Below, piece by piece: positions 1 to 64,000 of a stretch of DNA of 64,000 nucleotides. Source of the stretch: Octopus sinensis (Eukaryota); NCBI RefSeq assembly GCF_006345805.1, contig NC_043007.1, forward strand, positions 33,852,001-33,916,000. Direction: 5' to 3'. Every line of letters begins with the position of its first letter. Position 1 is the first letter of the stretch. Position numbers and translations under genes: made by a program. The notes under the pieces are model-generated. The model ran no database searches and was not told the origin of the DNA. It saw only the letters and a list, made by a program, of their open reading frames with translations.

Positions 1-224
1 TGTTCAGTGTGGGGGAATCAATCTCGACGCTCAATTTACGAGAAATTATAGTCACATAGTCCTCGAATTATGCCCAACGATAATGAATGACAATGAAAAA
101 TGTAGTCTTAGATACATAAGATGGTCTGATTACAACTTGGACGCCTTTTACCATAGATTGTTTTCCATGTAGGAGACAGAGAAAAATTCTAATACCGTTG
201 ATATTAGTTTTCTCAAATCCATAC

Positions 225-637
225 TCTTTTACTCTTTTACTTCTTTCAGTCATTTGACTGCGGCCATGCTGGAGTACCGCCTTTAGTCGAGCAAATCGAC
301 CCCGGGACTTATTCTTTGTAAGCCCAGTACTTATTCTATCGGTCTCTTTTGCCGAACCGCTAAGTAACGGGGACGTAAACACACTAGCATCGGTTGTCAA
401 GCAATGCTAGGGTGACAAACACAGACACACAAACATATACACACACACTTATATATATATGTATATACATATATACGACAGGCTTCTTTCAGTTTCCGTC
501 TACCAAATCCACTCACAAGGCATTGGTCGGCCCGGCTATAGCATAAGACACTTGCCCAAGATGCCACGCAGTGGGACTGAACCCGGAACCATGTGGTTGG
601 TTAGCAAGCTACTTACCACACAGCCACTCCTGCGCCT
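225..637 (-). mobile_element. tRNA-derived SINE, family A (most abundant in window; internal (AT)n/(GT)n; LINE-like 3' tail)
   Basis: Reverse complement has A-box-like AGTGGCTGTGTGG, B-box-like GGGTTCAGTCCC, and ends GGCGGTACTCCAGCATGGCCGCAGTCAAATGACTGAAA plus a (GAGTAAAA)n tail. There are more than 10 homologous copies in the window. Confidence 0.9.
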
Positions 638-2017
638 AGTTCATGAACAATCAATACTAACGTTTTCTATCCCGCTTCCTTCCTTACATTTATTTTGATT
701 GGATTATTATTTTTGAAGGAAAATACTATTATCGTTGAATATGAAAAACTAAGACATTTCAAAATATACCTTGAAGCCTGCCCGCAGAAACTGGATATTT
801 CGCATGTTTCATTTAATGAATTTAAAACTCTAAAAGTTAAACTTCTACATTTACACTCATCTTACAGTGAATGTTTGGAAGATAAGACACGTGTTTGTCG
901 AGAACCCATGATATAAGTTTGTCCATTTTGTTTTAAACACAATCGGCCTAGTTTCTTTCAAAACCCAAACGTACTTGGTAAGTTCCTTTAGAAACTTGAA
1001 GCAGCGTATAAGCCGTTAGGAGCGTATACTGTTCTGTCTGTAATTATCGCCCTAAACAAATACCTTCGGAAAGCAATTGCTCTTTATAAAGAGTTATCTA
1101 GATTGGTGATCTTATAAGTGGACAAAATACAATATTACTGTTGTTGGCGAGTGTACTTTTTCTTTTTAGCTTTTAACAGGGCAAGCAGACTTTTACAATA
1201 AAATTAACTAACTTTATCTATGCTTCTGCTAAAGATTTTGTGATATCTATAATTTGATATTGAAACGAAAAGATTAAATTCTGAAATTCTTTGGAAATAT
1301 TTATTTTGACGTTTAAATTTAAAGTTAGATTATACCGCAGAATATTTCTAGGTTTATTGTTATAAGCTGAAGTATTAGCTTACTAATATGCTGAATTTTT
1401 TATCTCAAAAGCCACTACTGAGTAATGGCTTGGTATAACAAAAAGAAGAGCTTAAAATAAATTTTCATTAGATAGCACTGAAGAAATACGATTTCTTATG
1501 TTAGCAATAAATATTCTAGAATAATAGAATTAAAATTCATGCTGATATAAAATAGCTTTCCTTTTAGTTTTCGCTCCAGGCAGAATGTATTTTTGCTTAA
1601 GTAAAAAGTATCAGCCATAGAATTAACTATATTAATATTGCCATCAACTTCAAGTTTTTTTTTTTATTTAGAATTAAATACTCTCTGGTTTATTCTGTCC
1701 GTCTAATACATTATCATTCATAATGCACATTATTACCAGTTTCCGCAACACAATTTTCCTATGTAAAAAAATTCTTAAAATATTTGATTCTGATCATTTT
1801 GCAGACCTCAGTCCCATTGCATTTCCTATGAAATCATCGAATATTTGGTTTCTGTATATTTTTTTTATCTGAACTGAATTGTCATAAAATGTAGGATGAT
1901 TCTTCTTTGTGTACAAAATATTTTGATATCATATTCACAGACTGATACAACAGTGATGTTGACGAATAAAGTTATGACTCGAAGAGATTTCGTAATAATT
2001 TGATAAAAATCAATAAT

Positions 2018-2418
2018 AGGCGTAGGAATGACTGTGTGGTAAGTAGCTTGCTTAACAACCACATGGTTCCAGGTTCAGTCCCACTTCCTGGCACCTTGGG
2101 CAAGCATCTTGTACTATAGCCTCGGGCCGACCAAAGCCTTCTGAGTGGATTTGGTAGACGGAAACTGAAAGAAGCCCATCGAATGTATGTATATATGTAT
2201 ATGTATGTGTGTGTATATGTTTGTGTGTCTATGTTTGTCCTCCCATCATCGCTTGACAACCGATGCTGGTTGTTCCCGTCACTTAGTGGTTCGGCAAAAG
2301 AGACCGATAGAATAAGTACTAGACTTCCAAAGAATAAGTCCCGGGGTCGATTTGCTCGACTAAAAGGCGTTGCTCCAGCATGGCCACAGTCAAATAACTG
2401 AAACAAGTAAAAGAGTAA
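2018..2418 (+). mobile_element. SINE family A, full length
   Basis: Same head, body and tail as 225-637, in the opposite orientation. Confidence 0.9.
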
Positions 2419-2750
2419 TAAAGCTGGGTAAATTGACAGCATTCATTTAAGGTAATGCTGGCACAACATTCTGATACTGACAATGTTTTAATTTATGCTT
2501 AGTAGAACTTGCTTTAAGATTTTTCCTTTTGCATTTTCGTTTACTACATTCTTTGTGTTTCATTGTGCGTTGAAACAGATATTTTTGTGTCGTTGGGGAG
2601 TCATGAAGCTAACACCAGTGCCTGTATTTATCATAAGCATAATGATTCTTCCAAGATACAAAAAATGTTAAGATTTGCTCGCAAACCAATCTTTTTGATT
2701 CAATTTTACATGAGTGATTCGCTTGCATTAAGGGTTATTTGAAAAATTGT

Positions 2751-3137
2751 GGAGGCGCAATGGCCCAGTGGTTAGGGCAGCGGACTCGCAGTCATAGGAT
2801 CACGGTTTCGATTCCCAGACCGGGCGTTGTGAGTGTTTATTGAGCAAAAACTCCTAAAAGGTCCACGAGGCTCCGGCAGGGGATGGTGGTGATCCCTGCT
2901 GTACTCTTTCACCACAACTTTCCCTCACTCTTACTTCCTGTTTCAGTTGTACCTGTATTTCAAGGGGCCGGCCTTGTCACTCTCTGTGTCACGCTGAATA
3001 TACCCGAGAACTACGTTAAGGGTGCACGTGTCTGTGGAGTGCTCAGCCACTTACACGTTAATTTCACGAGTAGGCTGTTCCGTTGATTCGGATCAACCGG
3101 AACCCTCATCGTCGTAACCGACGGAGTGCTTCCATCC
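2751..3137 (+). mobile_element. tRNA-derived SINE, family B, tail type 1, with 12-bp target-site duplication
   Basis: Head GGAGGCGCAATGGCCCAGTGGTTAGGGCAGCGG...GGTTTCGATTCC contains A and B boxes. Flanking direct repeat ATTTGAAAAATT at 2737-2748 and 3138-3149. Confidence 0.9.
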
Positions 3138-3269
3138 ATTTGAAAAATTAGATTAACGATATTAAAGAGTAATAAGTGGTAAACGAAATATATATATATA
3201 GATTTCGTTTACCGCTTATTACATGTACGCATACAAAGGATGTATATGTAAATGTGTGTCTGTACGAGT

Positions 3270-3310
<41 letters not shown>

Positions 3311-4244
3311 ACGTATGCATTTCAACAATTTTCATCCGATTTCCACCAAACTTTACACACACATTACTTATGTGCCAAGGATGGTCACACACTATAACAT
3401 TTTCCCCAGAGCTCCCGCATAATTCGAGAAACCGATCGGGAAAAAAGGTGTTTCAGATACGTTTTTTCAAGCGATTCCCTTCTTTTTCTTTCTCTATTTA
3501 TTTATCTCTTCTCTTTATTTTTGTCACTGCCACCCTCTGCAGTACTACGGCTCTTCAAGTCGATGTCTGTTTCTTTTGCTCTCTTTCTCTCTGAAAATTG
3601 AATTAAGTCTATTTCATTTCATCGTGCGTAAACATCCTTGACTTCACGCTATTTGTACATTCTCTCTACAATTATTTGCTCTCAGTGTATTTAAATACAC
3701 TATTTACATTTCTCCCTCTATAGAAAACCGTTATGATATAGCCGATACACCTTCAACCAATGAGAATTCAACTACGCCACTGAGCGTTCATGCGTTAGAA
3801 AAAGAATCCTAAAGTGACTCAAAGTTTTTCACTCAAACTATATTCTACAATTTATACGCTGAAATGGGATTTGAAATTTCTGTCTACAAAATGACTTCCT
3901 TGTGTGATAGAATATTGTTTCACTTTCATTCTTACGCTTTTCATTCTAATGTGATAAGAAAATAATATTGTTTCACTTCTGTGTGTGTGTTTGCGCGTTC
4001 GATACGTACGAGATAGTAAACGACATTTTATACCACGAAGACGACGACGTCACATATATGAGTGTTTATGTGTCTCTGAGTGTATGAGTGTGTATGTCTC
4101 TGTGACTGAGTGTGTGTTCCCGCGTTAGGTACGTTATCAAACAATCACACACATCTACACATACATATACACATGTGACGAATGACATGCGTGAATGTAT
4201 GCCTGTATTTGTGTCTCTTACTATACGTATGTGACTGTATGCGA

Positions 4245-4760
4245 GAGTGTATGGGAGCGTATCGTCAGTGCTGCTGAGGAGCTCTGCCTGTTCGGGATAA
4301 ACTCTTCAGGCACAGATGTACAGACACACGGACATATCCGAGATGCGAACAGAGCAATGAAACTGTTCTGCACGCTATCGTACAGCGTCCGTCGATTTCA
4401 CGTCTACGTGTTTACGTAGAACACCTACTGTCACTTCTGGGAGGAGTACAGTTGTCAACTGAGTCCATCATCAAGACTGACCCTCCACCTTCCCTTAACC
4501 GGAAAAAGCAGGCATCTTTTATCTGCGTGGTGGCTATGGCAAAAGTGGTCGTGTGGTTGATGAGAGTCAAAGGAATTAAAACGGGCAATTTTCGCGTTGG
4601 TCAGGGTTTAATAACCTATTTGACATACCACCTCAAAAGAAGAATAAGACTAGAGAGAGAGATGTTACCACCGCGTATGTTCAGGACTAGATGGATGCAT
4701 GTGACGCGATCGTTGAGCATGAATGTGACCAAGTGGAACGTACTACTATAGTCTCCTGTG
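4245..4760 (+). mobile_element. L1/Tx1-like LINE ORF2 C-terminal fragment (degenerate CCHC zinc knuckle)
   Basis: Frame from 4251 reads ...C*GALPVRDKLFRH..TYPRCEQSNETVLHAIVQRP..LRVYVEHLL...F-RTRW. This matches the C-x2-C-x4-ET-x2-H-x4-C knuckle and terminal F-x-x-RW of Tx1-type ORF2, with one stop and two Cys mutated. Confidence 0.7.
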
Positions 4761-4959
4761 TCAGAGCAGTTCTGGGTCGTGACATTGTGGCGTCTCCATG
4801 CCCAACATTTCATCTTGTATTTTCATCATTATGCCATGTCTAATTTCTATTTTGTTAATTCTTTTTATATTGTTCTTCCATCCACCCATTCAACCCTGTT
4901 GTAGATCCCCTAATTTTTCTTGTACGTCCTGTATTGTCCCTCTATGACGGCTCAAAGTG

Positions 4960-5190
4960 GCTAATAAAGAATTATATTTCTTGCCGAACAATTGTTTATA
5001 GTGATCAAAGGTTTGTGTACACATAAGCTCATTGCCACTATCAAATCGACATTACTTGTACAGGTGCACCATGCACCACATGTCACATGACGAAAAGATC
5101 GTAGAGCCACGTGAAAGGAAGTGCTTTGCTCAAGAACACAACGCATCTCCCGGTCTTGGAATCGAAATCACGAACTCGCAATCCCATATA
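4960..5190 (-). mobile_element. tRNA-derived SINE (family D-type head), degenerate
   Basis: Reverse complement ...TTTCGATTCCAAGACCGGG...GTGTTCTTGAGCAAAGCACTT matches the head of copies at 34085-34875 and 62940-63247. Confidence 0.6.
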
Positions 5191-5339
5191 TACAACAAGC
5201 CATATATACAACACCATCACACGTGCATTCCTACACACACATGCACAAATTATCTCCATCTCTCCTTTTATCTTTTTGACTGTTTCTCTCGTTCTGTATA
5301 AACACACGCATACATACATACACCATACATGCACATACA

Positions 5340-5383
5340 TACATACATATTTATTATATATATGCATGAATGCATATATATAC

Positions 5384-5429
<46 letters not shown>

Positions 5430-5640
5430 TGTATATATTATATATATGTATATATATATATATGTATATATATGTATATGTATATATAAATATATATATA
5501 TATGTATATATATATCTGTTATATTATATGGATATATATATATATATATTATATATATATAATATATTATATAATATATTAATATATATATGTATATATT
5601 ATTTATATATATGTATATATATATATACATCCATAAACAC
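5340..5640. repeat. (AT)n/(ATAC)n compound microsatellite (representative; similar tracts at about 6140-6590, 6900-7230, 13200-13420, 21520-22040, 31100-31440, 49200-49770, 51620-52180, 53260-53630, 55500-55730, 57040-57360)
   Basis: Directly visible; source of the IY/CV/HT-rich spurious ORFs. Confidence 0.98.
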
Positions 5641-6208
5641 ACTCACATACATACAGACAGACAGACAGGACAGACATATATACATGTGCATTCAAACACC
5701 GCCTACGATATACTCAATGAGCAGAGAGCAACGCAAAGGTTAACAAACAAAAGGAACCTTACACACATATATTTTATCTCGTATATTATATCCCGCTTTA
5801 TCTCATACACACAGAAGTCTCTATAGCCAACAAAACGTAGCCACACATACATGCTTAAACCCATTTATGCACATTGTGCCTATACATGTCTTCCTATTAC
5901 ACATATATGTACACTCAGTATCATTCCTGAATGGATAGAATCAATATTTACACATATTTTAAAGAATTAAATTGATTCTTGTCACTTTGGCAAATGCCAA
6001 TTATGGTGTATAGTATACCAACGTTTTAAAGGATTCGACAGACATTTTTTGAATAATCAGAAACACACAAACGGACACGTATATGTCATATACACCTAAT
6101 AATACACAAGGACAAACACACTCACACACAAACACATATATGTGTATATACATGTGTATATATGCAATATATATAGCTTACAGATAAATATATATATTAT
6201 ATATATAT

Positions 6209-6267
<59 letters not shown>

Positions 6268-6517
6268 CTCTATATACACATTGATATACATACAAACATA
6301 TATGTACATATATGTATATATATTATATATATATATATATATATATGTCGATGTATATACATATATATATACATACAATTCATGCATAAATATATATATA
6401 TATGCATATATTTTATGTACTATGTTTTAAGGTGTTTCTTAGGTATATCTTATATATCTATATATGAATATATGTATATTATGTATATATTTATATATTG
6501 TATATTATATTATATAT

Positions 6518-6571
<54 letters not shown>

Positions 6572-6999
6572 CAATATATAAATATATGTGTATGTTTTAT
6601 GTGGGTTTGAGTGTAGGCGTTACATAACATTTATTTCTTTCAAGCACTTGGCAGCTTGCAATAAATAGATAAACAAAACGAAATGAATTATCAAGACCAT
6701 AACTGTTTAGTACACCTCCTACATTCACAACCTCATGCACATAACGTGTACACATCCATTTGGATATATAATATAAACGCATAAATACATTCGTACGTAT
6801 CTCTCGTAATATATGTATATAGCGAACATATGTGGGTGTTTTAAAGATGCTTATACGTGCAGACGCACGCTTTTAAATATATGCATTTCTGACTATGTGT
6901 GTGTGTGTGTGTGTGCTTGTGCATGTACGTGTATAAGATATATATATATATATATATAAGAAGAGAGAGAGAGAGAGATTTACATTATATTGATATATG

Positions 7000-7040
<41 letters not shown>

Positions 7041-7066
7041 TGTATATATATATATGTATATATATA

Positions 7067-7115
<49 letters not shown>

Positions 7116-7228
7116 AATATATACAATATTATAGATATAAATCTCTCTCTCTATATATATATGTATATATATATGTATGTATTATATATATATATATATA
7201 TACATATGTGTGTGTGTTGTGTGTGTGT

Positions 7229-7540
7229 GGAGGCGCAATGGCCCAGTGGTTAGGGCAGCGGACTCGCGGTTGTAGGATCGCGGTTTCGATGCCCAGACCG
7301 GGCATTGTCAGTGTTTATTGAGCGAAAACACCTCAAGCTCCACGAGGCTCCGGCAGGGAGGGGTGGCGATCCCTGCTGTACTCATTCACCACACTTTTCT
7401 CTCACTCTTTCTTTTGCTGGCCTGCTCGCTTAGCCAGCGGGGTGGCGTCATTTGAAGGCTAAAACAATGCAAAGCACATTGTGACCAGCGATGTGTAGCA
7501 ACACCTGATAACCTGGTCGGTCACGGTGATCACGGTGATA
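7229..7540 (+). mobile_element. SINE family B, tail type 2
   Basis: Same ~180-nt 5' half as 2751, then a different 3' half (GGCCTGCTCGCTTAGCCAGCGGGG...GGTCGGTCACG(G)TGAT repeats). Confidence 0.9.
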
Positions 7541-8056
7541 TATATATATATAGGTATAAAAATTATATATAATGAAACAAGAACGTGAAATACACAAAGG
7601 GACGAACACAGAAAAAAAAAGGGTCATTCGAAACCTTTAATCTTCAGTCCGGAACCGGATCATCATGGCAAATTTCGGCTGATTAATTCTGATATTTGCT
7701 CCAACGCGGCCAGCCCCAAGGAAAAGCTAAGCTGTGAGCATTAGATTTCTTGGAAAAAGGAACGAATGTAAACGCAACAAGGACAGAAGCCACACGAATA
7801 TAAATACAAAAAACGAAAACAAAAATAAAAACAAGAATGGTAATAACAGGATAACAGCAGGTGTCTTACGACTTTAGACAAATTGAGACAAATTTAACTT
7901 ATCTAGCAGGCGTGTTTGGAAATATAAATATATCTATATATATATATATAGTTAATCCAAACAAGAAAATACAGAAAAATAGAGAAAAAAACACAGCAAC
8001 GCGAGGACGTGGGACAATTAAAGTATTATTGACGCTCAGGAAAGAAGGGAAGGAGG

Positions 8057-8091
8057 GTTTAACGTTTCGAGCGGAGCTCTTCGTCGGAAAC
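8057..8091 (-). ncRNA. small hammerhead-ribozyme-like variant (Penelope terminal-repeat type)
   Basis: Minus strand: GTTT-CCGACGA-A-GAGC TCC GCTC-GAAA-CG-TT-AAAC. That gives a 4-bp stem I, a core with U4C, a 4-bp stem II and a loopless palindromic stem III (AACGTT). Confidence 0.4.
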
Positions 8092-8966
8092 AAGGAGAAG
8101 GAAAGATCCCAAGAAGGGAAGACAGATGAAAAAATATTTTTGCTGGTGGTGCTCAAGAGATCACACATATATATATATATCTGTATATATTACATACACA
8201 CACACACGCAGGTGCGCACAAACACACGCACACACAGACACACAAACACGCACACACACACATACACAGGCACACAAACACACACTCACACACATATATG
8301 TATATGTATATGTTCATGCATATTCATTCTAGTTACTTATACACAAGAGTGTATCTACCTACCTCTCTCTCTCCCACTACACCTATATATGTGTGTATTT
8401 GTGTGTTCGTGCGTGCGTGTGAGTGTGTGTATTTATATATGTTTGTTTGCGTGTGTGCGAGTGTATGTGTGTGTGTGTGTTTGAGTGTGTGTGTGTGTGT
8501 GTTTCTATAACTAAGTATATATGTGTGTCTCCACCACACAGACATTATATCATTGATTCTAGTAATAATAATATCAAGAAGGGCTGCAGTTTTGCTTGCA
8601 TAAGAAATTACCATAGATTTACATCCGTACACGTTTTTTTTTTCTTTTTATTCTGTCAGTTTACCATGCAAAGTAATGCTAAGATACTTAATAACATTTA
8701 AAAAAAACAAAAATTTAAACCAATATAAAATACAGAACAAGTATGTAGTATTTTTTTTTTATTTTTGCTTCATGGCAATTTTATAGTGTTTATATTTTGT
8801 AGACAGTCATATTGGCTTGTTTTTGAAAGATATATGTAATTCTGAATTAGAGTTTTATATATTCTTGTGAAAGACATGTATTGAACTACGTCTTTCTTTG
8901 TACTTCAGTTTGGAAATTGGAAACCATCAACAGTAATAGTTTCCATAATAGACTTTGCACATCCGG

Positions 8967-9039
<73 letters not shown>

Positions 9040-9040
<1 letters not shown>

Positions 9041-9469
9041 GAGTGAGCGAGCAGAGCATGCCATCAAAGTGACACTGGGGTAAAATATACGAAGCCCAGT
9101 ATACCCATCATGACTACCCGTCTGATAAAGGTACACCAGGCACATGCATCACAACCATATGTGCGCGATATGGTGATCTCATATCAAGTTAAACAGCACA
9201 TGACCTTGCAGGTGGGGCCCAGTTAGAATTTTTTTCAGGTTGAGTAGCCCATCCCGCTCAAAAGGTCCCTGAATAAGGGTTGTTTAAGGATGTTGAAAGA
9301 AACACCCATGTTTCCAGAGGTGAATTATTCAAACCCCAAAGAATCCCTCTCAACACATGGCTATGATGCTCCCCCACTACTTCTGCTCGTGATCAGAGAT
9401 GCACATATCGTCAGCCACTAAGGGACATGCTTAACTGGTTAAGGTCAAACAACTGACAAGCAAATCTGT

Positions 9470-9470
<1 letters not shown>
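9040..9470 (-). mobile_element. non-coding retroposon / LINE 3' remnant embedded in (TAA)n
   Basis: About 430 bp of higher-GC sequence with no ORF, ending ...CTCACTC(AAT)n on the minus strand. Flanked on both sides by (TTA)n (8968-9040, 9472-9541). Confidence 0.55.
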
Positions 9471-9540
<70 letters not shown>

Positions 9541-9542
<2 letters not shown>

Positions 9543-9775
9543 GGCCGAGAGCTAGCGGAGTCGTTAGCACGCCGGGCGAAATGCTTAGCAGTATTTCTTC
9601 TGCCGTTACGTTCTGAGTTCAAATTCCGCCGAGGTCGACTTTGCCTTTCATCCTTTCAGGGTCGATTAAATTAGTACCAGTTACGCACTGGAGTCGATAT
9701 GATCGGCTTAATCCGTTTGTCTGTCCTTGTTTGTCTCGTCTGTGTTTGACCCCTTGTGGGTAGTAAAGAAATAGG
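9541..9775 (+). mobile_element. tRNA-derived SINE family C (a partial copy follows at about 9790-9930)
   Basis: B box GAGTTCAAATTCC followed by GTCGACTTTGCCTTTCATCCTTTCAGGGTCGATTAAATTAGTACCAG. Homologs at about 20040, 20720, 33180, 38830, 53740 and 63625. Confidence 0.85.
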
Positions 9776-11028
9776 TATCTTATTTGTCTTTACTTTCTGA
9801 TTTCAAATTTCGCCGTGGTCGACTTTGCCTTTCATCTTTTCGGAGTCGATAAATTAAGATGCAGTGAAACATTGGGGTCAATGTAATCAACTAGTCCCTT
9901 CCCATAAAAATTCTAGGCCTCGTGCCTTCCTAAACTTTCTGTCTGCAGCAAAATGTGTTAGAGACGGGACACTCATTGCTGCCCACACCTCAATCCTAAC
10001 GGTAGCAATAGCATATAGCATTAAGATTAGCAGTGGCAACAACAGCGAAGGTAACTGAAACAACAGCGGCGGCACGATACAAACAACAGAGGCAACAGCA
10101 AGACCAAAATGGCAACAAGAACACCACCACCACCACCACCACTAACAACGACAGAACTGGACCCCACTGAAAAAAAAACTCAGCCATATTTCCTCTTTAT
10201 AAGCCTTTCTCTCCCTACAATAATGATAAATCTTAGAGCGAGTTATAAACAGTAGCGGTAACACATCGTGACGCCAATAGTTTTCTCCCTACAATAGTTT
10301 TCAAGCAAATACATGGGAACATACCAGGTGCAAATGTATCACCATCCTTTTTGCAGCGGATTTTGCTGAAACGAAAATATGTTGCAATGAGGAAGGACAG
10401 CCATTCAAATAAAAGAAAAAAAGACAACATAAAAAAAAATTATAAAAATATATCCCACCTTGATCTAGCAACACAACCACGATTTGTTTCTAGAGATTTT
10501 GGTCAAACCGTTGTAAGGCCATTACAGAAAAGGCCATTGCACAAAACGCGACGATGCAAGGAATCGAAGCCGATATTTCGTTGTTGCGAAATAAACATCC
10601 AAACCACATAGGCATACGTTAATTCGAACAAATTAGATAAAACATCAATCATTTGAAAGGAGTCGGAGGTTTCGTGTCCTGTTATCGGTACTGAATTGCG
10701 TTCTTGAGGAGAAAATAAAGCAAATAAAAATAAAACAAACTACAGACACACACACTAAACAGAATAATCCACAGCAACCCCAGCACCACCAACAACAACA
10801 ACAGCAACAGGTCCAGCACATTAAAAGCGTCAGAATATTTGAAATTAACATGACTTGATGTTAGGAGGTCCAGGGGTGTAGGAGGTTCGAGCTAAAGGGG
10901 CAGTAGAATGTTCCTAAACGATTTCTCACAGAAAATACAGAATTTCAAGGAGACCGACTCACCCGAACTCTGGGACCATCAAATGAGTAAGTAACGCGGT
11001 TTTTTTTCTCTTCTTAATCTTTCTACCA

Positions 11029-11560
11029 AGTTGTATAAATGCAAGTGGCCTAGGATTGCACAGAAAGCAGAATCGACCTCATGTCGATAGGTTTGAGTGT
11101 GACAGCCATCAGCGAAACCACCATTTCCAATACACGCACCTTATCACTCGTTTTTTTTTTAACGACTTTGAGATCTTCGCATTATTTATTCGGCTTTGAA
11201 TGGAGAGGAAGAGAGAGATAGCTGTTTCGGAAACATCCATTCTGGACTCGGACGATAAGTTGATGGCCCTGGACATGAACAGTTGCGTAGGGGGTATCTT
11301 TAGACTAGTCACGTGTATGCTTCGTCTGGGGCGAGGTGACCAGATTTCAGGCGTCTGGAGGTTTTCCTAAGTACATAACGCTACTTCTTGCTGGTTGGCG
11401 ATTGCAACGTAATCGTGAAGGGACATATAGATTGTGTGGAGGAACTGATACGAGACTGGGATTTTGCCGCCACTTTTCTTTCGTTGGGTAAGATAGACAG
11501 TTTTCGTTTGGTGACAAGGACGAAAGGGGTTTCTGGCGGACGAGATTAAAAGTTTTGACT
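11029..11560 (+). mobile_element. L1/Tx1-like LINE apurinic endonuclease fragment (pseudogenised)
   Basis: With frameshifts it reads SCINASGL...SVTAISET...FRLV(T)VYASSGAR*PDFRRLEVFLST*RYFLLVGDCNVI...IDSFR, i.e. APE motifs NxxGL, ET, YAP-like, GDxN and DxFR in the correct order. Confidence 0.75.
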
Positions 11561-11639
11561 GAGCAAGATTAATCTGGAGTTAAATGAATTAAACACATTG
11601 CTTACAGTTTCCTAGGAGACACAGTTAACAAATATAAGA

Positions 11640-11852
11640 CTCTTTACTCTCTTTACTTGTTTCAGTTATTTGACTGCGGCCATACTGGAGCACCGCCTTT
11701 AATCGAGCAACTCGACCCCGGGACTTATTCTTTTGTAAGCCCAGTATTTATTCTATCGGTCTCTTTTTGCCGAACCGCTAAGTAACGGGGACATAAACAC
11801 ACCAGCATCGGTTGTCAAGCAATGCTAGGGGGACAAACACAGACACACATGC

Positions 11853-11892
<40 letters not shown>

Positions 11893-12069
11893 ATATACAT
11901 ATATACGACCGGCTTCTTTTCAGTTTCTGTCTACCAAATCCACTCACAAGGCTTTGGTCGGCCCGAAACTATAGTAGAAGACATTTGCCCAAGGTGCCAC
12001 GCAGTGGGATTGAATCCGGGACCATGTGGTTGGTAAACAAGCTACTTACCACACAGCCACTCCTGCGCC
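11640..12069 (-). mobile_element. SINE family A, full length
   Basis: Homology to 225-637. Confidence 0.9.
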
Positions 12070-12149
12070 GACATGATCATAGAAAAAATAATCTGTAATC
12101 ATAGGTTAGCCAGCTTGTACAAGGACTAACCTAGGGAAAATGATAACTA

Positions 12150-12610
12150 CAGGGACGACATTTTGACAGCATAGCCTCTCATGGTCACTCTCACTGCTAA
12201 AAATAACAACTCGATCGCCTTTAAAAGATACTCGCCATCTTTAAAGAGGTCACGCTAGATAACTCTTGAAAGCTGATGAAATCAAAGATGAAATACCTCT
12301 GATCCACATCCTACGAAGTTAGGTCTGACCCCGAGTTAATTAAGAATCACAATGACATGCCCACAAGACAGTCACTCGTGGTCACTGAGGCTTGCTAAAG
12401 GTAGAAGATGAATCTCCTTTAAATCATACTTCCCATTCGTAGAAAGGAAGGCCACTTTAGATGAAAAGACGATTAGATCTCGCATGAAATACTTTTGATC
12501 ATAGATCAGCTGAGTTAGACCTGACCTGTGGTTAAATAACAACCGCGATGATGACATGCCAAAAGGCGGCTTTTCATGGTCACTAAACCTGCTAAAAGTA
12601 ACAGACAATG
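12150..12610. repeat. degenerate ~197-bp tandem repeat, about 2.3 units
   Basis: RTGGTCACT...TGCTAAA recurs at 12181, 12378 and 12576. Shared internal blocks GATGAAATAC..TGATC and AGTTAG..CTGACC. Confidence 0.6.
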
Positions 12611-13218
12611 TTAAAATACCTTCGAACGCAAGTCTAATTCAATTCAGACCAGGGTTGAATAAAAATAACAATGATAACCAAGAACAAATGATTAGTTACA
12701 CAGCGTTGTTCTCTGCGTGAAGTTCTTACATTATATAAATAGCAGAAAAACAAACAAACGAACGAACACAAGTAGGAAAAAATGAAGAGGTTAACGAAAA
12801 GATAAGAATACTTCAGCAACGGTTATTTCTTTGTATAATTGGATAAGATAAATCGGAAACGGCAATTACTTTAATATATAGACGGACAAAAACCATTTAA
12901 TAGAGAAATTGAGTTTTGCTTTATTTTCTCCTCAAGAACGCAATTCAGTACCGATAACAGGACACGAAACCTCCAACTCCTTTCAAATGATTGATGTTTT
13001 ATCTAATTTGTTCGAATTAACGTATGCCTATGTGGTTCAGATGTTTATTTCGCAACAACGAAATATCGGCTTCGATTCCTTGCATCGTCGCGTTTTGTGC
13101 AATGGCCTTTTCTGTAATGGCCTTACTACGGTTTGACCAAAATCTCTAGAAACAAATTTGGTGACCGGAAATTGTGCGAAAGCCTGAAGTGCTTTAGTGT
13201 ATATATATATATATATAT

Positions 13219-13272
<54 letters not shown>

Positions 13273-13273
13273 G

Positions 13274-13307
<34 letters not shown>

Positions 13308-13379
13308 TGTATGTATGTATGTATGTAGTATGTATGTATGTGTGTGTTGTGTGTGTGTGAGTGTGCATTGTAATAGAGA

Positions 13380-13415
<36 letters not shown>

Positions 13416-13424
13416 TATATACAT

Positions 13425-13614
13425 ATAGGCATGGCTGTGCGGTAAGAAGCTAGTCCAAACACATGGTTCCTGGTTCGGTCCGACTGCATGGCACCTAGGA
13501 CAAATGTCTTCTACTGTAGCCTCGGGCCGACCCAAGCCTTGTGTGTGTATTTGGTAGACGGAAACTGAAAGAAGCCAGTTGTATATAAATATATATATAT
13601 ATATATATGTGTGT

Positions 13615-13666
<52 letters not shown>

Positions 13667-14310
13667 TGCGTCTGTGTGTCTGTGTTTGAGCCCCGCCATC
13701 ACTTGAAAAACAATGCTGGTATGTTTATATCACTGTAACTTACCGGTTCGGCCAAAGAGACCGATAGGAGGTTTACAATGAATAAGTCCTGGGATTGATT
13801 TTCTCCGAATATAACCCGTTATGGCAGTGCTCCAGCAAAGCCTCAGTCAAATGACTGAAACAAGTAAAAGAATAAACGAATTTGAAAATATTATAGGCGT
13901 AGGATTGGCTGCGAGGTAAGATTGCTTCCCAACCACATGGCTCCGGTTTCAGTCCCACTACGTGGCACCTTGGGCAAGTGTCTTCTACTATTGTCTCAGG
14001 CAAACCAAAGCCTTGTCAGTGGATTTGGTGGACGGAAACTGAATGAAGCTTGTCGTATATATATATATATATACGTGTGTGTTTGTGTCTGTGTGTGTAT
14101 GTTCCTGTGTTTTTCCCCACTATCATCGCTTGACAGCAGATGTTGCTAGGTTTACGTCCCCGTAACTTAGCGGTTCGGCAAAAGAGACCGATAGAATTAG
14201 TACTATGCTTACAAAGAATAAGTCCTGGGCTCGATTTGTTCTACTTAAGTCCTTGCTCCAGCATGGCTCCAGTCAAATGACTGCAACAAAGAAAAGAATA
14301 AAAGAATATA
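13425..14310 (+). mobile_element. two head-to-tail SINE family A copies (about 13425-13875 and 13895-14310)
   Basis: Two complete head-to-tail homologs about 20 bp apart. Confidence 0.85.
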
Positions 14311-14326
14311 TACACATATATATATA

Positions 14327-14560
14327 TTGGAAATCTGTATTCATAGGAATTTACGTTGGTTGCGACGCATACACTGGATGGACAACAGCAGACTCCCTGG
14401 ACAACTCATTTACTCCCAACTATGGAAGGGAAAAAGAAACAATGGAAGACCTCGACTGAGATGCAAAGATACTGCAAAAAGGAATATGAAGTGGAAAGGA
14501 ATTCATCATAGTAAATGGCAAACTCAAATCGAAAAACTGACCAATATGGAGAAAGCTTAT
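14327..14560 (+). mobile_element. RTE-clade LINE ORF2 3' fragment
   Basis: LRWLRRIHWMDNSRLPGQLIYSQLWKGKRNNGRPRLRCKDTAKRNMK matches the RTE/BovB C-terminal LRWxGHxxRM...RLP...GxRxxGRP..R.KD motif. Confidence 0.8.
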
Positions 14561-15494
14561 CAAGTCATGCCAAAGCTAGGAACAGAGTCGCGACAACTGA
14601 CAACAAATAAATTGAAAAGCGAAGTTGAACTTGGCAAGATTTGATCTCAAGATTTAGACAGGTGGAACTAAATACCGCAAAGTATCTAATACTGCCAAGG
14701 ATTCTGCCAATCCATAGTCTTTTAAACTGTATCTCAGCCAAGTGGAATTAATTTGAAGACGGTCCGATAGCAAAGCTAAGAAATGTATAAACATTTTGAA
14801 TAATTATCTTCAAGTTATCCAGTTGCAAACGAAAAATTGTAATGTAAATAAACAAAAATTAATAAATAACGACAGAAAAATAACGAATAATAAATAAACA
14901 AATAAATTCAGGCGGCGCTAGTAATTCTTATGCAATTTTTTCCACCTCTTACCTTTGTGAGTTTGATGCGATATTCTGAAATTAAAAGAACACAAGAATT
15001 ATCCTGAAAGAAATAGCGCAAACAGCAACAGTTGAGGTAGAAATGATATTATAATTACCAAGTAGTCCATGGAATATCTAAAGGATCTACCAATCACACC
15101 ATCAATTCGAAGAATCTAATTATTCAAGTTACTTAATATGAGTTACACAATACGAGTTATTAGAAGGGGAGAAACAACGGAGGAGTAGGTTTGATATTTT
15201 GCTTGTATTTATCATGTTTTTGTTTAGTGAGAGAAGAATAACACCCATTTACATTTTAGCTGAATGAAATGGGGACAGGTGGGATTGGAAGGGGAAAGAA
15301 GCCACATCAGGTGTGTAGCTTTTGTAGGAAGCAGGACGTCAATGTCTCAAATTATCTATCCTCGAAGTGAAGCCCTTGGCCAACTGACTGCAATAAAGTT
15401 ATCTCTTCTAAATGCAGCCAAGGACAAGATCGTAATGTTAAGCTGCTTCACAGATGAGGTCAGCTAATCAAGGATGGGTCATGCCACAGACTTT

Positions 15495-15848
15495 CGCATC
15501 TTTCGAACGAAGGCCTCGGTTCGATCCGAAGCTATGGTAGACAGAAGTCGTTCGAGTTGCCGTGCAGTTAAATCGATCAGCCAAGGACAATTATAAGTCA
15601 CGCCATCGGCTTCTGAACCTTTCGGTCTACTACCTTTCGCGCGTAGGCCTTGGTTCGATTCGAAGCTACGGTAAACGAAACTGTTTAGAGGTGCCGTGCA
15701 GTTAAATCGATCAGTCAAAAATAATTAAAAGTCACGTGACCGGCTTCTGTACAGTTTCTGTATACCCATCTTTCGCACGAAGGCCTCGATTCGGTCCAAA
15801 ATGGAAACAGACGTAGCTCGTTAGGAGAGCTGCACAGTTAAAACGATC
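15495..15848. repeat. degenerate ~135-bp tandem repeat, about 2.6 units
   Basis: GCCGTGCAGTTAAATCGATCAG at 15559 and 15693, with a variant at about 15829. AGGCCTYGRTTCG appears in each unit. Confidence 0.7.
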
Positions 15849-16737
15849 TCGAAACCACATGTTTACGAAACGATGCTCTTTGACACTTGCCCATATATGT
15901 AACTAAGTTTTTGTTATGTTCTTCCACGTTCTGATTTAAAATCCTGTCCGAATTAACGCATTCATTCCCACCCCATGGATGCATAAAGTAAGTACCAGCT
16001 ATACACGAGGGATGAATCAGACAAGAATCAGACAAGAAGGTCAAGAAATCTGAAACCTTGTGTCACCATAGACATTGCCGCTACTGAAAAGTCAACTGGA
16101 TTCACATTCAGCTACACATTCATTTATATACACATAGCTTTTACCGAATCCTTCATCGGTCAAGCTTGGTCATGCCGCCGGGAAATATATTTTTGAGGAA
16201 GACTGGCAGTTTTATATTTACCCACACATGCTAGTCTCCTCTCTCCTTACCACTGTTGCGTATCCAAGTGAAAATTCACTGACGTCGGCCGATACAGCTT
16301 GGTACAGCTTGGCACCGCTTGACACCCCTTGGCACTGCTTGGCACCGCTTGGTACCAACTTGATATAATTAAGATTTTCCCTTATTATCATTAACAAAAA
16401 CTACTAATCCAACTTAAATTCAATATTGTCTGAACAATTTTACAAGAGTCACAATAAGCTTTTCCATCACAATAATCTTTTCCATCAATATTTCCATTAA
16501 CACTAATTACCAAACTATTATTTTAATTACTATTAATTAGTAGCAACACCTGAGTGACTATTCGTAGGTGCTGCTGTCCGAACGCAAAGAGCCGAATCAG
16601 ATACTCCGTTAATTTTGGTCAACTTGCGTCGCAGGGTCTCGGAGGAGATAGTGTTGGTTGAAGGCTACCAAACCTGCCATACACAGACAACATCAGCTTT
16701 ATATAGAGATAGATTAATACCATAGTACAACAGCAGT

Positions 16738-17120
16738 GGAGGCGCAATGGCCCAGTGGTTAGGGCAGCGGACTCGCGGTCATAGGAAAGCGGTTTCGATT
16801 CCCAGACCGGGCGTTGTGAGTGTTTATTGAGCGAAAACACCTAAAGCTCCACGAGGCTCCGGCAGGGGATGGTGGTGATCCCTGCTGTACTCTTTCACCA
16901 CAACTTTCTCTCACTCTTACTTCCTGTTTCTGTTGTACCTGTATTTCAAAGGGCCGGCCTTGTCACTCTCTGTGTCACGCTGAATATCCCCGAGAACTAC
17001 GTTAAGGGTACACGTGTCTGTGGAGTGCTCAGCCACTTACACGTTAATTTCACGAGCAGGCTGTTCCGTTGATTCGGATCAACCGGAACCCTCGTCGTCA
17101 TAACCGATGGAGTGCTTCCA
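16738..17120 (+). mobile_element. SINE family B, tail type 1, with 12-bp TSD
   Basis: Near-identical to 2751-3137. AGTACAACAGCA at 16724-16735 and 17126-17137. Confidence 0.92.
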
Positions 17121-17624
17121 TATACAGTACAACAGCAACGTTATCTAAGAGACTAAGGTATCCAATTAGCCGCGCTATATATGCAAGGAATGATGTTGAT
17201 TTTTCGAAAGTATGCTAAAAACCATATCCTTTACAACGATTATGATTAGCTACTCAACTCCAGTGTCACTGGTCATAATTTCCAGAGATGAAAGCACTCG
17301 CATACAACTCTCAACAGAAATCGAAACCGGAAATGGGTCTTTTTCCTAAAAACAGACAACTTGATGTTTCCATTTTAATTGTTTGCCGCCTTAGCTTGCC
17401 CTTGACTTACAAACAAGGTCTGATTCGTTTGCGCGCTGCAAATTAGCCTCTCCAAAACAGGCAAAAGTAACCATCCCGCCATTGCTATTCTAAACAGATT
17501 GACAATCAGCAAGAATTGTTAACAGCTCTTCGACTGATCTAACAAATCGATACTAATAATCACAAGACAGTTAAAGCACTTTACTAAATGAACTGACTCT
17601 GATGGCAGAGATGTTGTTGTTATT

Positions 17625-17969
17625 GTTGTAGATGATGATGATGATGATGATGATAATGATGATGATGGTGATGATGATGATGATAATGATGATGATGGTG
17701 ATGATGATGATGTTGGTGATGATGATGATGATATGATGATGGTGATGATGATGATGATAGTAGTACTGGTGATTATGGAGGTGTTAATTCGTGGTCAAGA
17801 TGATGATAATAGTTATGATGATAATGGTTGGTTCGCAATGATAATTGCAACGACATAATGATGATGATGACCGATGATGATGATGATGATGATGATGAGG
17901 CGGAGGAGGAGGGGTAGGGGAGGGGGTAGGATGAGGATGATAAGGATGATGACGACGACGACGACGATG

Positions 17970-18000
<31 letters not shown>

Positions 18001-18505
18001 GCAGAACAAACGAGGAGGAACAAAAGCGGGCAATAAAAGAGGGCGTAAAGAGTTGATGAAACGCGAGCGGAAGCTGAATAAGGTTTGGAGATAGACGTGA
18101 TAGTAGAATGAAAATAGGAACAAAAAAAATAAGACAAGATAAAGAAGAAGGATTAGAAGCAGAAAAGAAGACGACGACATAGAAGAGGTATGAGATGGTG
18201 ATGATGATGATGATGATGAATGATGATGATGATGAGGATGATGATGATGAATGATGATGATGATGTGATGATGATGATGAGATGATGATCAAAATGATGA
18301 TGAGGATGATGGTGTTGATGATGATGATGATGATGATGATGATCAAAATGATGATGAGGATGATAGTGTTGATGATGATGGTGATGATGACGACGATGAT
18401 GATGAGGATGATGATGATGATGATATGATGATGATGATAATGATGATGATGGTGATGATGATGATGATAATGATGATGATGGTGATGATGATGATGTTGG
18501 TGATG

Positions 18506-18537
<32 letters not shown>

Positions 18538-18751
18538 GATAGTAGTACTGGTGATTATGGAGGTGTTAATTCGTGGTCAAGATGATGATAATAGTTATGA
18601 TGATAATGGTTGGTTCGCAATGATAATTGCAACGACATAATGATGATGATGACCGATGATGATGATGATGATGATGATGAGGCGGAGGAGGAGGGGTAGG
18701 GGAGGGGGTAGGATGAGGATGATAAGGATGATGACGACGACGACGACGATG

Positions 18752-18806
<55 letters not shown>

Positions 18807-19004
18807 GCAGAACAAACGAGGAGGAACAAAAGCGGGCAATAAAAGAGGGCGTAAAGAGTTGATGAAACGCGAGCGGAAGCTGAATAAGGTTTGGAGATAG
18901 ACGTGATAGTAGAATGAAAATAGGAACAAAAAAAATAAGACAAGATAAAGAAGAAGGATTAGAAGCAGAAAAGAAGACGACGACATAGAAGAGGTATGAG
19001 ATGG

Positions 19005-19053
<49 letters not shown>

Positions 19054-19091
19054 CAAAATGATGATGAGGATGATGGTGTTGATGATGATGG

Positions 19092-19125
<34 letters not shown>

Positions 19126-19186
19126 CAAAATGATGATGAGGATGATAGTGTTGATGATGATGGTGATGATGACGACGATGATGATG

Positions 19187-19235
<49 letters not shown>

Positions 19236-19320
19236 GGATGATGGTGTTGATGATGATGATGATGATCAAAATGATTATGAGGATGATGGTGTTGATGATG
19301 ATGATGATCAACAACATCAA
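17625..19320. repeat. (GAT)n-rich tract containing a ~0.8-kb tandem duplication
   Basis: Unique blocks (e.g. GAACAAACGAGGAGGAACAAAAGCGGG..., GTGTTAATTCGTGGTCAAG) recur 782-806 bp apart. Confidence 0.9.
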
Positions 19321-19944
19321 CAATAAAAACACAACGTAGACGACAGGCGGCGGCGGTGGTGGTGGTGACAAACAGGTCATAATAACGAAGATTTCTTGTA
19401 GCGCTACATCGAAAGAAGATAGGGGAAAGAGCCCGTTAAGATTATAAAGAAGATATGATTTTTAAATTTACGAAGGGTAGGGATCCCCGCAAGATAATGG
19501 GTTCCAACCCTTCCTTGCAACTATTATATCTTCAGCTATCCTTGAGTATCTTTTATGTAGGCCAAGGACAGAAATTTATATCTTTTATGTTGGCCAAGGC
19601 CAGAAATTTCCACCTTCGTCTAGGAAATTGCGTAACAGTAGTTCATAGACTGTTCTTATGAGTTTCACTAGCAGTTTATCATTTGGATATGCTACAAAAT
19701 CAAGACTACAACACTGGTTTTGTAAAACGCGGTGCGATGCCTGATCTCTTCTTCGATCAGTTCATAGTTATTTCCCTTTGTCTTCCTTCGATTTGTTTAT
19801 TAGCCATATCGATTTTTATTTTACTTGTTTCAGTCATTTTGACTGCGGCCATGCTGGAGGACCGCCTTTAGTAGAACAAGTCGACCCCCCAGGATTTATT
19901 CTTTGTAAGACTAGTACTTATTCTATCTGTCTCGTTTGCTGAAC

Positions 19945-19996
19945 TGTTATTATTATTATTGTTGTTGTTGTTGTTATCAATAATAATAATAATATG

Positions 19997-20032
<36 letters not shown>

Positions 20033-20205
20033 TTAATAATAAGGCGAGCTGGCAGTTTGGTTAGAGGGCAGAGCAAAATGCTTAGCGGTATTTCGTCCGT
20101 CTTTACGTTCTGAGTTCAAATTTCAGGGTCGTTAAGAACAAACTAATCCCATCATCACCCATATTTCAGGTCTTGTACCTTTAGTAGAAATTATTATTAA
20201 TATTA

Positions 20206-20257
<52 letters not shown>

Positions 20258-20319
20258 TATTATTACTATTATTATTATTATTATATTATACATTATTATT
20301 ATTATTATTATTATTATTT

Positions 20320-20354
<35 letters not shown>

Positions 20355-20634
20355 TATATTATTATTATTATTATTATATCATTATTATCATTCATTATTA
20401 TCATTATTATTATTATTATTATTATTGTTGTTGTTATTATTATTTCTATTGTGACTTTTGCTTTACATTTGCACAAGCTGGCTCCAAGTCTCACCCAGAG
20501 GCCTCAAGAGACAACAAGTTGGAAGTTCATGTTGGTGTTATGCCTAGGGTGCCATATATTTGGTTTTGTACTTAGTGTTGTACTAGTGAATGCCTAAAAA
20601 ACCATACGAAAATTATTATTATTATAATTATTAA

Positions 20635-20720
<86 letters not shown>
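19945..20720. repeat. (TTA)n/(TAA)n/(TAG)n microsatellite cluster with degenerate SINE C pieces
   Basis: Directly visible. Confidence 0.9.
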
Positions 20721-20721
<1 letters not shown>

Positions 20722-21518
20722 CTGCGATGGTATTGGCCGAAACGTTAACGCGTCATTCAAAATGTTCAGCGGTATTTCTTCTCGCTTTTACTTTCTTAGT
20801 TCAAATCTTATCAAGATCGACTTTGCCATTCATGTTTGCGAGGTCGACAAAATAAGTAATACTAGTCGAGCGTGGCGTCGATGTAATTGACTAACTCCTT
20901 TTGCCACAAATTTCAGGCCTTGTGATGAGATTAGAGAGGATTAATATAGGCATAGCTTTTGCTGGAGGAAGAAATATGTAGACAGGAGGGGAGGCGTGCT
21001 TATAACAATTTCTATATTAGATGCTTTTGGAATGGCTTAAAAACCATACAGACAAATTACATAACGAAAACGGCAGTATTTACACATTCATGCATAGCAT
21101 CCACTTGAAATTGTACACATATTTTGTAGAGTACTTTTAACAGAGCAACATACACACGCAAACAGGCACTAACACATACACAAAGAATGCAGCAACATAA
21201 AACACAGTACATTGGTAAGGCACGCAGTTATGTTCAATAGTGCACTGAAAGCACGCGATAAAAATATGCCGAAATACTAATAATAATTATGAAAGGGAAG
21301 CTAAAAGAACGCAAGCAAGAAGGCGAGGTAGATGGAGTCGGGCGATAAGGAAGAGGAGGATCCTAAGCATGGAGGGAACAGGGCGGTGGAAGTTAAATTA
21401 TACTCCTAATTGGCGTTCATGCATCAGTAGAGCTTCTTAAGAAAGAATATAAAAATAAAATAAGTTCTTAAATACTTCTAGAACAGTCTGGAAGATTCTC
21501 AATAAAATCTCCTACAGA

Positions 21519-21577
<59 letters not shown>

Positions 21578-21721
21578 ATATGCATACACACACATGATGT
21601 ACATACGTGTACATATATGTATATATATTTATAGATTTAGATATCCAGAGATAGAGATAACATATATATAAATATGTAGATAGATGGAAAGGAGATAATT
21701 TCATATATATATATTATATAT

Positions 21722-21755
<34 letters not shown>

Positions 21756-22179
21756 GGGATGTAAATATATATATATACAAACGCACACGCGCGTACATAC
21801 GTATACATATATGTATTGATATATATATTTAGATACAGAGAGAGAGATGGGGGGAGATAAATATATATAAATATATATATAGAGAGAGAGAGAGGGAGAT
21901 AATTTGATATATATATATATAGGCTGTATACACACACACACGCACACATACACACACCACACGCACACATACACACACACACACACATATATATATAGAG
22001 AGAGAGAGAGGGAGAGAGAGAGAGAAGGAGAGAGAGATGCTTATTTATTCATTTGTCTATTTTTCTTGTTCTCGTCGATGTCGATAAAGATTTTTTCTAT
22101 ATTTTTTCTTTTTATTGGTTCGGTTCGGTTCGGAAAAAGGGGTGGGGCTTTGACCCAACTCAAGACGTTGTAACTGTTT

Positions 22180-23600
22180 TCATCTTTTGTCATTGTTGTT
22201 GTTGTTGCTGCAGTAACTGTTGTTATTGCTATAGTTACTGTTGTAGCTGATGCTCCCAATGTTTCTTGCTGTTGTTGTTATTATTGTCTTAGTGTTGTTG
22301 TTGTTGTTGTTATTGTTGTTGGTAGTGATGGTGTGGGTGTTGGTGTTGGCGTGTTAATGCCATAGCTCCTATTGCTATAGTTGGTGTTGGCAAGGATAGT
22401 GAGTTACTGTTCTTGTTGTAGTTGTTGATATTTTTATTGTTGTTGTTTTTGTTGATGTTGTTGCTATGAATGTTGTTGTTCTTGCTTCTGTTTTGATACT
22501 GTTCTTCCTGCTAATGCTTTTGGTGTTGTTGCTGTTATTAGAACTCATTAGTGGTGACTATTTATAGCAGCATACACTCTCAGATCTAGTCTTCTCAGTC
22601 CATTTAGTTCCAGCTAGTTCCTACTGAAAATGTTTACCATTTTTCTGTGCTACATTGTGTTATTGATCTCCGTCTCTGGAGAGTTCTTCACGAACTCTCT
22701 AGCACCAATTTCGAATACACAGTAACGATGATGACAACAAAAAGAAAACAAAAAAGCAATAACAGCTATAATACTGATGATGACGGCAGCAACAAGAAAA
22801 TCAACAGTATCAGTGACGATAACAACAACAAAAGCAAATGCAGCGGCGACGATGACAGCAACAACAAAAACAACAAACACAGCGACGGTGACAGCAAAAA
22901 AAAAAGAAAGAAATACAATATCGACGGTGACAGCAAGAAAAAACAACACTAGCGTCGGTGACAGCAATAACAAGAAAAACAACACCAACGTTGACAGCAA
23001 TAAGAATAGCAGCAACAACAGCGATGATGACAGCAAAAACAAGAAAAACAATAGCAGAGACGGTGACAGCAATAACGAAACAACAACAACATCCATGGCA
23101 GCAACAACAACAACATCTCCAACAGCAGCAACAGCAACAATATCCACAAAACTGTTAACGATGACATTGGTGGCGACGGCAGTAAAAGCAACAACGAGAA
23201 TGTCAATCATGATTGATGATAAAAATGGCGGATTATAACGACTGCTGCATCAACTATACCAACACCGAAGACGATAATGAAAGTGAAAGTAACAACAAGA
23301 GCAACAGCAGCAGCAGCAGCAACATTAGCTACGATAATGACGATGATAACTGTTAACAAGAATGACAGCGACAAGATGAAGAGCAATGACAAGAACGAGA
23401 ACAACAACAGCATCAACAACGATGACAGCGAGCGATAAGAGTAACACTAAGAATAATAGCAACAACGGCGAAGATACCAATAACAACTGCAATCACAGCA
23501 ACAACAACAAAGGCGATGTCTGTATCTGCAGCAAGAAGGAATAGAGATGACGGCTGCAGTGATGACGAACGCGATGTTAAACAACAATAACAAACTCACC
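22180..23600. repeat. cryptic trinucleotide low-complexity region: (GTT)-rich 22180-22540, then (AAC/GAC/CAG)-rich 22720-23600
   Basis: A strand-composition switch is visible. The overlapping ORFs are N/D/S/T/Q-rich artefacts. Confidence 0.85.
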
Positions 23601-24029
23601 AGGATTTAAAACAGCAACAACAAATAATTCGCGAATATATCAGAGGCAGTGTTATCAAGTTGACTTTGTGAATGTACTGTTATATATGCACGGCTTCTTT
23701 TTACTACTGCAATAAAAACAACAACAACAACAACTGCGACTACTTCTAACATATGATGCTGATACTGCTGATGATGGTGATGATGATGTTCGTGGAAGTG
23801 ATTTCGAGTAGTGATAGTAGGCATGGGATCAGCATGAGAATGAAGATAACTTTTTAAAACGAACACTAGGACAGGTGATACAATGTATAATATATATACA
23901 TGATATATATATATATATAAATGCATGATACACACGCACGCACACACACACACGTATATATACATGCAGATGATATGTATATAGTGTGCATGTGCGCGTT
24001 TGTGTATCATGCATATATATGTGTGTGTG

Positions 24030-24450
24030 TGTAGGTTGCTTACCTACAACATGGTTCCCGGTTCAGTCCCATAGCGTGGCACCTTGGGCAAGTGTCTTCT
24101 ACTATTGCCTCGGGCCGACCAAAGCCTTGTGAGTGGATTTGGTAGACGGAAACTGAAAGAAGTCCGTCGTGTATTATATATATATATATATATATATATG
24201 AGTGTGTGTGTGTGTGTGTGAGTGTGTATATGTGCGTGTGTGTGTGTGTGTGTATGTATATGTTTGTGTGTCTGTGTTTGTCACCTCCACATCACTTGAC
24301 AACCGCTGCTGGTGTTTACCTCCCCGTAAAATAGCGGTTCGGCAAGAGAGACCGATAGAATAAGTACTAGGCTTACAAAGAATAAGTTCTGATGTCGACT
24401 TGCTCGAATAAAGGCCGTGCTCCAGCATGGCCGAAGTTAATAAAACGAAT
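24030..24450 (+). mobile_element. SINE family A (5' end eroded)
   Basis: Homology to other family A copies. Confidence 0.85.
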
Positions 24451-25026
24451 AAAAACACACAATATATATATATATATATATATATACATAATATATATAT
24501 TATACATAGTAACCATTTACAAAAAAAAAACAAAAGATGTAAACCAATGTGTAAACAATAAACAGACGTATTAGTTTAACGCTCGGGAAGTAAGAAAATC
24601 TTTTATGTTTCGAGCCTACGCTCTTAGACAGAACGCAACTCAGAAATAAAAAGAAAAAGAAAATAGAAAAAGGTAAAGTGGCTAGCGATAAAGTCAAAAG
24701 CAAATACTTTGAGAATTTAATCATGGGAGAAAATTTACATTTTCATCTAAATAAGTAGTTACCGGTTTCGATCTCTGTCTTGCTGTCGGTCAAAACCTGT
24801 ACCTGTTTATGTTAGTTGAAAATTGCAAAAAGCTTGTACATTTTCCATTATAAATTTCTCAAAGAATTTTGTTTTCCTTTATTTTCAGTAAAATTATATT
24901 CGCGTGGGACCTCTTATTTATTCAAACGGTGTGTATGTATATGCATACGCACATAACCACACACACACATATGTAAATATATATATATAGAAAAATGTAG
25001 TCAATAAGAAATATATCATACCTAAA

Positions 25027-25056
<30 letters not shown>

Positions 25057-25057
<1 letters not shown>

Positions 25058-25196
25058 CTATAATATGTTACAATTACTCAATAGTCAAGATAAAATTCTG
25101 AGTTTCAGATGCCGAAGTGGTGTTGTGATTTCCACTTCGGCATCTGAAACTCAGAGTTTTATCTTGACTATTGAGTAATTGTAACATATTGTATAG
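25057..25196. mobile_element. miniature fold-back element (~60-bp arms, 11-nt loop)
   Basis: AATATGTTACAATTACTCAATAGTCAAGATAAAATTCTGAGTTTCAGATGCCGAAGTGG and its reverse complement, with 1 mismatch. Confidence 0.8.
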
Positions 25197-25263
25197 ATAA
25201 ATTTCCTCTATTTACATAATATTGAGGTCTCTTTCTTCTTTTTGTTATTTTCTTTCGTTTTAT

Positions 25264-25309
<46 letters not shown>

Positions 25310-26024
25310 ATATATATATTTACGAGCAAGGCAGTATAGATACATACATATGTGTGTGTGTACGCATACGCCATACGTGTGTTCATGTGTAGGCGTATGC
25401 ACACGAATATTGTACATGATAACAATATCGATAAACTAAAAAAACCTGTACGTAGGTAAAAATTCAAAATCTATCACCTACTATGAGATCTTTGATTAAA
25501 CCCAAGAAATTTTTCAAATAATCAGATGCCGACCAAGAATTCAGTAAAATTTTCTGTAAGCGTAGACATTTTTATTTCGATCTTTTACCAAAAAAAAAGG
25601 TTGGCATGAATCGAAATACACTTATCAGTTAGACGCTTCAGGGTCCTTCAATAATTTTTCTCGGACACCTTTTTTTGGCAAAGATTTTATTGTAATGCTG
25701 TGTATCTACAAACACACACACACACACAAATTCAAACCCCGCTACACACATATATTTCTTGTTAACGTATGGATCATTACTACGTTACATGACTACTATA
25801 ACATCTTTGTAAATAATAGTCATCTGACGGATTTCAAACGAAAGACGTTCCGTGAAGGACCGATTTTTGTCTTCAAATGTCCACTACCGATTAGAACACC
25901 ATTTTTTTTTCTTCTTCTTAATGGTGTTCTATGAGATCAATAATCTGTCTCCCTTAATCATGATATTTTGCCCATTTTAATATAAATTTAGCAATATTAC
26001 CGAAAATTCAAAACAGGTGTTTTT

Positions 26025-26237
26025 TACGAGGGGGTACTGAAAAGTTACTGGTATTGCGAAAGGCCTGGAGGGAGACCCAGTATTCCGAGTTCTTTTAACA
26101 GGGCTTAAAATATCCGAAGGACAGCTGCAATATATGTGTGACTCTGAGAGGGGAATATCATAAATAAAATTATAATTTACTGGTCCTCCTGTACTTTCTT
26201 TTATCCAAAGCCCTGAACTATTCAGCACCCCGTCATA
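26025..26237. mobile_element. mariner-derived MITE
   Basis: TA-CGAGGGGGTACTGAAAAGTT at the left and AACTATTCAGCACCCCGTCA-TA at the right: mariner-type imperfect TIRs with TA ends. Confidence 0.65.
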
Positions 26238-26558
26238 TAATATGTAGAAATGAATTGGCACATTACTGTATACTTTGACCTATAACTGTGTTCTATGACA
26301 CATTACAGTATATTATACATATATTATACAGTATATTATACTATGACACATTACAGTATATTATACGAGTACTAAGACATATCACTGTGTGTTATGATAC
26401 GTCACTGTGCAGTATGACATATCATTGTGTCCTGCGACACATCACAGTCTACAATGGTGTATCACTGTCTAATATAATTCATCCCTGTATGTTATTAAAA
26501 CAACACAGTTGCGTGTTGCTTTAATGTTGTGATCAGTTTTTTTAAATTTCGTTAAATT

Positions 26559-26697
26559 ATTAGGTTGTCCCAAAAGTTCGTAAATCTGGAATATAAAGAT
26601 GAAGGTAACTATAACAATATAAACCCAAACAAACAATTAAAAATTGCATAAAAATTCAAATTTTCGCAAGTGTTTACGAACTTTTGGGACAACCTTA
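26559..26697. mobile_element. mariner-type MITE
   Basis: AGGTTGTCCCAAAAGTTCGTAAA and TTTACGAACTTTTGGGACAACCT form a perfect TIR flanked by TA. Confidence 0.75.
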
Positions 26698-27415
26698 TAG
26701 TTGTTATTTTTTAAATCGTCAGCATTCATTGAAATTCGAGAAATTGATATTCTATAAATTCAGTTTTTTCTTGTTTGAAACTTCTTGTGAAAACTTTGCT
26801 CTGTATAAACCGCAATTTCTCCTACCCTGTAACTATTTACTATTTTCCATTTCATGTAAAATGCAATATAAGGTTTTTTTCAAATACCAAACATAATTGG
26901 AGTGTTCGTTGCTTAACATATTCTTATATTTCTAGCGACCGAGATTTAATAATGGATCAATTTAGGAAGCTATAAATAAACTTGCCAATGAAAATAATGC
27001 ACAATGAATTTAATACACATTTATTCCTATCAAAGCTGTGCCACATCTCTTGTTATTAAATATCGGCTGTCAATCATGTAACATTAGGAAAATTAATATG
27101 GTGTGTTTACAATAATGCATACAGAATATCCTTAGTTTTTAATTTTGCCACCTTTGTTTACCGAAGCTCATGTGATTTATTCGCAAGGTCAAGGATGATT
27201 TCCACCGGATTTAAATTCGGTAGGACAACATGTGATTATGTAGGTCAAAGCAGGATTTACAAGACCGATCTAAATTAAACCTTAGTTCGTTCTCAGATTG
27301 TGATCGGATGACCAGTTCGTGCTGCGTCGTAATGCGGGACTCCAACGTTGATGATCTGCTGAAATTGTGTAGATTTCATTTTATAAATATATACATATAT
27401 ATGTGCGTGTGTGTA

Positions 27416-27504
<89 letters not shown>

Positions 27505-27727
27505 GGGTAAAATGAATGAATTAATTAATAATTAATAATTCCCCCAAGTAGTGATTCGGTATGAAAAAGACCATTATCAGTAAATTTAAACAATATTTAT
27601 TATAATAATGGTTAGGCAAAAGAATTTGCTTCACACACACACCGAACTTTAGAAGTAGCAGCCAAAAGAAACTAGCTATTTCTTCTACTGTAAGAAACAA
27701 CCCCTAGCATATATATATATATAATAT

Positions 27728-27802
<75 letters not shown>

Positions 27803-27904
27803 TGTATTTAGGGATGGTCATGTCTTTTTTGCCAAATAAACACACGCACGATATATTCGTTCTTCACTCGTTTATTATTGTTATTATTCTAACTCATGTT
27901 CATT

Positions 27905-27947
27905 GTCCGGAAATCTTTCGTCACACATCTGTGACCTATTCAGCGAC
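27905..27947 (-). ncRNA. degenerate hammerhead-like motif downstream of the Penelope ORF (putative pLTR)
   Basis: Minus strand: TCG-CTGAATA-G-GTCAC AGATGT GTGAC-GAAA-GAT-TTC-CGG. Stem II is a perfect 5 bp; core G8 is mutated. Confidence 0.35.
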
Positions 27948-28352
27948 TCTTTCCATGTTCGTGTGTGCTCTTGCTCCACTTATTTCATTCTGTTCTTCTA
28001 TGAAGTGTATCCTTATATGCGCATGTGTTTGCGTCCCTGTTTGTGTTTTTATATATGTGTTGAGAGAACTCAAGCATATTCTTCAGGCACAAACAACGTA
28101 TCATAATGAGCTAAAGAAATTGAATGATAGAAGAAACGCGAAAAACCGAGAAGGCAGCATTTAGAAAACGCATACAGTAAACAACAGAAAACGGAAAACT
28201 GGAACTAAAATGTCAAAAATATGAAGTAAAAGGTAAAAAGGTAAAAGAGCTATCCTCCGTAGACCCTAAAGAACAAGGCACAAAAATATCAAGTCAGTGA
28301 GGAATAGGCAGAAATTTTCAATTCTTCAAAATATATTTACATATATTTACAT

Positions 28353-28476
28353 AATGGCGGTGCCCCAGCAAATGGCGGTGCCCCAGCAAATGGCGGTGCC
28401 CCAGCAAATGGCGGTGCCCCAGCATGGCCACAGCTCATGAGCTGAAACTGGAAAAATCAAAATCAAATCAAAATCA
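28353..28476 (+). mobile_element. ultra-short 3' end of the CR1-group LINE, with an 18-nt unit reiterated 4x
   Basis: (AATGGCGGTGCCCCAGCA)x4 + TGGCCACAGCTCATGAGCTGAAACT + an (AATCA)-type tail. Matches the 3' end of the LINE at 40148-40216. Confidence 0.85.
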
Positions 28477-28479
28477 TAT

Positions 28480-29760
28480 GTATGCAACCAATAAACATTT
28501 CTGACCTGGATTTCATTAGAGAGTTAGGGATTTAGATCTGAACAGGATCTGCGTTCTTTCAGACAAATAAAGTCTACATTTATTCGATCTATTCACATAT
28601 GGTATTGATTTCTCAATTACTTTCCATTTAATCACATGCGGTGTTTCGTTATCTTACAAAGTCCATATGTAGCTAGCCAGCTTTGCAGCTTTACTTTTGT
28701 CCCTATGTCGGAAGGTGGCTATGTGATTGGCCTAGCGATTTTTTAAAAATTCACCTTCACATAATCTAATATCACGTGATCACGTGACCGACCAGACCAT
28801 CAGATGTTGTTACACATCGCTGGTCACAATGCGTTCGCATTGTTTTAGCCTTCGAATGACGCCACCCCGCTGGCTAAGCGAGCAGGCCAACAGAAGAAAG
28901 AGTAGGAGAAAGTGTGGTGAAAGAGTACAGCAGGGATCACCACCCCCTGCCGGAGTCTCGTGGAGCTTTTAGGAGTTTTCAGTCAATAAACACTCACAAC
29001 GCCCGGTCTGGGAATCGAAACTGCGATCCTACGACCGCGAGTCCGCTGCCCTAACCACTGGGCCATTGCGCCTCCACATAATCCAATATAGATCTTCTTA
29101 TCAATTGTATTATTATTTAGGCTGGCAGTAACTTCTGCCTCATATATGATAGATTTAGTCGTGCACCGTTGGTCAAGTGGACAGGAACCTGTGTCATAAA
29201 AGTTGGAGCTGGATACATACTGGAGTAGCAACTATATGATAATTTCACCGAATGCCTATTAAATATTTTCCTGTATCTGTGAATGGCTGGAAAATATGTT
29301 TGTCTTGAACTGACAGGATATTTTACCAATGTTAGTTTTATATTAAGGTAAAGAGAGGGGGTGAACCAAATACTTTTCCTTACTCTGTTTTTAGGTTTCA
29401 TATTATCCTGAAAATAATAGAGCAGTTAAGTACTATTTTATCTTTGATGCCACTAGATCTATTATTAATATTTTGATTATTATGAGAGGTATTATATGTT
29501 AATTTATCTTTGAACTCACTAGTAGTTAGGACCTTGTTATAATAGGGGGAAGCTTTCTTGAAAACCTCTTTGGAAAAAGAAAGGTTAAACACTTTGTTAC
29601 TAATATTAGCTATCAGATTTTTAAATAGATCGGGGAAAACATCTAAATAAACAACAATACAGTGATTAGTAGCTGCTGTAATTTCAAGTCCTAATTGATT
29701 AAAGGTAGAAATTAGTTGCTTCCTAAATCTACTCAGATTGTTCAAAAAATCGATAATAGG
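28480..29760 (-). mobile_element. Penelope-like retroelement, pseudogenised (RT thumb + GIY-YIG endonuclease), internally deleted and split by a SINE
   Basis: FNQLGLEITAATNHCIVVYLDV...SKEVFKKASPYYNKVL (RT C-terminus); CPLDQRCTTKSIIYEAEV...KIYIGLC|SINE|GLCEGEF..R*ANHIATFRH...LASYIWTL*...IKWKVIEKSIPY..RSNKCRLYLSE (PLE GIY-YIG). Confidence 0.85.
28773..29074 (-). mobile_element. SINE family B, tail type 2, with 15-bp TSD
   Basis: CACATAATCTAATAT (28758-28772) and CACATAATCCAATAT (29075-29089) flank the copy. Confidence 0.92.
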
Positions 29761-31137
29761 GCACCTGGAAGGGATCGTTCTATATATATAATATATTTCA
29801 TATTAATAGCCAAGGGAAATAACCTATTCGTCCAGATTTTAACAGACAAAGGAAATAACCCATTCATTTTCCTAAATCATTTGGCATAAATCAAATTGAG
29901 TATGATTATTTCTTAGGATTTGAACTGTTAGAGTTATTTTCGCAATTTATCCAGTACAACCCTTAAAAAAATAAAAAGTATTTTCTTAGAAAATAGATCT
30001 ACTTATTTCGGTTAGTGATTTATTCACAAATATAGCAACACTAGCGCCGCTGAGGGTAATATTTTCTGGGAACTCACAAAAGCCCTTTTCAGAGTTATTT
30101 ACTTTGACTTGTTATTATCTCATATCTGATTAGCCTGTTATCATGTAAGATGCTTCACGATTTTAGTATACATACCTTATTAGAATTTCCGCCAAAGTTC
30201 TATATAATCTGGGAACGCATTAAAGCCCTTTTCGGGGATACTTTATTTGAATTCTCGCAATCGGGCAACTAATTTCATAACTGACTTCACAATTTAGGTA
30301 TTCATAACTTATTGGGAATTAATAAAAACAAGATCATGTGTAATATAGTTCGATATTCTCTGTAAATACACAGAAACCGTTTTAAGGGCTACATAATTTG
30401 TATTGTTATTGGATTAGCGAAACAATTTTGAGAACGAAAGCTAGGGATACGCCCAGCTTTCCCGGGAATTATTGGGTACGTCAGCTAGTGTAAACATATA
30501 TGTAAGTTCTGACTGTGAAACATCTTACTGTAACTGTAGTTGCTTGAAAGAAAATTAACGATTATTTCTTCTTAAACATCTATATGTTCTTTACAATTAT
30601 GTCATATAAAAATATACTTTCAGTAACATATACCTCAAAAAATGCCGAAAATATAAAAGAAGAAAAACTAAATTAAAATCTTCCTAAATAAACACAGCTT
30701 CTTTAAGAAAAAGACCTCAACCCTCCACCACCCCATCAAAAAAGTTAAAGGTATGTTGTATAGATACTGGGTATGACTTACGTTATAAGCTTGAAAAGTG
30801 TAAGAATACAGCCCGAATCATACCAATCATTATGGCATGCTTGGGAATTCAACGTTACTACATAGATGAGCACAAGAACGTTATAATCATTTCTAATGGC
30901 CACAACAAAGCCACCATTCTTTTACAGTATTCAAATTACACGTCAAAATCATTTAATAATTTCCCATGATAAAACCAACTGCCAATAGAATCCGGAGTTC
31001 TTTAAACGCTGTTCACATAAAGAATATATATAAATATATTTACATACATACATAGTACAAGCTCCACATACAACTTGCTCACTACCCATATTTTCCGTCA
31101 CACACACACACATATATATAAAACACACATATACATG

Positions 31138-31200
<63 letters not shown>

Positions 31201-31223
31201 TGTATATATATATATATATATAT

Positions 31224-31265
<42 letters not shown>

Positions 31266-34084
31266 ATATATATATATTAGTGTATATTTATATATATAAT
31301 ATATATATATATGTACATATATATATATATATATTAGTGTATATTTATATATATATATATATATTCGTAGATATTTATATATATATATAATATATATATA
31401 ATTTATATATATATATATTATATATATATATATGTATGCATATAATCTTCCAATTATATTTATTGCAGCAATGAATTTGTTGGGGTGAAATAATGGTGCT
31501 TTTGCTGCAATGGACTATATAATTTTACAGTCGTTCACATATACAAACACACACACACATACTCTATTCACCTCTCTCTCTCTCTGCATATATATATATA
31601 TATATATATATATGTTACACGCACATATATATCAATAAAAATACATATATAAACATATATGTGTTCGTGCATGCACATGAAAGTGTGCAACCGCTCATAC
31701 GTAGTCATGTATGATTAATGAAAGAACATATGGTACAACATAGGCATCACCTACTTTGTAAATATCTAAACATAAATATTGTAAATATATCGATATGAAA
31801 GAATAAATAAATAAATAAAAAGAGAGAGTGAGAGAGCGTGTGTGAAAGTGTGTGTGTGTGAGAGAGAGACACGGAGAGATCGATACAGCTATACATAAAT
31901 ACGTATAGAAGTGTAAAGTCATTAAAATCGTATTGCTGTAATGTTAAAAGTAAGGGCAAAGATTTGGTCGAACTAGACACATTAAAAGTATTTATTTAAC
32001 GTCTGTGTTTGTTATAAATTGAACGTATGTTTAATTATATACCAGCGGTATACTGAGGGATATGAATTCTATAGCCTATATATCAGTCACTTCCTCATCA
32101 AAGCAATTTGGTCTTGCGTCTGATAAAAAAAACAAATCGATATTATCGTTAAAGTGCTTTTATGCTTTCAAGCGGCGCTAATTTGTACCCACCTTTCCAA
32201 TCTCGCTTCACTTTCTCACACCTACACAAAAATAAATAAATAAATAAATAAATGAATTAAATAAATAAATAAAAATGAATTTACTGAAAAATAAAGTAAA
32301 TGAAAAAAGAATGAGAAAATCAAAGGAAAAAAAATAACAGAAGCGAAACATGAAACTCACTCTGTTGTTTACAGATGGAAGAATGATTTATTCCTGAAAA
32401 ATATTGGTGGGTGGTCTCTTATTTTAATAAAGAATGCCAGTGTGGTAGAGTATCTTTCTGATTAATATTATTTTTATAATAATAAAAATAATTATTATTA
32501 TAATAACAAACATTGTTGTCGTTATTACCTGGGAAATAGAAAAAAAATACAAAATTACAAATAAACTGTAAATAAAAGATATTATTATTGTATTAAAAAG
32601 CAAACAGGTAGATTAAAGACAGATTAAAGAAACAAAGGCTTTTAGAAAATGCTTTTTTTTATGTCAGATTAGTAACTGGAATCATGAATTTTCTTGTTAT
32701 GTTCAGAATAAAGATGCAAATATGTTCATACACATGTACATACGTGTACACAGACCCACACACTAAAATGACAATCCGACACATACCCATACACACACAA
32801 TGCACATACACTGGCTTACATACTAATTGTCAATCCCACGCATACCCATACATGCGCACAAACACATACGCACACACACGGGCAAACGAAAACAATCTAC
32901 TTCACACAAGTTATCGGAAAATAAATTTGTTTGTTTGTTAGATATCCTGCGAGAAACAACAGCCAATTCGCACTCTATATAGTCTGAATAAAGAAAGAAA
33001 ATAAAGGGCAAATTAGATAATGTAGTAATTAGATAGAATGCGTTTGGAATAAGAAAATAATAAGTAAGTTTCTCATGGCTATAAAACGGTAAATAATTAT
33101 AATTTTGGCCAAACAAAAATGCCAGCAAATTTGTAGGGAAGTGGTTAGTCAACTGAACATAGTCCCAGTGTTCAGCTGCTACCATTTCCCTCGAACCCCG
33201 AAAGGATTAAAAGCAAAATTTAACCTCGGTGGAATTTGAACTCATAACGTAAAAAGAGCAGAATTTAACCTCGGTGGAATTTGAACTAATAGCATAAAAA
33301 GACAGAAATGCTACAAAAAGATTTGACCAGCGCAGTAACAAGTCTGTCAGCACAGTGCCCTTCGGATTAAAAGGAAATAAAGAAATAAACAGAATTGTTG
33401 CTGGGTGATATAACTTTAAATAATATTAAAGAAGAGAGCCAGGAGTGAAACAGTATTGTGTTATGATCTGCTCTAAAACACGAAAACCGCAACAAAACAC
33501 CATATTATACGTATCTTCGACAGAGCTGTGTATTTATCAATGATATATTACATTTAAAACTTATAGTATATTACTACGAACTCTAAGTTACATAGACTAC
33601 TGACATTTTATTACATTCCCCACTGACATTACACATTACTCTCACCACTGGATTATACTATATTGAATTTACAACGAGCATACACAGACGCGCTCGTACT
33701 GAAGCTCTCTCTCTTCTCTCTCTCTCTCTCTTCTCTCTCCTCACACACACCACACACACACTCACATATATATGCATGTATATGGCGGTTTTAATCATAA
33801 CAATTCCGCTTTGAATTCTTCAATTCGTTGAATCCTTTCAGCAACATTTGAAATATAGCTGTACAATGAAATACAATTTTTATTATAGAGAAACATTTGA
33901 AGAAGCTTTCACCTTGAGAAAGAAAGTAGCATTCGCTGAAAGTATGACAATATCGATTTGATAATTTTACACTGATATCGATTTCATTTTTTGAGCGATG
34001 TACTTTCTGTTACACTACGTAACAAAGCGCTATACTACGCAATACAACATCACCCTATTTTGTATAATTTTACACGAAATTAAA

Positions 34085-34875
34085 TGATCCCTTTGATCAC
34101 GAATGTCCATGGGATTGCACCTAGAAGGTTCCCCTACGAGGCACAAGTCCGGGCGAGGTTGTTTATGGAAGACCAGTAGTTGGAGAGGAATACCATCCTC
34201 TTCATAATTATAGGTACATAAGGTAAAAGGTAAAGACTCCCTTCGGTCACGAATGACCATGGATTGCGCCCAGATAGTTACCCTTCGAGACACAAGTCCG
34301 GGCGAGGTTGTTTATGGAAGACCAGTAGTTGCCCATGCATACCAACCTCTTCATAATTATAAGTACAAAACGTAAAAGGTAAGACTCCCTTCGGTCACGA
34401 ATGACAATGGGATTGCACTTAGAAAGTTCCCTTTCGAGGCTCAAGTCCGGGCAAAGTTGTTTATGGAAGGCCAGCAGTCGCCCATGTATACCATTCTCCT
34501 CACTCCACGCCATTATATGTACATATAGGGTAAAAAGTAAAGACCAACCTTCGGTCATTAATGACCACGGCATTGCACCTAGTAAGGTCCCCTCTGAGGT
34601 ACAAGTCCGACAAGGTTGTTTATGGAATACCAGGAGTTGTCCATGCATACCAGCACCTTCATTTCACACCACCGATGTTATCCAAGGAAAAGGCAAAGGC
34701 CGATACAGCTTGACACCATTGATGTTGCAACTCATTTCCTATCGCTGAGAAAACTGGGACAACGTGAAATACAGTGCCTTGCTCAAGAACACAACACACA
34801 GCCCAATCCAAGAATCGAACTCACTACCTCACGATTGCGAGCCCGATCCACTAAAAACTGAGCCGTGCGCCATCA
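34085..34875 (-). mobile_element. tRNA-derived SINE family D with its 3' ~150 nt tandemly reiterated 4x
   Basis: tRNA-like head near 34870. GTTTATGGAA anchors at 34161, 34310, 34459 and 34618 (periods 149/149/159). A single-unit copy is at 62940-63247. Confidence 0.85.
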
Positions 34876-34906
34876 TGATGATTTTACTCTAATTATCTAC
34901 TATCCA

Positions 34907-35540
34907 AGCGAATATGAATATATATATATATATATCCCTCGAGGTGGTGACCCAGTTAGACCACGTTCCAGCGAACGACATCCGTGCAAAGTGACTTCTA
35001 ATATAGTTAACTAATGTATAAAGAATGCAGTCAAATGTTTAATGCAGTTCGTTGTAACTTTCTATAATTTAACGTAACGAAATATAGTGTAGTAAAGTAC
35101 CCTGTGCATGCTTACCAACTCTTCATATACATACACTGTAATACGGTGAAATCAGCGCAAAACACTATTTCTTCGGGTAATTTCGTGAAGAAGGGCTTTT
35201 AGCCCTGAAATATTGAAATGCATAATATTTTACCACCATACCGTACATGTTACGAAGCTAAGCTACCCCATAATATTAAATATACAAATACAACTCAATA
35301 AGAGGTTGTATTAAAATTCATCAGATATTACGTTATGTTATGCTACGCTTTACTACACTATATTTCGTTACGTTAAATTATAGAAAGTTACAACGAACTG
35401 CATTAAACATTTGACTGCATTCTTTATACATTAGTTAACTATATTAGAAGTCACTTTGCACGGATGTCGTTCGCTGGAACGTGGTCTAACTGGGTCACCA
35501 CCTCGAGGGATATATATATATATATATATTCATATTCGCT
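34907..35540. mobile_element. fold-back element / MITE with ~190-bp essentially perfect arms
   Basis: AGCGAATATGAA(TA)nTCCCTCGAGGTGGTGACCCAGTTAG...GTGTAGTAAAG is mirrored at about 35348-35540. Confidence 0.9.
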
Positions 35541-35808
35541 ACATAAATGTGGCTAACACTTAAGGGTGGATGCTACTGTAGCTTGTAGCCCCAGGACACC
35601 TCCTCCAGCTGGCTATTGACACACTATCTGTGCCCTGTCAGTATTTGCAACGTGTGTATCATGTCAGGTTCGAAATGGGGAGGATGGCTCCCCTTTGCAA
35701 ATACTGATAGGGCATAGATAGTGTGTCATTAGCCAACTGCAGGAGGTGTCCTCCTGGGGCTACAAGCTACAGTAGCATCCACCCTTAGGGGATAGCACAT
35801 TTAAGTGC
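35541..35808. mobile_element. second, unrelated fold-back element (~110-bp arms, ~85% identity)
   Basis: TAAGGGTGGATGCTACTGTAGCTTGTAGCCCCAGGA...TATTTGCAA mirrored by GCAAATAC...GGGGCTACAAGCTACAGTAGCATCCACCCTTA. Confidence 0.85.
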
Positions 35809-35872
35809 CAAATATACTTCACGATGTCGTACAGCTACTGTTTATACCTCGTTCAGAGATTTATTATTGCTC

Positions 35873-35959
<87 letters not shown>

Positions 35960-35960
35960 A

Positions 35961-35993
<33 letters not shown>

Positions 35994-36198
35994 CTCGATT
36001 AAATAGATCATAGTATTTAGTTTTAAGCTGGTAGTTATTTTATCGGTTGTTTTTGGCGAACTGCTACGCTAGAAGGGATGAACTAACCAATGCCGGTTAC
36101 CTGGCGGCAAGAATCGAACGCAATGAACCACACGCACGTACATGTAAAACCACATGCACGCGTGCTTATAGATGCACACACAACTCTCTAGACGCTGG

Positions 36199-36357
36199 AT
36201 CTCTACACGCTAGATCGAATGGACGCTCGTTCCGGTGCGATTATAATGACCTATGTATCGTTGAAATATAGATTGTGGCTGGTTCATATTATTACAGGAA
36301 ACCATATATTGGTGTAAAATATGGAACGAGCGTTGGTTCGATCTAGCGTGTAGAGAT
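36199..36357. mobile_element. small MITE-like element, 35-bp TIRs
   Basis: ATCTCTACACGCTAGATCGAATGGACGCTCGTTCC versus the reverse complement at 36323-36357 (3 mismatches). Confidence 0.7.
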
Positions 36358-36397
36358 ATTCATTTTGTTATGAAGAGTGCATAGGAGTGCATAGGAG

Positions 36398-36587
36398 AGG
36401 CCTAGGAGTGGCTGTATGGGAAGTAGCTTGCCTACCAACCACATGGTTCCGGGTTCAGGCCCACTGCGTGGCACCTTGGGCAAGTGTCTTCAACTATAGC
36501 CTCGGGCCGACCAAACACTTGTGAGTGGATTTGGTAGACGGAAACTGAAAGAAGCCCATCGTATATATGTATATATGTAAATATATA

Positions 36588-36653
<66 letters not shown>

Positions 36654-36845
36654 TGTGTGTGTATGCTGTGTGTCTGTGTTTGTCCCCCCCCACATCGTAA
36701 CTTAGCAGTTGGCTAAAGAGAACGATAGAATAAGTACTAGGCTTACAAAGAATAAGTCCTAGGGTCGATTTGCTCGACTAAAGGTGGTGTTCCAGCATGG
36801 CTACAATCAAATGACTGAAACAAGTAAAAGAGTAAAGAGTAAGAG
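36398..36845 (+). mobile_element. SINE family A (internal deletion)
   Basis: Homology to other copies. Confidence 0.85.
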
Positions 36846-37002
36846 TGTATATACTTTCCTCACAATGGTAAACAGAAACTATCCTAAACAACTTCACTCT
36901 CACTCTCACCTTTATTTACTAATTAAAGAATGGCTTACTACCGCAAAAGACAAACTTCTGTTTGTTATTTTCCCCCCATTTTCTTCCCGTTTATATACAT
37001 AC

Positions 37003-37045
<43 letters not shown>

Positions 37046-37118
37046 GTGTGTGTGTGTGTATATATATATATATGTATATTTAATATAAATATATTCATAT
37101 ATTTAATAGATATATATA

Positions 37119-37466
37119 TAGGCGCAGGAGTGGCTGCGTGGTAAGTAGCTTGTTTACCGACCACATGGTTCTGGGTTCAGTCCCACTGCGTGCCACCTTG
37201 GGCAAGTGTCTTCTACTATAGCCTCAGGCCGACCAAACACTTGTGAGTGGATTTGGTAGACAGAAACTGAAAGAGCCTGTCGTATATATGTATATATAAA
37301 TGTGCGTGTGTGTGTTTGTGTGTCTGTGTTTGTACTCCTAGCATCGCTTGACAACCGATGCTGGTGTGTTTATGTCCCCGCTACTACAAAAGAATAAGTC
37401 CCGGGGTCGAGTTGCTCGATTAAAGGCGGTGCTCCAGCATAGCCGCAGTCAAATGACTAAAAGAGT

Positions 37467-37470
<4 letters not shown>
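37119..37470 (+). mobile_element. SINE family A (internal deletion)
   Basis: Homology to other copies. Confidence 0.85.
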
Positions 37471-37523
<53 letters not shown>

Positions 37524-37709
37524 CGAACTACATATATAGATACATACATATATAGATACATACATATATACTTACCTACCTGTACATTCGTGTGTGTTTG
37601 GTCTAGTTACTTTAGTGATCATTTATGCTACTGCTTGACTTACTGGAGTTAGCAACGAAAATATCTATCAAATCACATGTTGTTGTTGGTGTGTTGTTGT
37701 TGTTTTTAG

Positions 37710-38185
37710 TGATAGTAGTAAAACTAATATTAAGAAAGGTAACTATTCTTGAGGACTGAATGATAGAGAAACAAGAGGAGTACCAGGATGAAGAGGGTTA
37801 GAAGAAGAAGGAAAAAAAGAGTAAGAAGAGAAAGTAGTAGTAGTAGTAGTAGTAGTTGTAGTAGTAGTAGTAGTAACAGATACAGCACTACTACTACTAC
37901 TACTACTACTACTACAACTACTGATGCTATTTCTGCTGCTGTCACCACTACACCACTACTACTACAGTTGCTGCTGCTGCTACTACTACTATTACTACTA
38001 CTACTATTACTACAACTACTACTACTACAACTACTACTACTACAACTACTACTACTAGTGATGCTATTTCTGCTGTTGTCACCACTACACCACTACCACT
38101 ACTACAATTGCTGCAGCTGCTACTACTACTACTACTACAACTACCACCACTACCACTGATGCTATTTCTGCTGCTGTCACCACTA

Positions 38186-38218
<33 letters not shown>

Positions 38219-38280
38219 AGTTGCTGCTGCTGTTACTACTACCACTACTACTACTGCCGCCACCGTCATTACTATCGCCA
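37710..38280. repeat. (TAG)n then (CTA)n microsatellite with internal duplications
   Basis: Directly visible; GATGCTATTTCTGCTG block occurs 3x. Confidence 0.9.
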
Positions 38281-38289
38281 CAACTACCG

Positions 38290-38515
38290 CCATCAATTTC
38301 AGGACCAATCAGGAACAGAGGCATAAAGGATGATTGAACTCTCAAAATGACGCTTTCAATGTTCTTGCATTTTGCTCCCCGCAAGCATCAAATCAATATC
38401 CGGCGGCCATTTACTTGACAATAATGACACCTGCTTTTCATAAGCTTCAGTAGATATTTAACGAAAATGTGTGCAGCTGAATGAACAAGGAAAAAAAAAA
38501 AACATGGCGGTAAGT
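38290..38515 (+). promoter_or_regulatory. candidate promoter and first exon (Met-Ala, then GTAAGT donor)
   Basis: CCAATCAG (~38306), TGACGC, GGCGGCCATTT, then AAC-ATG-GCG|GTAAGT (ATG 38504-38506). The start context matches both Kozak and the YY1 AANATGGCG motif. Non-repetitive, CpG-retaining island. Confidence 0.35.
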
Positions 38516-38829
38516 GATATGAATTGGAATTTCAAAAAATATTACGTTATAACGTTATAGCTCAACGAGATAATATTAAATGGTGATAGTCAGTGCATTG
38601 AAAATTTCAAGTAGAGAGAAAGAATGCGTGCGCAGATGTGTGTGTTTGAGTGCTTTTGTGTATGTGTGTGTGTGATGTGTGCGTGTCTATATGAATTCCT
38701 ATATCTTTGTGTGTCCACTGCGTGTGTATATACGTATATGTGTCTCTCTATATAGACAGGCATCTAAGCTTCTGAGAATATATATGTATATACGTATGTA
38801 TGTCTGCATGTAGTTATATATGTATATAT

Positions 38830-39058
38830 TTCCTTACTACCCACAAGGGGTTAAACACAGAGACGACAAACAAAGACAGACAAACGGATTAAGTCGATTA
38901 CATCAACCCCAGTGCGTAACTGGTACTTAATTTATCGACCCCGAAAGGATGAAAGGCAAAGTCGACCTCGGCGGAATTTGAACTCGGAACGTAACGGCAG
39001 ACGAAATACGGCTACGCATTTCGCCCGGCGTGCTAACGTTTCTGCCAGCTCGCCGCCA
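38830..39058 (-). mobile_element. SINE family C, full length
   Basis: Reverse complement of the 9541 and 53740 copies. Confidence 0.9.
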
Positions 39059-39375
39059 TACATATATACTTATACTTATATATATATACTTATATATGTA
39101 TATCAAGCGTATAAGGTTAGGTATGTATGCATATATATATGAATGCATCGTTTTCACGGCAGATAAATTCAACCTATTTCATAAAACTTGTATTTATTTA
39201 TGGCATACATCGTATATTGGAGATGTATTGTCTTACAGCTGGTATGCATTTATATTCAGTTCAAGGTATATAAATATAGTATTGGCATTGTCTCATATAT
39301 AAGTCAGTTCTTATTTTGCAGGCCATGTGTTTTTCACACGGTCTGTCGATTTTCCAGACAGAGACTATCTGTTAG

Positions 39376-39535
<160 letters not shown>

Positions 39536-39987
39536 GTCTCTGTGATACACGATCCCTATTGATCGTTTTTTTTCTTTCCCTTTTACGATCCCTTTTGATC
39601 GAAAACCTACCCCACTTTTTTTCTCCCCAAAAAGAAAAGCTCTACTTTGTATTCTGTCCTAGCTGTGTGCAGCCCTGTGTGGCTAATAAAGAAACATATC
39701 TATCTCTCTATCACTCTGTCTGTCTATCTGTCTGTATATCTGTCCGTCTATCTGCGCTACATACATAAATACACAATACATAAAACATTCACATACATAC
39801 GCGTACATACATACACACACGTACTCACGGACATACACACATACATGCACATACGTACATACATACATAGATACATACATACAAACATACATGCATACAT
39901 AGACATATACATATACGTACATACGGATATACATACAAACATACATACAGACACACACACACACCACACACAACACACATATATATA

Positions 39988-40102
39988 TCACGTGATCACG
40001 TGACCGACCAGACCATCAGATGTTGCTACACATCGCTGGTCACCATGCGTTCGCATCGTTTTAGCCTTCGAACGACGCCACCCCGCTGGCTAAGCGAGCA
40101 GG

Positions 40103-40104
<2 letters not shown>
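39988..40104 (-). mobile_element. 3' fragment of SINE family B, tail type 2
   Basis: Matches 28773-28890. Confidence 0.85.
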
Positions 40105-40148
<44 letters not shown>

Positions 40149-40240
40149 GATTGATTGATTGATTGATTGATTCTAGTTTCAGCTTATGAGCTGTGGCCAT
40201 GCTGGGGCACCGCCATTTGGTGTTGCTACTTGGTTTCACT

Positions 40241-41803
40241 TCACGAAAGCTTTCTAGCAACTGCCATTTGGTGCATGCGAGAGTTCGATGCAGCTGCCCT
40301 CATCTGCCCCTCCTGCCGTGAAGTTGGTTCATCTGGGACACCTGACAGGAAGAGATCCAGCTTCATTTTAAAGACATCTGCATCCACCCCATGCAGGTCT
40401 CTCAGGTTCTTCTGGAGGATATTGAAGAGCTGTGGGCCTCGGAAGCCCAGGCTATCACAGAATCTTGTCCTACATCTTGATGGCAAGTTTGGAGTCCTAG
40501 GCACCACGCAGTGGCGCCCAGTTCTGGCATTTGCGTAACTCTCGATGCCAAAGTTCAGGACACGTCCCTCCAGGATCTTCCAGATGTATATTATGGCATA
40601 TCTTTCCCGCCTACGCTCCAGGGAATATAGTTTTAACCTCTTGAGTCTTTCCCAGTAGCTTACATTCTGCATAGAGGCTATCTTCTTCGTGTAGCTACGT
40701 TGGATCGCCTCGAGCTCTGTGATCAACTTGACACTGGATGGTGACCATAACTGAGAGCAGTAGTCAAAGTGGCTTAGGACAAGTGTCCTCCAGAGGATCA
40801 TCATGGCTTCTTGTTCTCTTGTTCTAAAGGTTCTGAGGATCCATCCGGCCAGTCGTCTACATTTCATTGCCAATTTAGCAACATGTACACGAAAGGTCGC
40901 GTCATCACTCATGTAAATACCTAGGTCACGCACTGATTGTGCCTCTGGGATTGCTATTCCTCCGGGTCCAGTGTATTCATTGGGTATTGCATTTAGTTTT
41001 GCATGCTGATCGTATAGAGCTTGAAACTTTTCAGCATTGAACTGCATGCTATTCTTTTCGGCCCACTTGTATATTTTGTCCAGCTCACATTGCAGGTGTT
41101 TAGTGTCCTCAGGGTTCTGTATTGCCTGTGAAACTTTTGTATCATCTGCATAACTTGTGATCGTGGCTCTCTGCGTGGCTGAGGGCATGTCTGAGAGGGC
41201 CATTATGAACAGTAGTGGTCCCAGAACACCGCTCACTATTTGCGTGTTAATGGAAGTGGCCCCATTGGCTACCACCACCTGACTTCTATCTTTCAGAAAG
41301 TCATGAAGCCATTCCCCCAGTTTTCCAACTATGTTGAGATCACGCAGTTTGTGACATATCATTCCATGATCGACTCCATCAAAGGCCTTTGCAAAGTCGA
41401 GATATATCACTTCCACATTTGAGTGGTTGAGCAGCCGTTTCAGCACCCAGTCATAGTCTTGTAGGAGCTGAGTTAAACAGCTTCTCCCTGGTCGGAAACC
41501 ATGTTGGGTGTCGGGCAGCAAGTCATTCTCTTCAAGGAAGGTGATCAGCTTCCTTCTGACTATTCGTTCCATGACCTTACTGATGTGTGAGGTCAGAGAG
41601 ATAGGTCTATAGTTCTTGGCTTCCGCTCTGCTACCTCCTTTATGAATGGGGCATATTTTACCTTCCTTCAGTTTTCTTGGAAGTTTGCCAGCTGCAAGGA
41701 AGCTCTGAAAGAGGAACTGCAGTGGTCTTGCTAGGACTCTCTTACATGCTTTTAGGAGGATTGCCGGGAATCCATCGGGGCCAGTAGCTGAGTCTGTTTT
41801 CAT
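40241..41803 (-). pseudogene. LINE ORF2 reverse transcriptase and C-terminal domain (CR1-like)
   Basis: YRPISLTSHISKVMER, QHGFRPGRSC, YLDFAKAFD, YADDTK, RDLG, YWERLKRLKLYSLERRRER. The PQG motif is lost (SGVLGPLLF, about 5 codons deleted), and this part is frameshifted from the EN part. Confidence 0.95.
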
Positions 41804-41871
41804 TTCATCTATAGCCTTGATTACATCGTCTTCCTTTATATCGATGTAATCTATCGTCGCCGCCTCTGATT

Positions 41872-43221
41872 TTATATCTGCAGTGGTAAAAATGTCAGTT
41901 GGATTGGTGATTTGGAGATGCCCAAGGGGTGGAGTGAAACACTCTTGAATTGCTCATTCAGTATTTCACTTACCCTCATTGGTTTTCCTGTAAGTGTGCC
42001 ATCCTTTTCGAGGAGTGGCCCTATTCTACAGTGCACCGTAGCTGTTTCTTTGGCATACCTGTAGAAAGCTCTGGGGTTAGATTTTATGTTGTCTATAGCC
42101 CAGGCTTCTTTGTCTGCTCTTTCTTTTTCATGGGAGAGTTGCAGACATTTTTCGATTTCCAACAGTTTTATTTTTAGGCGAGACTTTTCACTGCTTTCAA
42201 TCTGTTTGTTTAGGCGATTTGAAAATTTTGTACGCCGTCTCATTAAAATTTTCCTCTCTCTGGGGATTTTGTTCTTGTGTACAGTGGCCTTTCTCTCTGG
42301 GACACATTTGTAGCATATGGCTTGCATTACAGACATGAATTGTTGAAGTTTCACGTCGATGTCTGGCGAGGAGAGACATTTAGGCCAGTTTTGTTTGAGG
42401 ATCTCTTTCTCAATTTGTTTCCAGTTTGCCTTATGGTAGTTCAAGCTGGAAAGATTCTGAGGGTTTCTTGTAGGCTGCATGTCCGTGCTCTCTTTTGGCC
42501 CGTACATGGTCAGCTCTATCATGTTGTGATCCGAGAGTAGTGTCGGTGTCACTTTCACATTATGGATGAGATCCATGTCATTTCTGAAGCAGAGATCCAG
42601 TGTGTTACCTGCCCTGGTTGGTTGGAGTATTACCTGCTCCATGTACAGGGTGTTGATGAGGTTCAGGAGGGACCTCGCCTGTCCTCGTTCACATCTTGTC
42701 ATTCCTGGGAGAGAAAGGCCCTCGGGCCATCTGACATTGGGCAGATTGAAATCTCCCATAAGAAGTACACTTATGTGTTGTTCTAGTGTGGTTAGAACTT
42801 CTTCTATTTTTATAAGGCAGTCTTCAAACTTGCCCACATGGCTTGGGGCATCTGGAGGGCGATATGTAGCACACACAACTACATCAAGTTGCCTAATATG
42901 TACAATTAGTGTGTCACACACCGAGTTTGAGTATGACAAGAGGACCTGGGGTGTGAGGTCCTCACGGATGTACATGGCAACACCTCCATGACTCCTTTCT
43001 TTCCTGTCGGTCCGTAGTACAGCATACTGTGGTATGTGTAACTCCGCATCTGCTATGTCCGGTTTCAGGTGCGTTTCCGTGAGTGCTATGCATAAGGCTT
43101 GATTGCATGCAACAAAGTCTCTCAGGAACGGGATTTTTGTCTTGTTACTGAGTGTTTGCAGTCCTCTGATGTTCAGTAGGAGCATCGAGGTGAGGTGTAC
43201 CTTGTTGCCGGCGGTGTCCAT
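41872..43221 (-). pseudogene. LINE ORF2 apurinic endonuclease and linker
   Basis: LLNIRGL, IALTETHL, GGVAMYI, YRPP, GDFNLP, TLDL, SDHN: all APE catalytic motifs are present. Confidence 0.95.
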
Positions 43222-43568
43222 CCTGGGTCTGTTTGCTGTGGTGGTCTGGTATATAGTGGGTAGTCCCACCTGCGGGCTTGGGTTTGATGAAGCCAGGTCA
43301 GCTGCTGTACAATCTTTTGTGCCATGCACAAAAAAGATTGTTGCTCAGCAGCTGCTCTTTCGACAACATCATGTTGGTGGTTTGTGGCACGCACAACATC
43401 TGCGTACCTCCGCTTTGGGGCAAGTGGTGCGTGGTCCATCCCTTTTCCTTGTGTTGATGGTTTGTCCATCTGCCTCGTGTCTCTGTGGCAGGGTCCCCGA
43501 TGTGCAAAGCGCCAGCCTGCACCTTCCTTCCCATGCCAGCAGGAACCTCTCAGGTAGAACCTACACAC
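43173..43568 (-). pseudogene. LINE ORF1 C-terminal part with CCCH-type zinc finger (frameshifted)
   Basis: CRFYLRGSCWHGKEGAG(W)RFAH = C-x7-C-x8-[C>W]-x3-H. The reading frame overlaps the ORF2 start. Confidence 0.65.
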
Positions 43569-43649
43569 CCGTGTGCGCTGTTTGTTTCCATCTTTTGCGG
43601 TTCCACTTCTATTCCTGGTTTTTTCACCCTTTGGTCCTGCTTGAGCTTT

Positions 43650-44078
43650 TCATTTAGCTCTTCCAGTCCTTCTTTTAGTTCTTCCTCCTCCCTCTACCTC
43701 TTCACCGGGTTCTCCGTCTCCATGGCCCTTGCTGCCGGTTGGAGAACTTGCACCTGGGTTCACTTCCCGGGCAGGTTTCTCATTCAAAACCTCCTCCCGG
43801 GCGTCCACCAGGTGGGGGTGACTTCTTTCATCGTCTCCATTCTTGCCATCTTTGCCCCGCTCGTTCTCAAAGATGGCATCAAGTGCGCCAATGTGCGACC
43901 GTATAAGCGCATATGAGCGCACGAATTCCCGTCTCTTTCGCTCCATCTGAGCCGCTGTCCTCTTGTAGCCTTTGTTCTTCAGCGCAGCCGCAATCACCTC
44001 GCTAGGGCTATCTCCGTCGGCGCACTTCCAGGCTCGTACGAATAAATCTAGTTCGTCAGGTCTCCATGCTCTGGACAT
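43650..44078 (-). pseudogene. LINE ORF1 N-terminal part with Myb/SANT-like (trihelix, Myb_DNA-bind_4-like) domain
   Basis: RAWRPDELDLFVRAW...EVIAAALKNKGYKRTAAQMERKRREFVRSY fits W-x3-E-x2-L...IA-x2-L-x3-GYxRT-x2-Q-x3-K-x3-[LF]-x3-Y. An acidic coiled-coil-like stretch follows in a shifted frame (EEEELKEGLEELNEKLKQ). Confidence 0.7.
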
Positions 44079-44112
44079 GCTGGATAATCTGTCTATTTGT
44101 TTATCTATCTAA

Positions 44113-44924
44113 CTATGTTCGAGAGAAGACAAGAAGATATTAAGGCTAATTAGAAGATAGAGTATTTGAAAAAAATATTAACAATATTAAAGTTTGTGGG
44201 TAAAAACGTTATTTAATCTTAAGGCTAATTAGGAGATAGAGTATCTGAGAATATATTAGCAATATTAATATTATATTAGAGTGTGGGTAAAAACGTTATT
44301 TAATCTTAAGGCTAATTAGAAGATAGAGTATTCAAAAATATATTAAAGTGTGGGTAAAAATGTTAAAGTGTGGGTAAAAACGTTATTTATTTAATCTTGA
44401 GGCTAATTAGAGGATAGAGTATTATTAATATTAACAATATTAAAGTTTGTGGGTAAAAATGTTATTTAATCTTAAGGCTAATTAGAGTGTCTGAAAATAT
44501 GTTAACAATATTAATATTATATTAAAGTGTGGGTAAAAACGTTATTTAATCTTAAGGCTAATTAGAAGATAGAGTATTCAAAAATATATTAAAGTGTGGG
44601 TGAAAATGTTAAAGTGTGGGTAAAAACGTTATTTAATCTTAAGGCTAATTAGAGGATAGAGTATCTGAAAATATATTAACAAATATTTAGAATGTGGGTA
44701 AAAAGGCTAATTAGAAGATATTAAAGTGTGGGTAAAAAATTAGAAGATATTAAAGTGTGGGTAAAAACGTTGTTTATTCTTAAGGCTAATTAGAAGATAG
44801 AGTATCTGAAAAATTATTAACAATGTTAAACAATATTAAACAATATTAATCGTTATTTAATCTTAAGGCTAATTAGAAGATAGAGTATCTGAAAGAGGAG
44901 AGATGAGAAAGAGAGGAAAGATTA
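44113..44924. repeat. AT-rich tandem array, ~10 monomers of ~63-96 bp, upstream of ORF1 (presumed LINE 5' UTR)
   Basis: GGCTAATTAG recurs about 10x and GTGGGTRAAA about 11x. The array is bounded by TTTATCTATCTAA (44100-44112, 44925-44937). Confidence 0.9.
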
Positions 44925-45353
44925 TTTATCTATCTAAAGTTCGTGAAAGTTCACGTCCATGCATATATACGCATACATATATACATACACGCACACACAC
45001 ATACATACACGTGCACACACATACCCACACACATATACACAGACGGGGAGAGAAGGAAGGTGGAAAAAAAGAAAATGAGTGAAAATTATTAAAATATATA
45101 TATTAAAGTGTGAAGAAAGGGTTATTTAATTCTGAAGCCAATTTCTGCCTTCGAGAACAGATATGAGATGTAAACAAACCAAAATGGCGATCGTAACTTT
45201 AACGGAGATGTGGGCTTAAGTTAAGGGGGATAAAATAGATAATAAACAAAATATGAATAGAAGATGAAGTGATACTTAATCCACGTGTAGTCTGGATTTT
45301 TTGTGGTTTACGGATTGTTTTCCAGGAGATATGCTTCTTTTTCCTTCTTGCAG

Positions 45354-45368
45354 GAGATACTTGATTCA
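45354..45368 (+). CDS. candidate 15-nt microexon (EILDS, phase 0-0)
   Basis: TTCTTTTTCCTTCTTGCAG|GAGATACTTGATTCA|GTGAGT: strong acceptor and donor. No expression evidence. Confidence 0.2.
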
Positions 45369-45865
45369 GTGAGTCAGTGATTTTTTTCCACCATGTGCGT
45401 TTTCGGCGAAAATGAAAATTACTGTATATATGTATATATATATATATATATATTTATATATTTTTTAAACCAAAGTGTTGTAATGATCTCTATGACTTAG
45501 AGTTTTACGTTTTGCTACTACAGTGGGTTATTTCGCCGATCTATGCAAACTTTTTCACAGAGCAGAGGCAATCACGTCTCTCTCTGCTGAAAACGGAACA
45601 TACATTCGAGGTTCAATTAGCCAGGAGTTTATCTCCTCCGCTCCCTAAATTTGGATTTTTATTTCCATACACAGGAACCTCAGCTGCTAAACATGAACAA
45701 TAAAATAACTTTTTTCAACTTATCGAACTTCAATATGGGAAAAACTTACAACCTTCTGCGCCAATGAAACACTATTGTTCCTGAAAGTTGGTCTTGATAC
45801 CTTCTACTGATTGATCGAACCCTATTAACTTCCTACACCAAGATCTTTGGATCTACACTCTTTAC

Positions 45866-46233
45866 TCACTTTTTCCTCTTTTACTTGTCTTAGTCATTTG
45901 ACTGTGGCCATGCTGGAGCACCGCCTTTAGTCGAGCAAATCGACCTCAGAACTTATTCTTTGTAAGCCTAGTAAATTCTATCAGTAAATTCTATCAGTAA
46001 ATTTTTGCCGAACCGCTAAGTTACGAGGACGTAAACACACCAGCATCGGTTGTCAAGCGATGTTGGGGGGACAAACACAGACACACAAACATATATACAC
46101 ACACATACATATATATTATATATATATATATGCATATATACGACGGGCTTCTTTCAGTTTCCGTCTACCAAATCCACTCATAAGGCTTTGGTCGGCCCGA
46201 GGCTATAGTAGAAGACACTTGCCCCAGGTGCCA
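45866..46233 (-). mobile_element. SINE family A, 5'-truncated
   Basis: Homology to other copies. Confidence 0.85.
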
Positions 46234-47466
46234 CACTTTACTTATTGCAAACATAAATACACTTTATATGTATCAAATTCCTTCACGAAGCATTTTTTGG
46301 GTTCAGGATATTAGACGTTGCTTATCCAATTGCCGCACAGTAGAGACTGAACTCCAAAACAGCATCTTAACCTCACTGCGATGCCATCGCCATGTAGACG
46401 CCCATTTGAAAGTTCGTTTCTGTTTAACTAGATTTAACTGCTTAGGCAGACCCCGCCCTGTGATGAAACAAAACTTCCCGTCTTAATAATCTACCAACGT
46501 ATCGTCGCTGCATCATTAAATTGCCACCATGCAAATGATCTAGAATTATTCCTTATTCCAACATGAAGCATGACAGCCTAATTGATACATCAACCATACC
46601 AGTTGAAACTTCTTCATTGGGAACTTTCGTTATATATTATTTACAAGACACAATTAAGAGAAGATGTCAGCAAAATAGAAGTGAACTATCGCTCATATAT
46701 CAAGTCTGTTGACATTTATGATTTTAGAAATACTTAAAACGCAATTTTATATTTGCTTTTCCGTTTTGGAAACACCCCTGAAGGTATATGCTATTTTGAG
46801 AAGAACTCAAGAAACATATATAATGTAGAAACTAAATAAGCTTCTTCAATAAGTCATTTTCTGTCAAGAAAATGGGTTTTTCGAAGTAAAATTCGACGAA
46901 GAAACATAAATATAATATATAATTACGTTTAGGTTAGTTAAAATAAGTTTGCTATATATTTCAACCGCTGAAAGGCAAATCTACTGCAGGTACTGTGTAG
47001 AAAATTTTCCCTTGTGGTAAAAACTGTAAAAACACCGAATCAATCCATTGTGGCTATCTTTCAGGATTCCCAGACATCGATGTTTCTAGCTCCTTAGCCG
47101 TTATCAATGGGAAATACCTAGGAGTGACAAATCTGGACAGACATTATTAGAGCTATAGTTTTAATTAAAATAGTCAACAACATTGACTGATTTGTGCCAG
47201 TAGACCGCCAAAGCGTGAAAATTACAGTAATACTAATATAATAACTTATAAATGTTGATATAATAACGTTACAGACGCATGCGTAACTATGTGTTCAAGA
47301 ATTTCGTTCAAAACCAAGGAATCCGCGTGCTGTTATATGGAACGGCCCCTTGAGAAAAGGATTTCTTATATTCTATCACTATCTATTTGTTAGAATCTGA
47401 CTTTGAAAAAAACGTTACATATCTATTTATCTAATTATCTGTCTGTCTGCATATCTATCTATCTAG

Positions 47467-47542
<76 letters not shown>

Positions 47543-48042
47543 TTATCTATCTGCTCCGGTATCTCATCGGTTATTTGGTGAGAGAAATTGACATTGACCT
47601 AATTTCTCTCACCAAATAGTAGTAATTGGAATTTTGTTAGTGGCAACAACTGTCTTCAACATGAATTCCTTTTATGGTATTCTGAAACCTCCTTTACCCC
47701 ATTCCTACAATTAAAAAATCTTTATTACTTCTAACCTTATAGCAGTTTAGGAACAGCCATATCTTGGTCAGCCAGTGGTTGGACTTCACTACCTCAGATG
47801 TTCTTAACATTTAAATACACATCTTTGTCTGTATATCTACCTTCCAATAATGTAATGTTGAAACTTAATTAATGGAAAACCTCTATAATTGGCTGATGAG
47901 TACTCAGCATCTTAAATCGTTGTAATACTTCCAACATTTAATAAAATGATGTAGTTGCGAAACATTGTACCAAATTACCGGAGTCCATTCTTGTTGCTTA
48001 TTTTGAGTATATATATATATATATATATATATATTAATAGTC

Positions 48043-48358
48043 AGTCAGTCATCACGTCAAATAGCTGTTCTGTGTTTCTAGTAGTTTAACCCCAAGCAGA
48101 TTCTCCACCAGCTGGTTACCGGTGTGACTCTGAAACCTTTATATGTAATATATTGTCAGCATGGGGAGTGAACCCCTACCATGCTGTAGCAGGTACCAAG
48201 TAACAGTCTTCTAGAAGGTGGTATGGGTTTACTCCCCCTGCTAACAATATATTGCATATAGAGGGTACAGAGTCGCGTCGATAACCAGCTGGCGGAGAAT
48301 ATGCCTGGGGTTAAATTAGTAGTAACACGAAACAGCTAGTTTGATGTGGTGACTGACT
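48043..48358. mobile_element. old fold-back element (~140-bp arms, roughly 80% identity)
   Basis: AGTCAGTCATCACGTCAAATAGCTG...CCAGCTGGTTA...GGGGAGTGAACCC is mirrored at about 48220-48358. Confidence 0.75.
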
Positions 48359-48418
48359 TTACTTTTTAGTATAGTTACTATTCAATCTCTTCTTGAGATT
48401 TAACAACCAGCTATTTTG

Positions 48419-48471
<53 letters not shown>

Positions 48472-50118
48472 TGTGTGTGTGTGTGGTGTGTGTTGTTATA
48501 TATGAAGAGATTTGTAATCGCTCCCAACTTGTAAATATGTACGCTTTTATATGCGCATGCATGTCTATGTACATGTGTGTGTGTGCGTGCGTGTGCCTGT
48601 GTGTGTGTATGTGTGTGTGTGTGTGTGAGTGTGAGTTTGTGTGTGTATGTGTGTGTGTATGTGTGTGTGTATGTGTGTTGTGTGTGTGTGTGTGTGTGTG
48701 TGCCTGTGTGTGTGTATGTGTGTGTGTGTGTGTGTGGTGTGTGTGTGTGTGATGTGAAGAGATTTGTAATCGCTCTCAACTTATAAATATGTAAGCTTTT
48801 ATATGCGCATGCATGTCTATGTACATGTGTGTGTGTGCGTACATGTGCCTGTGTGTGTGTGTGTGTACCCCCATGCGAGCGTGTGCGCTTGTAGACCAGA
48901 TTATAAAACGCAACGATACGTCGATAATTCTAAAGTCAAAGTATGCCTATCGTCTTGACCGACCACAGGTTATTAAGTAGTACATTACAAAGACAAGGAA
49001 AAAATTTCATCCTGAAATCTGGCGTTTCTATGTTTAGATACCTGCCATGTGTTTAACCTATTCAAAGATACTCGATGTGAGTCAAGAAGATTTCACTGCG
49101 TAAATTAGTTAATGAAATCCAGTGTTAGTGCATATACGTGATTTTCTTTCGGAGTCCTCCGGGAAATCAGTCAAAGAAATACGCAGATGCATACACAAAG
49201 ACACACACATATACGCATATACATACGTATACATACATGTATGTATTTATTTATTGATATATGTGCATATATAGTAATGTATATATGTGTGCATGTATGT
49301 TTCTGTATGTGCATGTATACGTGTCTAAACATACTCCTATATCTATATATATATGTGTGTATGTATATATATGAGTATGTATATATATAAATATGTATAT
49401 ATATATATATGTATATATAAATATATATGTATATATATATGTATGTATATATGTATATATATACGTATATATATATGCACACATACATATATATAGTATA
49501 TATATATATGCACGTATTTATATATATATAGTATATACATATGCACATATATATATAGTATATATATATATATACATATATGTATGTATGCATATATACA
49601 TATATATATAGTATATATATATATATGTATGTATGCATATATATATATATATATAGTGTATTATATAGTATATATATATGTATGTATGCATATATATATA
49701 TACTATATATATATAAGTATGTATGCATATATACATATATATAAACACACACACATATATACATACACACATAATTCAAAAACAAAAACAGGAGAGATTA
49801 TTGATAACATATTCTGTGACAGCTTCTTACGTACGTGTCATGAACAAACAATGAGTATTGGTCGTATAATTCAAACTATATAGACAAATTGCATTATCAA
49901 ATCTTCAGAGACGCCGTACGTTCATTCGCAACATTCGAGATTAGTGACAGCATTGCCACCAAGGGTTTAGTAAGCATATTTGTTAAATTGGGTTGCAGAG
50001 TTTGTTTCTATTTACTATTAGATAGGAAAAAGCCCCGTAAAAATATGGGATGCGAAGGTAGAAGAGACATTAAAGTATTACCAGAAAGACAGTAATAAGT
50101 CCGTATATAACTAAAGGA

Positions 50119-50151
<33 letters not shown>

Positions 50152-50306
50152 GTGAAATAGAAAGATGAATAATCTTGTAGTAGATAATCAAAAGTTTAAC
50201 CGATACCTTGGTAGCAAAAATCACAGCAGTAACAGCACGGTTGGAGGTACAACCATATGGGTTGCAACCGTGCGTTGGTGCGGATAATTGAAATTAAAAT
50301 ATTATT

Positions 50307-50704
50307 GGTGAATTGAATAAATGGAGCTGAACGCAGATTGAACAGAAATCGTTTTATTTTCATTCTACACATGTTTTTCGAAGGCACAATTTACCAAATC
50401 CGATTGCATAATGGGACCATATTGTGTCTTTCTCTTCAGGAAAAAATAGGAAATCCGTTGAAAAACAAAACAGAACAGAGCGGAGCAAAAACAAATCGAA
50501 CTAGAGCCTAGTTCGATTTGTTTTTGCTCCGCCTCTGTTCTGTTTTGTTTTTTCCAACGGATTTCTATTTCTTCCTGAAGAGAAAGACACAATATGGTCC
50601 CATTATTCAATCGATTTTGGTAAATTGTGCCTTTCGAAACACGTGTAGAATGAATAAAACGATTTCTGTTCAATCTGCGTTCAGCTCCATTTCTTCAATT
50701 CACC
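50307..50704. mobile_element. ~400-bp palindromic fold-back element (3-nt loop)
   Basis: Arms of about 200 bp centred on CTAG-AGC-CTAG (50501-50511); roughly 90% complementary. Confidence 0.9.
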
Positions 50705-50736
50705 CTATATATATATATATATATATACACACACAT

Positions 50737-51015
50737 GGAGGCGCAATGCCCAGTGGTTAGAGCAGTGGTTTCGATTCCCACCCGGGCGTTGTGAGTGTTT
50801 ATTGAGCGAAAACACCTAAAAGTTCCAGGAGGCTCCAGCAGGGTGGTGGTGGCGATCCCTGCTGTACTCTTTCGCCACAACTTTCTCTCACTCCTTCTTC
50901 TGTTGGCCTGCTCGTTTAGCCAGCATGATGGCGTCATTTGAAGGCTAAAACAATGCGGAGCGCATTGTGACCACCGATGTGTAGCAATATCTGATTGCCT
51001 GGTCGGTCACGGTGA
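50737..51015 (+). mobile_element. SINE family B, tail type 2 (deletion in tRNA head)
   Basis: Homology to 7229-7540. Confidence 0.85.
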
Positions 51016-51928
51016 TATATATATATATATATCATGCATACATTTATGAATACATTTTTTTTTTTTGGGGGGGGGGCTGGTTGCGGGTGTGAGTGTGTGT
51101 GTATTTGCGTGCATGCGTGTATATGTGTTCATTTATGTGAGATAAACAGTAATTACATTATTCAAACTGCGGTTTCATTCTCTTGAACCTTCCGTCAGTG
51201 CTACATGTACGAATATTCAAAAGTAGAAGGTATGACATAGCGCATTTTCAGGCGCAGATTGTCATAGGCTGTTCATGTATCAGCAGAATGGAAATTGAGA
51301 TCCTGAAGAAATAGTTTGGCGGCAAATTTAGATTAGTTCGTCTACTTTTAAGATATGCAATGGCTGACAAACGATGCGGACATTCTTTTGGATACAGTTT
51401 CGTAAGATTTTGTTCTGAGCTCAAAATACTTCAACCAAATCTGTCAAAAAATCAGCCTTCAAGAATATCACTTGATATCAACTTATGGATTGTATTTTTA
51501 AAATCCCGCGATCTTTCTTCTATATTTATTTACACACACACACGAACGCCCCCCACATGCACTGCGAAGCTGTCTGCCTCTCGCTCTAAATAGTAACTGC
51601 TTGAATATATCTGTGTGTGATGGGGGGTCGTGTGTGTGTATATATATATATGTATGTATATATATGTATACATATTATGTATATGAATCTATATATATAT
51701 ATATATATGTATGAATATATATGTATATGTATGAATATATATGTACATATATGTATATATATATTTATATATGTGTGTATATATATACATGTATATATAT
51801 GTACATGTATATACATATATACATGTATATATATATACATACATACATATTTTACGCATATATATATGCTGTTATTTATTAATATATAATATTCTTATAT
51901 ATATTATATCTAGATCTATATCTATCAA

Positions 51929-51993
<65 letters not shown>

Positions 51994-52694
51994 TCGGTTC
52001 TGATTCTGCTGCAATGTGTGGAAATACGTGTTTGCGTGTGTAAAATGTAAATGCACGTTCAGATAGCTATAAATACATAAGTACATGCATATATGCATAT
52101 ATTCATACATACACACACACACACACATATAGATATATATATTTATATATATACATATGCATATATATATATTCTCATATTGCCCTATATCATTCTTCAT
52201 ACACTCACTTTTTCCGCCATTTTCCTCGGTTTACTGGCACGTTTATATTTTACAATTCCTTTCACCACTTGTGGTGTTATATCTATATTTTTTAGTTTCT
52301 GTCCTATTTGTTAGGTATCTTTTATTTTATTTTATTTCTATTCTATAATGATTGCCTTCCATTGTACATTTTACTTTCGTTCTATATATTTCGCTTATGT
52401 GTTCTGGTATTTCATTGATTCGAACGTTTGATTTTATCTGATGTATGAATATCTTTATTTTCCGCACAAATGTGTTTGTATGTGGTTGCGTGTATGTGTG
52501 TACATATGTATGTATGTGTCTCTGTGTTTGCATGTCTCTCCCCCTAAGTATATAATACACACACACAATATATATATATATATATATATGTGTATTATAT
52601 AGTCAGAGAGACATGAAAACACAAACACACTTATATATATATATATGGTATATGGGTGCGTGTTGTGTGTGTACCTGACTATGTGTGCGTGTGT

Positions 52695-52731
<37 letters not shown>

Positions 52732-52816
52732 TATAATATAATAAATATTAGGGAATAAATCCAAGCTTACAGGAAAAATCAGTTCATTGTTTAAAACTCG
52801 CCAAAATATTCTGAAA

Positions 52817-52879
52817 CCACCTGATGAATGTCTACTACTCATAGATTTGATGACTGAAGACACGAAACGATCGTAGTGG
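52817..52879 (+). ncRNA. minimal type I hammerhead ribozyme (Penelope-associated type)
   Basis: CCAC-CTGATGA-ATGTC[26 nt]GACAC-GAAA-C GATC G-TA|GTGG. Stem I is CCAC/GTGG, the core is intact, the stem III loop is palindromic (GATC), and the GUA cleavage triplet ends at 52875. Confidence 0.7.
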
Positions 52880-53377
52880 ATATAAATAATTGTTACATTT
52901 CTAAATACTATAAATTAAATTTATGTATTGGCTTAAGTATTTCTTTGTTTGATTTGCATAAAGTGCTTTTGTCTCTAATTTAATAATTATATATATATAG
53001 ATATATCTATATATATATATATATATATAATAATACGTGTGTGTGTATGTGTGTGTGTCAAAACATAGAAACAGGAGGCACGTGAGATGAATATCTTCAT
53101 TTACCCACTTGACATCGTTAGTATGTAGGCCATATTACAACTTTCTTGTAGCAATAATTTTAGTGTGGACAATCTGGTGTGTTTGACAAATAATCGGAGG
53201 AGCTTTTTATGATCATCCATGATTCCCTGAATCCATATCTTATACTTCAGACACACACATGCTATGTATGTATGTATGTATGTATGTATGTATGTATGTA
53301 TGTATGTATGTATGTATGTATGTATGTATGTATGTGTGTGTGAATGTATGTATGTAGTATGTATGTATGTATGTATG

Positions 53378-53411
<34 letters not shown>

Positions 53412-53510
53412 TGTATGTATGTATGATGTATGTATGTATGTATGTATGCATGTGTGTATGTATGTATGTATGTATGTATATGGTTTGTAATGTATGTATG
53501 TATGTTAGTA

Positions 53511-53543
<33 letters not shown>

Positions 53544-53739
53544 ATTATGTATGTAGTATGGTGTGTGTGTATGTATGTATGTATGTATGTATGTAGTATG
53601 TATTATGTATGTATGTACGTTGTATGCATGTACACTTACTGAATATGTTATACAGGTTCATTTGTTTGTATACCAATTACAGTAATCTAGTGAGCGGCCA
53701 AACGTGAAGTGTATGGTATATATTGAACTGGTATATATA

Positions 53740-53939
53740 AGGCGGCGAGCTGGCAGAAACGTTAGCACGCCGGGCGAAATGCTTAGCGGTATTTCGTCTG
53801 CGTTACGTTGTGAGTTCAAATTCCGCCGAGGTCGACTTTGCCTTTCATCCTTTCGGGGTCGATAAATTAAGTACCAGTTACGCACTGGGGTCGATGTAAA
53901 TCGACTTAATACATATGTCTGTCCTTGTTTGTCCGCTCT
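53740..53939 (+). mobile_element. SINE family C (runs into the gap)
   Basis: Homology to 38830-39058. Confidence 0.9.
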
Positions 53940-54039
53940 NNNNNNNNNNNNNNNNNNNNNNNNNNNNNNNNNNNNNNNNNNNNNNNNNNNNNNNNNNNNN
54001 NNNNNNNNNNNNNNNNNNNNNNNNNNNNNNNNNNNNNNN
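53940..54039. other. assembly gap (100 N)
   Basis: Directly visible. Confidence 1.
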
Positions 54040-54772
54040 TTCGGTGGAGTGAGTGTCATGGTTTGGGGGAGATATCTGGAGATGTGTGGGCCTTTTGCTG
54101 CGATTACATGGAAAGGTAAATGCAGGAGTTTATAAACAACTTGTAAAAGATCATGTCTTGCCTATGCTGAGAAATTCAACTAAGCGACCACCCATATTCA
54201 TGCAGGACAATGCCCCATGTCACAAGGCTAATATGGTCATGAACTTCCTCAAGTTTGAAAAGGTTATTGTTATGGATTGGCCTGCTGAAAGCCCAGACCT
54301 CAATCCTATTGAAAATATGTCGAATATTCTAGGAGAACGTTCGAAAGCCAGAAATCCTAAAACAACCGAGCAATTATGGAATGTCCTTCAGGAAGAATGG
54401 AATAAGATCACCCAGCAAGAAATTGAAAATTTAATTTCCCCATGCAGTCGAAAATGTCAAACTTTGATTGAAGCTAAAGGGCTTCACGCTAAATATGAAA
54501 TAATTCCAGCATTCTCTGTCACTTTTTGATTATTTTGTTATTTTTTCAACCGTTCAGATCATTTTGGCCACCATGGGTTTTGCAGTAAATCACTATATCA
54601 TCCATAACTTTTGTATTATCCACTCAAATTACACCAAAATCTCAGACAATACCAATTAATATCGTATTTATTCTCTGTGAAAATTATAGAATATAAAACA
54701 ACTTTAATAAAAACTTATACTTACTTTTCTGACAAAAACAATGCCGTTCTGAACATTTTGGCCGCAACTGTA
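54040..54772 (+). mobile_element. Tc1-family (DD34E) transposon, 3' half with right TIR
   Basis: GGVSVMVWG (frameshift) ...FMQDNAPCH...DWPAESPDLNPIEN, with 34 residues between D and E. Ends TTTTGGCCGCAACTG-TA. Confidence 0.92.
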
Positions 54773-55593
54773 TGTATACCAGAAACCAAAATAGTTACAT
54801 TATTTCCCTATGTTATATTTGTGGCAGAATGGGTTCAGAAAAAATGCATATCTTATAATCCTACTATAATTTAGTGTGTAGCAAAGGGAAATATTGGGGG
54901 GTCAAGGTATAGGAGTGGTGAGATATTTATTTATATTAAGAAGGTTTTATACAGTATGTATATTTCTGTATTGCCCACAAGGCGCCAAACACAGAGGGGA
55001 CAAACAAGGGATGATTAAGTCGATTACATCGACGCCAATGAGTAACTGGTACATATTTAATCGAACCCGTTTGTGCACGCATGTATGCACACATATATGG
55101 ACATATATGTGTATGTGCATACGCACAAGCCTAAATATACATGAAACATATAACTCATACAAAGTATTTATTATAAGTATTATAATACGGTAATATGCTG
55201 CCTAAGCACTTGGTGCTGGATACAGGCCCACTGCATGGCAGCTTGGATATCTTCTACTACAACCCCGGGCCGACCAAAGCCTTGTAAGTGGATTCGGCAG
55301 ACAGAAACCGAAAGAAGCTTGTCGTCTGTTGTAGTGATGATGATGATAAATATAATATTTATGATATATATATCTAGTTATTTATTTATTTATTTATAGA
55401 AACTCACACTCACTTACACGCACACATATACCTGCATAATTATAACATACATAACTATCTACATATATATACACATATATATATCTATGTATATATGTGT
55501 GTGCATATTTATGTATTTATATATGTACCTATGTATGTGTAATCAAACTGACTTATTTACGTATACACATATACACGGATATATACATACATT

Positions 55594-55670
<77 letters not shown>

Positions 55671-57161
55671 ATATATATTATATATATCTATATATATATA
55701 TATATATATATATATCTATATATATATATCAGTGCGCGTTTTTAATTGATTTTATCTAAAACTTTGTTCCTGAGTGGTGTTTGCTTGTCCGTTTATTTCC
55801 ATTTCGCACTGTAGTGGCTTTCGAAAACACTTGTATCCCTCTTTCACTATCCTTTATATGAATCATACTACTCTAATCAGGCTAAATCTGTTATTGCAAC
55901 GAAATTACTCCATCGAGAAAGCGGATGGAGGCCGGTCACATGATCAATTTCCTGACATTGCTTGGAATGTAGTATCATTATTCACACAATCACCTACCTA
56001 AGTGTTTTTTTTACCTTTGATTAACTGTGGAAACTCTCTAATTTCCAAAGACAATTTCCTTGTTCAGAAGCTTCTGTGAGATCTTCTACAACACTTCGTC
56101 TTCACGCCCAAGAGATTTGAGATTTGAAATTAAACTCGACCTACTTTCAAACGCTTCACTACTAAAATCACTTGATGCTTCCACAATCGAATTTCCTGCA
56201 ATGAAGAAGTGCATTTTACACACATCATTTTGGATTTGTCACTCTGATTTCTCTGAACGCAATCATTTTGACAACCTGCCACAAAACCACCCCTACTCAA
56301 CCACAAACTTCGCAGATACACTTGTCCACCGTTGATATTCAATTATTTGATAAAAACCTGAAAAAGACCCTTTTACTCGTACAACAAGTATTAAACCATG
56401 GCTAAAATCTTAACACAACACTCTGACTGTATTTCCTTTATGAGCTCATTAACTGGCGGAATGCACTCAATGGCTAAGTCCCTTTAAAGTTCTGAGTATT
56501 AAAACAACATTGAATAGTTCAAACTAGGCGACAAATCTTGCCCCGTAGGTGAACTACTACAATGGATAACAACATTTGCTGTTATTTCAGTTCTTCAGCG
56601 ATATATACACGAGTCACCTGGAAAAGGATAGTAATTGCTGGTCTCAGGTAAGGATGTAGAGGCTATCCCCTAATGTGCAGCAGCGCGTAACGAACAGAAC
56701 AAAATTAAAATTTACATTCTTCTACGTCAGTTACAATGGATATCGTCTCTGATTTTCCCCTCTGTTTCTAAATTGGGCACCTGTTTCTAGTTGGATACTT
56801 AAAACATTCCACGCACACTTCCTGTAGCCAACTTATTAATATTTCTGTCTTCTCTCTTTTAAAATATTTTGCATAAACTAAACACACACACATACACCTA
56901 CAAAAACACACAAATACACCTACAAACACAAACATACACACATATATGTAAGATTCAATGATCGAGGAGTAGGAAGACCTAGATATTATTGGCCTGAAGA
57001 GTAACCTCGGTATTTACTACTTCCGAAGTTCCGCTCACTACATACATACATACATACATACATACATACATACATACATACATACATACATACATGCATA
57101 CATACATACATACATACATAATGCATGCATACTTACATACATACATACATACATACATACA

Positions 57162-57218
<57 letters not shown>

Positions 57219-57423
57219 GATATATATATATATATACACATACATACAAGTATGTATATATATATATATACATATATATAACATACATACATACATACAT
57301 ACATTACATACATACATACATACATACAAGTATGTATGTATATATATATATATATGTAAAAGGAAAAAAGTTAACGTAGAAAATAGTAAAAAAATTTCAT
57401 CATAAAAAGCATTTTAGTACCGG

Positions 57424-57554
57424 TTTCAGTCATTGAGACTTTTTCAACTCTAAGTAAGGAAAAATTGTGGAAAAGTTAAATTTTGGACAAATTTAATTTT
57501 TCCAAAATTTAATTGTTTTCCATACTTAGAGTTGAAAAAATCTCAATGACTGAA
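57424..57554. mobile_element. small fold-back element
   Basis: TTTCAGTCATTGAGACTTTTTCAACTCTAAGTA / TACTTAGAGTTGAAAAAATCTCAATGACTGAAA. Confidence 0.75.
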
Positions 57555-57671
57555 AGTTTTCTATAATAAAATTATTTTAGCATTTTCTACCTTGACTTTT
57601 TTCCTTCTACATATCAACTCCTGTGTTCCTTTTCAACCCTTTACATACACACACACACCACACAGGTATAT

Positions 57672-57717
<46 letters not shown>

Positions 57718-58118
57718 TCTATTTATATGTATACATCTATATCTATATCATTAGTATAACCATGAGCTTCTGATAATCTGATGAGCTATCTTTATTTATT
57801 AACCTTAGTTCGATTTCTAAATATACAATTGTACTGTATAATGCATAGCATGAATATTAATAAAGGCATATAAAATAATTCATTGTATACTGAAACTCTT
57901 ATTCCATGATGAAGGCTGCGAACGGCCATAATCCCAAGGCAAACAAAGGGCTGAATGAATATTTTCACCCCTCATACCGTCTGACATTTTATAGTTTATA
58001 TGTGTGTCTGTATGTCTGTGTGTGCGTGCTTGCGTATGTTTCTGTATATATACGTGTATGCGAGCGTGTGTGTCTGTGTCTGTGTATGTATGTATATATA
58101 TATTTTAAAAATATAAAT

Positions 58119-58314
58119 ATATGAAAGAATGGAGTTGAACGACGAATTAACATTTGTGCATCTTGATGTTGACATAAGTTCCTTGCTTTTTCTGATGAGA
58201 AAGCGGCATAATATACTCCTTATTCCTTCGCAATTAGGAATATGCAGCCTTCGAAACATATGTAGAAAATAAAGGAATTTTGTTAATTCGTCCTTCAACT
58301 CCATTCTTTCATAT
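58119..58314. mobile_element. MITE-like element, 34-bp TIRs
   Basis: ATATGAAAGAATGGAGTTGAACGACGAATTAACA versus the reverse complement at 58281-58314 (1 mismatch). Confidence 0.75.
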
Positions 58315-58467
58315 ATTATATATTAAAAAAAAAAACATACAAATTTCCACACGAAAGCACGTAACTTCAAACGTGCTTCTCTGATGTGAATTTGCTACCC
58401 AGGTATCGGTTAACCGAATTATCCATAACAAGATAATTCATTCAACTACTCATATATATATATATAA

Positions 58468-58551
<84 letters not shown>

Positions 58552-58559
58552 CATTAGTA

Positions 58560-58803
58560 TATCTGTAATATAATATGTGGCAATTATTCGGTTGCCATAA
58601 TAAAACTCCGTGTTTCGTATCTCGGGGCGGAAACCTGCACTGGCAAGTCTTCAGTTATCGAGGCAATCGAGGGAATCAAAATATGCATACTTTTGGTTGC
58701 CTCGCTAACTGAAGAGATGCCGGTGCAGGTTTCCGCCCCGACATTCGAAACTCGGAGTTATATTATGGCAACCGAATAATTGCCACATATTATATTACAG
58801 ATA
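58560..58803. mobile_element. palindromic fold-back element (~120-bp arms); second copy at about 59075-59320
   Basis: ATCTGTAATATAATATGTGGCAATTATTCGGTTGCCATAAT...CGGGGCGGAAACCTGCAC is mirrored. Confidence 0.85.
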
Positions 58804-59031
58804 CATTCCTCTATTTACATGATATCGGGACTATTTCATTCTTTTGTTGTGTTACCATAATCATTAATAAATATTAATCCTTCCCCTAAAATTTGAGGCC
58901 TTGTGCTTCCAGGAGATAGGATTTATTAAAGTTGCAGAAGCGTGATACACTGACATTCACATTTATTATATTAGATATGTTTAATTTTGGAGTGATTTTA
59001 TGACAATTAAAGTGTATTTCATACGTGTGTG

Positions 59032-59062
<31 letters not shown>

Positions 59063-59527
59063 ATTATACAATAGTATATCTGTAATATAAATGTGGCAAT
59101 TATTCGGTTGCCAATAATAAAACTCCGTGTTTCGTATCTCGGGGCGGAAACCTGCATGGCAAGTCTTCAGTTATCGAGGCAATGAGGGAATCAAAATATG
59201 GCATTACTTTGGTTGCCTCGCTAACTGAAGAGATGCCGGTGCAGGTTTCCGCCCCGACATTCGAAACTCGGAGTTATATTATGGCAACCGAATAATTGCC
59301 ACATTTTATATTACAGATACATTCCTCTATTTACATGATTATCGGGACTATTTCATTCTTTTGTTGTTTACCATAATCATTAATAAATATTAATCCTTCC
59401 CCTAAAATTGAGGCCTTGTGCTTCCAGGAGATAGGATTTATTAAAGTTGCAAAGCGTGATACACTGACATTCACATTTTTATATTAGATATGCTACAATT
59501 AAAGTGTATTTCATACGTGTGTGTGTG

Positions 59528-59560
<33 letters not shown>

Positions 59561-59715
59561 ATGTGTGTGTGTATGTGTGTGTGTGTGTGTGTATGCGTGT
59601 GTGCGTGCGTGTGTGTATTAAGGAAAGTAAAAATAAAGCAAAAATGATGGTGTTCAATATGTTGACCACAGGAATTTCTGTTAAAGTTGTACATCATCTC
59701 CCTCTTTCTCTCACA

Positions 59716-59751
<36 letters not shown>

Positions 59752-59912
59752 TATTTATCAGTGTTCGCCACTGCCCTCACTGCCTACTATTACTCTGACC
59801 CCATCATGGGGAATAGTAGGAATTTCATTGGATAGTGAGAGAGTGGGGTCTAAGTGTGACACACTGACACACAGAAATTATTTTTCGCATTAATTATATT
59901 AGATGTGTGTGT

Positions 59913-59955
<43 letters not shown>

Positions 59956-60779
59956 TTGTCACTTATAGAACATCTCTTCTGCTAATTCTCCACCATCATT
60001 GCTAACCTTCATCACGATTACCCGGGAATAATTTAAAATTCGAGCAGTTATAGATTTGGAGGTTAGGAACTCAGAAATTAATAATGATGTTCAATAATTC
60101 AAAGAAATAAGCAGTGAAATAATGCAATGATAATATTTATTTGAATCTGAGAATAAGCCAAGTGAACTTTCACCCTTTAACGCATTTACAGGTAAAAATA
60201 TACGCGTGCACATACACCCTCACACACAGGTGTTTTAAATTACAAGTATCATATATGCCAGTGGATATGACACGCATTTTTAAAAAGGCATATACATACA
60301 TTGTACTCTTCCTTCGAATATTACAATTTACTCGCAGAAACGTCTCGCTCACAAACGCAACCTAACTCTTCTGTACTGTCGCAGACCTTTCTCTAATTGG
60401 TCCCGATATAACAGACAGCAGGACCAATGCTGAGACTCAGCTGGGTGCATAAAAAACTTACCATTCATCTAATGCGATTGACTGCATTATGGATTGGATA
60501 CTGAATGTATGAGTGAAAGATGAAACATATTTATTTGTTTTTTTCGCACAAAATATACTTATTTCTCTCGAAAAACTGGGGTTTCTTTTATGCGTAAGTA
60601 CGTCTTGTACACCGTGAAATACAGTTAATTTATGTGTAGGTTCTATGTGATGGGTCCCTGCTGTTTATGGAGGACCGTGCTTCTGTATTTGTATTTGCAG
60701 ACCTGGGCTGTATATTTTGAGGCAGACAAGAGTTTTTAATTCACGTAAGCTTCTCCGCTGTACATCCTTAATATTCATC

Positions 60780-61030
60780 CAAAATGTACCTCACGACTTC
60801 GGGTGATATGGCTTGGCACGAGACTAGTCTCGTAGCTGGTGTGGCAATAAGAACACAAAAAAAACCCGGAACACATACTTGGTGTCTTGCTCAACACTCC
60901 AACACTTCCGTCTATGCACTACCCTGGGTTGGTGAAAACCTCGGTAGGACTTCATCTCAGATCGTAGATAGTTGGGATAAATAACAAAATGGCTTCTATC
61001 CAACGCTCTAGCGAATCTGCCGAGCGTTAT
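60780..61030 (+). pseudogene. highly degenerate Tc1-like transposase catalytic fragment
   Basis: GDMAWHETSLV... followed by *QNG(A)SIQRS, resembling the W-G...QQDNASIH region. Weak. Confidence 0.35.
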
Positions 61031-61119
61031 ATATTTGGTCACGCTATGAAGACCGAGAACTGGAAAAAACGAATCTTTATAAATTCGTTTTGAAGAAAGA
61101 ATGATTCATTTTAACGTGT

Positions 61120-61282
61120 TGGCGCAGGAGTGGTTGTGTGGTAAGCAGCTTGGTTACCAACCACATGGTCTGGGTTCAGTCCCACTGCGTGGCATCTTGG
61201 GCAAGTGTCTTCTGCTATAGCCTCGGGCCAACCAAAGCCTTGTGAGTGGACTTGGTAGACGGAAACTGAAAGAAGCCTGTCG

Positions 61283-61317
<35 letters not shown>

Positions 61318-61532
61318 ATGTTTGCGTGTCTGTGTTTGTCCACCTAACATTACTTGACAACCGATGCTGGTGTGTTTACGTCCCCGTCACTTAGCGGTTC
61401 GGCAAAAGAGACCGATAGAATGAGTACTGGGCTTACAAAGAATAAGTCCCGGGGTCGATTTGCTCGACTAAAGGCGGTGCTCCAGCATGGCCGCAGTCAA
61501 ATGACTGAAACAAGTAAAAGAGAGAGTAAAGA
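61120..61532 (+). mobile_element. SINE family A, full length
   Basis: Homology to other copies; clean 3' tail. Confidence 0.92.
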
Positions 61533-61663
61533 GTATATGTATGTGCGTGTATAAAATTAAATAAGTATACATTATAAATGTATATATAACAAAATTGTAA
61601 AAAGTAGCTGTTTGCAACGTTATACCGGAAAGGTAAATTATAGACAAGTTTAGTCGAAGACTG

Positions 61664-61718
<55 letters not shown>

Positions 61719-62939
61719 ATGTGTGTGTGTGCGTGTGCTTAAAATAAATATATATTTATTTATTTTTATACACACACATATACATATATACATATATGCA
61801 TACATACGTACGTGTGTGTGTGTATGTGTGTGTGCATGTCCGTTTTTCTGTGTTAAAACGTATGAATGAGTAAAGATATATATACATACATTGTACTCTT
61901 ATTTCGAATATTACACTTTAGTTACAGAAACGTCTCGCTCTCAAACGCAATCTAACTCTTCTGTACTGTCGCAGACCGTTCTCTAATTGGTCCCGATATA
62001 ACAGACAGCAGGACCAGTGCTGAGATGCAGCTGGGTGCATTAATTTTCTTTCAATTCCGGATAGTGTATTTTTGGAAGCGGATCAAGTCGAAGCGGAGAA
62101 AGAAAAAAATAGTCATAATAATAAGGAAATAGATCAGATAAAACATTTTAAGTAGAAAATTGAACTGATTCCCTTTTCATTTGATTCAATGCAGTCTTTG
62201 GATTAAATGGAAGACAGGAAGATACAAGAGGCTAATTGGAACAAGGAAACAGAAACTTCAATCATGGAAATCTTTGAGAAATAAATGTAATAGAATCTGG
62301 AAGAGAAAGAGGAAAATATAGAAAAGAAAAACGAAAAGGAGAAACCAAATAAATAAATAAACGAAGGAAATGAATTTGTAGTGTCAGGGAAAGAAATAAA
62401 TTAGGTCAGCTGCCGAACCAATTTTTGCCAATGACCTCATTTGTGAAATCCAATTACAAAGGTGATAAAATATTACAGGTGATAGAATATTACAGGTGAT
62501 AAAATATTTCTAAATCACGGTGTCGTTCAGCTAACGTTTCTTGTAACTAACATGAATGGCTGACTATGTAATGGTTCTTTTGTCCTTTTCCTGATTTAAT
62601 ATCTAAGTGAAAATAACACTGCTACTGTTAATTACGTTGTTATTGATGCTATTCTTGCTTAGCTCCGAACAATCCCTTGTTTATTACGTTATATAATTAA
62701 AGTCTTCTCCGTTGAGCTAATTACAACTGAGAAAGATCACGAAGAAAAGCATCGTTCAATATACCATTCTTTATTTTAGACGGCAGATCAGAGCCATCTT
62801 AATACATTAACTGCGTCATTAAATCTTTGGTCGTTCCTGTAATGATGTTTATCATACAGCAAGAAATGGAATTGGTGTTTTCTACTTCGGCGATACTTTT
62901 TCAGCATTTACTGTGGGTATTGTTTGCATATAGGGTTAA

Positions 62940-63247
62940 GGTTAAAGATTCTCTTCAGTCATGAATGACCACGGGATGGCACCTAGAAAGTTACCCTCCC
63001 AGGCACAAATCCAGGCAAGGTTGTTTTTAAGGAAAACCAGCAGTTGCCCATGCATACCAGCACGCCCTTTCCACGCCACCGGTATTATCCAAGGAAACGG
63101 CACAGTGACGTCGCAACACATTTATACATCTGAATGAACTGGAGCAACGTGAAATAAAGTCTGTTGCTCAAGAACACACAGCCCGGTCCGGGAATCGAAC
63201 TCACTATCTCATGATTGTGAGTCCCGTGCTCTAACCACTGAGCCATC
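62940..63247 (-). mobile_element. SINE family D, single 3' unit
   Basis: Reverse complement TGGCTCAGTGGTTAGAGC...GAGTTCGATTCC (A and B boxes). Confidence 0.85.
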
Positions 63248-63519
63248 CATCACTAAACGTTTTTACTTTCTCTGTAAAAAGATACCTAATGAAATATGTG
63301 AAAAACTCATGAATATCTCAAAAATCGTCTCTTGTTAAATGTGCCACTACAGGTGTCTCCACTTCTTGCAGTATAAGGAGAGGATTTTTTAAAACCGTGA
63401 ATAATAAAACCGCTTTCCACAGTTAACAATTATAAAACTATGTCCGATTTCTACGTCCAGAATGTTAAAATATGGGCGCACGAGGCAGTTGCCCAAGGTC
63501 CCACGAGTCTAGGTTCCCA

Positions 63520-63609
63520 AAGCTAATTCATGTAGATTTTGAAAGAGGTCGTATTGTTGGACAATCTGGGGTTGGTCTTAGCCAGCAAAAAATTGCCGCC
63601 AGTGTATAA
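63520..63609 (+). pseudogene. Tc1-like transposase N-terminal HTH fragment
   Basis: DFERGRIVGQSGVGLSQQKIAASV*, typical of the Tc1 paired-like first HTH. Confidence 0.55.
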
Positions 63610-63624
63610 ATATATATTTTTTTA

Positions 63625-63836
63625 CTACCCACAAGGGGCTAAACATAGAGGGGACAAACAAGGACATATAAAGGGATTAAGTCGATTACATCGACCCAGT
63701 GCGAAACTGGTACTTTATTTATTGACCCCGAGAGGATGAAAGGCAAAGTCGAACTCGGCGGAATTTGAACTCAGAACGTAACGACAGAAGAAATACCGCT
63801 AAGCATTTCGCTCGGCGCTCTAACGTTTCTGCCAAT
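63625..63836 (-). mobile_element. SINE family C
   Basis: Homology to 38830-39058. Confidence 0.88.
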
Positions 63837-64000
63837 ATAGGGGTCTGATGGCGCTCACATATTGTAAGAGTGTTTTGCAGTGGGATATAATTTAAGGGTA
63901 CTTTACTGATATTTCCAGCAAATCGTGTATGGGTTCCCCATTGCCTTGTTATTGTTGTTGCTCTTCAGTTCCAGACCAACCCTTATCGAAAAACGTAGAG

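Follow-up and report, generated by a model that had tools for sequence, protein, structure and literature searches.

A CR1/L2-type LINE of octopods whose ORF1 probably joins a Myb/SANT-like domain to a CCCH-type zinc finger

Gene content of the locus

The window analysed here is a 64,000-nucleotide stretch of the Octopus sinensis genome (contig NC_043007.1, forward-strand positions 33,852,001 to 33,916,000). The minus-strand segment 43173-44078 of the window is the ORF1 of a decayed LINE of the CR1/L2 type, 4-4.8 kb in length. The family is so far known from octopods (Octopus and Argonauta). Features of the element are collected in Table 1.

Table 1. Features of the LINE copy in the window (window coordinates)
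Feature	Position	Strand	Remark
3' tail, (AATC)n in place of poly(A)	40148..40175	-	TRF period 4 at 40148-40172
3' UTR element, a pair of short hairpins ahead of AAAC	40176..40214	-	
ORF2 pseudogene, APE + RT	40241..43221	-	Pfam and alignment to A. hians ORF2
ORF1 pseudogene	43173..44078	-	301 codons, single frame, one internal TGA
Conserved C-terminal amphipathic helix, DVVERAAAEQQSFLCMAQKIVQQLTWLHQTQARRW	43269..43373	-	
CCCH-type zinc finger, CRFYLRGSCWHGKEGAGWRFAH	43500..43565	-	third ligand mutated
Supposed coiled coil, REEEELKEGLEELNEKLKQDQRVKK; not a real module	43553..43693	-	alternate frame of the purine-rich linker
Gly-, Lys-, Arg- and Glu-rich linker, carrying the inactivating stop	43566..43856	-	predicted disordered
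In-frame TGA splitting ORF1, within the linker	43650..43652	-	
N-terminal Myb/SANT-like three-helix domain	43857..44072	-	ORF1 aa 3-74 (~72 aa)
Unique 58-nt leader between monomer array and ORF1 ATG	44079..44136	-	direct sequence reading
Tandem array of about nine ~87 bp monomers, directly 5' of ORF1	44137..44894	-	TRF, self-BLAST

Two minus-strand ORF pieces fill the ORF1 segment, 44078..43653 (142 aa) and 43649..43176 (158 aa), and the terminal stop lies at 43175-43173. Both pieces share one frame and are divided by the lone TGA. The intact 291-aa ORF1 of Argonauta hians aligned over the entire window ORF1 in one frame (tblastn E 5e-26); ORF1s of Octopus vulgaris and O. sinensis were homologous to it as well. 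Across the family, the ORF1 protein is about 290-320 aa long, is read in a single frame and consists of four parts. The frameshift-corrected ORF1 that the sequence-only reading had called for is thus unneeded, as one frame with one stop is collinear with the intact homologue.

ORF2 likely starts with the ATG at 43221-43219 and overlaps the end of ORF1 by 47 nt. Its APE domain was located at about 42517-43098 (Exo_endo_phos_2, 6.8e-12) and its RT domain at about 40991-41647 (RVT_1, 8.9e-25). Aligned with the intact 1021-aa ORF2 of A. hians, the window ORF2 proved collinear but shifted in frame near 41923-41947, and near 41227 it had a deletion of 5 aa within the conserved SGVPQGTVLGP motif of the RT. 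These two lesions in ORF2, added to the TGA stop within the linker and the exchange of Cys for Trp at the third zinc ligand, leave the window copy dead, and the protein cannot be made from it.

The hairpin and AAAC motif of the 3' UTR was present in all copies examined (the window, L001, L002, L003, L009 and L010). RNAalifold analysis of only these 6 sequences predicted a structure of 13 pairs, and compensatory changes occur in 3 of these. The 3' tails of five relatives consist of other short tandem repeats: ACAAGAT, ACATTAA, AATTA and ATTTAAGG. Several copies adjoin TA/CA microsatellites at the 3' junction. A clean target-site duplication could not be called for the window copy because TA/TG microsatellite sequence lies on both flanks.

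The ORF2 with its APE and RT domains and the 3' end with its two hairpins, AAAC and lineage-specific microsatellite tail indicated an element of the CR1/L2 kind. The CR1-group assignment made from the letters was borne out by the APE-RT ORF2 overlapping ORF1 and by the CR1/L2-type 3' end; it is based on architecture and the 3' end. In the protein-level search, the nearest relatives were unnamed or 'hypothetical' proteins. The Rfam search of the window gave zero matches at gathering thresholds.

At the other end, TRF analysis of the monomer array returned a period of 87 with 5.8 copies, together with periods of 166 and 246, and self-BLAST extended the array to 44894. We regard this array as a putative 5' UTR/promoter and infer that it belongs to the element. 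The intact A. hians copy has two 112-bp monomers immediately before the ORF1 ATG, and the O. vulgaris and O. sinensis copies carry CT-rich tandem units upstream of ORF1. No 5' UTR homology was found between these lineages, which leaves the window copy without a fixed limit on its 5' side. The 5' UTR of mouse L1 is monomeric. Some vertebrate CR1-group elements have repeating 5' subunits (PMC13343379). Similar to both, tandem monomers lie before ORF1 in the octopod copies, 87 bp long in the window and 112 bp in A. hians, but the monomer sequences are unrelated to those of mouse L1 and of the vertebrate CR1-group elements.

Parts of the ORF1 protein

The N-terminal domain of the window copy matched the Pfam family Myb_DNA-bind_4 over aa 3-61 with an E of 1.4e-3 and 19.4 bits, below the curated cutoff of 27. 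The family consensus matched it with an E of 1.5e-5 and 25.7 bits, and this was the sole Pfam family matched. Seven of the 22 family members matched at the same position with E below 0.1, most members individually remaining under the Pfam gathering threshold. One member, P0133, reached 29.3 bits, above the cutoff, and its contig encodes CCCH fingers too. No octopod member had a Pfam match to a PHD finger. The signal for the Myb/SANT domain proposed earlier is thus weak in the window copy and stronger at the family level, in the consensus and in P0133. The assignment of a Myb domain throughout this work rests on the family-level evidence.

The structure of the window domain was modeled using AlphaFold 2. 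The model was a confident three-helix bundle (pLDDT 89.6, pTM 0.71; helices 7-19, 25-35 and 42-74), and the N-terminal domain of the A. hians ORF1 showed a matching three-helix topology (pLDDT 83-98). The third helix is long and basic (RT.aQIERKK.EF.RSY). In window numbering, Trp5 and Trp17 are kept in most members and Tyr/Phe38 and Tyr56 are conserved; a third Trp is absent. The Foldseek match of the highest probability was the MYB domain of PHR1 (6j4k_B, probability 0.82, E about 1, which is not significant), on which the domain superposed with a target-normalised TM-score of 0.70 and an rmsd of 3.0 A over 57 columns. The GT-1 trihelix domain was matched with a probability of 0.51. No Foldseek match of the full-length or domain models had an E below 0.9, and calmodulin, Fur and homeodomain folds were among the matches. 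From Foldseek, only the probability ranking and the TM-scores were used.

PDB sequence searches with a 3-sequence profile, a 19-sequence profile and P0133 gave no Myb/SANT match. Their best match was a 31-residue motif of ribosomal protein S8 (E 0.004), which we took as a chance resemblance because it spans under half of the domain and only helices are seen in the model. A HMMER scan of 1.84 billion representatives found no Myb or SANT proteins outside the family at E 1e-3. The same scan found no donor sequence for the Myb-like domain, so its capture from a Harbinger element is a conjecture only.

The N-terminal domain might instead be a lineage-specific helical domain with a superficial likeness to Myb/SANT. 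Its role would then lie in protein-protein contacts or RNA binding, as with the helical N-termini of other ORF1 proteins, with no binding to DNA or chromatin. The sub-threshold Pfam scores of most members, the Foldseek E values of about 1 with unrelated helical folds intermixed, and the absence of outside Myb/SANT proteins from both the HMMER scan and the PDB sequence searches are in keeping with such a domain. It would have to account, however, for a single Pfam family recurring at the same position in seven members and in the consensus, once above the cutoff, for three helices of which the third is long and basic, for the conservation of Trp5 and Trp17, and for MYB and trihelix structures taking the highest Foldseek probabilities. 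We consider this alternative unlikely, if worth keeping in mind, and describe the domain as Myb/SANT-like below.

The linker that follows is basic and variable, and it could not be aligned between lineages. In the intact A. hians ORF1, residues ~90-170 had pLDDT values mostly below 50 and no predicted helix. The coiled coil that the sequence-only reading had placed between the two domains turned out to be a wrong-frame artefact. It lies in frame 0, ORF1 being in frame 2; no alternate-frame peptide resembling it was found in L001, L009, L006 or L007; and it falls in the region that is disordered in the Argonauta protein model. An ORF1 of three modules (Myb, coiled coil and CCCH), restored by mending two frameshifts, would explain the 47-codon alternate frame at 43693..43553, which is open and rich in Glu, Leu and Lys. 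Such a protein is very improbable, given that the Myb-like domain and the CCCH finger are joined in one frame with one stop that aligns to an intact homologue, and given the lack of this peptide in the four further copies and the disorder predicted for the same stretch of the intact protein. An ORF1 of the L1 type (coiled coil, RRM and CTD) was also considered and rejected: Pfam found no Transposase_22 or RRM in the window at E up to 10, the coiled coil is in the alternate frame, and disorder is predicted for the linker.

The CCCH finger of the window copy carries Trp at its third ligand position (TGG at 43514-43512), which leaves the ligand set incomplete. The spacing C-x7-C-x8-C-x3-H was intact in 4 of the 4 other copies checked (L001, L009, L006 and L007), indicating that the earlier CCCH assignment applies to the family but not to the mutated finger of the window. 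The x8 spacing exceeds the classical x4-5. Pfam matches of the window copy were weak (zf-CCCH E 5e-3, Torus 9e-4), and those of relatives were zf_CCCH_4 (1e-3) and zf-CCCH_PARP12 (7e-4). Octopod members reached Pfam CCCH families only below cutoffs.

The C-terminal amphipathic helix is kept in all full-length members and ends at the ORF2 start. In the A. hians model it spans residues 236-274 with pLDDT 91-94. This [DN]FL helix is also common to the PHD-type relatives described below, and it may serve oligomerisation.

Family members and their PHD-type relatives

The same ORF1 was found directly upstream of EN-RT in five loci besides the window (L001, L006, L007, L009 and L010). L001 of A. hians contains the intact 291-aa ORF1 and the intact 1021-aa ORF2; L009 of O. 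vulgaris contains an intact 318-aa ORF1 linked to EN-RT; and in L010 of O. sinensis ORF1 is likewise linked to EN-RT. The linkage to EN-RT thus recurs in multiple copies, the Myb-like ORF adjoining EN-RT in five further loci of at least three octopod species, which argues that it is not a chance neighbour.

About 20 family members were recovered by the HMMER scan. The named ones among them come from O. vulgaris or O. sinensis and are called 'hypothetical' or 'uncharacterized' proteins. When the window ORF1 was compared with proteins by a word-indexed search, no match came up at E up to 0.01, and a two-sequence alignment search recovered only one Argonauta-type copy; the family was recovered only by the exhaustive HMMER scan.

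In the annotations of O. vulgaris and O. sinensis, several members are entered as 'genes' of their own, as would be expected if the Myb-like ORF were a host gene fragment, a separate element beside a 5'-truncated LINE, or a domesticated host gene. This origin is scarcely credible against the order of Myb-like domain, CCCH finger and overlapping EN-RT in six loci, with 30-55% ORF1 identity across species. In addition, the locus of one O. sinensis 'gene', P0125, runs on into EN-RT, and inactivating mutations are found throughout the window copy. Taken as a whole, the ORF1 of this octopod LINE probably comprises a Myb/SANT-like domain, a linker, a CCCH finger and a C-terminal helix, and lies upstream of APE-RT.

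More distant CR1-like elements, with 44-45% RT identity, have the same CCCH finger and C-terminal helix, with a PHD-like finger as the N-terminal module. This arrangement was seen in L005, upstream of a CR1-like ORF2, and in P0143, P0157, P0159, P0163, P0165 and P0172; many ORF1-like proteins of unknown context share it. The presence of a PHD finger in the place of the Myb-like domain suggests a module swap in which the octopod lineage exchanged its PHD module for a Myb/SANT-like one, the direction of the swap being our inference.

Comparison with known systems and possible function

The PHD-type (type III/V) ORF1 of LINEs of the CR1 and L2 lineages was reportedly described by Khazina and Weichenrieder in 2009. 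PHD-type ORF1s belong to the subgroups CR1_2, CR1_6 and L2_4 (Metcalfe & Casane 2014, PMC4120745). Like the octopod ORF1, they lie directly upstream of a CR1/L2-type APE-RT ORF2 and overlap it. The PHD-like relatives found here have the same C-x7-C-x8-C-x3-H finger and C-terminal [DN]FL helix as the octopod family, and the difference is that the octopod ORF1 has a Myb/SANT-like three-helix domain in the place of the PHD finger. That the relatives share the finger and the helix fits the published picture of ORF1 domains as modular and exchangeable.

The ORF1 modules given in two surveys are PHD, RRM, CCHC, Tnp22, esterase, zf/lz and coiled coil (PMC4120745, Table 1; PMC13343379). Neither Myb/SANT nor CCCH is given there, and neither appears for the Jockey-superfamily subgroups in any of the published tables (PMC4120745). 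In the literature searched, we found no LINE ORF1 paired with Myb/SANT, Myb_DNA-bind_4 or CCCH, and the papers in it on CR1-group elements of gastropods, bivalves and vertebrates mention no Myb/SANT or CCCH module. The suspicion that the architecture is non-standard was therefore upheld as far as this literature goes. The type IV ORF1 of vertebrate CR1 combines a zinc finger/leucine zipper with an esterase (subgroup CR1_7, PMC4120745). Both it and the octopod protein are CR1-group ORF1s that pair a zinc-binding motif with an amphipathic helix, but the octopod protein has no esterase (no Pfam match), has another type of finger and has the Myb-like domain in addition.

Myb-type domains are known from other mobile elements. 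R2 proteins have an N-terminal zinc finger and Myb domain, TRAS/SART proteins have a Myb-like domain, and Myb recognises the target DNA there. Both kinds of element are strictly site-specific and carry Myb on the same protein as the RT. The octopod element resembles them as a non-LTR retrotransposon encoding a Myb-type helix-turn-helix module. It differs in that the module is in ORF1p and belongs to the Myb_DNA-bind_4/trihelix-like branch. In PIF/Harbinger elements, a Myb/SANT/trihelix accessory protein without a CCCH finger binds to both the ends of the transposon and, by recruitment, brings in the transposase. The octopod ORF1p is likewise a non-catalytic transposon protein with a Myb/SANT-like (trihelix-type) domain, encoded beside a catalytic protein; PIF/Harbinger, however, is a DNA transposon, and the octopod element is a LINE with a CCCH finger.

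By analogy with other LINE ORF1 proteins, the octopod ORF1p would coat or chaperone the element RNA. Binding of single-stranded RNA would fall to the CCCH finger together with the basic linker, and self-association to the C-terminal helix, while in target-primed reverse transcription the N-terminal module may provide the contact with chromatin or double-stranded DNA. Histone tails are the ligands of PHD fingers, and SANT/Myb domains recognise either these tails or DNA, so the two modules at the same position could share one job.

It is doubtful, and on our estimate quite improbable, that the octopod ORF1p gained a sequence-reading dsDNA-binding domain that directs integration to particular sequences in the genome or regulates transcription by binding the tandem 5' monomers of the element itself. 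The 3' junctions abutting TA/CA microsatellites are a weak hint for a targeting role. We know of no LINE ORF1 protein with a targeting or autoregulatory role; if the octopod protein did read dsDNA, such a role would be new for LINE ORF1 proteins.

The published ORF1 modules are all RNA-binding, histone-reading or enzymatic, and a Myb/SANT-like module adds to this set. Since it occupies the position of PHD in sister lineages, it would provide a natural swap experiment on the function of the N-terminal ORF1 module. Octopod genomes are very rich in transposable elements. The intact ORFs of A. hians and the intact ORF1 of O. vulgaris suggest that the family may still be active in octopods, and intact copies are at hand for assays. 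For annotation, it is relevant that octopus genomes currently list ORF1 fragments of this family among the host proteins, as hypothetical or uncharacterized.

Organization and decay of the window element

The window element is a decayed CR1/L2-type LINE on the minus strand. Its two open ORF1 stretches share one frame with a single TGA between them (301 codons when joined), and the frameshift correction called for by the sequence-only reading was unnecessary. ORF2 encodes an apurinic-type endonuclease (EN; Pfam Exo_endo_phos_2, E 6.8e-12) and a reverse transcriptase (RT; RVT_1, E 8.9e-25). These domains, with the hairpins and microsatellite tail at the 3' end, support a CR1-group assignment. 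The GC content of the element was 47-49%, versus about 30-38% in the AT-rich, microsatellite-rich flanks. The copy carries four inactivating changes and is dead.

Other features were also found in the window. One is a SINE- or MITE-like interspersed repeat, short (about 110-150 bp) and present in four copies that are 87-96% identical. Its sequence runs GGCCTGCTCGCTTAGCCAGCGGGGTGGCGTC...GGTCGGTCACGTGATCACGTGAT, a (TA)n stretch usually closes it, and Rfam contained no match. A 158-aa ORF is a Tc1/mariner-type transposase remnant, matching the C-terminal part only of Pfam DDE_3 (E 7.2e-10). Two neighbouring segments gave near-identical, long, low-complexity ORF translations with Ile-rich runs followed by ...SYLFYVVVFFSASNPSSLSCLIFFVPIFILLSRLSPNLIQLPLAFHQLF..., pointing to a local, trinucleotide-repeat-rich duplication. 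Of the composition bins, 18001-20000 had the most extreme GC skew in the window (+0.51).

Features of the window element, its relatives and the modeled A. hians ORF1 protein
Feature	Sequence	Position	Strand	Remarks
Tandem monomers	window	44137-44894	minus	~87 bp x about nine; upstream of leader
Leader	window	directly upstream of ORF1 ATG	minus	58 nt
ORF1 open stretches	window	44078..43653 + 43649..43176	minus	same frame
TGA in ORF1 linker	window	43652-43650	minus	inactivating
TGG (Trp) for third zinc-ligand Cys	window	43514-43512	minus	inactivating
ORF2 likely ATG	window	43221-43219	minus	start overlaps ORF1 end
Frameshift between EN and RT parts of ORF2	window	about 41923-41947	minus	one; inactivating
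5-residue deletion in RT motif SGVPQGTVLGP	window	near 41227	minus	conserved motif; inactivating
ORF2 stop	window	40243-40241	minus	short 3' UTR downstream
(AATC)n tail	window	about 40175-40148	minus	beyond 3' UTR; TA/TG microsatellite next
3'-adjacent microsatellite	window	40100-40147		
Short interspersed repeat	window	40000-40105	minus	just past the LINE's 3' microsatellite
Short interspersed repeat	window	28784-28889	minus	
Short interspersed repeat	window	7418-7524	plus	
Short interspersed repeat	window	50904-51010	plus	
Transposase remnant	window	54053-54529	plus	
Low-complexity segments	window	17813-18346 + 18595-19380	minus	
Intact ORF1, 291 aa	L001, A. hians	4529..5404		overlaps ORF2
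Intact ORF2, 1021 aa	L001, A. hians	5314..8379		
3'-adjacent microsatellite	L001	~8480-8495		
5' tandem units	intact A. hians copy			112 bp x 2
Full ORF1, then EN	L006, ENA metagenome contig			
Full ORF1, then EN	L007, Logan contig			
Intact ORF1, 318 aa	L009, O. vulgaris OX597829.1			EN + RT after
3'-adjacent microsatellite	L009	10002-10051		
ORF1, EN, RT	L010, O. sinensis CM016876.1			gene order as in L009
3'-adjacent microsatellite	L010	10913-10982		
5' tandem units	two Octopus copies			CT-rich
ORF1 region	L005, CR1-like	3066-4813		
N-domain	A. hians ORF1p model	1-70		pLDDT 83-98; helices 7-19, 26-39, 46-79
Linker	A. hians ORF1p model	~90-170		pLDDT mostly <50; no secondary structure
CCCH finger	A. 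hians ORF1p model	~170-200		pLDDT about 76-81
C-terminus	A. hians ORF1p model	236-274		pLDDT 91-94; single long helix

Linkage of ORF1 to EN-RT and ends of the family

For the window RT, the best matches were to a metagenome contig, 67% identical, and to two proteins of Argonauta hians, 59-60% identical. ORF1 of the window copy shared 30-55% identity with that of L001, L006, L007, L009 and L010, every alignment lying in a single frame, and tblastn of the A. hians ORF1 against the window also gave one frame (E 5e-26). The Myb-like ORF precedes EN-RT at all five of these further loci; its absence from other copies was the main result that would have told against the sequence-only reading. When 1.84 billion representative proteins were scanned exhaustively by HMMER with an ORF1 profile built from two sequences, 79 matched, including ~20 family members, the named ones being from Octopus vulgaris and O. 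sinensis. Together with the RT matches, these names place the window in an octopod. Most of the others aligned through the CCCH finger only and were multi-CCCH and PHD-type ORF1-like proteins.

Some ORF1 copies are annotated as host genes. XP_036366487.1 (O. sinensis) is a copy or fragment listed as a hypothetical/uncharacterized protein, and CAI9723961.1, CAI9734422.1, CAI9735850.1, CAI9728256.1, CAI9729350.1 and CAI9715314.1 (O. vulgaris) are likewise pieces or full copies. At least two such Octopus "host proteins" run on into EN-RT (loci of the scan proteins P0125 and P0200).

All six 3' ends contained GGYGGTGC..CAGCATGRCC and CAGCY-loop-RGCTG, with AAAC next and after it a short tandem repeat that differed by lineage (AATC, ACAAGAT, ACATTAA, AATTA, ATTTAAGG or an A-rich tail). 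RNAalifold folded the conserved part into two hairpins of 13 pairs, 3 with compensatory changes; because only six sequences were available, this support is no more than suggestive. A hairpin combined with a microsatellite tail characterises the 3' ends of the "stringent" CR1/L2 type. Among CR1-group elements, Zenon alone has a poly(A) tail (2026 survey, PMC13343379). At the 5' end, no sequence homology was found between lineages; despite this, tandem units recurred directly upstream of ORF1.

In several copies, a TA/CA/TG microsatellite lay right after the element's own 3' tail or within about 30 nt. Under a strict definition (perfect TA/CA/TG dinucleotide run of >=10 nt starting <=15 nt from the tail), 2/6 copies qualified, the background rate being 2-11% of positions; in genomes this rich in microsatellites, the difference is not significant. 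The adjacency could reflect chance, tail-seeded microsatellite growth or target preference.

Domain architecture of the ORF1 protein

The alignment of 22 ORF1 sequences contained three conserved blocks separated by unalignable stretches: a block of some 72 aa at the N-terminus (consensus MARNWKKEELDLLLRAWKIAEGDQPNNLITAALKNNGFKRTVAQIERKKKELLRSYALIRPHLDTLDKILKN), a CCCH finger, and a C-terminal block (SYADAV..AA.EQ.sFL.MAQRIV.QLTWLH). The intact A. hians ORF1 protein (ORF1p) was modeled using AlphaFold2 with the family sequences as alignment. The finger noted earlier was upheld for the family, with the same C-x7-C-x8-C-x3-H spacing in L001, L009, L006 and L007, and with Trp at the third ligand in the window copy. 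Hydrophobic residues of the C-terminal helix, as read from the alignment, are spaced 3-4 apart; this spacing suggests that the helix may mediate self-association.

The coiled coil of the sequence-only reading was rejected. Its peptide (REEEELKEGLEELNEKLKQDQRVKK..., 43693..43553) lies in frame 0, whereas ORF1 is in frame 2, where the same stretch encodes a basic Gly/Lys/Arg/Thr-rich linker of a type common to all relatives. No similar peptide was found in alternate frames of L001, L009, L006 and L007, and disorder was predicted at this position in intact A. hians ORF1p. The coiled coil is therefore an artefact of purine-rich DNA read in the wrong frame.

For the N-terminal three-helix domain (N-domain), the top Pfam match of the window copy was Myb_DNA-bind_4 (E 1.4e-3, 19.4 bits, below the gathering score of 27). 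The A. hians ORF1 independently gave the same top match, also sub-threshold. The family was matched in 7/22 members with no second Pfam family recurring in the N-domain; it was the sole match of the family consensus (E 1.5e-5, 25.7 bits) and exceeded the curated cutoff in the divergent member P0133 (29.3 bits). The window N-domain alone was predicted as three helices (pLDDT 89.6, pTM 0.71). In Foldseek against PDB, the highest-probability match was the PHR1 MYB domain (6j4k_B; prob 0.82, target-normalised TM 0.70, rmsd 3.0 A over 57 columns), with CDC5L Myb, SMRT SANT, c-Myb R2 and homeodomains lower down; the full-length model matched the GT-1 trihelix domain (2jmw; prob 0.51, TM 0.57). No Foldseek E-value was better than 0.9, unrelated helical proteins were interleaved, and PDB sequence searches with a 3-sequence profile, a 19-sequence profile and P0133 returned no Myb proteins. 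The Myb/SANT signal was stronger for the family consensus and P0133 than for the sub-threshold window copy, and the Foldseek E-values were insignificant. We consider it likely that the predicted fold is Myb/SANT-like (homeodomain-like) and remotely homologous to the trihelix branch.

P0133, the strongest Myb_DNA-bind_4 scorer, comes from L008, a 965-bp contig (NCBI GCA_024449705.1) whose tandem CCCH fingers are read in a shifted frame; L008 may extend the Myb-like architecture beyond octopods. N-domain profile positions 26-56 (window ~43911-44003; I..LK.nGF.Rt..qIErKk..l.rSY) matched bacterial ribosomal protein S8 locally (31 residues, E 0.004), probably by chance.

Possible module exchange and possible role of the N-domain

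In the ORF1 of a more distant CR1-like element (L005, 44% RT identity), which lies upstream of ORF2, a C-x7-C-x8-C-x3-H type finger accompanies a PHD-like one (PHD E 1.1e-3). Six proteins (P0143, P0157, P0159, P0163, P0165 and P0172) combine an N-terminal PHD-/C1-like finger, 1-4 CCCH fingers and a C-terminal [DN]FL helix. Such PHD-/C1-type proteins were among many single-stretch matches of the ORF1 profile, and the group is widespread. P0162, N-terminally truncated and without the PHD finger, aligned over profile positions 141-281, which cover the CCCH finger, the C-terminal helix and all that lies between. Read most simply, a CCCH-helix core is shared and the N-terminal modules are exchangeable: a PHD module in most lineages, a Myb/SANT-like one in the octopod lineage. 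This fits modular, reticulate ORF1 evolution (Metcalfe & Casane, PMC4120745).

The analysis established the ORF1 architecture, its conservation and its EN-RT linkage, and showed that A. hians and O. vulgaris carry intact copies. ORF1p would most likely package the RNA of the LINE and act as its chaperone. Its CCCH finger and basic linker would bind the element RNA, and its C-terminal helix would drive multimerisation. The Myb/SANT-like N-domain, apparently in the slot of the histone-reading PHD finger of sister lineages, would anchor the ribonucleoprotein on chromatin or DNA when the element integrates. The role first proposed, sequence-specific targeting or autoregulation, is conceivable; the sole and weak hint, for targeting, is the TA/CA microsatellite adjoining the 3' junction of several copies.

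The ORF1 domains tabled for L2, CR1 and Jockey lineages are PHD, RRM, CCHC, Tnp22, esterase, lz/zf and CC; Myb/SANT and CCCH are both absent from that table (PMC4120745), in agreement with the view that this ORF1 is non-standard. The ORF1 surveys consulted made no mention of CCCH fingers, the PHD + CCCH group included, and in the literature searched no paper linking Myb/SANT or CCCH modules to LINE ORF1 was found. The modularity of LINE ORF1 is itself known; what is new is a LINE ORF1 with a previously unlisted module.
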